DNA of 64,000 bases from NCBI GenBank assembly GCA_030264375.1, contig JASCQW010000043.1, positions 125,606,407-125,670,406 on the forward strand, given 5' to 3'. Every line of letters starts with the position of its first letter. Positions within the stretch are counted from its first letter, which is position 1. Of this stretch, positions 1 through 64,000 are shown one piece after another. This DNA comes from Carcharhinus longimanus (taxonomy: Eukaryota). Under the pieces are notes generated by a model. It searched no databases and was not told where the DNA came from. It was given only the letters and a program-made list of their open reading frames with translations. A program made the position numbers and the translations under genes.

Positions 1-92
1 TCGGTTTTGTGCTCAAGTCTCCAGCATGAGCCTCAAACTCACAACCCTCTGCCTCGAGGGGAGTGCACAGCCCACTGAGCCTCAGTTGACAC
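1..92 (-). mobile_element. 5' tRNA-derived head of a DeuSINE (SacSINE1-like), cut by the window edge
   Basis: Reverse complement reads gtcaactgaggctcagtggg...gggttgtgagttt...ggagacttgagcac, like the fuller copies at 32455 and 35265. Confidence 0.6.
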
Positions 93-329
93 TTTAGAGA
101 TTGCAGACGGGCTGAGAAATTGCAGAGGTAGTTCAATGCAGGGAATCTGCAGTAGATTTTGGGGAAATAATATTGAAAACAAGTGTAGCGTTAATAACTA
201 AGAGCAGAGAAATAAAGAGATCAAGACCTATCTTTAAAGATCGAAGTGTCTGGAAAAGTGTTGGGTAAAACATGGCTGTAAAAAGGCAAATAAAAATCTT
301 CAGGTTAATACACAGGAATATTAATTGAA

Positions 330-700
330 TACCAAGGAAAATAAGTAATGATGGATTTCTGTAAGGCAACCTGAGCCAAAGTTGGAATACTCTGTCCGGT
401 TCTGGGCAAACCATTCTCGGAAGGATAGGAAAATCATGGAAGGATACGTGGCAAAATTTACCAGATGTGTACCAGGAATTAGAGGCTGAGTTATGAAACA
501 GGATATTTCTCATTGGGTCAAGAGGTTAAAAAGGATCAAATTGCAAAAGGACTTGAGAAAGTGAACATGAGATTTGTTTGTTCTGGTTGGCCAATCACTA
601 ACAAGGTGCAAGAGAGAAACTAGAAGAAATGTTTTCACACAAGGGGTAGGAGAGGCTGAAATGCTTTGCTGTAGATAGCTAACAAGTGAATGATAATAAA
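330..700 (+). mobile_element. Decayed CR1 LINE, ORF2 3' fragment
   Basis: ttggaatactctgtccggttctgg...aatttaccagatgtgtaccagga is the [16 protein letters not shown] region seen in better copies in this window. Confidence 0.6.
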
Positions 701-757
701 ATCATCAAAATGACAACAAAGCAATTTGGTGCGAGGGATAGGCCAGAAGATGTGATG

Positions 758-992
758 GGCACAGTGATTAGCACTGCAGCCTCACAGCACCAAGGACCTG
801 GGTTCGATTCCCGGCTTGGGTCACTGTCTGTGTGGGTTTCCTCCAAGTACTCCATACTCCCGATGTGCCAGTTAGGTGGATTGGCCATGGTAAATACACG
901 GGGTTATAGGAAATAAGGCGGGGGATGCTCTTTCAGAGCTTTGGTGTAAACTGAGTGGGCCAAATGGCCTCCTTCTGCACTGTAGGGATTCT
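758..992 (+). mobile_element. HE1/V-SINE-type tRNA-derived SINE with CR1-type tail
   Basis: A-box-like ggcacagtgattagc, B box gggttcgattccc, V-domain gtgggtttcctcc, tail tggcctccttctgcactgtagggattct. Confidence 0.85.
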
Positions 993-1641
993 CTGGATAG
1001 CAGAAAGTTCTAGCCTACCAGTTCGGATCTGCAGACAAAAACACCCCCTTTCCCTCCTTCCAAATTGTGAATTCACATCACTAAACATAGTGACACCTAG
1101 GAATCCTTCCTCTTAGGCTGCCTAGTGAAATGTTCCATAAACATTCATCACAAACAAATTCCACACAACTTGTCTTGGATTGTTACCATGTCCATCCTGC
1201 CTGTGGGCAGGATTTTCAATTCTCCACAGCCCAGCCAATCAGGATCACTAGTCATTAAAGCTGGAACCTCACTGCTGATATTACAGCCCAGGTTGTATTC
1301 ATATAATGTGCTAATCAAGACTACTTTCACTTTTCTTTTTCCTTAATTAATTGAACAGAAAAAATTCTCAAGGATTTCCTGGAAATTTGAGATTTTCCTG
1401 CAACAATAATTCGATAATTGCCATTGCAGAAACTGTGTTTTGACACAATCAAACTCTTGTGACCTTTGATAAACAAATAATGCCAAGATAAAGCAGAGTG
1501 GAAAATGGGAATTCTTACAGAAGAGGCATTTAGAAATCCCAAGGAGAATGATGACTCATTGCCCACCTTACTCTTCATTAGTCTACGTCAATAATACTAG
1601 CTGATATTTTCATTGTCAAAACAGGTCAGGTGGTCAATTAC

Positions 1642-1744
1642 CCATAAGGCACAGCGACTTCCTTGAAAGATCTCCTCCACACACTGTCCAAAGGTTCAGA
1701 CGAGTCAACTTTATCCCTGGGTACATGGCATGAAGAAGATTGGT
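1642..1744 (-). other. Candidate internal exon (103 nt) of an unidentified gene
   Basis: Acceptor ctctgttttcag| and donor TGG|gtaatt in non-repeat sequence. Two frames are open: (D)QSSSCHVPRDKVDSSEPLDSVWRRSFKEVAVPYG or TNLLHAMYPGIKLTRLNLWTVCGGDLSRKSLCLM. No protein recognised. Confidence 0.35.
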
Positions 1745-2359
1745 CTGAAAACAGAGCCAGATCTACCTGGCTGCATACCACACAATCATACAGCACGGGA
1801 GGCGGCTATTTGGCCCATTGTGCATGTGCTAGCTCTTTGAATGATCTATCCAATTAGTCCCCCTCATCTGCTCTCTCTCTCTTTCTTCCTAGCCTTCCAA
1901 TTTTCACCTATCCACTTCCCTTTTGTTACTGCCGAATTCTTTTCAGCAATGATTCTGGATTGCATTTTGACACAATCAGCTCATTTCACCTCCGGAACGT
2001 TTGAGTCTGCAATCTCTTACCCATTACCTGACAACTCGAGCTCTAACATATATGGAATTTCCCTATTATCTGCAGCAAGCATTCCCTTTGATAATCTGGT
2101 AAGCATTAGAGCTCTGTTTGATACATACTGTTAAAAAGCACAGCACTAAATCATGCTGCCAAATGTTCAGCATTATAAAAACTGCCGTCAATAAATTTAG
2201 AAATTTATAAAAAAAAGTCAATAATACAGAGTGAGTTCAGTCTGTAACACGAGATTAGAATGGCAATGAACCTGGTCAGTCTCTTCCAGGTGTCCCTTCA
2301 TTCACAAGGCAACACGATAAATACTTTGACATATTGAAGTTCAACTGTATTGCAGGTGA

Positions 2360-2440
2360 CACGCAACCTGTAGTCCCACACGCAGCCTGTAGTCCCAATC
2401 TAGCAACACTGCTCCTACTCCCGCCGCCATTTTTGCGCAG
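2360..2440. promoter_or_regulatory. Promoter-like motif cluster: 19-bp tandem duplication with ACTACA-type motif, RFX half-site, YY1 site
   Basis: cacgca(a/g)cctgtagtccca twice at 2360-2397, ctagcaac at about 2400, ccgccatttt at 2424-2433. Confidence 0.4.
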
Positions 2441-3122
2441 TAATTAAGGGGGTAATCACCTCGAGTTGCCTGTGTGCTGCAGAACGGTGCATCATTCTCT
2501 CTCAACGTTGCCTCTGTTCCATTCTCGCCTCAGTAAAATTGGAACCTGATGGATCTGACTTCTGCCTCGACTTCAGAGGCCAGAGACTGAGTCATGTTGA
2601 AAGCATTCAGAAGTTGTTTGAACACTAGTGACTGATTCTCTCCTCCAGTCACCTGCTGATACTGGCCAGGTGTTTCAAGGGTATCTTCAGGCACTAGAAT
2701 TCAGACAGGGAAAAGTCTCTGCCAACCCTTTGTCTGGGATTGTGCATTCCTCTCACAGATGGTGGATCACCACAGCACAGACAGCATTTCAACCTCACTC
2801 CTCACAAATTTCTCCAAATATCATCAAATGTCATCAAAAATCAAGATATGAAGTTATACTACATAAACAAATACTTAACAGGTAATTTACAGTAAAGTTA
2901 TCTCCTCGCCATACAATCATTCGTATTATACAAAACACAGCATTTGTTCTTTTTTAAAAAAAAGGTGTTTTGCAATCCCCTTCCCTGATAGAATGCAGAT
3001 ATAAGGTGCAGAGTCATGAGTACAGTGCTGAAGGATGCCATTCCACTGTGGTGAATGTGTTACATGCATTTCACTAACCAAGTCACTTCCACCCATTCTA
3101 CCCTCCACACCTAATCCTGACA

Positions 3123-3262
3123 AAACAAGAATAGAAAATGCTGGACAATCTCAGCAAGTCTGACAGAATCTATGGAGAGAACACAGAGCCAACATTGAGA
3201 ATCTGGGGGACTCCTTGGTCAGGGCTTTTGTTTCATATTCCGGTCTCCACGGTATTTTCCTT
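3123..3262. mobile_element. Penelope-type non-autonomous element, internally deleted
   Basis: aaaatgctggacaatctcagcaagtctgacagaatctatggagaga arm matches copies at 22330, 32665 and 52411. Confidence 0.6.
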
Positions 3263-4009
3263 TAACCGAACAGAACAAAGGTCGGTTAAAGGTTTTTCCA
3301 AGGAGCCAGTTCCTCTGTCGGTGGATTGCTTCACCTATTAGCTGCTATTGGGGAATGTAAATTCCAGGTGTGGTTGAACTCGGGATATTTCTTTGGATAA
3401 AGCGGCAGTCTCGTGGTGACAGGGGTGGAGATGAGTGATCACTGGAAAATCCTCAGGGTGTTGCCATTAGCAAACTATTGACTGCAAATTTAGCAATAAT
3501 ACATTTGATGAATTCCCATTACTATGATAAATGCAATACTGTTAAGTAGGCAGTTTGCTTCTAATGAGGTGTTTCTGCTTTGCTTGCCAAAAATGGCAAA
3601 GGCCTTTCAAAGTAAAATATTAGTTTGGTGGTGATTTTATTGAATCACTGCGCACAGAAGGAACCCATTCAGCCCATCTTGACTGTACCAGCTCTTTCAA
3701 AAAGACATCCAATTGGTTGCACTCTTATCCCACAGCTCTGCATTTTTGTTCATTTCAACTATTTATCTCATTCCCTTTTGATAGTTTCTGAATCTCTTTC
3801 CACTGCTCTCAACTTAGAAATTGAAGCAGACTCCAAAATCAATTGCAGCCGTTGAGAAGATTGCATCCACTAATGGTCCAAACATGACAAAGGCCTCTGC
3901 ATTCAGATGTCTTTTATTCTTGTACTTGAAGCTTGTTTAAGGTATCTGGGCTGTCAGAGATATGAAGTGCCCAAATCCCACTCCTGAACTGGAATGCCAA
4001 ATGAACAAA

Positions 4010-4497
4010 ACTTGACCTGGATGTCCCAAAGTGCTTTTTAGCCAATGAAGCATTTTTTTGAACTGTGGTCACTGTAAGAAACACAGCAGCCAGTTTAGTT
4101 TAGTTTAGAACATAGAACATAGAACATAGAACATTACAGCGCAGAACAGGCCCTTCGGCCCACGATGTTGCACCGACCAGNNNNNNNNNNNNNNNNNNNN
4201 NNNNNNNNNNNNNNNNNNNNNTAACCACTGTGTCACCGTGCTGCTCACATTTACGCACAGCAAGATCTCAAAAACAGCAATGTGACAGCAACCAGACAAT
4301 CTGTTTTTAATGATTTTGCACAAGGATTATATATTGACCAGGAAGCCAGTGAGAATTCCTTTGTCCTTCTTTACATGCACCTTGAGGGGGTAGACAGGGC
4401 TTTATTTTACACCTCATCTGAAAGACAGCATCATCAACAATGCGGCACTCCCTCAGCACTGACCCTCTGACAGTGCGGCACTCCCTCAGCACTGACC
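4010..4497 (-). mobile_element. DeuSINE (SacSINE1-like) interrupted by a younger SINE
   Basis: Tail gtcccaaagtgctttttagccaatgaag, Deu-like core gcacagcaagatctcaaaaacagcaatg, duplicated gcggcactccctcagcactgacc unit. Confidence 0.75.
4094..4247 (-). mobile_element. HE1-type SINE nested in the DeuSINE (partly N gap)
   Basis: (agaacat)n tail, caggcccttcggcccacgatg CR1-type 3' end, head taaccactgtgtcaccgtgctgc. Confidence 0.7.
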
Positions 4498-5661
4498 AGT
4501 CCATTGCATGACAAAGATTGATTGAATCCATTGACTAAACCATAGACAGTTCAGACTTGATTACAGTCTCTCTCTCTCTCTCTGGGAGGTGAGGCAGGGC
4601 TGCGGGTGAGGGGGACTCTAAAACAAAAGATATGATAAACCAGAACAATTTGTGACAAAGAACAAGAAGTGACCCTCCGTGTGTACACAGTGATAGCAAT
4701 ATAATAATACTGATTGGAGCAAGAACTGTTTACCTTTTATTGACTTAGAAAAAGCAAAGGAATATTACCAATGAAAATTCAGAGTCTGAAATTTTTAGGA
4801 GTGATGAAATGGTTTAAAGTTGGGAGGAGAACAGTGATTACCAAAGTGAAGATTTTTGCACTGCAGCCAATTTATTGCTAAAGATTATTGTGGTAAAGCA
4901 GTTACCCAGAAAGTCAGTGACATCTCCAGGCCTGCGCACTGGTTGATGCATTAAACTTTGATAGGTTCACTGGGGATGCAAAGAGCCTTTGACCCACCCC
5001 TCACCACCCACTGTTCCCTCCCCCAGACCAGACGAGACTGTCAGGAGATTGTTTGTGTGTCTGTGTGTTGTAGACTACATTATAAGAGAGTGTGAGTCAT
5101 GTGCAAGGTTCAGCCTCCATGTGCTTCAAGAGATTGAGGTATTGCTGATAACAAAGCGCTCTCCCGTTCTCCTGACTCTGTGGATTGAACGGACATAATT
5201 TAGATTCAGAGAATCAGCATGAAGGAGAGATCAGTTTCATTCTTCATTTTGCCAGAGGCATTCCTTTGGGGTTGGGGGAGGGTGGTTGGCAGGGGGTGGG
5301 GGTAACTCATTGGAGCTTTGGTGGGAACTGTTGGGTTGCCCCCAGCAGAGGAAATGCCTTCCCCAGCATGAACCTAATGCCACCCACCATGCTGCCTTAG
5401 CTCCCTGGNNNNNNNNNNNNNNNNNNNNNNNNNNNNNNNNNNNNNNNNNNNNNNNNNNNNNNNNNNNNNNNNNNNNNNNNNNNNNNNNNNNNNNNNNNNN
5501 NNNNNNNNNNNNNNNNNNNNNNNNNNNNNNNNNNNNNNNNNNNNNNNNNNNNNNNNNNNNNNNNNNNNNNNNNNNNNNNNNNNNNNNNNNNNNNNNNNNN
5601 NNNNNNNNNNNNNNNNNNNNNNNNNNNNNNNNNNNNNNNNNNNNNNNNNNNNNNNNNNNNN

Positions 5662-5790
5662 CATGGCAAGCCGCTTCACAGGAGCAATCAAACATATTTC
5701 ACATGGAACCACAAAGAGAGATATTATGACAGGTACCCAAAAGTTTGGTTAAAGAGCTAACTTCCAAGAAGTGTCCTATAGAAGGAAAGT
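5662..5790 (-). mobile_element. L2-type LINE 3' end
   Basis: cgcttcacaggagcaatcaaaca...gagatattatgacagg...aaagtttggttaaagag is the reverse complement of the tail type at 30150-30590. Confidence 0.55.
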
Positions 5791-5944
5791 GCCACAGTAA
5801 AGGCAGGCTGTGTCAGGAGTACAAAGGGGATTTGTTCATCGAGGTTGGCACTCTCGGCTGCCCCAGACGCTACAGGTCTTCTAGATGTCTTCTGTCCCAG
5901 ATACGACTCCATCCCCTGGGTGATTACCTACTCTCAATCCTAAC

Positions 5945-6197
5945 TGAGAGTTTAGGTAGATATTTCGGTAAGAATTTAAGTAGATTCTTTACTCAGAGTG
6001 GTTGGAGTGTGGAATGCACTGCCTGCTGTGATAGCGGAGTCAGACACTTTAGGAACTTTCAAATGGTTATTGGATAGGCACATGGAGCACATCAGAATGA
6101 TAGGGAGTGGGATAGCTTGATCTTGGGTTTGGACATAGCTTGGGACAACACTGAGGGCTGAAGGGGCTGTCCTGTGCTGTAATGTTCTATGTTTCTA
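5945..6197 (+). mobile_element. CR1 LINE 3' end
   Basis: ttctttactcagagtggttggagtgtggaatgcactgcct...ctgtcctgtgctgtaatgttctatgtttcta. Confidence 0.8.
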
Positions 6198-8099
6198 ATT
6201 AATCAACCAAACCAGGAGATTTTCTTCTGCTGTGTTGTCCTTAAGGGGACAATCACCACTGTGATGATAGTATTCTATAGATATATTTTATGTTTCAGGG
6301 GGGATGTTTTAAAATTCAGCTTTATTGAACAGGCAGTTGGTATGTCTGGAGGGAATGCAGCTCACATGCTGGAAAAGCAAGAAACACAAACATGGAAACA
6401 TTCTTTGCAAAGGTTCTTTTGTTATCAGTTGTTACTTTCATGGAAGAATAGCAAGTCCTAGGCAAACTGCATTTTTAATCCTGAGCCAACAGTTTAGAAA
6501 TTATATTGTGCAGATTGTGATTGACTCTGAGTTACTGGGGAGCAATATTAGCCCATTCACAGGAGGTTAACATTCCTTCCAGGATGAACATGTTCTTTAC
6601 ACTCCCGCTGCACAAACAGGAGAACCCTCAACAAAAGAAGTCTTGCTCAAGGATCCCATTATATATCCTGAAACAAAGGCAGAGCACAAATAGCTTGTTG
6701 TCCCATAGTTTGGTAAAGTTCACAGACAGAAGTTATAAAGCACTTATTCGTCATCCAAAACATTTCCGTAACCCTTATCCTTTTATGTTCTGAACCAGTC
6801 CACAAGCTCCGTGAAGCTGTGCTGAATGAGACTGAGATTTCACAAGCTTCGTTTTTAGGTTTACACCGCTGGTCAGCATGCAGTTATAAGCCAGATGCTT
6901 CTCAGCTGACTTTTTTTTTGAAACACAGTGACTCACAGTTCCAAGATCCAGTATCCCATTTCATACAAGCCCTTCCTGTCAACTGCACCAATTTCACCAG
7001 GCTGCACATTTTTGTTCAACTGACTGACTGAAAACTAATTCCCGAGTGACTCTCTCAGTTAAGCGCTGCGATGAATTTCTCAAGTCCAAAAAAATGTCTG
7101 CGAGGGAGGCACAGCGCTGTGGTCTCTGTATTAACATCCCAAAAAAAAAAGAAGCCACAAACCGAAACAACAGAAGCACTGAAAAAAAAATGGATGCATA
7201 TAAAAGCCAGACCCCGGAATTCCAGTTTAACAGCGTTAATTAGATGATTTCTGCTCAACTCTCTTAAAACTAGGCACCCAGGCAAGCACAGAAAAAAAAA
7301 GTGTTGGGACCGAACAAAAGCACTGTTATGTGGTTGAGAGGAAGGACTCGGTTTCACCGGATTGTCAGTAGTTTGGACAGGGCCGCGTGCTGTGTAACTA
7401 GGCTGCACAAGTTATTTCTGGCAAGCGTTTTGGCTTCATAAAAGTTTCACAGATGTATAGTCTGTTCAAGTAATGTGTTGCAGCCTTTAAATTCACTAAC
7501 ACAAAGTTTCTTGACATACATATAAAAAAAAAACAACAAATGGTTAGCAGAAGGAAAAGTTACTGTTATGAGAGGTCCTTGTGTTTTAAACTCTTAACTG
7601 AAACAATGCAGGGATGTCAGGCAACAGAGCAAAGGTGTCACGCTCTTCCTAGGTGAAGAGTTATTTTAATTGGGGATACCTAATAATATGGCTTCAAAAT
7701 CTTCTCAGTGGAGAAAAATAGCCTGTGTGTTAAAAAACACAAGAGCAATAAATTATTGGATGTGGAATCAAAAATCCTCTGTTTTTATACATTGTCCTTT
7801 TGAGACTTCTTATTAAATTCCCTACTGCAGCTGTAACCTGCCAAACCAAATTGCTGTCCCCAGTAACAGTTCTGTTCCGTTATTTCATTTAAGCAGTATG
7901 TGTCCAAATTACAGATTCCAATTCCTGCAGAGAGACCACAACTGTACCAGAAAGTACTTTTCTATTACAAGCCTTGCCTTTTAACCTTGGCATTTAAACT
8001 GAACAGGGTTTAAAGTCACAGGACACCCTGTGAAACAGATGCAACCACCAGAAGCAACTGGGTGATGGCAGCGTACACTGCAGACCTGCATTAACTTAC

Positions 8100-8182
8100 C
8101 TTCTCTTGTATCTCCAACTGCATGGCTTAGCAACTCCCTTCTGACAGCCAGGGACAGAGTCTGAACATTCAGGCACTTTCTC
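8100..8182 (-). other. Candidate exon ending gccATG-MQLEIQEK at a perfect donor
   Basis: AAG|gtaagt (intron starts 8099), aagccATG at 8123, possible acceptor gcttgtag| before 8182. Confidence 0.35.
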
Positions 8183-8794
8183 CTACAAGCAGCAATGTTC
8201 AGGTGTGCGTCTAGCATTCGATATTTGTTTCGCTGCTGAGCCGAACATTTCCCAAACCTTCAAATTTATCACCCAGGTTTTAAAAAAAAGCATTTAAGTC
8301 AAAAGCTTCCACTTCTTTTGAATGATCCTGGACTCTATCAAGTTTGCAAAGTACAAAGGTACAGGCTGCAGCATGGAAAGGCAAACTGTCAAGAGTTGTG
8401 GTGTCACAGGTCATGCTGTTGAGATAGAAAAGAGACTTGTTGCGACACAACCATCAGCTTGAAGATTGGCTTGAATAGCCAGCATGTACACACAGGAACA
8501 CAAACACGCTAGTTAATGGAAATCCATGTAGTGTTTGCACAATGATCTTACTAACCGGAGAACTGATAAATTCAATGACAATGGTGGTGATTTTCCCTGA
8601 ATATGTTTGAACTCAACAAGAGTGCTAACCTTCCCGTCTGCCCAGCTAGAGGAAGGAGCTCTTGACTCTGCACATGGGACAGAGCTATTCTGACACACAG
8701 GATGGCAACATTCCCAAGGTGGAGATTGTCTCACCTGCTTCAGCCAACCACAAATAGCTGGGCCTATGGCTCCACCTAAACTTTCCTTTCACTC

Positions 8795-9425
8795 CTTCAT
8801 GGAACATGGTGTCACTGCCAAGGCCAAGATTTATTGCCCATCTCTAGTTGCCCTTGAAGTGTTAGTGAGCCACCTTCTTGAAGCTCTGCAGTCCATGTGG
8901 TGTAGGGAAGGAACTGCAGGATATTGATCCAGTGACAGTGATGGAACAGTAAGGTATTCCCAAGTGGCTTGCAAGAGGATGACATCCCCATGTACCTGCT
9001 TCCCTCGCCTTTCCAGATGATTGCAGTTGTGGGTTTGGAAGGTGCTGCTACAGGAATATCAGTGTTCGTATGGATGGTGCAGACGGCTGTCACTGTGTGT
9101 CAGTGCTGGATAATTATTCACATTGTCAGGTAGTGCCAGGGTTGCAGCTGTACTGAAACAGCTTGGCTAAGGGTGTGGCTAGTTCCACAGCACAAGTCTT
9201 CAGTGCTTTGCCAGAATATTGCCAAGGCCCATAAGCCTTTAGAGCATCCAGTGCCTTCAGCCATTCCTTGTCATCATGTGGAGTGAGGTAAATTGGCTGA
9301 AGACTGACATCTGTGATGCTGGGGGCTTCAAGAGAAGGCTGAGATGGATCATCCACTTGGTACATCTGCCCAAAGCTGATTGTAAATGCTTCAACTTGTC
9401 TTTTACGTTGATGTGATGGGGGTCC
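8795..9425 (-). mobile_element. Non-LTR retrotransposon fragments (CR1/L2 group) with the tail shared by the Meta-type SINE
   Basis: Tail atttattgcccatctctagttgcccttga; RT-region remnant LKTCAVELATPLAKLFQYS in ORF 9126..9365. Confidence 0.75.
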
Positions 9426-9431
9426 CCATCA

Positions 9432-9625
9432 GGTGGCATGGTAGCCCAGTGGTTAGCACTGCTGCTTCACAGCACCAAGGACCTCTGGGTTCGATTCCCA
9501 GCTTCAGTCACCGTCTATACAGAGTCTGCATGTTCTCCCCATGTCTGTGTGGGTTTCCTCTGGGTGCTACAGTTTCCTCCCACAGTCCAAAAATGTGCGG
9601 GTTATGCTAAATTTCCCTGAGTGTC
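9432..9625 (+). mobile_element. HE1/V-SINE-type SINE, 3' truncated
   Basis: ggcatggtagcccagtggttagcactgctgc, gggttcgattccc, V-domain. Confidence 0.85.
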
Positions 9626-11794
9626 AGGGGGACGGGGACGACCGTGAAATAGATTCATCACAAACTTTCTTTCCTGAGTATCTGAAATAATCAAACTAAG
9701 TGTTCAAATGAAATAAAAGATTCAAACAACATATATTTTTAAATTAAAAAAATCCACTGTCTTGTGAATTTTAACTTGCCAGATGAGTGTTTACGTGAAT
9801 CTGTCTCTCTCTCTAAAGGATGAGCTTTATTACGATGGTTTTGCCCAGATAGGAAGTTTAATTGTGCAGTTTGTCAGAGCATTGCTAGCTGTACTGGTGG
9901 AATATCTTCTTTTAGCTTTGAGAAAATCCTGCTGCACTCTTTATTCAAATTACTCTGATTAGTAAACCAGAATACAAATTTCCAAAGCTTTACTCAGGTA
10001 AAATCTAGGATGAGTCTGACAGAGTGAAACAAGATGAGAAAAAACAATGACAGTACCACGATTCCATTCCTATTGAAACTCAAGAGGCCTGTGCTCAAAT
10101 CCCACTAAAGCAACTTGTGTAATTGTTTCAATAAATCTGGTCATTTATAGGCTGGCAAATGATCATTAAGCTACCATACTGCTGTAACAACACCAATGAT
10201 AATGTCCTAAGTGCCCCACGATTATTGACTTACACAGGACTCTGTGGTTGCTTCTCAGTATCAGTCTGTCGCGCCTTGCAAACAATCCAGTTATAAAACA
10301 ATTGATAAATATCAGGTGGCCCTATTGGCACTGACACAGTCAGCAGATCAGGTCGAGACTTTGGGAATCTTGGGCTGATCAAGCCTTTGCGACATCCTTC
10401 CTCCCAACATCAAAGGACTGGTGTCTGTGGGAGTGGCTTGTCTCCAGGTATCTATCAGCCAACATGCCAGACCCCTCTGTTACCAGCAAGAACAGAAAGA
10501 ACAATAATCAGAATGCAGGAGGACAGACAAGAGAGAAACAGCATGAGGAAGGGAGGGGTTAGAAACCGTGTTCTCAGACATCACGGGATAGAGCAGGTTA
10601 AAGGAATCCATAATGACGTCAACATTATAAAAGTAGCAAGAAGGTTTTCACTGCCACTAGCAGACTGAAAAAGGTCAATTATGAGCGGTAACTTGCAGAC
10701 TTGAAAAATACACTGCTTTGAAAATTGAAACTGGAGGAATGGAGAGCATAAATATTCCGCTTCATCTTAATACCTCCACCTTTGATCAGAAGTCTCCAAA
10801 TAAACTCTCTATGATCTCGCATTTAGTTCCCTCCCCTTAATCTTTCCCATCCCTCGATTGAAAGCTTGCAAATCTCTCTGGGACAGTCCTCCATGCAGCA
10901 GGAAGCAGTATAATAAATGCACGTTGTAACAGCGGTAAATTTATACTGCAGTTTCTTAATCGGTTACAGTGCAGCACACAGAGAAATCAAAACCTTCCAT
11001 CAGATTATCACAATCATCATAATTCTTCTCTAATGTCAACAGAATCTGTGCACACAGAGTCAGAGAGGTTTACAGCATGGAAACAAAACCCTTTGGCCCA
11101 ACTGGTCCATGCCACACTGCCTTTTCACCCCAATTGCCCATATTTGGCCCATATCCCTTTATACCCATCGCACCAATGTAACTACCTAAATGCTTTTTAA
11201 AAGATAATTGAGAACATTTAGAAGATAAAAGAACATTGAGAAATAATTCTCAGGAAAAGAATACTGGGATACCGGCACGTCACAATTCCCTGTATTTATA
11301 TAGAAGTACTTCCAACAGTCACAAACAACAACTTGGGAGTATTCTGAGAATTGATACTCAAATGTTTGAATTTTATGCTGATAAGATCCCTTGGTTCTGA
11401 ATAGGCAGTTTTACAGCAGGAAGTGATTTTTATAAAGTTAGTAGCTCCCCAGTAGTGTCTCTTTATAACTGACAGTTAAAACAAATCAAACACACTTTTG
11501 ATTTGGTTATTTCTGAATGCCAATTGATGTGTTTTCTTGAAGCAATCGACACTGATATTATTGTTATTCAGTCATGAGGTTATCTGGGAGACCCAGTTTG
11601 TGTTAACCCAGCTCCTTTATGTAACTGCTCAATATCATTCCACATGTTACTGCTCTCTTCACAAGCGCCTGAATACTCAAAACAGCAACTAGGCTGTGGT
11701 ACTAAACTCAAAGGGAAATCATCCCAAAAATACTTAACCCAATTTTCTCAAACATCCCCAATCCAAATCGCAGAACAATACCTCTCTCCTCTTC

Positions 11795-12015
11795 ATAGAG
11801 CCATAGAATCCTACAGTGCAGGAGACCATTTGGCCCATCAAGTCTGCACCAACACTCTGACAGAGCATCTTCCCAGGCCCTCTTCCCCACCCTATCCGTG
11901 TAGCCCCTCACATTTACCATGGGTAATTCATCTGATCTTAGGGCACGAAATTTACCATGGCCAATCCACCTAACCTGCATGTCCTTCAAACTGTGGGATG
12001 AAACCAGAGCACCCA
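11795..12015 (-). mobile_element. HE1-type SINE, 3' part
   Basis: catagaatcctacagtgcaggagaccatttggccc...catggccaatccacctaacctgca. Confidence 0.75.
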
Positions 12016-12029
12016 TCGTCTATCTCAAC

Positions 12030-13830
12030 ACCATACTTTTGCACTCTCCCTGTACATCTCTTTCAAAGTCTAGAAATCTATCTATTTTCTTCTTAAATAT
12101 ATTCAGCAACTTGGTCTCCACAACATTCTGTAGTGGAAAATTCCACAGGTTCAATACAGAGTGAAAAAATTTCTCATTACTTCAGTGCTAAATATCCTCC
12201 CCCATATCCTGAGACCTCTTGTTCTAGACCCTCACCCTACCCTGCAGCCAGACAACACAACATCCCTGCATTCAGTCCGTCCAGCCCTAGCAGAATTTTA
12301 TATATTTCACTGAGATCCCTTCGCATTATTCTAAATTCCAGTGAATTCAGGCCCAGTCGACCCATTCTGTCTTCATACAACAATCCTGCCATCCCAGGAA
12401 TCAGTCTGGTGAACCCTCACTACACTCCCTCTTTGGCAAATATTTTCTTTCTTAGATAAGGAGACCAAAACTGCACACAATACTCCATGTGTGGTCTCAC
12501 CAAGGTCCTGTACTGCAGCCAGGCATCCTTGCTCCTGTAATCAAATCTTCTTACAATGAAGGCCAACATTCCATTTGCCTTTTTAACGGCTTGCTGTACC
12601 TGCATGCTTGCTTTCAGTAATTGGTGTACGAGGACACCCAGGTCCCTTTGTAAATCAATACTTCCCAATCTTATCATCATTTAAGTTATACTCTGCCATT
12701 CTGTTTCTCCATCCAAAGTGGATAATTTCACACTTATCCACATTGTACTGTATCTGCCATGTATTTGCCCCTCTCACTCAACTGGTCTAACTCACCTTGA
12801 GGTCTCTTTACATTCTTGTCACCACTCACACTCCTACTGAGTTTTGAGCATTCAGTAAACATGGAAATATTACACTTGATTCCTGCATCTACATCATTGA
12901 CGTATATTGTGAATAGCTGGGGCCTAAGCCCTGAACCATATGAGACCCCACTAGTCACTATCTACCACTTGAACAAATTCTCAAGCCATGCCAATATATT
13001 ACCCCAAATTCTATGCACTTTTATTTTGTACAACAAACTATTATATTGACTTTATCAGAGACCTTCTGAAAATCCAAATACACAACATCTACTGGTTCTC
13101 CCTTCTCCATTCTATTAGTTATATTTTCAAAAGCCTCCTGTGGGTTTCCTTTTCATTAATTCATGTTGTCTTTATCAAATCCCGTCGGTATTTTCTAAGA
13201 TTCCTGGTATTATATTTTTCATTATAGATTCGCATTTTCCCCACTCCTGATGTTATTCTAACCAGGCTGTAATTCTGTGTTGTTTCCTCCCTCCTTTTTT
13301 AAATAGTGGGGTTACATTTCTCACCCTCCAACCTGCTGGTTCCAGAATCCACAAAACTTTAGAAAATGACAACTAAACCATCTGCCGTTTCCATGCCAAC
13401 CATTCTTAGTACTCTGGGATGTGGATGGTCAATCCCTGAGGATTTATTACCTTTCAGTCCTGTTAATTTCTTCAGCACTATTTTTTAGTAAAACTAAATT
13501 CCTTCAATTCCTCTCTCACTGGTTCCCAATATTTCTAGAAAGTTTTGTGTCTTCCTCTGCGAAGACACAACTAAAGTAGCTGTTTAATTGTTCTGCCATT
13601 TTCTTGTTCTCTGGTACAGATTCACCCTTTTGGGGCCATTAGTGACTGAGTTTGTCTCCACTAATCCTTTTCCTTTTATAAGCTTACAAAAGCCGACTTG
13701 TTGCTTGGAAGTTTACTCATGTGCGCCATTTTCTCCTCTTGATCAATCTCCTGGATCTCCTTTGCCACATTTGAAACTGCTCCCAACCCTCTGGATTTTT
13801 CCAGCAACTTTATTCAATTCATCTTAAATG
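12030..13830 (-). mobile_element. CR1 LINE ORF2 (reverse transcriptase) remnant, about 1.8 kb, frameshifted
   Basis: ORFs 12420..12680 (RDLGVLVH...KKANGMLAFI...[16 protein letters not shown]) and 12734..12958 (TSGVSYGSGLRPQLFTIYVND). Confidence 0.9.
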
Positions 13831-14494
13831 ATACCCTGAATCAGCTGATCTTTTTGCCTTGAGTGCCAGTTATCGGTGAATTATATGCAGCTTTGTGTTG
13901 TGGACCTACTCATTCCAGTCAACCATTAGCCATGCATTAGGGCGCACAACAAAATGGAGGCTTAAAACAGCTGGAGGAAATGGCAGCCACTGTGTCACCA
14001 CCACTTGATCAGGTCCTCGGTCTCCAGGAGATACCCAGGAGCCCATGTCAGGCCTCTCTGCCTCGGGATGATCTTACTTTTGCCCATTTGAACCTTGAAC
14101 ACGCGGATTGCTGGTTATTTCTATGACATCCCTCCGTGCGCTCGCCCCGCTGAGGTAATCACCCGCAGTCACTGCGGGAATCCCACACATCAGCACTGAA
14201 ATTCCACTACCTTCAAACAACACCTGCTAAACACTTCACAAACAGCCTTAATTGGGGGATTCTGTCCACGCACACAAACCGGCTCTGTAAAAAGTGGGAG
14301 AAAGCTGGGACACATCTACATTCCTGTCCAGTGTAATTTTTTCCAGATTTTTCCTAACTTGGTAAAACTCCTGCTGATAGCACTTCCCATCTCCCTGGAT
14401 GCCACCAGACCTGCTGAATGTTTCGAGCATTTTCTGCTTTTATTTCCAATATGCAGATTTTACCTGGATTCACGCAAATCATTTTATGAATGTA

Positions 14495-14905
14495 TGAATT
14501 CAGAGGAGGAGGCAGTTCCTCAGCCCCTCGACCCTGCTCCACTCTTCAACAAGATCATGGCTGATTTGATTGGAATCTCAAACTCCATATTCTCCCTACC
14601 CCCAATAACCTTTCACCCCCATAGTTCATCTAGAATCTAGCTCAGCTTCAAACACATTCCAAGACTCTGCTTCCAGTGAGGGAGAAAGTTGCAGAGACTC
14701 TCAACCCTCAGTGAAAAAAAATTCTTCTCATCTCAATTTAAAAATAAGGGGTTGCTCATTTGATGCAGTGACCCCTAGTTCCAGATTCTCCGACAAGGGG
14801 AGACATCCTCTCCACATCCACCCTGTCAATACCTCTCAGGGTCTTAGCTCCTACTCCTCAAGTGGATGCAAATCCAACCCATCCAACATTTCCTCAGAAG
14901 ACAAC
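14495..14905 (-). mobile_element. CR1 3' end, preceded by a Penelope-type half element (about 14370-14455)
   Basis: cagcccctcgaccctgctccactcttcaacaagatcatggctgat; upstream gatgccaccagacctgctgaatgtttcgagcattttctg. Confidence 0.7.
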
Positions 14906-15071
14906 CAAGTTCTAAGCTGCTTCCCAGGAACAACTATCAGACAGCAACACAACGAGCTAAAATAACCACAAGTTTCATCAAAAAGACAGCTCAGAGGGAT
15001 CATCTACTAGGAGATGACATGAAGAGCCACATGATGGACAAGTGTATACAAGGAAGGAATACTTCAGCCAG

Positions 15072-15425
15072 TAGGTGATAGCCTAGTGGTATTGTCGCTA
15101 GACTATTAATCCAGAATCTCAGCTCATGGTCTGGAAATTCTTTTCAAAATCCTGCCATGGCAGATGGTGAATTCAATTTAAAAAAATCTGGAAATAAGAA
15201 TCTACTGATGACCATGAAACCATTGTCAATTGTCGGAAAAACCCATCCGATTCACTGATATTCTTTAGGGAAGGAAATCTGCCATCCTTACCCGGTTTGG
15301 CCTACATGTGACTCCAGAGCCACAACAATATGGTTGACTTTCAACTGCCCTCCAAGCACAATTCGGGATGGGCAATAAATACTGGCCCAACCAGCAATGG
15401 CCATGTCCCATGAAGGAATTAAAAG
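15072..15425 (+). mobile_element. Full-length tRNA-derived SINE with Meta-like central domain
   Basis: Head gatagcctagtggtattgtcgctagact, core gaccatgaaaccattgtcaattgtcggaaaaacccat...ctttagggaaggaaatctgcc, tail ggatgggcaataaat. Confidence 0.8.
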
Positions 15426-15685
15426 GAATAGAAAATTGTATAACACAAGATCAAGAAGATTGAGTGAGTATATTGAGCAAGTAATGGGACCAGTCAGTTG
15501 TTGATGATGAGAACTAGCTAATTCTAGATCACCAATGACTGCAGTTCCCTAACAATTATTTTCTTCTGCATTTGGTTGGAATATTTTGCAATCTTTCCAC
15601 ATTCTGCAGGAACAGAAGGGCTAACACAAGAGATGTCATCTTATTGATATCAATACATATATTGTCTTAAATATCAAACAGATAC

Positions 15686-15935
15686 TGAGTGGGAATCAAG
15701 GCAGAGCCTGTCGTCACTGTCCCAGCACAAGTGGAGGGGGTGGAGATTTGGAATCTCTGCCTGCACTGCCAGTTTCTGCTCACTTTCCACTACAAATATG
15801 ACCGATAAGATTGGACGTGGAACCTCCAGGGTGAGAGAATCCCCATGAGGTGTGGGAACCGCGATATATTTCCTCTGCCAGATCCTTAAGATGAAGTCAA
15901 GTGTTCCAACTGTCATCTCGTCTCAGATTATCCAA
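15686..15935 (-). other. Candidate exon containing a 77-codon ATG frame (MTVGTLDFILRIWQRK...)
   Basis: Strong acceptor ctctgctccttttttcttag|, ATG at 15916, weak donor TCA|gtatct. Product not recognised. Confidence 0.3.
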
Positions 15936-16228
15936 CTAAGAAAAAAGGAGCAGAGATCAAACTCGGACACTGCTGTTTTGTGAAACTCAATTACTTGTTC
16001 AACCATCAAAAGAATTTTAATTTTTGTTACAAGGCCGACAGGATCCCTGTTTTGACTCAGGTCTTTAAAGATGAGATTCCCTTTGGTAACGCACAGGCCT
16101 GCTGGGGTCTGTCAGCTTCAATATGTAAAGTAAGACAAAAAAGTGTTTTACCAATTCCAATTGGTGAGTGAAGTGGCTTCGTGTGAAATTCACGAACATA
16201 CAAAAACATTAAAACTAAATTAACAAAC

Positions 16229-16470
16229 CTGCTTGATACTGCCCGAGAGAGAGAGAGTAAGGAGGGGACCGGGAGGTGGGGGCGTGGGAGGGGGCTGGAG
16301 GTGGGCAGTGAGGGGGACTGGCAGGTGGGCAGCCCCGCTGAGCACACAGTATAAGGATTCGTTGCACTTCCTGGGAACGAGTGAGTGAGAGGGGAAGAGG
16401 AAATCAGGAGGTGAATCACATTTCCCAGCTAGCAGAGATTGGCAACAGCAGCTCCCTCGGAGAGTCACCA
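16229..16470 (-). promoter_or_regulatory. Candidate promoter and non-coding first exon
   Basis: Local G/C-rich segment with GC-box-like gggggcgtgg and ETS-like cacttcctg, ending in donor CAG|gtttgt (16228), about 290 bp upstream of the 15935 acceptor. Confidence 0.4.
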
Positions 16471-17045
16471 GCAGACATGATTATTAATCCACATAAAACA
16501 CAAGGTTTCAGTGAGTCCAGTGTTCCAGGATTCTGACCCAGTGACAGTGAAGGAATGGCAATATCCTTCCAAGTTTAGGATAGTGAGATTTGGAGGGAGA
16601 TTTGCAGGTGGCAGTGTTTCCATGTATCTGCTGCTCTTGTCCTTTAAAGTGGTAAATGTCACAGGTTGGAAGGTGCTGTTGAAGGAGCGTTGGTGAGTTG
16701 CATCTTGTAGATGAGTACACACTGCTGCCACTATGCATCAGGAGTGAATGTTTGTGGATGTGGTGCCAATCAAGTGGGCTGCTTGGTGGTGTCGAGTTTC
16801 TTGGGCATTGTTGGAGCTGCACCCATCCAGGCAAGTGGAGAGCATTCCATCACATTCCTGACTTGTGCCTTGTTGATGATGGACAGGTACAGTTGAGTTA
16901 CTGTCTGCAGAATTCCAAGTATGTGACTTGTTCTCGTCTGGCCAGTTCAGTTTGGTGTTGGTCGATGGATTTTGATAGTGGGGGATTCAGTGATGATAAT
17001 GCATTGAATGTAATGGGGAAGATGGTTCGATTGTCTCTCATTGGA

Positions 17046-17597
17046 CACAAGAACACAAAGTAGAACTGGAGTGACCACCAGACCCTTCAAGCCTGCTCCG
17101 CCATTCAATGTGATCTAACCCTGCCTCAGTTCCTTTCCAGTGCCATTTCCCCGTACCCCTCTATTCCTCGATCTATCAAATATTTATCCACCTCCATTTT
17201 AAATACTTCTAATGATCCAGCCTCCACCACCCTTTGGAACGGAGAATTCCAGAGATTCACCACCGTCTGTGAGAAGGAATTTCTCCGCACCTCAGTTTTA
17301 AATGACTGGCCCTTTATCTTGTAGCTNNNNNNNNNNNNNNNNNNNNNNNNNNNNNNNNNNNNNNNNNNNNTGTCAAGCCCCCTCAGGATCTTATATGCTT
17401 GAATAAGATCATCCCTCACTCTAAACTCCAAGGAATACCAGGCCCAGACTAGTCTTTCTTGATAAGACAATCCTCTGATCCCAGGAATTAGCCTGGTGAA
17501 TCTCCTTTGGACTGCCTCCAATGTTACTGTGTCCTATTTAAGTTAAGTGGACCAAACCAGTGTTCCAGGTGAGGACTCATTAACACCCTGTACAACT
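17046..17597 (-). mobile_element. CR1 3' end nested in the older LINE
   Basis: ORF 17126..17521 EAVQRRFTRLIPG...RRNSFSQTVVNLWNSP is the CR1 ORF2 C-terminus. Confidence 0.85.
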
Positions 17598-17764
17598 GGT
17601 CATTGCCTAACAAACTGGTGCCAATTTTACTTGCCAGTCATCAGCCCACGTCTGAATATTGTCTCGGTCTCACTGCATTTGGACACGAACCACTTCAGTG
17701 TCTGAGAAGTTCCAAATAGAACTGAACATATCAGTGAACATCCCACTCCTGACCTTATCATGGA

Positions 17765-17974
17765 TGGGTGATGGGCTCCTGGAACTCGCTGCCAGGGGAG
17801 GCAGTGGAAGCAGATACTGCAGAGAGTTTTAAGGGATGTCTAGACAAATACATGAATAGGATGGGAATGGAGGGGTATGGTCCCCGGAAGGGTAGGGGAT
17901 TTTAGTTCAGTTGGGGCAGCATGTTGGGTGCAGGCTCGGAGGGCCTGTTCCTGTGCTGTAATTTTCTTTGTTCT
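17765..17974 (+). mobile_element. Short CR1 3' end nested in the older LINE
   Basis: tggaactcgctgccaggggaggcagtggaagcag...cctgttcctgtgctgt; flanked by tgga at 17761-17764 and 17975-17978. Confidence 0.75.
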
Positions 17975-19362
17975 TGGAAGGTCTGGTCATTGATGAAGCA
18001 GCTGTAGATGGTTGTGTCTCGGGCACTACCCTGAGGAACGCCTGCAGTGATGCCCTGGAGCTGAGATGATTGACTTCCAAACACCACATCCATCTTCCAG
18101 TGGAACTTTTCCACTTGATTCTCACCAACACCAATTTTGCTCCAACTCCTTGATGCTCTATTCGATGAAATGCTGTCTTGATGTCAAGGGCAATCACAAT
18201 TACCTTGAGTTCAGCTCTTTTGTCCATGTTTGGAAACGGATCAGGAGCTGAGCGACCCTGGAAGATCCCAAACTGGGCCTTAGTGAGCAGATTATTGCTA
18301 AGTGCTGTTTGATGGCACTGTTGACAACCAAGTTCCATCACTTTGCTGATGATTGAGAGGAGACTGACTGAGAAATGCACCAAATTTAACTTCATTTGTG
18401 GATGGGATAGACTGGATAATATTCCACATCAGATAGATTTTGTAGCTTTACTCAAATAACTTGAGAAGCGACACAGCTAGTCCTGGAACACAAGTCTTCA
18501 GTACTATTGCCAAGTTATCACCAGAGCCCGGAGCCCTGCAGCATCCAGTGCTTTCAGCCATTTCTGGATATCATGTGGAGTGAATCAAATTAGCGAAAGA
18601 CTGTTACCCGTGATGCTGGGGCATCGGAGGGCGGAGGGCAGCTAGGATCATTCACTCGGCATTTCTGGTGAAGATAATTGCAAAGACTTCAGCCTTATCT
18701 TTTGTACTGATGTGTTGGATTGCCCATTTGATGGGGCATTTTTGTGGAGCCTCCTTCTCCAGTTAGTTGTTTAATTGCTCACCACCATTCACAACTGGAC
18801 GTGCTAGAACTGCAGAGCTTTGGCTGATCCATCTGTTCTGGGACTGCTTTGCACTCTTATACGCTGCTTCCAGTGTCTGGCACACAAGTGGTCCAGTGTT
18901 GTAGGCTGACGTCTAATTTTTAGGTATGGATGGCACTGCCCCTGGTATGCCCTCCTGCACTCTTCATTGGCTTGGAGGGAGAGTGAGGGATGACGGCCAT
19001 GAGATTACAGACTGTGGTGGATGAAACCTTTTGGGTGATGATGATGGTCCAATCACTGCATGTTCCAGATTCTCCTACTTCACTCTCATTCCATCGACAC
19101 TTCCCTCATTCCTTTCTCCCTCACGTCTATCCAGCTTCCCCGCAAACGCATTGAAGTTCTGGGCTTGAGGATTGCACGTTGTCACCAGTCAGGGAGTAAG
19201 CCACTTTTACGCCCAGAAGACTTACTGAGGAACTCAGCAAAATGATGTCGCATCCAAGCAACAGTAACTCGAATATTTATACAGGCTTCAATTTTTGTAA
19301 AAAACTTGATTGTGGTTCACAATTAAACAGTTACAGATTTCCGGACATGTTTCGCCCCCTAC

Positions 19363-19800
19363 CCTGATTTTACCACATCCTAATGAAAACACGACCAGCT
19401 TGGCTCAAAAACCAGAAGGTTCCAGCTAATGAATCACATACTTTACAGCAGATACAGTAAGTATTACCAGCTGTGACATTCACATTCTGCCAATTGAACT
19501 GTGGCAATCTCGGCAGAACAAGGCTGACACATTTGAAACCAGCTGTACTACAAACCACAAGCAGAAAAGCTTCCAGCTGCCTTGTCAGGGGCTCTTTTGT
19601 CTTTCTGTTTGTCTCTCCACTTGTCCCTCGACTGCTGCACACACACGCAGCCATCTTGTTTTTACANNNNNNNNNNNNNNNNNNNNNNNNNNNNNNNNNN
19701 NNNNNNNNNNNNNNNNNNNNNNNNNNNNNNNNNNNNNNNAAGCACAACTCCTCGTCGCCCCCCCACCGCCCCCGCCCCCCCCCCCAGCCATGTTACAGCC
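19363..19800 (-). promoter_or_regulatory. Candidate promoter and first exon
   Basis: GC boxes (ccccgccccc) at about 19755-19787, YY1-like aacaagatggct on the minus strand at about 19650-19660, possible donors at about 19441 and 19362. Partly hidden by an N gap. Confidence 0.4.
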
Positions 19801-19920
19801 TTGAAAATATATTCCAAAGCCATCTACTCGCCTTGCTTCCTGCTTTGAAGAGTAGGGAGGTTTCCTTCCTCCCAAAAGTTTAGGAGGAAAATTCCATCTT
19901 TTTCCCCTCAAAGAAGCATT

Positions 19921-20012
19921 TTTTGGAGCAGACGGGGAGTTCGGCACTGCAAAGAGTGTGGGGTTTTTTTTGGAGTGGACAGGGAGTTCGGCACTGCAGA
20001 GAGTGTGGGGTT
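19921..20012. repeat. Tandem duplication, 47-bp period
   Basis: ttttggag..gac.gggagttcggcactgca.agagtgtggggtt occurs twice. Confidence 0.9.
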
Positions 20013-20439
20013 ACAAGAAATGTTCCACAAGTGTTAGGCATATTTTCTACTCTCTTGCAAGTACTTTGAACCGCTTTATCGTGCTCAAGTGAAAGAAATT
20101 GCTGCAATCAGGGGTGTGATATTGTATGGTTGAATTTAAACACCTCCTGGAATGTGTTTACGCTGTGCAATCCATTAAGTGAGCATTTAGTGCAGTTAGT
20201 GTTTTTCTATTCCCTGGAGTTCATTAGCACATTCCTTGGGGAAGGTGTTACCACTAACACCTAATGGAATACAAAGGCAGCCATCAGAGAAAGGAGCAGC
20301 ACAAGGTAACATCTGGAATTTGCTTCGATCCACAATCTCACCACACAATCGAGTCCTATTTCCACCCATGTACCACTGTCTGTCTCCAACCCTGCCTCAT
20401 CCTCATCTGTTGCTTCCAAAGTGGAATATTTCAAAGCTC

Positions 20440-21420
20440 TCCCTCTCAGTCTCCCATTTTCCACTCTCAGTCAACTAGAGCTCATTCAGAACTCACTTTC
20501 TAATTCACACTAAATCCCATCAACCCTTGAACTTGGTCAAGTTCCTGGTCTGACAACTCTTCATTTTAAGTTCCTCACCCTCGCTATTAAATCCTTCCTT
20601 AGCTCCATTACCACCACCCCTCCACACAGTACTCCCATTTCATCATTCCCTCATTCATGGCCATGCCTTCACCTGCCCTAGCTCTGGAAATTCCTCCTTA
20701 AACTTTTCCTCCCTTTCAGCAAACTCTTCAATCATTTTTTTAAAAAAAGCTCCTTAAAACATCTCACTCGCCCGAATACTTGTTGATGTGTTTCAGTGTT
20801 AAACACTCCGTTAAAGGATGAGATCATAGGAAGAGGAGTGGGCCATTCAGCCCTTCAATCCTGCTCCACCATGCAAGAAATCATGGCTGACCATCCAACT
20901 TCAACACTAACTCTGCTTTAAACACTCTCAATGCCTGAGTTTCCACAGTCCTCTGGAGTACAGAATTCCAAACATTCACAACCTTCAATGTTAAGAAATT
21001 TCACCTCATCTTGGTCCTAAGTGGCTCCCCCTTTACTTTAAAATTGTGCCCCCTGGTTCCAGACTCCCCAGTCAAGGGAAACATCTTACCCACATTCTAC
21101 CCTGTCTATTCCTTTATGTATTTTGCACGTTTCATTGAAATCATATCTCGTCCTTTGCAGCTCAAGTGATTACAGTTTTCCCAATCTCTATTCATAAAAC
21201 AGTCCCACCATCCCAAGAACAAGACTAGTAAACCTTGGTTGCAATCCATCTATGGCAATAATATCCTTCCTAAGGTAAGGGGACCAAAATTGCACACAGT
21301 GCTCCTGATACGGTCTAATCAATATAAGTGAAGCAAGACTTTGCTAGTCCTGTATTGAAGTCCTCTTGCAAGAAAGGATGCATCTTAGGTGTTAAGGCAC
21401 TTTGGAAATGAATATTGTTG
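20440..21420 (+). mobile_element. Decayed L2-type 3' end interrupted by CR1
   Basis: gagctcattcagaactc...tttaagttcctcaccctcgctattaaatccttcc resembles 30150-30590; resumes after 21380. Confidence 0.5.
20821..21372 (-). mobile_element. CR1 3' end with apparent 8-bp target-site duplication
   Basis: ggccattcagcccttcaatcctgctccacc...gggaccaaaattgcacacagt; aaaggatg at 20813-20820 and 21373-21380. Confidence 0.85.
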
Positions 21421-21764
21421 TCGCATAGGAGTATAAGCTTATATGTTAACATACTGCAATGATATACTATACAGCATGATATTACAGTTGTGAATAGTCT
21501 GGTTGTTACAGACAGCAGGTGACAGAATCCAGGGGAGGGTCATCAAACTCGCAGAAACTCTCAGAGCCAGTTTCACACACAGCAAGTTGAAGATCATGCC
21601 CATTGTCTCGAAAGCATTAACCCATCTGAAGGGTTAATTCAAAACAAGCGCTGGAACAAACCTGCTTGTTTTACGCACGGGTTTCACTTAGCAAGATACA
21701 AAGTGCTGATTTCTGGAGGCTTCTTTCTGACGCTGTTTCCCACCCTGTTCTGTAACATCAGAGC

Positions 21765-22270
21765 ACTGAGAGAAGTTTTGGGCCCTGTATCTAAGGATGG
21801 ATGTGCTGGCCTCAGAAATGGTCCAGTTGAGGTTCAGGAGAATGATCCCTGGAATGAAGAACTTGTCTTATGAGGATCGGTTGAGGACTCTGGGTCTGCA
21901 CTCACTGCAGTTTAGAAGGATGAGGGGGAATCTTATTCAAACTTAGAGGATACTGTGAGGCTTGGATAGAGTGGATGTGGAGAGGATGTTTCCACTAGTA
22001 GGAAAACTAGAACCAGAGGCCACAACCTCAGGCTAAAGGGACGATCCTTTAAAACAGAGAGGAGGAGGAATTTTGTCAGCCAGGAAGTTGTAAATTTGTG
22101 GAGGCCAGGCCATTGAGTGTCTTTCAGACAGAGACAGAAAGGTTCTTGATTAATAAGGGGATCAGGGGTTATAGGGAAAAAGGCAGGAGAATAGGAATGA
22201 GAAAAATATCAGCCATGATGGGAGCAGACTCGATGGGCCGAGTGGCCTAACTCTGCTCCTATGTTTTATG
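21765..22270 (+). mobile_element. CR1 3' end
   Basis: agaatgatccctggaatgaag...gagcagactcgatgggccgagtggcctaactctgctcctatgttttatggtctta. Confidence 0.85.
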
Positions 22271-22329
22271 GTCTTACCAGCCATCATCAGTAAAATAATA
22301 AAACGAGGAAACCTCTTTAGATTCATAAA

Positions 22330-22515
22330 ATCAAATTACTGCGAATGCTGGAATCTGAAACCAAAAAAGAAAATGCTGGAAAATCTTAGGAGATCTGGCA
22401 GCATCTGCAAGGAGGGAAAAGTGCTGATGTTTCCAGTCCAAATGACCCTTTGTCTTACAGATACTGCCACACCTGCTAAGATTTTCCAGCACTTTCTCTT
22501 TTGGTCTTTAGATTC
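22330..22515. mobile_element. Penelope-type inverted-repeat element with truncated hammerhead motif
   Basis: Arms gctggaaaatcttaggagatctggcagcatctg and cagatactgccacacctgctaagattttccagc; minus strand GACAA-A-GGGTC-ATTTG-GACTG-GAAA. Confidence 0.7.
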
Positions 22516-22754
22516 ATGCCAGGCTAACTTTGCCCCAATTAACAAAAGAAAGAAGCCATATCTACATATCTGTAGGAGATTAGAGATCTCAAAAGTTCCA
22601 CATTCCTCGGGTTGGAAACCCGAATATTAAGCTTATTATCTCGAATCCCCTGTTGAGGTGATAGAGTGACCATTCCATGCACCCCTGGGGTGAGTTTGCC
22701 CCTGGTGTAACACCTCTTTCATTGTTCTGTTCATACTAACAGCTTCACCTCTTG

Positions 22755-22840
22755 CAGCCGGGAATCGAACCCGGGTCCCTGGCGCTGTGTGGCAGCAGCA
22801 CTAATCACTGTGCCACCGTGCCAGTCCTTGGCACTATGTG
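22755..22840 (-). mobile_element. HE1-type SINE head fragment
   Basis: gccgggaatcgaacccgggtccctggcgctgtg...cactgtgccaccgtgcc. Confidence 0.8.
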
Positions 22841-22899
22841 GACACCTTTAGCTAATTCAAGAAGCAGCTAGCTCCTCTTCCAATGGCATTCCATTTATT

Positions 22900-23019
22900 G
22901 AGGAAGGCTGTGCACAAAGTGGCTGCTGTGTTTTCCTACATTACAAACAGTGACTTCATTTCAAAATATTCCATTTGTTATAAAGCACTTTGGAACAGTC
23001 AAGGACGTGAAAGATGCTT
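22900..23019 (+). mobile_element. DeuSINE 3' end
   Basis: gctgtgcacaaagtggctgctgtgttttcctacattacaaacagtgact...aaagcactttgg. Confidence 0.65.
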
Positions 23020-23405
23020 CACAGTGATTAGAACTGCTGCCTCACAGTGCCAGGGCCTGGCATGGTGGCACAGTGGTTAACACTGCTGCCTCACAGCACC
23101 AGGGACTGGCATGGTGGCACAGTGATTAGCAATGCTGCCTCACAGGGCCAGGGACCAGGTTCGATTCCCGGCTTAGGTCATTGTTTGTGTGGAGTTTGCA
23201 CATTCTCCCAGTGTCTGCGTGAGTTTCCTCCGGGTGCTCCCGTTCTCACAGTCCAAAGATGTGCCGGTTAGGTGCATTGGCCATGCTAAATTCTCCCTCA
23301 GTGTACCCAAACAAGTGCCAGAGTGTGGCGATGAGGGGATTTTTGCAGTAACCTCATTGCAGTATTAACGCAAGCCTGTTTGTGACACTAATAAATAAAC
23401 ATTAA
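23020..23405 (+). mobile_element. V-SINE with triplicated 5' head and a non-CR1 3' tail
   Basis: Three 49-bp-period copies of the A-box head, one B box, V-domain, then tail gcagtaacctcattgcagtattaacgcaagcctgtttgtgacactaataaa. Confidence 0.8.
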
Positions 23406-25319
23406 ATTTAATAAATTCAAGTTCTTCATCTCTTTAGCTGCTCCATCTCCAAGTATTAGATTCAGAAAACAAATCTTTGCTTTTGTATTCAAGCGTAAAT
23501 ATTCAAACGACTTGAGTTCTTTGATTATTTAACATAGCTTGAGGGTTGGTGTGGAGATATTTAAAAGACACTTGGAGCGATTCTTACCTCTGGCCCCTGA
23601 CAGATGGGGAGAACATACCAGCCTGTTCCCCAATTCCTCTGCCTCAGAACACAAGAAACTGAAGCCATTTCAGGGGTAGGTTTGGGGCTGTCAGAACAAA
23701 CCAGCAAAGGACACTTTTCGCTTCTGCATTTGATTTGGGCCTCCAAAGGTTTTTGTGCGTGTTTCTGTGCTGAAGGTGCAATGTGTGGTGTACAGACCCA
23801 CAGATAAGGCACAACAAATGCGAGCCCATTTGCCTCACTCCCTCTGCCTCCATATAATGTGGAGATGGTTCCAGGGTTGGTTTTGGAGGGTCTTGCTGGA
23901 ATCCCCTTTTAAAGTCTAACACTCAAACAGCTTGGCATTGGACACACAGATGGAGCAAGGGACCCTTAAAATGGGAACCAGAGTCCTCATGGCATTAGAT
24001 TTGCATAACTAACCAGCCAGCCGGCAGAATCAGACAGTGCACTAGCTACCCAAAGAGTGAGTCCTCTCACAATGGAGGGAATGGATAGTTTGATGCCAGT
24101 ATATTGAAACGCTCCTGATGGCAAGGTCATTACTGTATCTTTAATCCTGGTGACTGCCAATGACAATGAGCCCAAGCATTTTAACACTGTCAGCAGTTAC
24201 AGGCCAATGTAAATAGGCTTTGAACAGAGACCGAGGGAGAATACTGCTGCTTTAAGCAGGTTTTAGTTCCTTAGGTAGCTTATAATGAAGACAAGCAAAG
24301 CGAATATCCCTCTGGCATTACAAAATAATATTTATTTAGACTTGTTATAGTGTTACCGAGGATAATTGGGCTCTTTGGACATGGGACCAACTGGGAGAAG
24401 ATGTGAACCATTTACTGTGGGTACACAAACTATTAACAATTCCAATCTTGTTCCATTTCCACGCATATTTAGCGTTCCTGCCCCACTGTTTCAGCAGCTC
24501 AACCCACTTTACGCTCGACTTATCACCCATAAGTTTTAATATCGACATTACCCTTGCAAATCTCCAGCATAGTTCATTCTCTTCCTTCAAAGCCTGGGAG
24601 TACACTTTAATTCTGCTGTTCCTTCAATTATTAAGAATTGCAGTGCGTTGATAAATCCCATAGTTGAATGGTAATGTCTGTGGCCCCGTTTAGTGATTCA
24701 GGCAAGGCACTTGGATTACAAGGTGGCGGGGGGGTTCATTGGGAAAAAGGGTGTGCAGTTTTAAGGATTAAGTTTGAAGCAGCCCCAATCCTTCAAAATA
24801 CAACATTTCACCAGTGAAGTAGCAGAGGGTCCACTTTCAGAGTGGAATGTATTTGGACACATTCTTATTCTAAATCCAGGGAGGTCAGATCAGCAGTTGT
24901 CACTTTATGACGCCCCTCTGACGATAGTCAATAATTTAACTCAAGTATTTAATTGCTTTCAAAATAAACTTCAGGGAGTTGTACAGAGAAGGAGGAAGAA
25001 CGGAGAAGATTCTCAGGCTGAGAGATAAAACCTGACCAGAGAGGCAGAATGTGAATTAAATCAATGGAACCAACTGAATCATCAAAGCAAACTGGCCAAT
25101 CTTGGCAGGCAGTGAGGGGGATAATACCAGCCATGGAACGCAGTTAACCATTGAACTTATTCAGTGGTTTCTGAATACCACCAATGCAACTTTAAGCGGA
25201 AACGTTAATCTGGAAGGTGAGCTACAGGCAGTAAAGCAGGCTCCAGGATTCCGCCAGGGTCACCACCAGCACAAGCTACTCGGTGAGGCTGTAAGGAGAG
25301 GTTCACAATTACAACTTAC

Positions 25320-26195
25320 AGCACCGAGGGAGCGCCGCACTGTCAGAGGGTCAGTGCCGAGGGAGCGCCGCACTGTCGAAGGCTGCAACTTCCTNNNNNN
25401 NNNNNNNNNNNNNNNNNNNNNNNNNNNNNNNNNNNNNNNNNNNNNNNNNNNNNNNNNNNNNNNNNNNNNNNNNNNNNNNNNNNNNNNNNNNNNNNNNNNN
25501 NNNNNNNNNNNNNNNNNNNNNNNNNNNNNNNNNNNNNNNNNNNNNNNNNNNNNNNNNNNNNNNNNNNNNNNNNNNNNNNNNNNNNNNNNNNNNNNNNNNN
25601 NNNNNNNNNNNNNNNNNNNNNNNNNNNNNNNNNNNNNNNNNNNNNNNNNNNNNNNNNNNNNNNNNNNNNNNNNNNNNNNNNNNNNNNNNNNNNNNNNNNN
25701 NNNNNNNNNNNNNNNNNNNNNNNNNNNNNNNNNNNNNNNNNNNNNNNNNNNNNNNNNNNNNNNNNNNNNNNNNNNNNNNNNNNNNNNNNNNNNNNNNNNN
25801 NNNNNNNNNNNNNNNNNNNNNNNNNNNNNNNNNNNNNNNNNNNNNNNNNNNNNNNNNNNNNNNNNNNNNNNNNNNNNNNNNNNNNNNNNNNNNNNNNNNN
25901 NNNNNNNNNTTGAATGGCGGGGCAGGCTAGAAGGGCTAGATGGCCTACTCCTGCTCCTATTTCTTATGTTCTTATGTTCTTTCCAAGTAGATGTGAAAGA
26001 TCTCATGACATTACACGAGAGGACAGAGAGGTTCTTCCCAGTGTCCTGGTTAATGTTTATTCCTCAATTAACAGCAAACAGATGGGTTATCCGGTCATTC
26101 CGACTTTGTGGGCGCTTGCTCTGCTCACAATTCTGCCACGTTTTCTATATTACAAAAATGACGGCAAGTGCTTTGGGACACCTTGTGATCAGGAA
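25320..26195 (+). mobile_element. DeuSINE split by a CR1 insertion (mostly N gap; CR1 tail at 25910-25981)
   Basis: gagggagcgccgcactgtc twice before the gap, CR1 tail ttcttatgttcttatgttc, then Deu core agatgtgaaagatctcatgac. Confidence 0.7.
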
Positions 26196-27352
26196 TGATG
26201 CAGGAAGAAAATCAATTGTGTTTTTTTTAAAATTGGAATCAGATCCCGGTTAAATTTGATTTCCACATTAAAACTGGGTCCATCTCTGAAACAGGCAATG
26301 TTTTGGACACCGGGTAGCAAGCCCCTTTCAAAATGTCAGCATCCCTATGGCTGGGGATAATGAAGTGTTACTGGAGAAGAGAGGGTGAAATGATGGACCC
26401 GGTTCCTCAGTCGATGCCCCCTCTGTTCACACCAGGTGTAGGAAGTGAAAATTGACCGCAGGGTTAACAGTTAAATCAGTAGTTGCCAATCAGTAGTAAG
26501 TATGGGCAGTGAGAATGCTGAAAGTGACAGGATTGTTAAAATTGCAAATGTTAACCTTTCACCATGTCTGAAAACAAACAAATCCCCTTCCTTAGCAACC
26601 CGGAATTAAAAGTCATCTCGTCATGAATACTTGACCCATGTCTCTGCACTGGCTCAACCTCTCAGTCTCACAGTTAACGCCAGTATACTGCAGCACACAG
26701 TCTCAGAACAGTAAATCTCACAGGGCAACCCCTGGGAGGGAACACCAGCTACACTTGAATATCACACACAACACCCAACGATACACAATTTTGCAGTAAC
26801 TTAGAGTCAGTAAAAGGAACCAACAGTCTCAAAATATCCAGACTAAAACTAAATCTGTGGAATATTCAACAACTAGGATTAATCTAACAGCAGAAGACAA
26901 TTCAATTATTGTTCAAAGTTAGAACTGAACACCGATATTAATTCAACTCTGTTCTTTTCTCATTCATTCAACACACAATTTCTATGGGTTGTGTTGTTAG
27001 AATAATGATTGATATGTTTATTTATTGCTTCTGGGCTGTATAAGCAATCTGGTGTCACATTTCGACCTTTGTTCTGGAGTGTGAAAGTACAATCATGTTG
27101 GATGTATTAGTATTGAAGAAAGAAGTATTAACAGCCAGAGCTCAGAGAACACGACCTGGAGCTATTCGTGCACATGTGTGACTAGCATGCTCAGTTTGCA
27201 CTCCTGGGATGCCAGCAACGGTAAACATAGCAAGGACTGGCAGAATGCAGGTGTGTGGGATCTTGCCACAATGTTAGTGAACAACCTCTGTACCCGGAGA
27301 GCTGAGGTATTGGCATTGCTGTGACAGTTCAGAAGCACAAACAGTGACTGAC

Positions 27353-27410
27353 CTGCTGCAACTTCCTTTACATTTTGGCACAAACCTTCCCAACAGTAAC
27401 AACTCGACAT
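27353..27410 (-). other. Candidate alternative first coding exon MSSCYCWEGLCQNVKEVAA+G
   Basis: ATG at 27410, donor CAG|gtcagt, phase 1, non-repeat context. Confidence 0.3.
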
Positions 27411-28035
27411 CACAATCCTTCCTGAGCCAAGACACGCACTGCCATAGGTGCTATCACTACTTCCACAGGTGGTCAGCAGGAGGGTACCACATACTTCCTG
27501 GGTGTGTCAATAAAGGAGAAAACTCACCCTCATGACTGTACTTTATTAGCTGGCTCCCTCCTAATTGAGGAAAAATATTAAGCAAATATAATCGTGCGCG
27601 GCTCTGCAGACAACTCCCGTAGCGAGCAGGCAATAGAACAATTCCAATTCACAATTCCCTCGACAGCAGCACTCAGAATTTTGAAGGAAGTGGGTCTATT
27701 GTCCACAGTCTATAAATCTCATGTCTTAAAGAGATCACATCCTTTTCATTTTATTCAAGGCAAGGGAAATCTAAACACGCTCCTTTAGCATTCGTCCTGT
27801 GCCTCTTACGAGGAGTGACTGGATCGAAGGCAAGTAGCCTTCTCAACTTGTATCTCCGAACAGGAGGATTACCAAATCAACTCTATCCAACATCCATGTC
27901 AGGCTTTCGAATCAGGAATTAATTATAAAATAAATGATGTGCAATGGTCATCCGTACACAGCTTCCCCATAACGTTTACTAAACATGGATGTTAACGGAA
28001 TAGTTCCAAACATGGGGAGTATACTATTCTAATTT

Positions 28036-28760
28036 AGAACATAATGTAAGAACTCGGAGCAGGAGTCGACCATCTGGCCCCCCCGAGCCTGCTCTGCCAT
28101 TTAATAAGATCATGGCTGATCTTTTCATGGACTCAGCTCCACTTACCCATCCACTCATCAAAACCCTTAATTCCTTTACTGTTCAAATATTTATCTAACC
28201 TTGCCTTAAAACATGCAATGAGGGAGCCTCAACTGATTCACTGGACAAGGAGTTTACAACCCTTTGTGTGAAGAAGTTCCTCCTCAACTCAGTCCTAAAT
28301 CTGCTCCCCCTTATTTTGAGGCCATGCCCCTGAGTTCTAGTTTCACCCACCAGTGGAAACAACTTCCCTGCTTCTATCTTATCTATTCCCTTCATAATCT
28401 TATATGTTTNNNNNNNNNNNNNNNNNNNNNNNNNNNNNNNNNNNNNNNNNNNNNNNNNNNNNNNNNNNNNNNNNNNNNNNNNNNNNNNNNNNNNNNNNNN
28501 NNNNNNNNNNNNNNNNNNNNNNNNNNNNNNNNNNNNNNNNNNNNNNNNNNNNNNNNNNNNNNNNNNNNNNNNNNNNNNNNNNNNNNNNNNNNNNNNNNNN
28601 NNNNNNNNNNNNNNNNNACAAGGAGAATGTGCAAACTTCATACAGACAGTGACCCGAGCTGGGAATCGAACCCAGGTCCCTGGAGCTGTGAAGCAACAGT
28701 GCTAACCACTGTGTTACTGTGCCGTCCAAATCTTATATGTTTCTATAAGATCTCTCTTTA
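28036..28760 (-). mobile_element. CR1 3' end containing a nested HE1-type SINE (28410-28728)
   Basis: YKIMKGIDKIEAGKLFPL...RRNFFTQRVVN; SINE head at 28618-28728; duplication aatcttatatgttt at 28396-28409 and 28729-28742. Confidence 0.85.
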
Positions 28761-29139
28761 CAGAGGTTTTTAGCTAGGGCAAAGCCCAGTGTTATTGCAA
28801 ATGTACACCGAGCAAAGTATCTAAAGCACAACAATGGATTGCAACTCTATTAACTCCAAGCCAAGCTCACCAAGACTGCCAGGTTTTCCACATACAGGCA
28901 AAAGCTCAGGACAGACTTGAATACTAAGTGAGTACTGAGACAATACATCATTCCAACCCCTGCCAAGGAAATTCATCAAAAAATTGTCAAAGATCAAATC
29001 CTGTTCATCAGCATCAAGAAACAAACAAACCTCTGAAAATGTGAGTGAGAGAGTTGAAGTACCTTGAACCATTGAAGAACTGGGCAGCGTTCCTGTTCCT
29101 TTTAAAGGATAAAGGAAAAGCAGGAGTTAGGGAACTGAT

Positions 29140-29600
29140 TGTACCCCAGAGTAAAACAGCCGAATTCAAACTGAAGGAATCCAGGATTTCAACCATGTGG
29201 AGAGACTGGGGAAGCTGGTGCTGTTCTCCTTTAAACAGAGAATAGAGGGGAGGGTTGATAAGTGTTCAAAATTATAAGAGTTTTTGATAGAGCAAGTAAG
29301 GAGAAACTGTTTTCACTCGCAAGAAGGTCAGTGTAGAGAAGAAACAGATTTAAGATAATCACCAAAAGAATGAGAAGGGGAGATTTTTTTCAAAAAAACA
29401 GAACAAATTATTGTGATTTGTAATGCACTTTCTGGATTTGATGGAAATCTTCATAAAGGAACTGAACATAAATACTTGAAAAAGGAACGATTGGAAAGGC
29501 AATGGGGAAAAGAGCAGCTGGGGGATTGAGATGAATTGAGTAGGTTGTTCAAACAGCTAGCACAGGCACGATGGGCCAAATGGACTCTGACTGCACCGTA
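29140..29600 (+). mobile_element. Decayed CR1 3' end
   Basis: gagagactggggaagctgg...gtgttcaaaattataagag...gcacaggcacgatgggccaaatgg. Confidence 0.7.
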
Positions 29601-29718
29601 TAATCCAGTTATTCTTATTTGATTGCCTTGCAGCTATCTGAAGGATTGAGATCTGAATTAACTTCTCATATTGTTGAATAGAGGCACAGAAATGGGGAAT
29701 GGTCACATGCCGATTTAC

Positions 29719-29746
29719 CTTCAAACAGGAATCCAGCATTCACCAT
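29719..29746 (-). other. Candidate alternative first coding exon MVNAGFLFE+G
   Basis: gagaATGg context, donor AAG|gtaaat, phase 1. Confidence 0.25.
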
Positions 29747-30149
29747 TCTCAAAATGGCAGGAGTGGGCAAGAGTCCATTTTTGTCATGTTGATATAGTTT
29801 TGGTCTTTATTAGCTTCTGCCGGTGAACTGGGACTTGGGTCTCAAGAAGTTGATAACTTGACACAAACAACTCTATTCCTCCCACAGAGGTCTGGTGCAG
29901 AATTTGGGTTAGTGAATCTCAGTGGTTTAGTGATGTTTTGGAACATTGGGGAATAATCCCCAACAGGTTATTACTGAACAGAGAATCGAACTTCAATCTG
30001 AAATCAATGGACATTGGAACCAGGCAGTTTCTATAACAGGAGGCTGGTTAGTAATTTACCAGTTTTATACTTGGGCAATACGATAAAAATCTGCCTTTGT
30101 CTCTCTTATTGAACTGCTCTTAGTTCAATTTGTCTTCTCTTGCCTCACT

Positions 30150-30590
30150 GTTTGTTCCAGTATTACACGTTTTCCATATTCCAACGTCACACAGTCCCTG
30201 TGCTAATGTGAGGCTCATTCTCTTGTGACAATCTCGCTACTTCCATGGATATCAACATAGTGATCTGGTAATTCTTATCCTCATTTTAAAATTGCTTACT
30301 GCTCCCTATCCCTGCATTCTCCTCCAGGCCTCTTGGGGATCATTGCGTTCCTCTAACTCTGCCTCCTAAGCCTCCCCAGTTTTCTTTGCTCGGCCATTGC
30401 AGCCTTTCGACTGCCTGGGCTCTGAACTCTGGAGTTCCCTTTAAACCTCTTCATTCCTCCTTTAAACGTACCGCACTGACCAAGCTTGAGGCCACCTCGA
30501 ATATTTCCAGATGTTGTTTCATGACCATCCTGTGAAGCAGCTTTACCAATGTTCAAATATTCAAGTGCTGTCTGATAAAGGTTGCTGCTG
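30150..30590 (+). mobile_element. L2-type LINE 3' end
   Basis: tgcgttcctctaactctgcctcc...gcctttcgactgcctgggctctgaactctggagttccct...cctgtgaagcagcttt. Confidence 0.6.
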
Positions 30591-30939
30591 GTGAGCATTT
30601 TTAAGCTGATTTGTAGACACAGGAGTGCCCTATGGGAACAGGCAGTCAAGATTCATTTTCACACCTTAGTAAAGAGACCTTGAAATCTTTGTGACCTCTG
30701 CCTAAAGCAGAAAACATTGACTCCAAGGAGCCGGCGATTGTGCAGAGTTTACAAGGAGCCGATGTTTGAGAAAAGATGAAAAATGATGGGGCAGAGAAAG
30801 AAACAGAAAGTCCAGCAGCATCTGAAAAGAGAAAAGACAGGTTAAGGTTCATCAAAACTGCTTTTCAGAGGGAAATCTTCACCCAGAGGACAATATTTCC
30901 TCTTCTCTTTACAGATGGGGGAGTCCATGATTCATAAAA

Positions 30940-32355
30940 AAGAAAAATACTGCAGAGGCTAGGAATGCAAAATAAGAATAAAAATTGCTGGAAATACTCA
31001 GCAATTCCGTTCAATGACTCCTCATCATTCCAGTTCTGATAGAAGGTCTTGGGAAAATTTGGACAGGTTTGTTAAAGCCAGTTCATGTTCATTTCATTGG
31101 TTCGGGTTTTTTGACCAGGTAGTTGGAGTCCATTCGGCCCACTGAGCCTGTGCTGGCTGTTTGAAGGAGGCTCGGTGAGGATAATGTGATTGATGTGGAG
31201 TACAAGGACTTTGAGAAAGTCTGCCATAACAGGTTTGTCAGCTAAACTCTAATTCCTAGAACAAAAGGGACAGGAACAATATGGATGTGAAACTGGCTAA
31301 GTGACAGGCAACACAGAATAGTGGTGAACTACTGTTTCCCAGACAAGGAACAGTGCATAATGAGGTTCCTGAGGCATCAGTATTAAGACCACGATATTTG
31401 TTGACATATATTAAAGACCAAGACTTGGGTGCCCACAGCACAACTTCAACATTTGAAGTTTGCACAAAACCTGAAGCATTGTGAGCTTTGAGGAAGATAA
31501 TGTGGGACACTCAAAAGGACAGAGAGGCTGGCAGATTCAACGCCATGCAGAGAAGTGTGAAGTGGCTCATTTTGGCAGGAGGAAGAAGTCAAGGCAATTT
31601 TAAACTAAAGAGTACAATTCTCAAGAATGAGCAGGAGCAGAGGGAGCTGGATGTATGTGTACCATTGGAGGCGATAGGACAGTTGGAAGGAGCAGTTAAT
31701 AAGGCAAATGGAAGCCTGATCAATAAAAGTGTGGAATATAAAAATAATGAAGTTAGGATGAACCTTTATAAAACACTAATTCAAGCTCTTGTGTCCAATT
31801 CCAAGTGACTTGAGGAAGAACATAAAGGTTTCAGAGAGAGTGCAGAAGAGGTTTACAAAAATGGTTCCAGGGATGAGGAGCTTCAGTTACGAAGAGAGAT
31901 TGGAGAAGCTCGGGCTACTTTTGGAGATTCAGTGACGATTTGACAAGAGTTTTCCAAATTGAAGGTTCGGGACATAACAGGAAGAGAGAAGCTGTTTCGA
32001 TTGGCAGAAGGATTATGAAGGGGAGGTCACCAGTGTAAAGGTGATTGGCAAATGAAGCAACGACCACATGAGCAAAACATTCTACACATCGAGTATTCAG
32101 GATCTAAATGCACCGCCTGAGGGAGTGGCGGAGGCAGATTCAATTGTAGCTTTTGAGGAAGAATCAGATAATGACTGAAGAAAATAACTTTACAGGGAGA
32201 GAGGGAAAAGGCATCACAGACAGGGCAGGCTGAATGGCCTCTTCTGTTATGTAACAATTTTATGATTCTGGTCACGACTGAAACCTTAACACAATATTTT
32301 CACTCGACAGATGCTGCCAGACCTACTGAGTACGTCAAACATTGTGTTTTTATTG
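30940..32355 (+). mobile_element. Penelope-type element split by a 1.2-kb CR1 (31049-32269)
   Basis: Left part aattgctggaaatactcagc...ttctgatagaaggtc; right part ggtcacgactgaaaccttaac...cagatgctgccagacctactgagt; CR1 RT remnant between (ORF 31488..31808). Confidence 0.75.
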
Positions 32356-32454
32356 CAACATCCAGTGTCTCTGGAAAAATGGGAGATAGAGTCAAGATGA
32401 TCAGGTCAGGACAACGGTGATAGACTCTCCTCCCCACACAAATTCCTTTAAAGA

Positions 32455-32965
32455 TGTCAATCATGGCTCAGTTGGTAGATATTAAAGTCTCTCCACCAGA
32501 AACCTGGTTATCCAGTCCAGGCCGATGCACCAGTGGTGGACTGAGGGAGTGCCGGGCTGAGGGAGTGCCGCATTGCCGGAGCGCTGCCTTTTGCCTGAGA
32601 TGCTAATCCAAAGCCCGTGTACAGATAACCTGGTTATTATCAGGTTGCTGCTGTGGGATCAAGATAGAAAATGCTGGAAAATCTCAGCAGGTTTGGAGAC
32701 ACCTGTGGAGAGAGAACAGAGACAACAGAGTTTCAAGTCTGGATGACCCTTCGTCAGAGCTCTGAGATGCTCCAGCATTTTCTGTTTTTGTTTCAGAATC
32801 CAGCATCCGCAGTAATTTGCTTTTAGGCTCTTTTTGTTTGTGGAAACTTGCTAAGTGCAAATTGGCTGCCACATTTCCTCTATCACTGTAGTGACTACAC
32901 TTCAAACTGTATTTTCTGCAGAGTGCTTTGGGCCACTGGGAGGTTGTGAAAGGTGCTACATAACA
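32455..32965 (+). mobile_element. DeuSINE interrupted by a Penelope-type element (about 32660-32825)
   Basis: Head gtcaatcatggctcagttggtag, core ctgagggagtgccgcattgccgga, tail tgcaaattggctgccacatttcc...gtgaaaggtgctacataa. Confidence 0.75.
32722..32762 (-). ncRNA. Hammerhead ribozyme motif (C3-G8 core), partly decayed
   Basis: gagct-CTGACGA-A-GGGTC-atcca-GACTT-GAAAC-tct-GTT; stem II closes with G-U rather than G-C. Confidence 0.55.
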
Positions 32966-33324
32966 CGTCACTCCTTCAAATGCCAGAAACAAAAAGGAGG
33001 AAAAAAAATCTCAAGCATTCTTTTTCATTCCAAGAGTTATTCTTGTAAAAGTGAAGCCTTGTCATTTCTGTGGACATGGCACAGAGACACTGTTGACCTC
33101 CTCTGAGGGCCCAGACTGGGCTCACTGTGTGTTCTGTGTGAAATGGACATCGGCATATATCTCGCCTGCACTTCTCCTGTGGGGTTTGTCCTTCTGTCTG
33201 GGTGGGGAATAGTTGTCTGTGCTCTACTGAGGTCAGGCTGCTTAGCTGACAGGTTCTGTCTTTGTACAAGAAAAGAATCAATACTTTGAGACGATGGCTG
33301 CACCCTCAGTGTAAAACAACAAAC

Positions 33325-33440
33325 CTGTAAAGTCTGACATGTTTTCAGGCAAGCCAAGGCAGCTCTCAACTGATCTGCTCCCGGCAGCTGCTCCTGCTCG
33401 CAGGAGTAGGCAGTGAGTGAGAGAGGAGGACGGAACAAAG
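33325..33440 (-). other. Candidate first exon ending MSDFT+G
   Basis: aaaacATG at 33340, donor CAG|gtttgt, phase 1; upstream GC-richer segment with tcact initiator-like motifs. Confidence 0.3.
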
Positions 33441-34169
33441 TGCTGAGGTACATTTCAGTGTCAGAGCCTAGAGCTATTAGTCACTCAATAAATCACACAA
33501 ACTAAATACAGCGCACATTCCCATCGAACTGGGCTTTTTTTTATTTCAACAAGGGATCGGAGGGACAAAGAGCAAGGAACATGCTGTAATTATAACAAAA
33601 GGATAAACAAGCTGCTGATGATTTCAGAGGAACAGGCACAGCAAGAGCTGGCCACAGTTAGCACAAGGAATGATGCTTTTCACACAACATTCTGTGTTCA
33701 CATTCCAAGAATGATATTAACAAAGGGGGTGGCCATTGAGACAGTCATATTCCATGTCCTTACCCTCACCTGGTAGTGTTAGAATTGGCAGGGATACGGG
33801 GCGATCAACTGCTGTTTGGCTCCAGGTAAGCACCTTTTCCTTTAATTTACCAGTTGCACACATCCACATGCCAGGATTTACAGGTGCACACTGAATACAT
33901 GCAGCAACATATACTTAGAGAGGGAATTATTATTGCTATTTCTTTCATCTTGCTGGCAACTCAATTGGGAGATGATGTGTGGGGGGATAGCAGGTTAATT
34001 GGTGGTGCAGGAAGGGGAGGGGCAATATAAAAAGATGTCAAAACACATCCAAATTAGCTCTGGAGTGAGATGGTCCCAAAAGGAGGAATGATATCAAGTG
34101 GTCAGGGTGATCATAGATCCACACCTTCCTCAGCAGGACCTTCCAAAGCCAACTCCTGCTGCCAACAGA

Positions 34170-34305
34170 TAAAAACAAATTACTGCGGATGCTGGAATCT
34201 GAAACTAAAGCTTTGACAAAGGGTCATCTGGACTCGAAACGTCAGCTCATTTTCTCTCCTTACAGACGCTGCCAGACCTGCTGAGATTTTCCAGTGTTTT
34301 CCCTT
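34170..34305 (+). mobile_element. Penelope-type element carrying a hammerhead motif
   Basis: aaattactgcggatgctggaatctgaaac...cagacgctgccagacctgctgagattttccag; same family as 22330. Confidence 0.75.
34209..34247 (+). ncRNA. Minimal type-I hammerhead ribozyme motif with U3-A8 core
   Basis: AGCT (stem I) - TTGACAA (core) - A - GGGTC/atctg/GACTC (stem II) - GAAA - CG - TC - AGCT (stem I). Palindromic ACGT stem III, GUC triplet, predicted cut after 34243. Confidence 0.7.
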
Positions 34306-34324
34306 CTGCTTCCTGCTGCAATCA

Positions 34325-34520
34325 GACTGCCTTACATTATCTGCCTTACATTAAGCTGATCTTTCTCTACACCCTAGCTATGACTTTAACACTACATTCT
34401 GCACCCTCTCCTTCCTTCTCCCCCGTGTACTCAGTATGTTTTATCTGTATAGCGTGCAAGAAACAATACTTTTCACTGTACATCAATACACATGACAATA
34501 ATCAATCAAATCCAATCATG
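34325..34520 (+). mobile_element. Rex1-like LINE 3' tail
   Basis: ctctacaccctagctatgactttaacactacattctgc...aatacttttcactgtac...tgacaataatcaatcaaatc; second copy at 53985. Confidence 0.5.
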
Positions 34521-34762
34521 ATCTCTACCACTGCAAGTTCAAGGGCAGCAGACACTTGGGAACACCATCGCCTTCAAGTTCCCCTTCAAGTCACACCTGG
34601 ACTTCACTGTCGCTGGGTCAAAATCCTGGCACTCCCTCTCTAACAGCACTGTGGGTGTACCTACATCTCAGAGGCTGCAGCAGAGCAAGAAGGCAACTCA
34701 CCTCCAGCTTCTCAAGGGCAATAAATACTGGCCGAGGCAGCAACGTCCACAATCCATGAAAA
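34521..34762 (+). mobile_element. 3' end of the LINE sharing the Meta-type SINE tail
   Basis: gggcagcagacacttgggaacacca...cttctcaagggcaataaatactggcc. Confidence 0.75.
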
Positions 34763-35264
34763 GATTTCTTTACAATTGGTGGCCATTTGGCCCTTCAAAC
34801 CTGCTCTACCATTCAGGTCAATCTTGGCTAAATTTTCCACTTATCTTCTTTGCGACTTCTTTTCCCAACAAAAATCTAACTATCCTGGAGATGGGGTTGG
34901 TTGGAGATTATCCCAGATTCCTCCTATCCGAGGTGCCAGCTTCACTTGCTTCAGTTCCATTCCGATTATCCGCCAACACCCAGCCCTGTCCGAACTTTAA
35001 TTTTTCCTTCATGAAAACACCTGGGCACGTTAAAAAACATAAACATTTTGCTGCAAGAAATCTGATTTCAATCGCAAATTAGCCTCAAGAATTCCACCCA
35101 AGCAAACTCTAAAACAGGGATCAGATTGCAGCGATTTACCCCAACAGCTGAAGCAAATCAGAAATAAATTGGATAAAATGTTATATAAAGTCTATGATAG
35201 AGTTATATAAAGTAGTGTCTATATTACGTACATTAACATGAAACATTGTACCTGTCCCTAGCAT

Positions 35265-35650
35265 CAGGGTTCAAGTCACGTTCTAGAGATTTGAGCACAA
35301 CATGTAGGCTGACAGCACAGGTGCAGTACTGAGAGAGTGCTGCACTGTTGGAGGTGCAGTCCTTTGAATGGGATGTTAAACAGAGGCTAATATACATTCA
35401 CAGGCAAGATTCCATGGCATTATTTAAATGAGAGAATGGGGGCTCTCCCAGGTGGCCAGGTTCATATTTATCCCTCTACTCAGAGGCAGCTCATCCGGCC
35501 AAATCTCTGTGTTTGAAGAATCTTGTGGTGTGGGAATTGGATGTAATGTTGCATGATAACATTGGCCACATTTTCAAAGTACTAAACTGGCTGTAAAATG
35601 CTTTGTGATGGCCTCAGGCCTTTAAAGGCGCTATATAAATACGTGTTTAA
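35265..35650 (+). mobile_element. DeuSINE (SacSINE1-like), near full length
   Basis: gggttcaagtcacgttctagagatttgagcac...gtgcagtactgagagagtgctgcactgttggaggtgc...aaaggcgctatataaat. Confidence 0.8.
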
Positions 35651-35734
35651 ATCTCTTTATTGCAGAGATTCTTTTCCATCAAAAGTGACAACCTGAGATT
35701 AATTACCTTTCACCCCCAAGTCCAAATCTAACTG

Positions 35735-36970
35735 AAAGACCATAAGCCAGTCAGCCCCTTGAGCTGCTTCGCCATCCAATTGGACCATGGCTGATCGAAC
35801 TTGCCTCATGTTCACTTTCCTGCCCTTTTCTCGTAACCCTCGATTCCCTTACTGATCAAAAATCTATCTATCCCAGCCTTAAATATACACAGCCACTCTG
35901 CTCCCCACAGCTCTCTGTGGCAAGGAGATCCAAAGGCTTTCAACCCTCAAGAAATTCCTCTTCACTTCAGTCTTAAATTGGTGTTCCTTTATTGAGGCTG
36001 TGCCCTCTCGTCCAAAACTCTCCCATGAAGGGAGACATCCTCTCAGCATTTACCCTGTCTAGCCTCGTAAGAATCTGCAACATTTCAATGAGATCACCTC
36101 ATAGTCTTCTAAATTCCAATGAGTAGAGCCCCAACCTTTCCCCACAAGACAATTCTTCCATATCAGGACTATCGTAGTGAACCCCTCTGAGCTGCCTCCA
36201 ATGAAATAATATCTTTCCTTAAATAAAGGGACCAAAACTGCTCACAGTTCCAGATATGGTCTCGCTTGTACCTTGTACAGTTACAGCAAGACTTCTCTAC
36301 TCTTATATTTCAAGGGGGTTGGAGTAAGGGCCAACATTCCATTAGCCTTCCTGATTACCTGCTGTACCTGTGCTAGCTTTCTATGTTTTGTGCAAAGTAT
36401 CCCCAAGTCCTTTTGTGTTGCAGTTTTCTGCAGTTTTTCTCCATTTAAGTAATACTCTGTTCTTTTATTCTCCCTTCCAAAATGAACAACTTCACATTTT
36501 CCCACATTATACATTTGCCAACTTTTTGCCCACTTACTTAACCAATCAATATCTCTTCATACACTATTTATATCACTCTCAACTTGCCTTTCCATCTATT
36601 TTTGCGTTGTCTGCAAATTTGGCTACAGGGACATTTGCTTCCTTCCTCCAAATCATTAATATATATTGTAAACAGTTGCGGTCCCAGCACTGACCCCACT
36701 GGTTAAGGTCACCAACCTGAAAAAGAACCCCTTATCCCTACTCACTGTTTCTTGAACATGAGCCAATTTTCTATCCACGCCAATATACTACCTCCAACAC
36801 CATGGGCTCTTACGGTTCAACGTTTTGTGAGGAACCTCTGAAGCCCTTCTGAAAGTCCAAATAGAACACATCTACCAGCTCCCCTCCATCCATTCCGGTT
36901 GAGATTTCCTTGAAAAACTTCAATAAATTAGTCAGACACGATTTCCCTTTCATGAAGCCATGCTGACTCT
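35735..36970 (-). mobile_element. CR1 LINE ORF2 remnant
   Basis: ORF 36281..36514 NVGKCEVVHFGRENKRTEYYLNGEKL...KANGMLA; CR1 3' tail at 35735-35800. Confidence 0.9.
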
Positions 36971-37550
36971 GGAACAAAGGTAACTTTCATTTTACAAACG
37001 ATCATTCCAATGTTACTGGAAAACCACTCTCCCCCACCCCCCAACAGAAACTGCAAAACTGCAATGTGTGGGCTTTGATTCTGGTAATGACCCAGGTTGA
37101 TCTGGCCTACTATATCCCAAGGGGGCTCAAGGCGTTAGTTCCAGTGACCCCTCTATCGCTGCCAGGCTGCAGAGGAAGGGTCATTCAAGGGTTCTGGGTT
37201 TTGGGTGGGCTGAGAGCAAATTTGGGTGGGAACCCAATTGGGGCTAGCAGGAAGGTCAAGTGAATCCTGATTGCCTTTGTGCCTGTTGGGAATCCTGATT
37301 TTTTTGGCTGATGCTCCTTTCAGTGCAGCACTGGGATTCCTGCCAGCTGTCTGATGAGCTCAGTGAATTCCCTCCAACATGTATTTAAGGGAATTGACAA
37401 GTAATTTAATAATTAAATAACACCTACCACAGAAGAGTTGTCCTAATATACTTCCACTATTTGCTTTTCCATTAACTGTGTCAGAAACATTTGCACATTA
37501 AACCTGGGTAATTCTAGAAGTAACAGAAATATCAGGAACATAACTTTTAC

Positions 37551-37707
37551 CTTGATTCACAAATTTTCCATTATATTGAAGGTTTAAGTTACGAACTGCT
37601 ATAGGATGCAGTTGTTCTTCACCATTTTCCCCGATGTAAAGCATATACATATCATAAAATTCAATGTCACGGTACTTAGATAAAAGTGTTGAAACAGAAA
37701 GTGTACA
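37551..37707 (-). CDS. TMEM67: TMEM67 (meckelin) internal coding exon, equivalent to human exon 12; CTLSVSTLLSKYRDIEFYDMYMLYIGENGEEQLHPIAVRNLNLQYNGKFVNQ
   Basis: 157-nt open exon, phase 0/1, with a long pyrimidine tract ending ctttcctggacag| and donor AAG|gtaaaa. It aligns without gaps to the recalled human segment [52 protein letters not shown] and continues in frame from the 41448-41513 exon. Confidence 0.9.
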
Positions 37708-40329
37708 CTGTCCAGGAAAGAAAATAAAGAAGTAAAAATGATACAATATATAGAAATTCTCTTAGAAGGCAAAATATTTCTCATGTGTTATAAAGATATG
37801 TCATATAGAATATTAACTTATGTCACCAGTTGGACATATATTTGGTATTTTCAAAAGAATATTTTTGCTAAGCAAGTGACACTGGCCTAGAGTAGTTATC
37901 ATGTTGCATTTGCAAAGTACATAAACTGCTTTATGGAGACACCAAACCTACAGAGCTCTCAGAGACAGTGACTGAAGTAAACCCAGATTGAAACCAGAGC
38001 AATAACATGCGACATAGCTGTTGGGTGTAAAATATGCTAGATTTGAACTAATAGTCAGAGATAGATTGCCACAGGGGTAGAAGGGGCACAGTCTTACCTC
38101 CTCTCTCTTGCTCTAAAATATTTCTCTACAAAGTTGAATTGTTTATGATTAGAAAACCAACCAGAAGAACTCATTGCTGCAAACTGAGAGTTCTTAAAGA
38201 AAGATTCTGAATCAACACCATTATCTCCAAGAGAAAACTGAATCAATTAGCCATGACTAATCCAGTGAGAAACCAAAGTACTAGCATCTACTGTTCTACT
38301 TTTCAGCTGCCAACAAGTATCCGGACATTCTGAGGATATTTTCTTTCCCTGGTCAAGTTTTAAGTCTGATACTCCACAGAGTTTATTTCATTTTTGCATT
38401 GGGAATAGTGGGTACTTAATCGTATTTGTACACTTTAAACATTTTAAGGATAATTTCTGCATCTTTGTCTGAGTGTGTTTAATTAACAAACTCTTTACTT
38501 CTTAAATTAAGGGACCCAGCTGGCCTATTTCATAAAGATGTGAATATGTATTGAATTGGCAATATCCCCTCCTTTTTAAATTCAAATTTTGTTATAACCC
38601 ACCCAAGGGTTGTATTTTATATGCCCTCGATGGGCATGTTTTTCAGCCCAACCCCTTCTTACAGATCCTGAGACTCACCACCATAATATGGGAGACTTAG
38701 GTGGAGTTGGGTGGTTGCTGAAATTGGCAGCCCAGCACCATAGTTAAATACATAATGAAGGGACAATTAGGCTTGTTACCAAATCATCTCACCCTGATAA
38801 TATGCTGGCCATGCCAAGAAACACCTATGTGGATCGTTGGGTGGAAGTTATCAGCCTAATTGTTTAAATAAATTCTTCAAACAGCTGGGAGGAAGGGGGG
38901 GTTTCTATCTTCAGGGGTTGCCCCTTGTCAATCAAGACACACCGTCCACATTACCCAAAACTTTAACTACCCTTTTTTTTCCTACTTGCCTGCAGCCTTA
39001 AATGCAACCCCTGTCACTGACCTGTCCAAACCCTCACTGTGCAAGTTCCCAGTCCTTCCTGACTTCTCCTCTTCTTGCAATTCTGGCAGTGCCTACTACT
39101 GCACACTTGGTAGTGCTGGGAATGACGAAGCTGCTGACCCATTGGATTGCTTAACCCATCAGCAGCAACATATAGCCGCGGGCAAGCTGGCGTGAAATAG
39201 ATCAGTTCCACACTGGCTTTGTTTCGGTGGGAGAGGGGGGATGAGGCACCCACACCCCCTTAATATTCAACCTCAGGAGTGGTATAAAGACAGGAGTCAA
39301 TAACTCTGTCCTGACCTGGTTGTAACATATGAAATTACAGTGCTTGGGTTTATTTAGTAACATCCATTTCAAGAGCTTAATCTAATAATATAGATCTTGG
39401 TACATTGCCTGATGCCAAACTCAGCTTGATTTGCCAAGAACAGTTTTATCTTTTGCTAGTACAATAATGTCCAGCAATGCCCCAATACACGTGTTTATGA
39501 ATCTGTGACTGGATTTCTCTAAATATTTTACCAACTTTCCACTTCTGCTTATCATACATGCTCTTATCCACGCAAACACTTTGCATCACTCCTAAACCCG
39601 CTGGGCTCAAGTGACTTCCTGGACATGAGACAAACATTTTATGGCTCGCCTCCTCACTTTCAAATCCATCAACAGTCACATGATTCTCAATTTTGGTGAA
39701 TTATTTCAGCATCACATCCCTGCATTTATTTTCCAGTACTGGTTTCCCATTCTACTATAAACAGTTGATTTTTTTATCCACCTCATCCCATCCTCTGGAA
39801 CTCCCCTTTCCAGCAATCCTCTGTGTGTTGTCAGTCACATTCCTTTCAGCTGCATTTTTGCCCCTTGGCAAAATGTCTACTAATGGTGTTCTGAAATATC
39901 TTTATAAAGAATAAGTGCTGAAGCTTTTGTAAGTTGGGGGTTAAGGAACGTAAGGGTTTTAAATTAGCTGGTACAAATACCCTCAGGATTTGGTACAATG
40001 TATTTGTTATTTCCTTGATGTCGGGACACACTTGAAAATTCCTTGATATTGGAGATGTAAGTCAATGTGTAACTGTTTTATGGTGCACCAATATGAGTTA
40101 TTCAGCAGTTTTATGACTGATTTATAAAACTGAGCACATAAGTCTAACTTGTAAATACATCTGTTAAGTGCAAGGAGAGAACATGTTATTGTGCTAAATA
40201 AATCATATTTTACAACATGCTAATTAATTATAATTTACTTCAGCTACTTTCCACCAGATTACAAAATGCTAAATTGAAGTAGAAAATGTTCCCTGCTGTA
40301 TACTAAATCTCTTATACATTGTTTTAAAT

Positions 40330-41350
40330 ATAAGATTATGATAAATAGTAGCAGCAGTAAGACATATGAGTCCTCAAGCATAGTGAGAAAAAAGTAATCT
40401 CAATATTACTGTCCTCCCCATTCCCCATATATTTTACTTCTCCTAAGGTCTGAAAATCTATCGATTCAACAACTGAGCATTTTCAGCTCTTTAGATTGAG
40501 AATTCCAAAGACATACAACCCTCTGAGTGAAGAAATTTCTCCTCATCTCATTCAAATTGGCTGTCCTGTTCTCCTGAGACTATTCTTAATTCTAGTTTCT
40601 CCAGCTGGGGAAACCACTTATTGGCATCTGTTAAACCCTCAGAATCTTACATATTTCAATAAGATCGCTTCTTCTTCCTCTAATCTTCAGAGAGTATAGG
40701 CCCATTCTACTCAATCTCTCCTCACTGGATAGTCCACTCATCCCAGGAATCAACTTAATGAATTTTTATTCATCCTTTGTACCGAGATCAAACTATACAT
40801 ATCGCTCCAAATGTGGTCTCAGCAAAGCCTTATGCTATTGCAGCAAGAATTACTTAGGCTTGTACTCTGATCCTCTTTCAAGAAGGCCAACATACCATTT
40901 GATTTCCTAATTGCTTGCTGTATCTGCATGGTAATTTTCTGCGTTTCTTGTATAAGAAGAAATGCATTGAATATCAACAATAGCTTTTCACCATTCCAAA
41001 AATATTTAGTTTCTCAAACTAAAGTAAATAACCTCACATTTCTTCACAGCATTCATACTTCTCGCTCACTCACTTAACCGATCCATATACCCTTTGCAGC
41101 TTCTGCAAACTATACACACAGCTTACTTTCCCACAACTCATCTTGATCTACCCTGTTACTTACATACTTAAAATCTCTAATAGAGTTGTCAAACACAAGT
41201 TCCCTTTCATAAGGCCAAGCTGACTCTGCTTAATTGTATAATGTGTTTGTAAGTGCTGTTACCACTTTCTTAACAATTATTCCAGCACTTCTATAACTCA
41301 TTGCAGATTAACTGACTTGTAGTTCCTCGTTTGCCCTATGTTTAATTTCT
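40330..41350 (-). mobile_element. Old CR1 remnant inside the TMEM67 intron
   Basis: agaattccaaagacatacaaccctctgagtgaagaaatttctcctcat...aaggccaacataccattt. Confidence 0.75.
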
Positions 41351-41447
41351 TGATAAATGATGTTATAAGTGTGAATTAAAAAGCTTTGGTATTTCCGTAG
41401 GTGAAATATAGCATAGCTGTTATTAATGACAAATTAATTATGCTCAC

Positions 41448-41513
41448 TTGTTGCTGATATGTGATTCCAAAGATATAAGCAATATTCAGCTTAGTCATGG
41501 TATCCGGGCACAA
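41448..41513 (-). CDS. TMEM67: TMEM67 (meckelin) internal coding exon, equivalent to human exon 11; LCPDTMTKLNIAYIFGITYQQQ
   Basis: 66-nt open exon, phase 0/0, with acceptor ttcttatttacag| and donor CAA|gtgagc. The peptide aligns without gaps to the recalled human meckelin segment [22 protein letters not shown]. Confidence 0.9.
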
Positions 41514-41577
41514 CTGTAAATAAGAACAATAAAACAAATCTTATTGTCCAAATAAGTCAACACATGCAAGCATGCAG

Positions 41578-41580
<3 letters not shown>

Positions 41581-41626
<46 letters not shown>

Positions 41627-41656
41627 CACACACACGCACAAACACACACACACACG
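41581..41656. repeat. (CG)n(CA)n microsatellite
   Basis: Direct dinucleotide run. Confidence 0.95.
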
Positions 41657-42367
41657 TGAGCAGACCAAGAGTTCTATCGAGACTTCTATGCATGGTTTAT
41701 AATAAGATGGTCACTGCTACATCAGTAGCTGCAATTCTCTGAACTACATCCTAAATAACCTTACTTACCCACTTCCCTCCTAATATTGAGCGAGATTTTA
41801 TGGCCTTGCTCGACTTGAGACTGGAAAAGCTTATCTGAGGTCAACGGACATTTTCATTGTCCACCCCCTGCCCACTCTAATTCCATGGCGGGCAGGGTGT
41901 GTCGTGGTTCCCCAAGACGACAACTTATTTAACCCGATTGAAACAGAGAGTCTGAGTTGTAATCCTCCAAGCAGTAGACTTTATTTTCCAGCACAAGAGA
42001 ATAAAGCCGGGATNNNNNNNNNNNNNNNNNNNNNNNNNNNNNNNNNNNNNNNNNNNNNNNNNNNNNNNNNNNNNNNNNNNNNNNNNNNNNNNNNNNNNNN
42101 NNNNNNNNNNNNNCCCTGACCCACACCACACTCTCCCTTCCCCCCCACAAATGCATCCAAAGTATCAGTCAATGAGTTTGTACAGTTTACAACAGGAAAT
42201 TCAAATGAAAATTCAGGAAATGAAAGAAACTAGTCTCAACCAAACACTCGCTAAGTTTGTTTTTGATCACTGGATACTGGGTGACCAATAGGTGTCAAGC
42301 ATCCACACTAGAAGGTGATGATTCTTCCAATCAGATATCTAATGTGATAGCTATAAATTCTTTATTT

Positions 42368-42655
42368 AGAATCACAGAATTTCCACAGTGCAGAAGGAGG
42401 CCATTTGGCCCATTGAGTCTGCATCAACAGCAATCCCACCATGGCCTATCCCCATAACCCCGTGTATTTACCCTGCAAATCCCCCTGATACTAAGGGGCA
42501 AACAACCTAACCTGCACATCTTTGGACCATGGGAGGAAACCCATGCAGACATGGGGAGAATGTGCAAACTCCACATAGACAGTGACCCGAGGCTGGAATT
42601 GAACCCAGGTCCTTGGCGCTGAGGGGCAGCACTGTTAACCCACTATGCCACCCAA
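42368..42655 (-). mobile_element. HE1/V-SINE-type SINE
   Basis: acagtgcagaaggaggccatttggccc...ggaattgaacccaggtccttggcgct...cactatgccacc. Confidence 0.85.
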
Positions 42656-42789
42656 ATATGATTACATCTTCATATGTTAGTTAGAAATTTAGAATTGATT
42701 TCTAAACAATCGTATCCATACATTATTCCTGTATTCCTAATCTTAAACTACACCACTTATACCAAACAAACACTTTTGCAGAGAACTGA

Positions 42790-43480
42790 GCACTTTGAGA
42801 TGGAATGGGGAGAGGCAATATAGACTTAATGACCTAATTCTGAAGATGATGCTGGAACAGATGGACCTGGGAGTGCATGTTCATCCATCTTTGAAGGGGG
42901 CAAAACATATCGAGAGAGAATAGTTGGCAAAGCCACTGATCTTGGGAAATCAGGGATGTTACGCTGAATCTTTATAAATCTCTGGCTAGGATCCACCTTG
43001 AGAATTGGGTTGGGGTCTGATCACCACACCTTAGGAAGGATGTGAAAGTGTTTCAGGTGGTGAGAATACTCAGCAGAATGGTCCCTGGGATGGGTGAATC
43101 TTTAGTTACAAATCAAAGTTGGAAAGAGTGGTCTTATTCTTCATGGAGAAGAGAACATTGAGGGGTGATTTGATAAGAGGTGTACAAGATTATGACCATT
43201 ATTAGATAAGGTAGACAAAGAAACACTTAGTAGCTGATGATGGAAGAACAAAGGGGACACAGATTTAAAATTTGGGGTAAAAGACGCAGGAGGAAGACAT
43301 GAACAGTAATGTCCTGAAACTCGCTAATTATAAGAGTTGTGGACGTGGAAACAATTAATGATTTTAAAAGGAAATTGTTTGGCTACTTGAAAGATATAAA
43401 TTTATAGGGTGAGGGAGAGCAAACAAGGGAATGGCACAGAATGGATTTCTCCAGGGGAGCTGGCAAGGATTCCATGCACC
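42790..43480 (+). mobile_element. Decayed CR1 3' region
   Basis: ggacctgggagtgcatgttca...caccacaccttaggaaggatgtg...gtgtacaagattatg. Confidence 0.7.
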
Positions 43481-43558
43481 GGGCAAAGCAGCAGAGTGAG
43501 GGGGAGCTGGTGGAGACATAACTCAGCAAGGTTACATCAAAATCAATGTCAAACTTAC

Positions 43559-43620
43559 CTGTGGTCCTGTCCTGGCAGCGGGCTCAGCCAGTCAGAGTGT
43601 GGCAGCATGCTGCTCGAAAC
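43559..43620 (-). other. Candidate exon ending at a perfect donor (MLPHSDWLSPLPGQDH, phase 2, or UTR)
   Basis: CAG|gtaagt (intron starts 43558), agcATG at 43608. Confidence 0.3.
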
Positions 43621-46087
43621 AGGTGCAAAGAATCTTCATATTCTCAAAAGACCCAACAGCAAATGGAAAAAGCCAATATTGGAAAGCGATAGAGGAGCTC
43701 AACGGGAACTGATACATAACTGTGCCCATTATGAACCATATTAATCCCTTATTACAATACACATGTACAGTGGGTGACATTGTGAAGCACAAACAGTCTG
43801 GGCAATACTAGGATTGGGTATGTAACTTTCTAAAGAACATTACCTATACCAATTTGCTTGTAAAAAATAACTTTTCCCATCGTGACAGAGTTGGTGTGAA
43901 GTTGAGGATTCCTCGCATTATCATTATTTGACAGTGAAAACAAAACACAACCAGTACAGTTTGATGACAATATCCAGCAGCACTTACTCCCATGTGGTGC
44001 AGCTTCCAGTCCTCAATCACTCGAGACTCTGTACAGTGCGGGAGAATGTGGCTGGACCTTGACTGCCTTTGAAGTGGATCTACACTTCTGACTTGGAATG
44101 TGAGCTGGAAGAGGAAATGACATCAGGAGCACATTTTCCATGTGTCCAAAAGTGACACAAAACTCCCAAAGCCAATCAGTAACAAAAGGAACAGGGATTA
44201 ATTTCTCTCTCTCCGTCTTTGCCACAGGTAAAGGGTAATTATAACAAGTTATTCAGTGCCCATTATCACATTCAAAAGATCAATCATATACCTTTGAACT
44301 GTTCTGAATGACGGTGTGGTTAAAACAATAGCATATGTCTCACCCTCAAATGTGCATGCTCCAAGCATTAGCAGTGATTAATCATCTTGTAACGGGAACA
44401 TAAATTAATTTAAATTAAATTACTTCTAAGTATCTTGTAGCACGAGAGAGTATTTTTGCATCACGTCTAATCAGCCTCCACAAACAATGAAATCATCATT
44501 CTTGACTACAATCCTGCTGGAGTTGATTCTCGAATAGTGTAAAACAGAGGAAAGTAAAGCCCATTTCACCGTGAATATCAGCAATTCGCAACATGACCCT
44601 GCAGAAGACTTTGAATAAACCTCAAGCCCATAAGAGCTCCCAACCTCATCTGAGTCCATACACCCCCACACAGCACCCGCCACCACCCCCCCCCCCACAC
44701 ACACACAGCACCNNNNNNNNNNNNNNNNNNNNNNNNNNNNNNNNNNNNNNNNNNNNNNNNNNNNNNNNNNNNNNNNNNNNNNNNNNNNNNNNNNNNNNNN
44801 NNNNNNNNNNNNNNNNNNNNNNNNNNNNNNNNNNNNNNNNNNNNNNNNNNNNNNNNNNNNNNNNNNNNNNNNNNNNNNNNNNNNNNNNNNNNNNNNNNNN
44901 NNNNNNNNNNNNNNNNNNNNNNNNNNNNNNNNNNNNNNNNNNNNNNNNNNNNNNNNNNNNNNNNNNNNNNNNNNNNNNNNNNNNNNNNNNNNNNNNNNNN
45001 NNNNNNNNNNNNNNNNNNNNNNNNNNNNNNNNNNNNNNNNNNNNNNNNNNNNNNNNNNNNNNNNNNNNNNNNNNNNNNNNNNNNNNNNNNNNNNNNNNNN
45101 NNNNNNNNNNNNNNNNNNNNNNNNNNNNNNNNNNNNNNNNNNNNNNNNNNNNNNNNNNNNNNNNNNNNNNNNNNNNNNNNNNNNNNNNNNNNNNNNNNNN
45201 NNNNNNNNNNNNNNNNNNNNNNNNNNNNNNNNNNNNNNNNNNNNNNNNNNNNNNNNNNNNNNNNNNNNNNNNNNNNNNNNNNNNNNNNNNNNNNNNNNNN
45301 NNNNNNNNNNNNNNNNNNNNNNNNNNNNNNNNNNNNNNNNNNNNNNNNNNNNNNNNNNNNNNNNNNNNNNNNNNNNNNNNNNNNNNNNNNNNNNNNNNNN
45401 NNNNNNNNNNNNNNNNNNNNNNNNNNNNNNNNNNNNNNNNNNNNNNNNNNNNNNNNNNNNNNNNNNNNNNNNNNNNNNNNNNNNNNNNNNNNCTCTGCAC
45501 ATTCTGGAGGGTCTGGGATGGTGAGAGGTGTTTGCAATGAATCACTTTGTGCTCTTCTGGGTTTTTTCAGTTCTGGGTGGGGTGGAATGGGGAGCTGGAA
45601 GGTGTAATTCAGTCTTTAAACTAACTTCTGAAACAGTGCTACTTCTGTTCCTTCTAGGATGTGGTCTGTAAAATATGGTTTCAACCAATGCAAATATGTA
45701 ATTAATTACAGACTTCTGTGATAAAAAATTTTTGTTACAATAACATTTAATTATCATTGGGAGGTGAGGCTGAGCAGAAAGTCAAAAGACGGGGAAATAG
45801 GGCAATGGATAAAAGAACAAAGAAACAAAAGGAATGGCTTTCTTTGAAAGGTGACACTGACAGAATGGAATGGGAAATCCCAAACCTTCATCCCACTCTT
45901 CCCACAATAATGACTGGAATTATCCAGATAGCGAGAACTGCTGCCATCTTTAACCAAGTAATTCGGCCAAATATCAACTTTTCATCGCTAGATGGGGGTG
46001 AGGTGTTAAGTCACGGCCCCACGGGATGGATATAAAAGATCTCGCAGCCACATGGAGAGATGGTTATTAAAGTTAAAAAAGCTTTTT

Positions 46088-46190
46088 TAAAGTTTATTTA
46101 TTAGTCACAAGTAGGCTTACATTAACACTGCAATGAAGTTACTGTGAAAATCCTAACTTCACCACACTCCACCACCGTCCACAACAGGCT
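46088..46190 (-). mobile_element. Isolated copy of the non-CR1 SINE/LINE tail
   Basis: tattagtcacaagtaggcttacattaacactgcaatgaagttactgtgaaaatcc is the reverse complement of the tail type at 23330-23400. Confidence 0.7.
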
Positions 46191-46234
46191 TCTTTGTTGC
46201 TGATTTTATATTTCATATTGTGATCTTTCACCAA

Positions 46235-46500
46235 GATATAGAATCCACGTAGTTCAGAAGGAGGCCATTCAGCCCATCGAGCCTGCACTGACAACAATCT
46301 CACCCCTGCCCCATCCCCGTAACCCACGTCATTTACCCTGTTAATCTCCATCAAACTAAGAGGTGATTGAGCATGGCCTAACCCACATCTTTGGAGCGTG
46401 GGAGGAAACCGGAGCACCCGGAGGAAACCCATAGGGAGAACGTGCAGACTTCACACAGACAGTGACCCAAGCCGGGAATCGAACCCGGGTCCCTGGTGCC
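46235..46500 (-). mobile_element. HE1/V-SINE-type SINE
   Basis: cagaaggaggccattcagccc...gggaggaaaccggagcacccggaggaaaccc...gccgggaatcgaacccggg. Confidence 0.85.
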
Positions 46501-47064
46501 GTAAGAATAGCATTGAGCAAGTGTCCCAGTTCAGATATTCCGCTGCAGCTGGAAAACTTGGTAACCAGTCGGAATCCTCTAAGTTCACCCTCCATGAATC
46601 AGAGCACACATCACTCCACGTTCCCAAAACTATCCCAATAAAAAAAAGCAGCTTTCCAGAAACTAACTTAACCAGCACACATCACACCAGGCAGGAAACT
46701 GATGGTTAATTCACTGCCTTGTTCTGCATACATGTTAATTTTGTCTGTGTGGAAAAACCATTGTCCATGTGGTGGTGATTACATGCTTGATATCTCCGAA
46801 ATGTGCAGCACCAGATGCCACAATGGACTCCGCTTCATAACATTTTGTAGCGGTTTCAAACCCCATCTGCAACAGATGCAGTTGTTAAACTTCATTGAGT
46901 TTATTTTGACCGTGTCGTGCCCTGGATCTGCGTACTGACTGGTCGAGGAACACCGAGGGGCAGCAGGTATTCAAACAGCTGTTCCGCTGGCTGGGATGTA
47001 TTGTTCACATCCCCAATCCCAGACTGCCCTGTAGCAATAGTTTTACTCGGAACACTCATTTTTT

Positions 47065-47425
47065 TCATTCATAGGATATGCGTATCACTGGCTGACCAGC
47101 ATTTATTACCCAGCCCAAGTTGCCCAAAGGCAGTTGAGAGTCAACCACATTGCTGTGGCTCCAGAGTCACACATTGGCCAGAGCGGGTAAAGACAGCTAA
47201 TGTCCTTTAGGGAAGGAAATCTGTGAATCAGATGGGTTTTTCCAACAATTGACAATGGTTTCATGGTCATCAGTAGATTCTTAATTCCAGATTTTTTTTT
47301 TTTTTTTTTTAAATTGAATTCAAATTCCACCAGCTGCTGCAGAGAGATTCAAACCTGGTCTCCAGAACATTAGCAGGGTTTCTGGAGTAATAGTCTAGCG
47401 ATAATACCACCAGGCCATCGCCTCC
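47065..47425 (-). mobile_element. Meta-type tRNA-derived SINE, full length
   Basis: Reverse-complement match to 15072-15425 along its length. Confidence 0.8.
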
Positions 47426-47884
47426 CCTAAATCATGGGTTGGAGATTCTCAGGAGGACAAACGGGAACACTTTAGGGAGGTCCTCAAAGCATCTAGGAAG
47501 ATTCCAGTTGCATCTGCCCTGCTGACTCACAGGAGACCCTGGCTTTGTAAATGACCATACAGAGAAGGCCCATTTGGAAAGGCACCAAACACTGAGAGAA
47601 TGTGACAGGAACATGCAGAGTTGCAGTCAAGATGTCAGAGGGAGTGTGCAAACCTCCAAACACCCACCTACCCAACCCTTCAAGCATCACCCGCCATGTG
47701 GTCATGTGGCAACACCTGTATTAATCAGCCATCTCTAAACCAATGGAACCAAAGTGCAAACAAGTCAACCTCAATCCTGAGTGTCTGCCCAAGAAGAAAC
47801 ACAGGCAGGGACCCTTGCCACAAGACACCAATCTGTGATATTCACAACAGCAATCCTCGAGTGGCTCCTGGTTCCTGTAATGAT

Positions 47885-48217
47885 GAACATAAGAACATAA
47901 GAAATAGGAGCAGGAGTGGGCCATCTAGCCCTTCGAGCCTACCCCACCATTCAATAAGATCATGGCTGATCTGTCGTGGCTCAGTTCCACATTCCCGCCC
48001 TCTCCCCATAACCCTTAANNNNNNNNNNNNNNNNNNNNNNNNNNNNNNNNNNNNNNNNNNNNNNNNNNNNNNNNNNNNNNNNNNNNNNNNNNNNNNNNNN
48101 NNNNNNNNNNNNNNNNNNTCATCAGCAAATTTCGACACCCTACACTCGGTTCCCTCCTCCAGATCATCTATATAAATGGTAAATAGCTGAGGCCACAGCA
48201 CCGACCCCTGGGGCACA
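47885..48217 (-). mobile_element. Young CR1 collapsed across a 100-N gap
   Basis: (aagaacat)n tail on the left; [18 protein letters not shown]...SKFAD RT motif on the right. Confidence 0.85.
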
Positions 48218-48699
48218 TGAAGACAGCGCTGTGGAGATTATGGAGAAACTGAACACACAAAGGCAAAAAAAACTATGGGCCTCGCTATGAACTTGCTACA
48301 GTAAGCTCAGGAAGCCACACAAAGATTTAAGAGGTTCCTCAAACTATCAAGAGCAAAACTCCTTGAGGAATGACATTCTGATCATCTTTCAGTGACACAA
48401 GACAAAAATATCACAATGGATGGCAGTATAAAGACCAAGGACGCTGTCTGGTTATTAGCTACTTGCTTTGAACAGGGATCATAAAGAGAGCAGCAAAATC
48501 TCTGTATTATAGAACAGTGAATGTGCAAGTTGTTACTGCAGTTTTGTTACTGTTCACTCAGAGTCCAAGTTGCTGGGGAAATATACGCTTTTATAAACAA
48601 GTTGAAGTCTGGAGCCGTAGATGGTGATGGGGCAGGCTCCAGTTTTGTTCCATCACACAGGTAACCAGGAATTCTTCTCACTATTTTCAATAAGGTAGC

Positions 48700-48975
48700 G
48701 GGGAGAATGTGAATCATGGAGATTTAGAGTTTTTAGCTCAGTCCATCGACAGGAAGAAATTCTATTCAGAAACTGCAGTGAGTTATCATTCACAAGGTGC
48801 TGCCGGAATGGGCAGTGGCACAGATTCAATCATAAAACTTTCAAAGTGGAAATTGGAAAGATCTTTGATTGGGAAAACATGCAGGGCAGGTGGAGTGGGA
48901 CCAAAGAGCTCCTTCCAAGAACCAGCACAGGTCCAATGGGTCGAATGGCCTCTTTCTCTGCTGCTTGATTCTATC
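48700..48975 (+). mobile_element. Decayed CR1 3' end
   Basis: aggaagaaattctattcaga...ccagcacaggtccaatgggtcgaatggcctc. Confidence 0.65.
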
Positions 48976-49644
48976 AGGTTGCATTATGAACCACCCAAGT
49001 TTGGGAGGTGACAAGTTCCTCGATTTGTGTCTTGTTCTCACTGCTAAAAAATTTCAGCAAGTTTTTTTTAAAGGTCATTAACAAAACCAGAATATCTGAT
49101 GCTGGCAAAGATAACGCCGCATTTTACAAAACCCAATGGAGGGAAAGGAAGTTTGTCTGCGAGTACAGTGCCTGCAACGGTTGGATTAATGCTGTACCTC
49201 ATTACAGAATCAACAGGGGACTGCACTAACAACTTGCACATTTATATAGCAGCGGCCAAAGAGGCTGTAAATCAGAAATAAAACATGAAACATACGAAAG
49301 TAAAGTGACAAAGATGAGGAAACTTGATTTTTTTCCCTGCAGATGCACTGTCTGCATTTTACTGTTTATCCACTGCCTACTGCTGCCTGCATGGTTTGGT
49401 AACAGATGTTTTGAAGGATTTTGGNNNNNNNNNNNNNNNNNNNNNNNNNNNNNNNNNNNNNNNNNNNNNNNNNNNNNNNNNNNNNNNNNNNNNNNNNNNN
49501 NNNNNNNNNNNNNNNNNNNNNNNNNNNNNNNNNNNNNNNNNNNNNNNNNNNNNNNNNNNNNNNNNNNNNNNNNNNNNNNNNNNNNNNNNNNNNNNNNNNN
49601 NNNNNNNNNNNNNNNNNNNNNNNNNNNNNNNTCTGTCCTATGAC

Positions 49645-49795
49645 AGAGAAAGAAGTCTCACAACACCAGGTTAAAGTCTAACAGGTTTATTTTGTAGCAC
49701 AAGCCACAAGCTTTCGCAGCACTGCCCTTCATCAGGTGAGTGGGAGACGTGTTCACAAACAGCGCAGAGATAGACACAAACTCAATTTACAAGAT
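49645..49795 (-). mobile_element. Second Penelope-type family terminus with hammerhead motif
   Basis: cacaacaccaggttaaagtctaacaggtttatt; minus strand tcac-CTGATGA-agggcagtgctgc-GAAAGCTT-gtgg. Confidence 0.6.
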
Positions 49796-50134
49796 TAGTA
49801 TGGGTCACTATTACACAAACCTGTGAGGAAGATTTGTCTCGTACTGTAATTTTCACGGTCCTGTGGTCTCCATTTTACAAGAACGTCACAGCAAGATTCC
49901 AACTCGGGAATCAGTTTCCAACAAAACTCAGTTACCTTAAACAGAGTAAAATTCCATTCAGTGTCCCATGGTTTTCAAACAGAGTTTCAGGAGCCCCTGG
50001 ACAGCATACAAATCGAAGCAGAGTTTAATGTTTTGAGTTCCTTTCCCTCCTCTTGCCCCAGGAGCCTTCAATACCCCCACTTCCCCTCGCTAACTATTCA
50101 AAGTTTGCTGAATGTGGAGCCGGGCTCTGTGTAT

Positions 50135-50670
50135 ACGAACATGTGAACAGGAGGAGGCCATTCAGCCCCTCCAGCTTGTTCCATCATTAATTTGACCCTG
50201 ACTCTAATTCTTGCCTTGATTCCATATCTTTCAATCCCCCTACCCAACACAATCTCTGAATCTCAGCATGGACATTCCCAATACAGCTCCAGTGTGAAAA
50301 AGTTCTGCAGGAGAAAGTTCTGGATTACTCTGTGTGAAGACGTGCTTCTGGCAATCACACTGAGTGGCCTAGCTTTAATCTTCAGGCTCTATCTCCTTAT
50401 TCTGGACTCCTGCACCAGAGGAAATACTCTTTCAGAATCCTTTAATCATACTAATTAAATCACCCTTTAATCTTCTACAGTCAGGGGACTACAACCCTCA
50501 TTTCTGCAACTTGTCCTTTATAATCTGACCTTTTAGCACTGGTGTAATTCTGGTGAATGTTCACTGCACCCATTCCAAGGCCAATGTACCCTTCCTGTGG
50601 TTCAGTGCCCAGAACCAAACACAACACCGTCAGGGTCTGGCCTGAGCGTTATGCAGCTGCAGCCTAATTT
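50135..50670 (-). mobile_element. Decayed CR1 3' end
   Basis: aggaggaggccattcagcccctccagcttgttcc...gtgcccagaaccaaacacaac. Confidence 0.7.
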
Positions 50671-50767
50671 ATCCATATTTTGTACAACTGATAGAACCTT
50701 ATTTCACAAAAGGAGGCCATTCACCCATCATAAACCTATGTTGGCTCTTTAAATGAAGTTGCACATT

Positions 50768-50977
50768 GTCCCACAGGGCCCGTACGCACAGAGACACACA
50801 GTCCCGCAGGGCCCGTACGCACAGAGACACACAGTCCCACAGGGCCCGTACGCACAGAGACACACAGTCCCACAGGGCCCGTACGCACAGAGACACAGAT
50901 CCACAGGGCCTGTACGCACAGAGACACAGATCCACAGGGCCTGTACGCACAGAGACACAGTCCCACAGGGCCTGTAC
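50768..50977. repeat. Minisatellite, 33-bp unit with shorter variants, about 6.5 copies
   Basis: gtcccacagggcccgtacgcacagagacacaca repeated. Confidence 0.95.
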
Positions 50978-51574
50978 ATAAAAATACAATCACACAGGGC
51001 TCTTCCACAGCAGGTGAGTGAGAGTTACAGGGTCACATGAAAAGTTCATGCGGGTAATGCAGTGTAACCTCAGCTTCACTGACGTGGGTGCCACAGGTCA
51101 AGGCAACTGGAATAGCTCAGAGCTCTCCCCAGCCTTCCTCGTAATGATGCCCAGCTTATTCTCTTTCAGATACTGACTGCATGATCAGCATTTTACACCC
51201 AATTCTATCCATCACCCATTTGTATCCTTTGCTGCGTCCCTTATTGACTTTGCCCAGATGAATAATGCTTCACAGGATGGTGTTTCTACTTGTTAGCAGC
51301 AGAAGGTCTGGTGAATCAATCAGGGTATTGAAAGTGTAGGCGAGTTGCACCAAAACCAATCACACTCGTGATTTGGGCAATCTTTTACATTGGTTCAAGA
51401 CTCAATTCATCTTCAAACCCCCCCGACAGCCCCAAGTCAGGAGTTCAGAAATCCAATCTTCAAAATGCACACCGTTTCCCCAAAACCACCAGCCTGGTTT
51501 GCAGAATCTGCCTTCAAATCAAAAACTATTTACATTTACTCAGAAACTGATGAACGTCCACCAAACTACTAAAT

Positions 51575-52345
51575 CAGAGGCCATTCAGCCCATCGAGTCT
51601 GCACCGACCACAATCCCACCCAGGCCCAATTCCCGTAACCCCACATATTTATCCTGTTAAGCCTGACACTAGGGGCAATTTAGCATGGCCGATCACCTCA
51701 CTCGCACATCTCTGGGAGGAAACCGGAGCACGTGGAGGAAACCCACACAGACATGGGGAGAACATGCAAACTCCTAGTCAGACCCCATTTGGAGTACTGT
51801 GTGCAGTTCTGGTCACCTCACTACAGGAAAGACGTGGAAGCTATTGAAAGGGTGCAGAGGAGATTTACAAGGATGTTGCCTGGATTGGGAGGCTTGCCTT
51901 ATGAGGATAGGTTGAGTGAGCTCGATCTTTTCTCCTTGGAGAGACGAAGGGCGATCTGATAGAGGTTTATAAGATGTTCAGAGGAATAGATAGGGTGGAT
52001 TCTCGGAGGCTATTTCCCAGGGCTGAAATGGTCGCTACGAGAGGACACAGNNNNNNNNNNNNNNNNNNNNNNNNNNNNNNNNNNNNNNNNNNNNNNNNNN
52101 NNNNNNNNNNNNNNNNNNNNNNNNNNNNNNNNNNNNNNNNNNNNNNNNNNCTCGTTGGGGTCTTTTAAGAGACTTCTGGATGAGTACATGGGATTTAATG
52201 GGATTGAGGGTTATAGATAGGCCTGGTGGGTAGGGACACGATCAGCACAACTTGTGGGCCGAAGGGCCTGTTTGTGCTGTAGTGTTCTATGTTCTGTAGA
52301 CAGAGGCCAGAATGGAACCTGGCGCTGCGAGGCAGCAGTGCTAAC
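51575..52345 (-). mobile_element. HE1-type SINE split by an antisense CR1 3' end (51773-52295, + strand)
   Basis: SINE body ends acatgcaaactc, then [37 protein letters not shown], then the SINE head resumes (gcgctgcgaggcagcagtgctaacc). Confidence 0.85.
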
Positions 52346-52410
52346 CTAATTTGCTTATAAGGCATTTTAAATTAGGTGGTCACAGGATGGAGGACACAAT
52401 ACACTCATTC

Positions 52411-52610
52411 CGAATACAAACAGAAAATGCTGGAAAATCTCAGCAGGTCTGACAGCATCTGTGGAGAGAGAGAACGGAACCAACATTTCCAATCTGGATC
52501 ATTTAGACTCAAAACATTGGCTCTATTCTCTCTCCACAGACGCTGCCAGACATGCTGAATTTTTCCATCATTTTCTGCTTTTGTTTCAGATTCCAGCGTC
52601 CGCAGTAATT
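52411..52610. mobile_element. Penelope-type fold-back element with arms of about 75 bp
   Basis: cagaaaatgctggaaaatctcagcaggtctgacagcatctgtggagagag pairs with ctctctccacagacgctgccagacatgctgaatttttccatcattttctg. Confidence 0.8.
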
Positions 52611-53399
52611 CACTTTTTTCCCCTTATTCCAAACAGTCCACTTTGCTGATCAAATATTTTCAGTGATATTAACATCAATTTGCCCTCGTACATACTTCAA
52701 GGAATTATTTTTAATTGAAAGAAATAATTCTGAGGCTGCCCTATCCCTCTGGTTCTTGGAGATTTTACACTGCTATTATGTGACTGCATTTCAGCAGAAA
52801 CTTCGAAGCCCGACCTGCTGCCTGCAATTTCATTTTGGCTTCTTGACTGCGCCCACCACGGAACGCATGAATTTTAACTTTCATCATCTAACAAGATGGG
52901 AACTTCATCGTGAATGAGCCGGGGGGGGGAGTTTAATCTGCCAGTCTACTGTTAAAGGGGCAAACAGCCTGATAAACAGGTGTGCAAGTTTACTTGCTAG
53001 AAATATGTGGATATACAGACCATATCCTCAGTGCAAAGAGTTAGTGCTCCATCAGACTGGGGCTGACTGCAACATGTAATTCTCTCTTATTTGACAAGAT
53101 ATCAACGACCTGAACACTGGTGTATTTTCTTATGCAGCAAATTGGGAAAATCTGGAACGTAAAGAATTATGGACACAGATTCAATTGTAAATTCCAAAAG
53201 GGAATTGGATAAATACTTGATTGAAGAAATTTGCAAGACTGTGGGAACGAGCAAGCTCCAAAAAAAAGGGCCAACACAGACAGAATGGCTTCCTTCTGAA
53301 CGGCAAGATTTGAGGATTCTGTTGCAGTAAGCTGATACGGGAATGGACTCTGCCACTACGGCAGTACAATACGTTCCTTATTATAATTCCAAAACATTC

Positions 53400-53562
53400 C
53401 AAGTCTGTGTGGGTTTCCTCCAGGTGCTCCAATTTCCTCCCACACTCCAAAGATGTGCTGATTAAGTTGATTAGCCATGCTAAATTGCCCCCGAGGGTGG
53501 GATTGTTGTCGGTGCAGGCTCGATGGGCAGAATGGACTCCTTCTGCACAGTAGGGATTCTAC
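53400..53562 (+). mobile_element. HE1-type SINE 3' half
   Basis: gtctgtgtgggtttcctccaggtgctcc...ccttctgcacagtagggattcta. Confidence 0.8.
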
Positions 53563-53984
53563 AAATATCACATTTTTCTCAAAATTCAGCACTAAGACAT
53601 CTTGTTATCTCCAGAATTAAGACCTGACTCTTTGCAGCAGTGTCAATATCCATCTTGCTTTCTTCATTTTGAAAAAAGCAAAAAACTCCCAAGTCATTAT
53701 CAAGTATCTCACATTATCCAGTAATTTCTCACCATCTCTGATTGGAGAAGCCGCTAGAAACCATTCTGCAATTCTTTCTGTCCCAATCCATTGTTTTTGT
53801 CCCTTCCAGATCAATGCATTCCCTCATGGGCTCCTTTCTGCTCAACACTGTTCCTCCAGTCAGATCTGGAACTGAACCCTGTCCAGATGTCAAAATGGCT
53901 TTTTCTCCAAGTCATGGTGCATTCTTGTGAGCTGTGCCCAGCACACCCTCTAATTCTATTTTTTACTCTCATTCTCTGCTTTCA

Positions 53985-54135
53985 ATCTTCCTCTACACCC
54001 TCACTATTACTGTAACACTATATTCCGCATTCTCTCGTTTCCTTCTCTACGAACAATATGCTTTGTCTGCATAATGCACAAAAAACAATACTTTTCTCTG
54101 TATGCTAATACATGTGACAATAATAAATCAAATCA
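53985..54135 (+). mobile_element. Rex1-like LINE 3' tail
   Basis: Matches 34350-34515; ends acatgtgacaataataaatcaaatca. Confidence 0.5.
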
Positions 54136-55339
54136 TGGTTTAGCTGAGGGGGTGCAGCATTGTGAACCCTTCTTATAAACTCAACACAAACCCTCAAATC
54201 AAACTCTCTTCAGCAGAGTTCCAAGAACGAAGAGCACCTACAAAGCTGAGCTTGAACAGGGTTAGAGTGACTGTCACTGACCTTCAGCTTCAGTTACTGA
54301 AACACTCCTTTTAACTCTCGCTAAGGCACATCCACTGAAAGCAAACTTCTTTCTCTTTACCCCTTTGAATCACCGTTTGCAGGGAGATTGCCCAGAAGGG
54401 CACTGTGGGATTCGATTCCACTATTCCCCAAAAACCCAATTACACCAAGACACTCTCCCCAACAGGACAAACTTCTCATTTCCTTTGTCCATTTCATTCA
54501 AAATCCCCAAAAAACCTCAATCAAAATCATTCCATCACCTTCTGAATCTCAGGGCACACAAACCTGGTGCCCGTAACCCAGCCTTTTGCTTCCAAAACTC
54601 AATTGGAAAATTCAACTAATCAGCAGGAACTTTACCCAACTCAAAACCACACATGGTAAGTGGGGGTCATGAGGGTAAGCATTGCGAAGGGGATGTACAA
54701 GGGGTCTGGGTGGAAAAAGAAAAGCCTGGGGCGTTTAGAAGAGGAGGGGGGTGGGTTCAGGAGGTAATAGAGAGTTCGGGGAAGGGAGGGGTGAGTGTTG
54801 CAAGGGGGTTTCAGAAGGAGGTTGGAAGATGTAGTTTTAGCCATTGTCAACCCTAGTTCCAAACTGAATCGCATTATCCTGTGCTGTCTGCACACTACTG
54901 GAACTTTTTGTTGTGAATTAATGAGAAATTCAGCGAGAAAGCAAAAGGGCTCAATGTTGCAGTGTTGCTAATATTCAGGACTAAGCTGTTCTCTGCACTG
55001 ACTTTCAAGGTGTTGAGAGCAAGAACAGCAAATGGTATTTCACAGGACGATTACACTGCACACCAAGATGCACAGGGCAAGTTACAAGAGACAATCGGGG
55101 CACTGGGTTTTTTTAAAAACTGATACGATAAGAGTTCCAACGTCAGGGTTGAAATGAAGATAGTTTTGAACTTTTGTAAAATTTAGACGTGAAAGAGTAG
55201 TCCCAGCTTCTCAAACATTGGGATGAAACAGAGATCTTACACACCAGGGAAAAGGAACACAGTTAATATGGAATAGAAGGCATTACTTTCCCAGGTACAG
55301 TGAAAGTTATCAGGAGGTTTAATATCAAGTGTGAAAAGT

Positions 55340-56960
55340 GGAAAGTACTAACAACATTCCAAAAAATACTAATTGAAGGGGTGGTGGGAGAAGAAATAAA
55401 TCCAACTATCACTGGAGAAAAGTTTCTTGGGAAACTAATGAGCTAAAGGCCAATAAGTCCCATGGACTTGAAGGGTTGCACCTCAGGATATCATAAATAG
55501 TGAATGCACTGGTAGCAATCTTCTAAGAATCCTTCAATTCTGGAAAAGTCCCAGTGGATTGGAGAACTGCCTTTATTCAGAAAGGGAGAGAGACAAGAAG
55601 AGGTAACACTCAGTCAGTTAGCTATCTGCTCTTGGGAAAATGTTAAAGTAAAGGATGCAATAGCAAAGCATTTAGAAATGCATCATATAATCTAACAGAG
55701 TCAGCATGGCTTCATGAAGGGAAATCATGTCCGATAAATCTATTAGAATTCTTTGAAGTGGTAATGATAAGGATGGATAAAGGGGAACCAGTAGATGAAA
55801 TATAATTGGATTTCCAAAAAGGTTCGATAAAACACCATGCAAAAGGCTACTTACTATGAAGCCATGGTGTTGGGAGATAGTATATTAGCATGGATTGAGG
55901 ACTAGCTAACTGACAGAAGACAGCAAGTTGGATAAGAGGGGCATTTTCAACATGGCAACTTGTAACTAGTGGAGTGCCACAGGGGTGAGTGCAGGGGCAA
56001 CAATTATTTATAGGATATCTGAATAACTTGGACAAAGTGAATGTACTCCTCCCAAGTTTGCAGATGACACAAAACAGATGGAAAGGCAACTGGTGAGGAT
56101 GACACAGAGTCTACAGAGTGATATAAAATAGATAGGATAGGTGAGTGGGTAAAAACTTGGCAGATGGAATATAATATCGAAAAGTGTGAAGTTAAGCACC
56201 TCGCTAGGAAGAATAAAGAAGCTTAATATTATCTAAATGGCGAAAGACTGCAGAAAGCTGCAGCACAGGGGGATCTGGGGGTCATTGTGCATAAAACACA
56301 AAAAGTTGGCATGCAGGTTCAGCAAGTAATAGGGAAGGCAAATGGAATGTTGGTCTTTATTTCACAGGGAATGGAGTATAAAAATAGGGAAGTCTTGCTA
56401 AAACTACACAAGGTACCACAACTGTAACACTGTGAATAGCTTTGGTTCCTTTATCTAAGGAAAGATATACCGGCATGAAGGCAGTCCAGAAAAGGTTCAC
56501 CACGTTGATCCGAGATTTGAAGGTCTTTTCTTATGCGGAGGAATGGAATAGGTTGGGCCTGTACTCATGTGAGTTTAGGGGAATGAGAGGCAACCTTATT
56601 GAGATATCTACATTTCTCAGGGGACTTGACAGGGAAGATGCTGTGAAGTTGTTTCCCCTTGTGGGAGAGTCTAGGATCAGACAGCATCAACTCAGAGTAA
56701 GGGGGTCACCCACTGAAGACAGAGATGAGGAGGAATTTCTTTTCTCAGAGGGTAGTGAATCTGTGGAATACTTTACTGCAGAGGGCAGTACAGGCTGGGT
56801 CGTTGAGTATGTTCAAGGTAGAGATAGACAGATTTTTAATCAGTGAGAGAATCAAGGATTATGGGGACAAAACAGGAAAGTGGAGTTGAGGATTATCATC
56901 TCATTGAATGGCGGGCAGACTCGATGGGCTGAATGGCCTACTTCTGCTTCTATATCTTAT
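55340..56960 (+). mobile_element. CR1 LINE ORF2 remnant, about 1.6 kb, with intact tail
   Basis: aagtttgcagatgacac (KFADDT) at about 56055, agtggagtgccacagggg (SGVPQG), ORF 56442..56846, tail gggctgaatggcctacttctgc. Confidence 0.9.
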
Positions 56961-56964
56961 ACTT

Positions 56965-58950
56965 AAAATCATAAAAAGTTTGAAGGATTAAATGAGAATG
57001 ATTTGTAGAGGTAGGAGGATCAGTAACACAGATTTAAGGTGATTGGTACTGGAGGGGAGATGAGGAACAAACCGTAAGGAGATATGTCTGAATTCTACAA
57101 CACTAGTTCAGCCTCAACTGGAGATGACGCTCAGTTCCGGGTGCCACAGTTTTTAAAGGATGTGAAGGCATTAGGGAAGGTGCAGAGAAAAAGTCACGCG
57201 ACTGATAGATTGGAGACAGTTTTTCTTGCAGAAGGTTGAGAGGATAGTTGATAGAAATATTTAAAGTCATCAGGGATTTGGGCAGAGCAGACAGAGAGAA
57301 ACTCTCCCTAAAGGTGGAAGGATTGCGAACGAGGGGACACAGATTTAAGCAAATGGGCAAAAGAAGCAATGGAGGCGAGAGGAGGAACACTTTCACAGTG
57401 AGTGGTTAGGGTTTGCCCAAGGGGGGGAGCGCGGAGGCAGGTCCAATCGAGGCTCTTAAGAGGGAATTGGAATATTGTTTGGGAAGGTAGAATGCGCAGC
57501 GGAGAAGGCGGGGGAATGTCACGAGGTGAATGGCTGGTTCAAAGAGCTGGTGCCGACGTAATAGGCCGAACGGCTCCCTTCCGTGCTGTAAAAGTCTGTG
57601 TTTCTATAAGCTGGACTCTGCACTCAGAGAGTTATGATCTGAAATATGCAGGATGAAAGTGTGTGGAAAATAATTAATAGCAACCTTGAAAAGGCAATTG
57701 GGTAAACATTCGAAAAGGATAATTTGCAGGGTTTTGGGAAAAGAACAGGGAGTAAGACAAATCGGATAACTCTTCCAAAGAGTCAGCACAGGCACAATGG
57801 GCAGAATGGCCTCCTTCTGTGCAGTTAAATCTTATGCGGGATTTTTGGTTGCACTCAAATTATTCCACAATTCTGCTGAGTGGGCTGAACTTATTAATAA
57901 CCTGACAAGAATTTGTTAGCTGAGTAACGGTGAGTGACTCCATATTGAAAAGTGTTGCACTGATACTGGCGATAGGAGAACTGCACAAACACAAACATGT
58001 TTGAACTAATCTCAACTACACACAATTCACGAGCAAGTATTTCAGAAGTTAACCACCCCGATTTTGAGCTCTACGCTGCCGAGATGCCTATCCGTGTTCG
58101 ACTGATGTGGGCAGATCACTAATTAAATCCAAAATCAGGCCAGTCCATCAGGTTTTAGAGCCTCAGGTTGTACAACACTCTCCGTCCACCAGACACCCGT
58201 CAAAGGGTGAGATCAGGGCCAAAGTCCTGGAAGCTATTAAGCCGAGAAAAACATTATGAACTATCTAAAATATTCATGAAGAAAAACTCTCTTCAGATAA
58301 CAGTTCTCATTTTGAAAACTGGTTCTAAATTGCTTTAATAAATTTTGTGGGAAGGAAGTGGAACGGAAAGGGGATATCCACTTTCTCTGCTTTAGCAAGG
58401 GATTTGAAATCATTGGATGTTCAGAGTTTATTTTTTATTTATACCAAATATCGCACTGAGATCTTAGACGGAACCTTGATTAGGCCACATAGAGCACTGT
58501 GAATAACTCTGGTCTCCATATTATAACAAGGATAGAGAGGCGCTGGGGAAGATGCAAAAGAAATTTACTAGAACGATACCAGAACTGAGAGGTTGTAACC
58601 ATCAGGAAAGGACTGACCAGGCTGGGGTTCTTCTCTCTAGAAAATAGACTTTTAGCTAAATGAAAAGGTAGATAAATAGGGAGAAGATATTTCCACTCGC
58701 TAACTGAGACCAGAACTGGCACCCACCAATATAAGATGGTCATTAATAAATCTAGTAAGGAATTTGGGGGAAATTAGTGGTGAGAATGTCAAAGCTGCTG
58801 CCACAATGAATAGCTGATGCCAATAGCGTAATTGCGTTTATAGGCAAGCTGGATGAAGGCAGGAGGGAAAAGGGTAGAGTGGGATACGCTGACAGAGTGG
58901 GAGGAATGAGGATCATAGATCCCAGCACAAAGCAGTTGGCCTCGTCATGC
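56965..58950 (+). mobile_element. Cluster of further decayed CR1 3' ends (about 57100-57600, 57640-57825, 58480-58950)
   Basis: Repeated gggacacagatttaag, gcacaatgggcagaatggcctcc and aaatttactagaacgataccaga motifs. Confidence 0.7.
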
Positions 58951-60189
58951 TGTAGATATTTTGCGCTGGGAGATTGGGTGTTGGTCTGATACAAAACATA
59001 CAGAAAATAATAATTACACACTTTGCAAAAAAAAAGGTGCAGTTGTTATATGCAAAGAGTGGGAAAGCTCTAAATGCAGAATACTGGAGGGAGCTGTGAA
59101 TTTATAGAAAATACCAGAAATGTAACTCTGGCACCCATGGAGGGCAAGATAAGTTTGCTCAAATCCTACGCCCGATCACTCCTGCTCGCTATCTGAATGG
59201 AAACATTCCCAGTGACAGAATCGTGTGAGGTTAAATGATAATTACTGGCCTGGAGATTAACGTTCTGATTCTTGGTAAAGGGACATGAGTTGTTTCCCTC
59301 CACTTGCCATGAGATCCCAATCTTCAACAGGGGCTAATCAAAGAGGAATGGACAATAGGTCTGACTGGCTGCTTCTGAATAACACAGAGAGGCGCCTCCA
59401 ACCAGCTCCCCTCCCCAGCATTCATGTTTAGGGAATGGAGAGGGAGGGCGGGAGAGAGAGAATGGATAATAAACAACACTGCAAAGGAAGAGCAGCTCTG
59501 AACAGAGAGAGAAATCTCTGCACAACGAACATGACTCTTGTGTTCTGACAGGTCGCACTGTAATTTAAGCTCTGCACAAAGCAGGCTGAAACATGTGTGC
59601 ATTGCAAATGGAATCTGAACTTAGCTTAACGGCCTCATTTATTCCTGATGGTTTAAATTATTTCATCACAATTAATGACACCCCCCCACTCTGTGGCTTC
59701 CTGTGCTGAGCTGCCAGATGTTCAGAGACCACTGCAGCAGTCTCTTCATTGATGGCTGGTGACAAGACATTCTCTCAAGGACATTCCCTCGGTGCACAGA
59801 CCGGGTGACTCCCCCCTTTTGCTTATCAGCGCGCTGTCTCCATGGGTAGCCCACTGTGAGAGGAACAGGAAGCAGTAACACAGTGAGTATGTGAGCAGAA
59901 GCTTCTGTTAAAAACATACATTCATTAAAAAGGAAAGCTGCCTGCCTTCACACGCATTCTTGCAAATCTTTATTGGAGTTTATTCATTCCCCAAGTTACT
60001 GTTTTTCAGATAGACAGGAAACGCAGGATTCGTTTCATTTAACCAGTCTGCGTTCAGCATTTCCATCATTTAAATTTACTTAATCAAAACTTGAATAGCA
60101 TTCACAATAGATCAGCAGTAAAAGATGGAATGAGTTGTTAGCTTAAGGAGAACAATTTCAATCTTATAATCTAACTTCCAAACATCAAC

Positions 60190-60560
60190 TATGAGAGTAA
60201 ATGTATGCGTGAGTGCAGAGCCTTGTACATGGATGTGGGTGTTTGTATATGGCAAGTATAAAGATTTTATTTTTAAGGTGCAAACCATGTTTAAGAGTAA
60301 ACGTATTGCTTTTTTAAAAATATGTTCTTGCACAATGTATGGTTATATGTACAAGTGTATTTGGTATGTCAATACATTTGTGACAACGTACATATGTGTG
60401 TGCGCGCGTATGAGCAGGATTTCAACATGATAGTTTGCATGTGTGTGTGTGTGAGAGTGTATGTGCGTAAATGAGAGTGTGTGTATATATATTGTGTGAG
60501 TGTGTGAGCAAGTGTGCGCGTGTGTGTGTGTATGAGCGTGTGTGCGGAGTGTATGTATCT
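60190..60560. repeat. Degenerate TG-rich low-complexity tract
   Basis: Interrupted (TG)n/(TATG)n runs. Confidence 0.8.
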
Positions 60561-61733
60561 GGAGTGTGGGAGGAGATTGCTGAGGAATTCAGTTTTAAAG
60601 TTCACCTCCCAGCCTCTGACAGTGTACAGGATTTCTCGATAATTCCCCTTGACAACAGCACCCCCTGCGCCCAGCCTGATTGCACCTGGGCTCAGAGTTT
60701 GAACAATCCTCTAAACTATTGCCAACTTTTTTTTGTCATTACTTTGCAGAATGTTGTTTTTTTTTGACCCTGTAATCGGTGGTGAGTGTTTGTGTTTTAT
60801 CATTATTTCTGGTTAGTAATTAAAAACCCCAGCACACTGCAACATGAAAATCATCAGTGACTGCGTCCAGTCCTTTCATTAAAACACATGGAATAAAGCT
60901 TCGGATTAAAATTCAGAAACATTGCCAGGAAATGATGGCAGCTAGAGTTTGTCAGCCTCCTTCCTTCTCATCTTGGTCTCTTCTTATTGTCACTGTATTT
61001 CATGACCTGAGACACTAATGGCTGAACATTCAATATCTTCACTATTTGTAACTGAGCCACTACAATGTGTTAATGATTAACTGATTGAATGCAGAAGCTG
61101 GTCTTTGTTGCTTGTCAGTGTTACTTCATTCCTCCAGCGAGAGAGAGGGAAAGCATGATGATGAGAAAGGCCACATACGGGGACCATTGCCTTTAAACTG
61201 TGGCAGATGCGAAAGGAGATAAACTGGACAGGGAGTATGAAATAACCCCATCTCCATAGGTTTACAGAGAGGAAGAATCACTGGAAAGAGCTCACATCTG
61301 GCAATCATTTGTCAATCCTTGGAATGAGAACAGCAGGAAACTGTCTGGCTGTTACAGCAGATGAAAAGACAAAAGGAACATGTGTCACATATGCACATTG
61401 TGGACACATTGACTACTGCATTTTTAAAGAGTCATTTTCCTTTTGGAATGGTCCGTGGAGGCTGTATTTCAAAAGTGAAATCATGGATAAGCGCATGGAA
61501 TTTGCTCAGCTCTCCCAGTCCAGCCAGTAACCTGGAGCAACCACATAGCAAGTGAGGAAGTCAACACTGTCTCCTACACAGGACAAGGGTCACACCGCTG
61601 AGTTATTCACTGCCCCTGACTAAATATCGCTCACTTGTTAAAAATAATTAACTACCTTCAAAAAGAATATTATCAGTTATACAAAGTGAAAACGAGGATT
61701 TGCTATCATTACTAATCAAGGAGAAATGATTTT

Positions 61734-61734
<1 letters not shown>

Positions 61735-61788
<54 letters not shown>
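61735..61788. repeat. (GT)n microsatellite
   Basis: Perfect dinucleotide run. Confidence 0.95.
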
Positions 61789-61790
<2 letters not shown>

Positions 61791-62149
61791 GGAGCTGCGA
61801 ATTTTGGCACGGATGGAGTTTGAGATTAACATTTGAATAAAACGATAACTGCAGCCATTGCTCACAATTAACCTGCAGACACAACCTTTCCCCAATCTGG
61901 TGATCCTCTGGAATCAGGTCATTGTAATTAAGTCGAGGCTGGGCAGCATGTGGAACTTTGCAGAAATGTTCTCCCTTTTGCACTCTGTCCCAACATTCCC
62001 CCGGGTGAGACTAACAACCTGAGGAGAGTGGGGACGCCCCTCGAGCCTTGTACCTCAGGCCAGAAGCCCACAGTTGTTTTACTGACAGTCTCAACCACAG
62101 GGGATCAAGTGTTTTGTAAGCCATTAGGGAGCAATGAGAAACAAGTTGG

Positions 62150-62380
62150 AGATGACCACCATCTTTTTTTATACCCAAGTGGTTATGAGCTAGAAAGCAC
62201 GGACTTAAAGAGAGGTGGAAGCAGATTCAGTCGTAACCTGCAAAAGGAAATCAGATAAATATTTGGAGGAGAGAATTTGCAAGGCCATTGGGAAAGAGCA
62301 GGGGGAGAGGGATTCTTTCAAAAAGCGAGCACAGGCACAATGGGCCGAATCGTCCCCCCAAGTGCTGTAAGATTCCATTA
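62150..62380 (+). mobile_element. Decayed CR1 3' end
   Basis: ggtggaagcagattcag...gagcacaggcacaatgggccgaat. Confidence 0.65.
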
Positions 62381-62708
62381 GCCCACAAATGATGGGAAGC
62401 TATGATAAAGTCTAAAACAAGCAGCGTACAGTAGCTTCACCAGTTTCTGAGAGTGAGGTAGGTTAACTTGAAGACTAAGTGTTATCATGCATTTCCCTGC
62501 TCACAAACTCAACTTCTGATTTCCAATCCCAGCACTTTTGGTTTTGCCATCAGTTAAGTTGCTAAGCTGTTGCTTCTGAGACACACCAAATGGACAAGAA
62601 TCCCTTCTATTTAACCTGTGCTGCTACTCAAACCTTTCAAATCTGGAAAATTCATAATTGAAGACTCATGCTCTAATTGTGAGACTTCCATGCCCCTGAG
62701 GGAGTCCC

Positions 62709-62914
62709 CATGTGTGTGCATGTGTGTGTGTGTCCATGCGTGCACATGCATGTGTGTGTGCATGTCCATGCGTGCACGTGTGTCCATGCACGTGTGCGCA
62801 CACGTGTCCATGTGCGCATGTGTGTTGGTGTCTCCAAGTGCGCACGTATGTCCATGTGTGTGCACGGCCATGCACACGTGCATGTGTATGTGTCTATGCG
62901 AGTACATGTGTGTG
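62709..62914. repeat. Alternating purine-pyrimidine repeat punctuated by tgtccatg
   Basis: Recurrent tgtgtccatg(c/t)gtgc units. Confidence 0.85.
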
Positions 62915-63859
62915 AGCTTTCACTGCTAAACAACAGGGAGACGAAGATCAGTTTTTGATCAAGAAACAATCCAGCTTTTTACACTTTCTCCCCATTTTTA
63001 GCCTTTCAATTATTAGAGTTTTGAATTATCAATAGTCGATCGCAGTGGTACATGGTTGGCAGTCACTCTGGCACTGCCAGTGTGTTAGTTAGTCTGAATT
63101 CTGACCCTCTTCGCCTTGTTCTCGCTCCCAGCAGTGACTAACCCACATCACAAAACATCCCAAAACAATAGCAACTTCCACTCAGAGACCAGCTGAGCAA
63201 GTCGGGAACGGCAATACCATCCGAGCGAATGGAAGGAAAACTCTCACGTGGATTAGGGTGGGATTAGCAACTAGTGACAGTACGACCACCTCTATGTGTG
63301 AAATCGAGGAACATTCTGGAGCAATGATTGTAGAGAGAGTATAATAAGCAAGATGTCGTGATTTCATTCTTGCAATGTAGTCACTGTAGTCTTGGTGCAA
63401 TGTGAATTGGGATTGTAATCCAGGAGTTAGCGACAATGCTAATCACCTCCCTTGACTTGGCAGCAGACTCAAAGACCCAGTTTTGGTGAACCTATAGGTT
63501 AGGTGTTAATCTTGGGTACTTACGGGAGGACTCAGTCTCTGAAAGGCTGATACAGAACAGTGGAAAAGTGTTGGGAGATCAAGATTCACAAAATGTAAAA
63601 TGTTTCATAAAGGCTCCCAGACAATAAATCATACAGATTTCAGTTTGCAATCTGACTGCTTTCTGAGTTCAGTTGAATACTTTGAGTTTAGTTGAATATA
63701 TATTATTAAATGCTCTGAAGCCATGAAAAGATGCTTCAGAAATTCAGAGTTTGAATGACTGCAGGCTCCAATTAGACTTTGTGGCTCCTCCTGAACAAAC
63801 ATGTTAAAAGACGTACATTTCTAATATTGTCATTCATTCTGTCAACAGTCCAAAAGTTT

Positions 63860-64000
63860 AACAAATTAAAGTACTTTTGAAGTGTTGCCACCATTGTGAT
63901 GTACAAACCGCAGCAGCCAATGATCGCACAGCAAGCTCCCACAAACAACAGTGGGATAACAATCCAGATAATCTGCTTTTTAGTGATGGTGGCTTCAGAA
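63860..64000 (-). mobile_element. DeuSINE 3' part, cut by the window edge
   Basis: agtactttttgaagtg...gcagccaatgatcgcacagcaagctcccacaaacaac...ccagataatctg. Confidence 0.7.

Follow-up and report, generated by a model that had tools for sequence, protein, structure and literature searches.

A minimal hammerhead motif with a U3-A8 core in the terminal repeat of a Penelope-like element from Carcharhinus longimanus

The motif at positions 34209–34247 of the 64,000-nt stretch of Carcharhinus longimanus DNA analyzed here (the window) is very probably a minimal type I hammerhead in the terminal repeat of an old Penelope-like element (PLE) encoding a reverse transcriptase (RT) and a GIY-YIG endonuclease, likely of the Neptune type. 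The source element would have had a U3-A8 core, and the window copy would be a short, likely inert stub. The U3-A8 variant is already known; the shark family extends it to another host group and provides a very large example. A less ordinary result than the core variant comes from mapping the copy ends, which puts the ribozyme at the likely RNA start and gives genomic support to the in vitro finding that in PLEs uncut RNA is copied from internal starts.

The hammerhead motif and the window copy

A sequence-only reading of the window had described an apparently intact hammerhead, and all of its parts could be recovered in order. At the level of sequence the motif is indeed intact:

34209–34212, forward strand: 5' strand of stem I, AGCT; 34209 is the putative first base of the element's RNA (+1)
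34213–34219, forward strand: core TTGACAA, corresponding to U3-U4-G5-A6-C7-A8-A9
34220, forward strand: extra A between A9 and stem II
34221–34225 and 34231–34235, forward strand: stem II, GGGTC and GACTC, 5 bp with the 5-base loop ATCTG between them
34236–34238, forward strand: GAA, corresponding to G12-A13-A14
34239–34242, forward strand: palindromic ACGT (ACGU) replacing stem III
34243, forward strand: C17; the cut is predicted after this base from hammerhead numbering
34244–34247, forward strand: 3' strand of stem I, AGCT

The motif has the features typical of PLE minimal hammerheads, namely ordered core boxes with a Watson-Crick 3-8 pair, a short helix I, a helix II starting with G10.1-C11.1, an extra base 9/10.1 and a palindromic 15.1–16.1 segment (ACGT at 34239–34242), which is also found in the family majority. 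The first pair of stem II has a predicted pair probability of 0.99, and the stem includes one G-U pair. A 33-mer spanning the core has 329 exact copies in the 2.68-Gb genome against 0 for the reversed control, and a generic hammerhead descriptor allowing either form of the 3-8 pair and a free stem II gave 4,559 genome matches against 142 in the control. The motif is therefore beyond chance. Its folding energy is ordinary (−9.8 kcal/mol, z −1.38, with 20 of 200 shuffles equally good), and an Rfam scan of 33000–35500 returned no hammerhead family among nine matches up to E 10.

Many of these features are shared with the minimal hammerhead of Cercyon from Schistosoma mansoni: the type I layout, a helix I of 4–5 bp, a palindrome only for helix III, the extra base 9/10.1, G10.1-C11.1, the U3-A8 core and the predominance of solitary motifs that are dispersed and derive from truncated elements (Cervera and De la Pena, 2014; PMC4209133). 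Unlike Cercyon, where stem II has 7–8 bp (PMC4209133), the shark motif has a stem II of 5 bp; its host is a cartilaginous fish, and among the first 100 generic matches U3-A8, with 49, forms the largest class. The core is thus less novel than the sequence-only reading supposed, since the variant was published for Penelope minimal hammerheads in 2014, with ~1,300 matches in Schistosoma (PMC4209133), and natural U3-A8 hammerheads were reported in 2011 (PMC3088659). The accessible text of the 2014 paper names U3-A8 for Schistosoma only. The extra A after A9 is present as had been claimed with a viroid as the parallel, and an extra base at this place is a general trait of PLE minimal hammerheads (PMC4209133). 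The natural examples of Perreault et al. (2011; PMC3088659) likewise have a 3-8 core pair that covaries in nature and, in the accessible part of that paper, are not tied to PLEs or to motifs lacking stem III. A literature search with most subscription papers outside its scope, covering for chondrichthyans the first 30 of 287 entries listed, found no paper on PLE hammerheads from sharks.

The window copy itself is a 144-bp stub, consisting of an inverted tail and bases +1 to +102 and framed by a 16-bp target duplication:

34154–34169, forward strand: left target-site duplication, ~16 bp and decayed; best flank match, with a score of 10 that 0 of 242 swapped-flank controls reach
34168–34209, reverse strand: inverted element piece (PLE tail), +137 to +96, 95% identical to the family majority
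34209–34311, forward strand: forward stub, +1 to +102, 93% identical to the family majority; both ends are the commonest family ends
34311–34326, forward strand: right copy of the target-site duplication

Of 49 copies whose flanks could be read, 13 have target duplications with a score of at least 8, compared to 1 of 242 swapped controls; an earlier automatic search, run without a control, had given six with a score of at least 9 among 53 eligible copies. The stub lacks both a TATA box and a nearby partner, the nearest piece of the same family being ~11.7 kb away, and it is therefore likely inert. Its intact state is common to hundreds of copies. An insertion shared with another organism (organism C) was not counted, since the contig over 33900–34196 (five differing letters) reaches just 28 bases into the insertion, below the threshold of 31 letters.

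More stubs of this family or its sisters are found in the window at 3123–3258, 14398–14441, 22325–22515, 30938–31003, 32297–32330 and 52418–52620, several of them as fold-back pairs, and the stub at 32660–32825 has a C3-G8 core. A different, very abundant repeat with a summed contig depth in the millions starts directly after the target duplication (~34320–34510). The window also contains a tandem array at 50729–51017 with about eight copies of a 31–33-base unit.

The Penelope-like host element

Long copies run upstream from the motif into a coding region. The family layout can be described as hammerhead, 5' leader, open reading frame (RT, zinc-finger linker, GIY-YIG), 3' region, TATA box, hammerhead and tail. 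Protein evidence comes from locus L120, where a 462-aa open stretch with RT motifs, a CX4CxxC linker and GIY-YIG ends ~370 bases before a U3-A8 motif. Pfam matches for this stretch (GIY-YIG, E 0.001; RVT_1, E 0.0095) and for L121, which also has a CX4CxxC linker (RVT_1, E 0.00015), are below the curated cut-offs. Two more fragments gave GIY-YIG alone (E 0.04–0.19), four others had no Pfam match, and a PDB sequence search returned one unrelated match (E 0.62). The best named homologs of the reading frame are from rays and sharks, and many carry RT (PF00078) and GIY-YIG (PF01541). This agrees with the shark-type host that had been proposed from the sequence. The proposed Penelope-type identity also holds, as the motif sits in a PLE terminal repeat. 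Three ray or skate proteins (P0001, P0014 and P0077), named as kinases or as a chitinase-domain protein, also match the reading frame, which suggests that these gene models have absorbed PLE sequence.

The family has a single reading frame with RT and, at its C terminus, GIY-YIG, on domain matches below the cut-offs, as well as partial tandems, an adjacent inverted copy and a 30–40-base tail, all as expected for endonuclease-bearing (EN+) PLEs. The linker in both L120 and L121 fits the CX2-5CxxC zinc finger between RT and endonuclease in Neptune and Nematis, and an element of the Neptune type is therefore likely, with the clade called from motifs and not from an RT tree. It resembles the Neptune/Nematis elements described by Craig et al. 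(2021; PMC8557442) in the order of RT, linker and C-terminal GIY-YIG and in the 5' truncation, partial tandems, adjacent inverted copy and tail, and differs in that all shark copies examined are decayed. Long copies are ~70–87% alike in pairwise comparison and the ones examined are broken. Two loci with listed open frames of more than 1,200 aa turned out to be N-rich stretches with no long reading frame.

Thirty loci were picked by the front part of the reading frame and seven of them reach the leader. Three of these have upstream repeat as partial tandems (L320, L331 and L340), three begin at the first base of the hammerhead, either continuously (L322) or across N stretches (L317 and L321), and one ends at N. 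In L322 the sequence runs from +1 into the reading frame, which starts at ~+172. As long copies carry the hammerhead both before the leader and reading frame and after the 3' region, each end of the element, which is of an autonomous type, bears the motif. From the number of matches to an anchor sequence (see below) and a divergence of 6–10% per site, the genome may roughly contain ~40,000 pieces of the family.

Splice-acceptor-like stretches follow the ribozyme at +40 to +56 (~34248–34265 in the window), at ~+106 and at +140 to +169 (L322 and L340), the last with a branch-point-like word and directly before the ATG of the reading frame. No splice donor was identified. An upstream ATG at +57 opens a frame of 22 codons.

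Predicted cleavage, copy ends and template

A sample independent of the ribozyme was taken with a 35-base anchor downstream of the hammerhead; this anchor has 2,563 exact matches, of which the first 90 listed, all on one contig (C1), were used. Among these copies 53 reach back over the motif, and only one has kept core, palindrome and both stems. CpG sites were altered in 83 of 268 cases. Inserted copies would thus decay mostly at CpGs, hitting G12 and the palindrome. The family majority keeps the core bases other than 3 and 8, G10.1-C11.1, the palindrome, both stems and the GUC triplet. The non-CpG G/C core sites G5 and C17 changed less than other G/C sites (3/123 vs. 132/1,385, p 0.005), which plain neutral decay does not predict and which rests on these two positions, while A/T core sites change like other A/T sites (25/535 vs. 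102/1,692, p 0.28).

In an element still active, cleavage by the ribozyme would be slow and would take place in a dimer formed via ACGU, probably aided by the element protein. The predicted monomer fold pairs G5-A6-C7 of the core with G16.2-U16.1-C17 (probability 0.95), and a classical dimer is predicted at −14.9 kcal/mol against −19.6 for two monomers, that is 4.7 worse; a sister subfamily described below shows the same behavior. A minimal hammerhead of Schistosoma cut weakly as a dimer and not as a monomer (PMC4209133), and eight of nine Xenopus dimer elements did not cleave according to a preprint (bioRxiv 10.64898/2026.07.22.740005).

It is possible, if doubtful, that the ribozyme was already dead in the source element, so that U3-A8 represents two drifted changes that pair by chance and the family spread without cleavage. 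The inactive resting fold predicted above fits with this, as does the derivation of the copies from uncut RNA (see below), and there are precedents in the Anolis hammerhead mutants, which left in vitro insertion unaffected (PMC11167929), and in Naiad elements, which spread without canonical hammerheads (PMC8557442). Yet core, stems, palindrome and GUC are all kept in the majority while the repeat can no longer be aligned with that of the sister subfamily above about −50, and U3-A8 pairs are reported to be active in vitro (PMC3088659, citing its ref. 32). Both points speak against a dead ribozyme, and we prefer the slow one.

The 5' ends of the copies could be mapped for 75 of the 90 anchor copies after removal of 15 that end at N stretches. 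Fifteen ends are at +1 and 24 at +1 to +3 (five of them at +3), while 19 copies extend above −5, and a single end falls within +34 to +38, around the predicted cut (binomial p ~1e-18 over the 64 ends between −40 and +44). Inverted parts are present in 21 of the 90 copies; six of the 21 stop at +1 or +2 and one at +36, and L323 also has an inverted part that ends at +36. The rare +36 ends are ambiguous, because the sequence has AGCT at +36 as well as at +1. By eye, 2 of the 15 copies starting at +1 showed an additional G before it, as from copying of a cap, and this line of evidence was dropped.

Upstream of the motif, 22 of the 26 U3-A8 motifs having TATAAA within 40 bases have TATAAAT at −30. 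In the sister subfamily TATAAAT is also the commonest word at −30 (9/25 exact), with a different spacer. For RNA polymerase II, 30 bases is the usual distance from a TATA box to a downstream pyrimidine-purine step. Because of this TATA box, the ends at +1 to +3 and the single end near the cut, the ribozyme likely opens the element RNA and the copies were likely made from uncut RNA. The literature search, with the scope given above, found no paper on a TATA box before a PLE hammerhead.

At the other end, 41 of 76 copies (14 at N stretches were left out) terminate at +96 to +106 and 27 at +133 to +137, giving two groups 35 bases apart. Taken together, RNA polymerase II would start at the A of stem I, 30 bases downstream of the TATA box, and the element protein would initiate reverse transcription within the RNA, near +100 or +137. 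A start at the 5'-proximal site would give stubs of 100–137 bases as in the window, a start at the same site in the downstream repeat would give long copies, and the templates would mostly be uncut RNA. The predicted cut site is covered by family contigs from four runs presumed to be RNA; such contigs cannot show ends.

The Poseidon element PAc of Anolis carolinensis behaves in a very similar way, with two internal reverse-transcription starts whose 3' ends define a 30–40-base tail, uncut RNA as the main template, hammerhead mutants that still inserted and cleavage that needed protein (Frangieh et al., 2024; PMC11167929). No RNA ends were found at the cut site in PAc either. Unlike the shark element, with its zinc-finger linker and a reading frame from ~+172, PAc has a C3-G8 core and a reading frame from stem II, and the evidence for PAc is biochemical whereas the shark family is known from genomic end mapping alone (PMC11167929). 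The Penelope element of Drosophila virilis also has its transcription start inside the terminal repeat of the upstream partner, but with an internal TATA-less promoter and an intron located 46 bases downstream of the start (Schostak et al., 2008; PMC2377424). In the shark element the TATA box is upstream, and the RNA would begin with the 39 bases of the hammerhead.

We consider it improbable that the pile-up at +1 arose from something other than a transcription start, either template switching at the AGCT palindrome or a splice acceptor before the motif. AGCT at +1 and +36 does give microhomology in L171 and L198, but many copies at +1 have no inverted part. Similarly, the bases before +3 are acceptor-like (a pyrimidine run plus TAG), yet the end peak is at +1 (15) and not at +3 (5), and no upstream exon is common to the copies. 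The equal TATA spacing in two subfamilies with different spacer sequence also speaks for a transcription start.

One proposal, which we put forward tentatively and consider rather unlikely, builds on a start at +1. A TATA-driven RNA would then carry the hammerhead as its first 39 bases, and cleavage would take off a capped end of 35 bases rather than produce templates of unit length. The ribozyme would serve its own element as a brake or as a switch between translation and copying; the layout, which may also occur in a second repeat family, would perhaps be general in vertebrate PLEs, and U3-A8 with GUC and C3-G8 with GUU would be two tunings of a slow cut.

The sequence-only reading had proposed a short non-autonomous family. 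Instead, the motif is the truncated end of an element encoding RT and endonuclease, and it is very unlikely that the short copies are a self-propagating retrozyme- or SINE-like family with its own source. Most copies are short and many share both ends, and retrozymes derived from PLE repeats have been described (bioRxiv 10.64898/2026.07.22.740005), but short and long copies have the same sequence, and the full-length L322, which continues into the reading frame, is preceded by the same inverted piece and has the same 5' junction as the window stub. Inverted parts and target duplications vary from copy to copy, and the stubs lack the TATA box and would therefore have no promoter of their own. 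Non-LTR retrozymes are head-to-tail hammerhead units with no reading frame; here the window copy is single and the family is tied to a reading frame. Head-to-tail arrays were not seen among the sampled copies inspected, and L054 has one short internal duplication. The preferred reading is thus one of stubs copied from the RNA of the long element.

The 3-8 pair in the family and its sisters

U3-A8 is the state propagated by the family, as the sequence-only reading had supposed. The 53 anchor-picked copies reaching back over the motif comprise 49 U3-A8, two U3-G8, one C3-A8, one gapped and no C3-G8 copy, and among copies with long upstream repeat context (first 100 of 490, tallied by hand) 94 are U3-A8 and none is C3-G8. 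A chance origin of the window copy, by two mutations within a C3-G8 family, has a negligible probability. In its favor, positions 7-8 form a CpG (C7-G8) in the sister subfamily, where single C3-A8 changes are frequent (28/70). The 329 exact copies and the occurrence of U3-A8 in just 1 of 70 sister copies speak against it, and the two U3-A8 tallies just given (49/53 and 94 of the first 100) refute it. The sequence-only reading had named this case as one that would count against it, and the family copies do not bear it out.

The sister subfamily has C3 in 66 of 70 copies, with positions 7-8 as CG in 16, TG in 22, CA in 25 and other letters in 7 (hand tally). The symmetric spread of TG and CA in these sequences is the pattern that CpG decay leaves at C7-G8. 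A third group, with A7, is likewise C3-G8, and since both groups have this state we infer that C3-G8 is likely ancestral. U3-A8 would then likely have a single origin in C3-G8, with G8 lost to CpG decay and C3 later changed to U in compensation, which suggests that the pair was kept by selection. Among 28 distinct genomic copies the 3-8 pair is UA in 14, CG in 8, UG in 1 and other in 5. The whole-structure covariation score over these copies does not stand out from shuffles, 64 of 500 of which matched or beat it, and the 3-8 change counts as one inherited event. Stem I occurs in the two forms AGCT/AGCT and AGTT/AACT.

In contigs from four additional runs, of which three carry the labels of other organisms, positions 34213 and 34218 had no variant of at least 5%, while variation at three of the four CpG positions was 12–28%; these contigs were aligned at 88% likeness, which biases them toward the letters of the window.

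The first 100 of the 4,559 generic matches comprise 49 U3-A8, 35 C3-G8, 12 C3-A8 and 4 U3-G8 (hand tally). A search based on CUGANGA would miss the motif, as had been predicted, and with it about half of the ACGU-type minimal hammerheads among these first 100 matches in the shark genome. In the same matches U3-A8 goes with GUC in 46 of 49 cases and C3-G8 with GUU in 33 of 35 (hand tally). GUU is a poor cleavage triplet, and the linkage of the triplet to the 3-8 state may represent balanced tunings or simply linked positions. This natural pair of sister ribozymes makes the function of PLE hammerheads testable.

Other arrangements of hammerheads were also seen. Locus L031 contains a near-perfect head-to-head ribozyme pair at ~1300–1530, separated by a short palindrome that differs in sequence. 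Another, unrelated repeat family with a hammerhead is found on the minus strand of the window at 49708–49735 and in L013, L190, L241, L264 and L282. It has an AGCT/AGCU palindrome and is mostly C3-G8, and some of its copies have a TATA-like word 33–38 bases before C3, which would again place the ribozyme near the RNA start.
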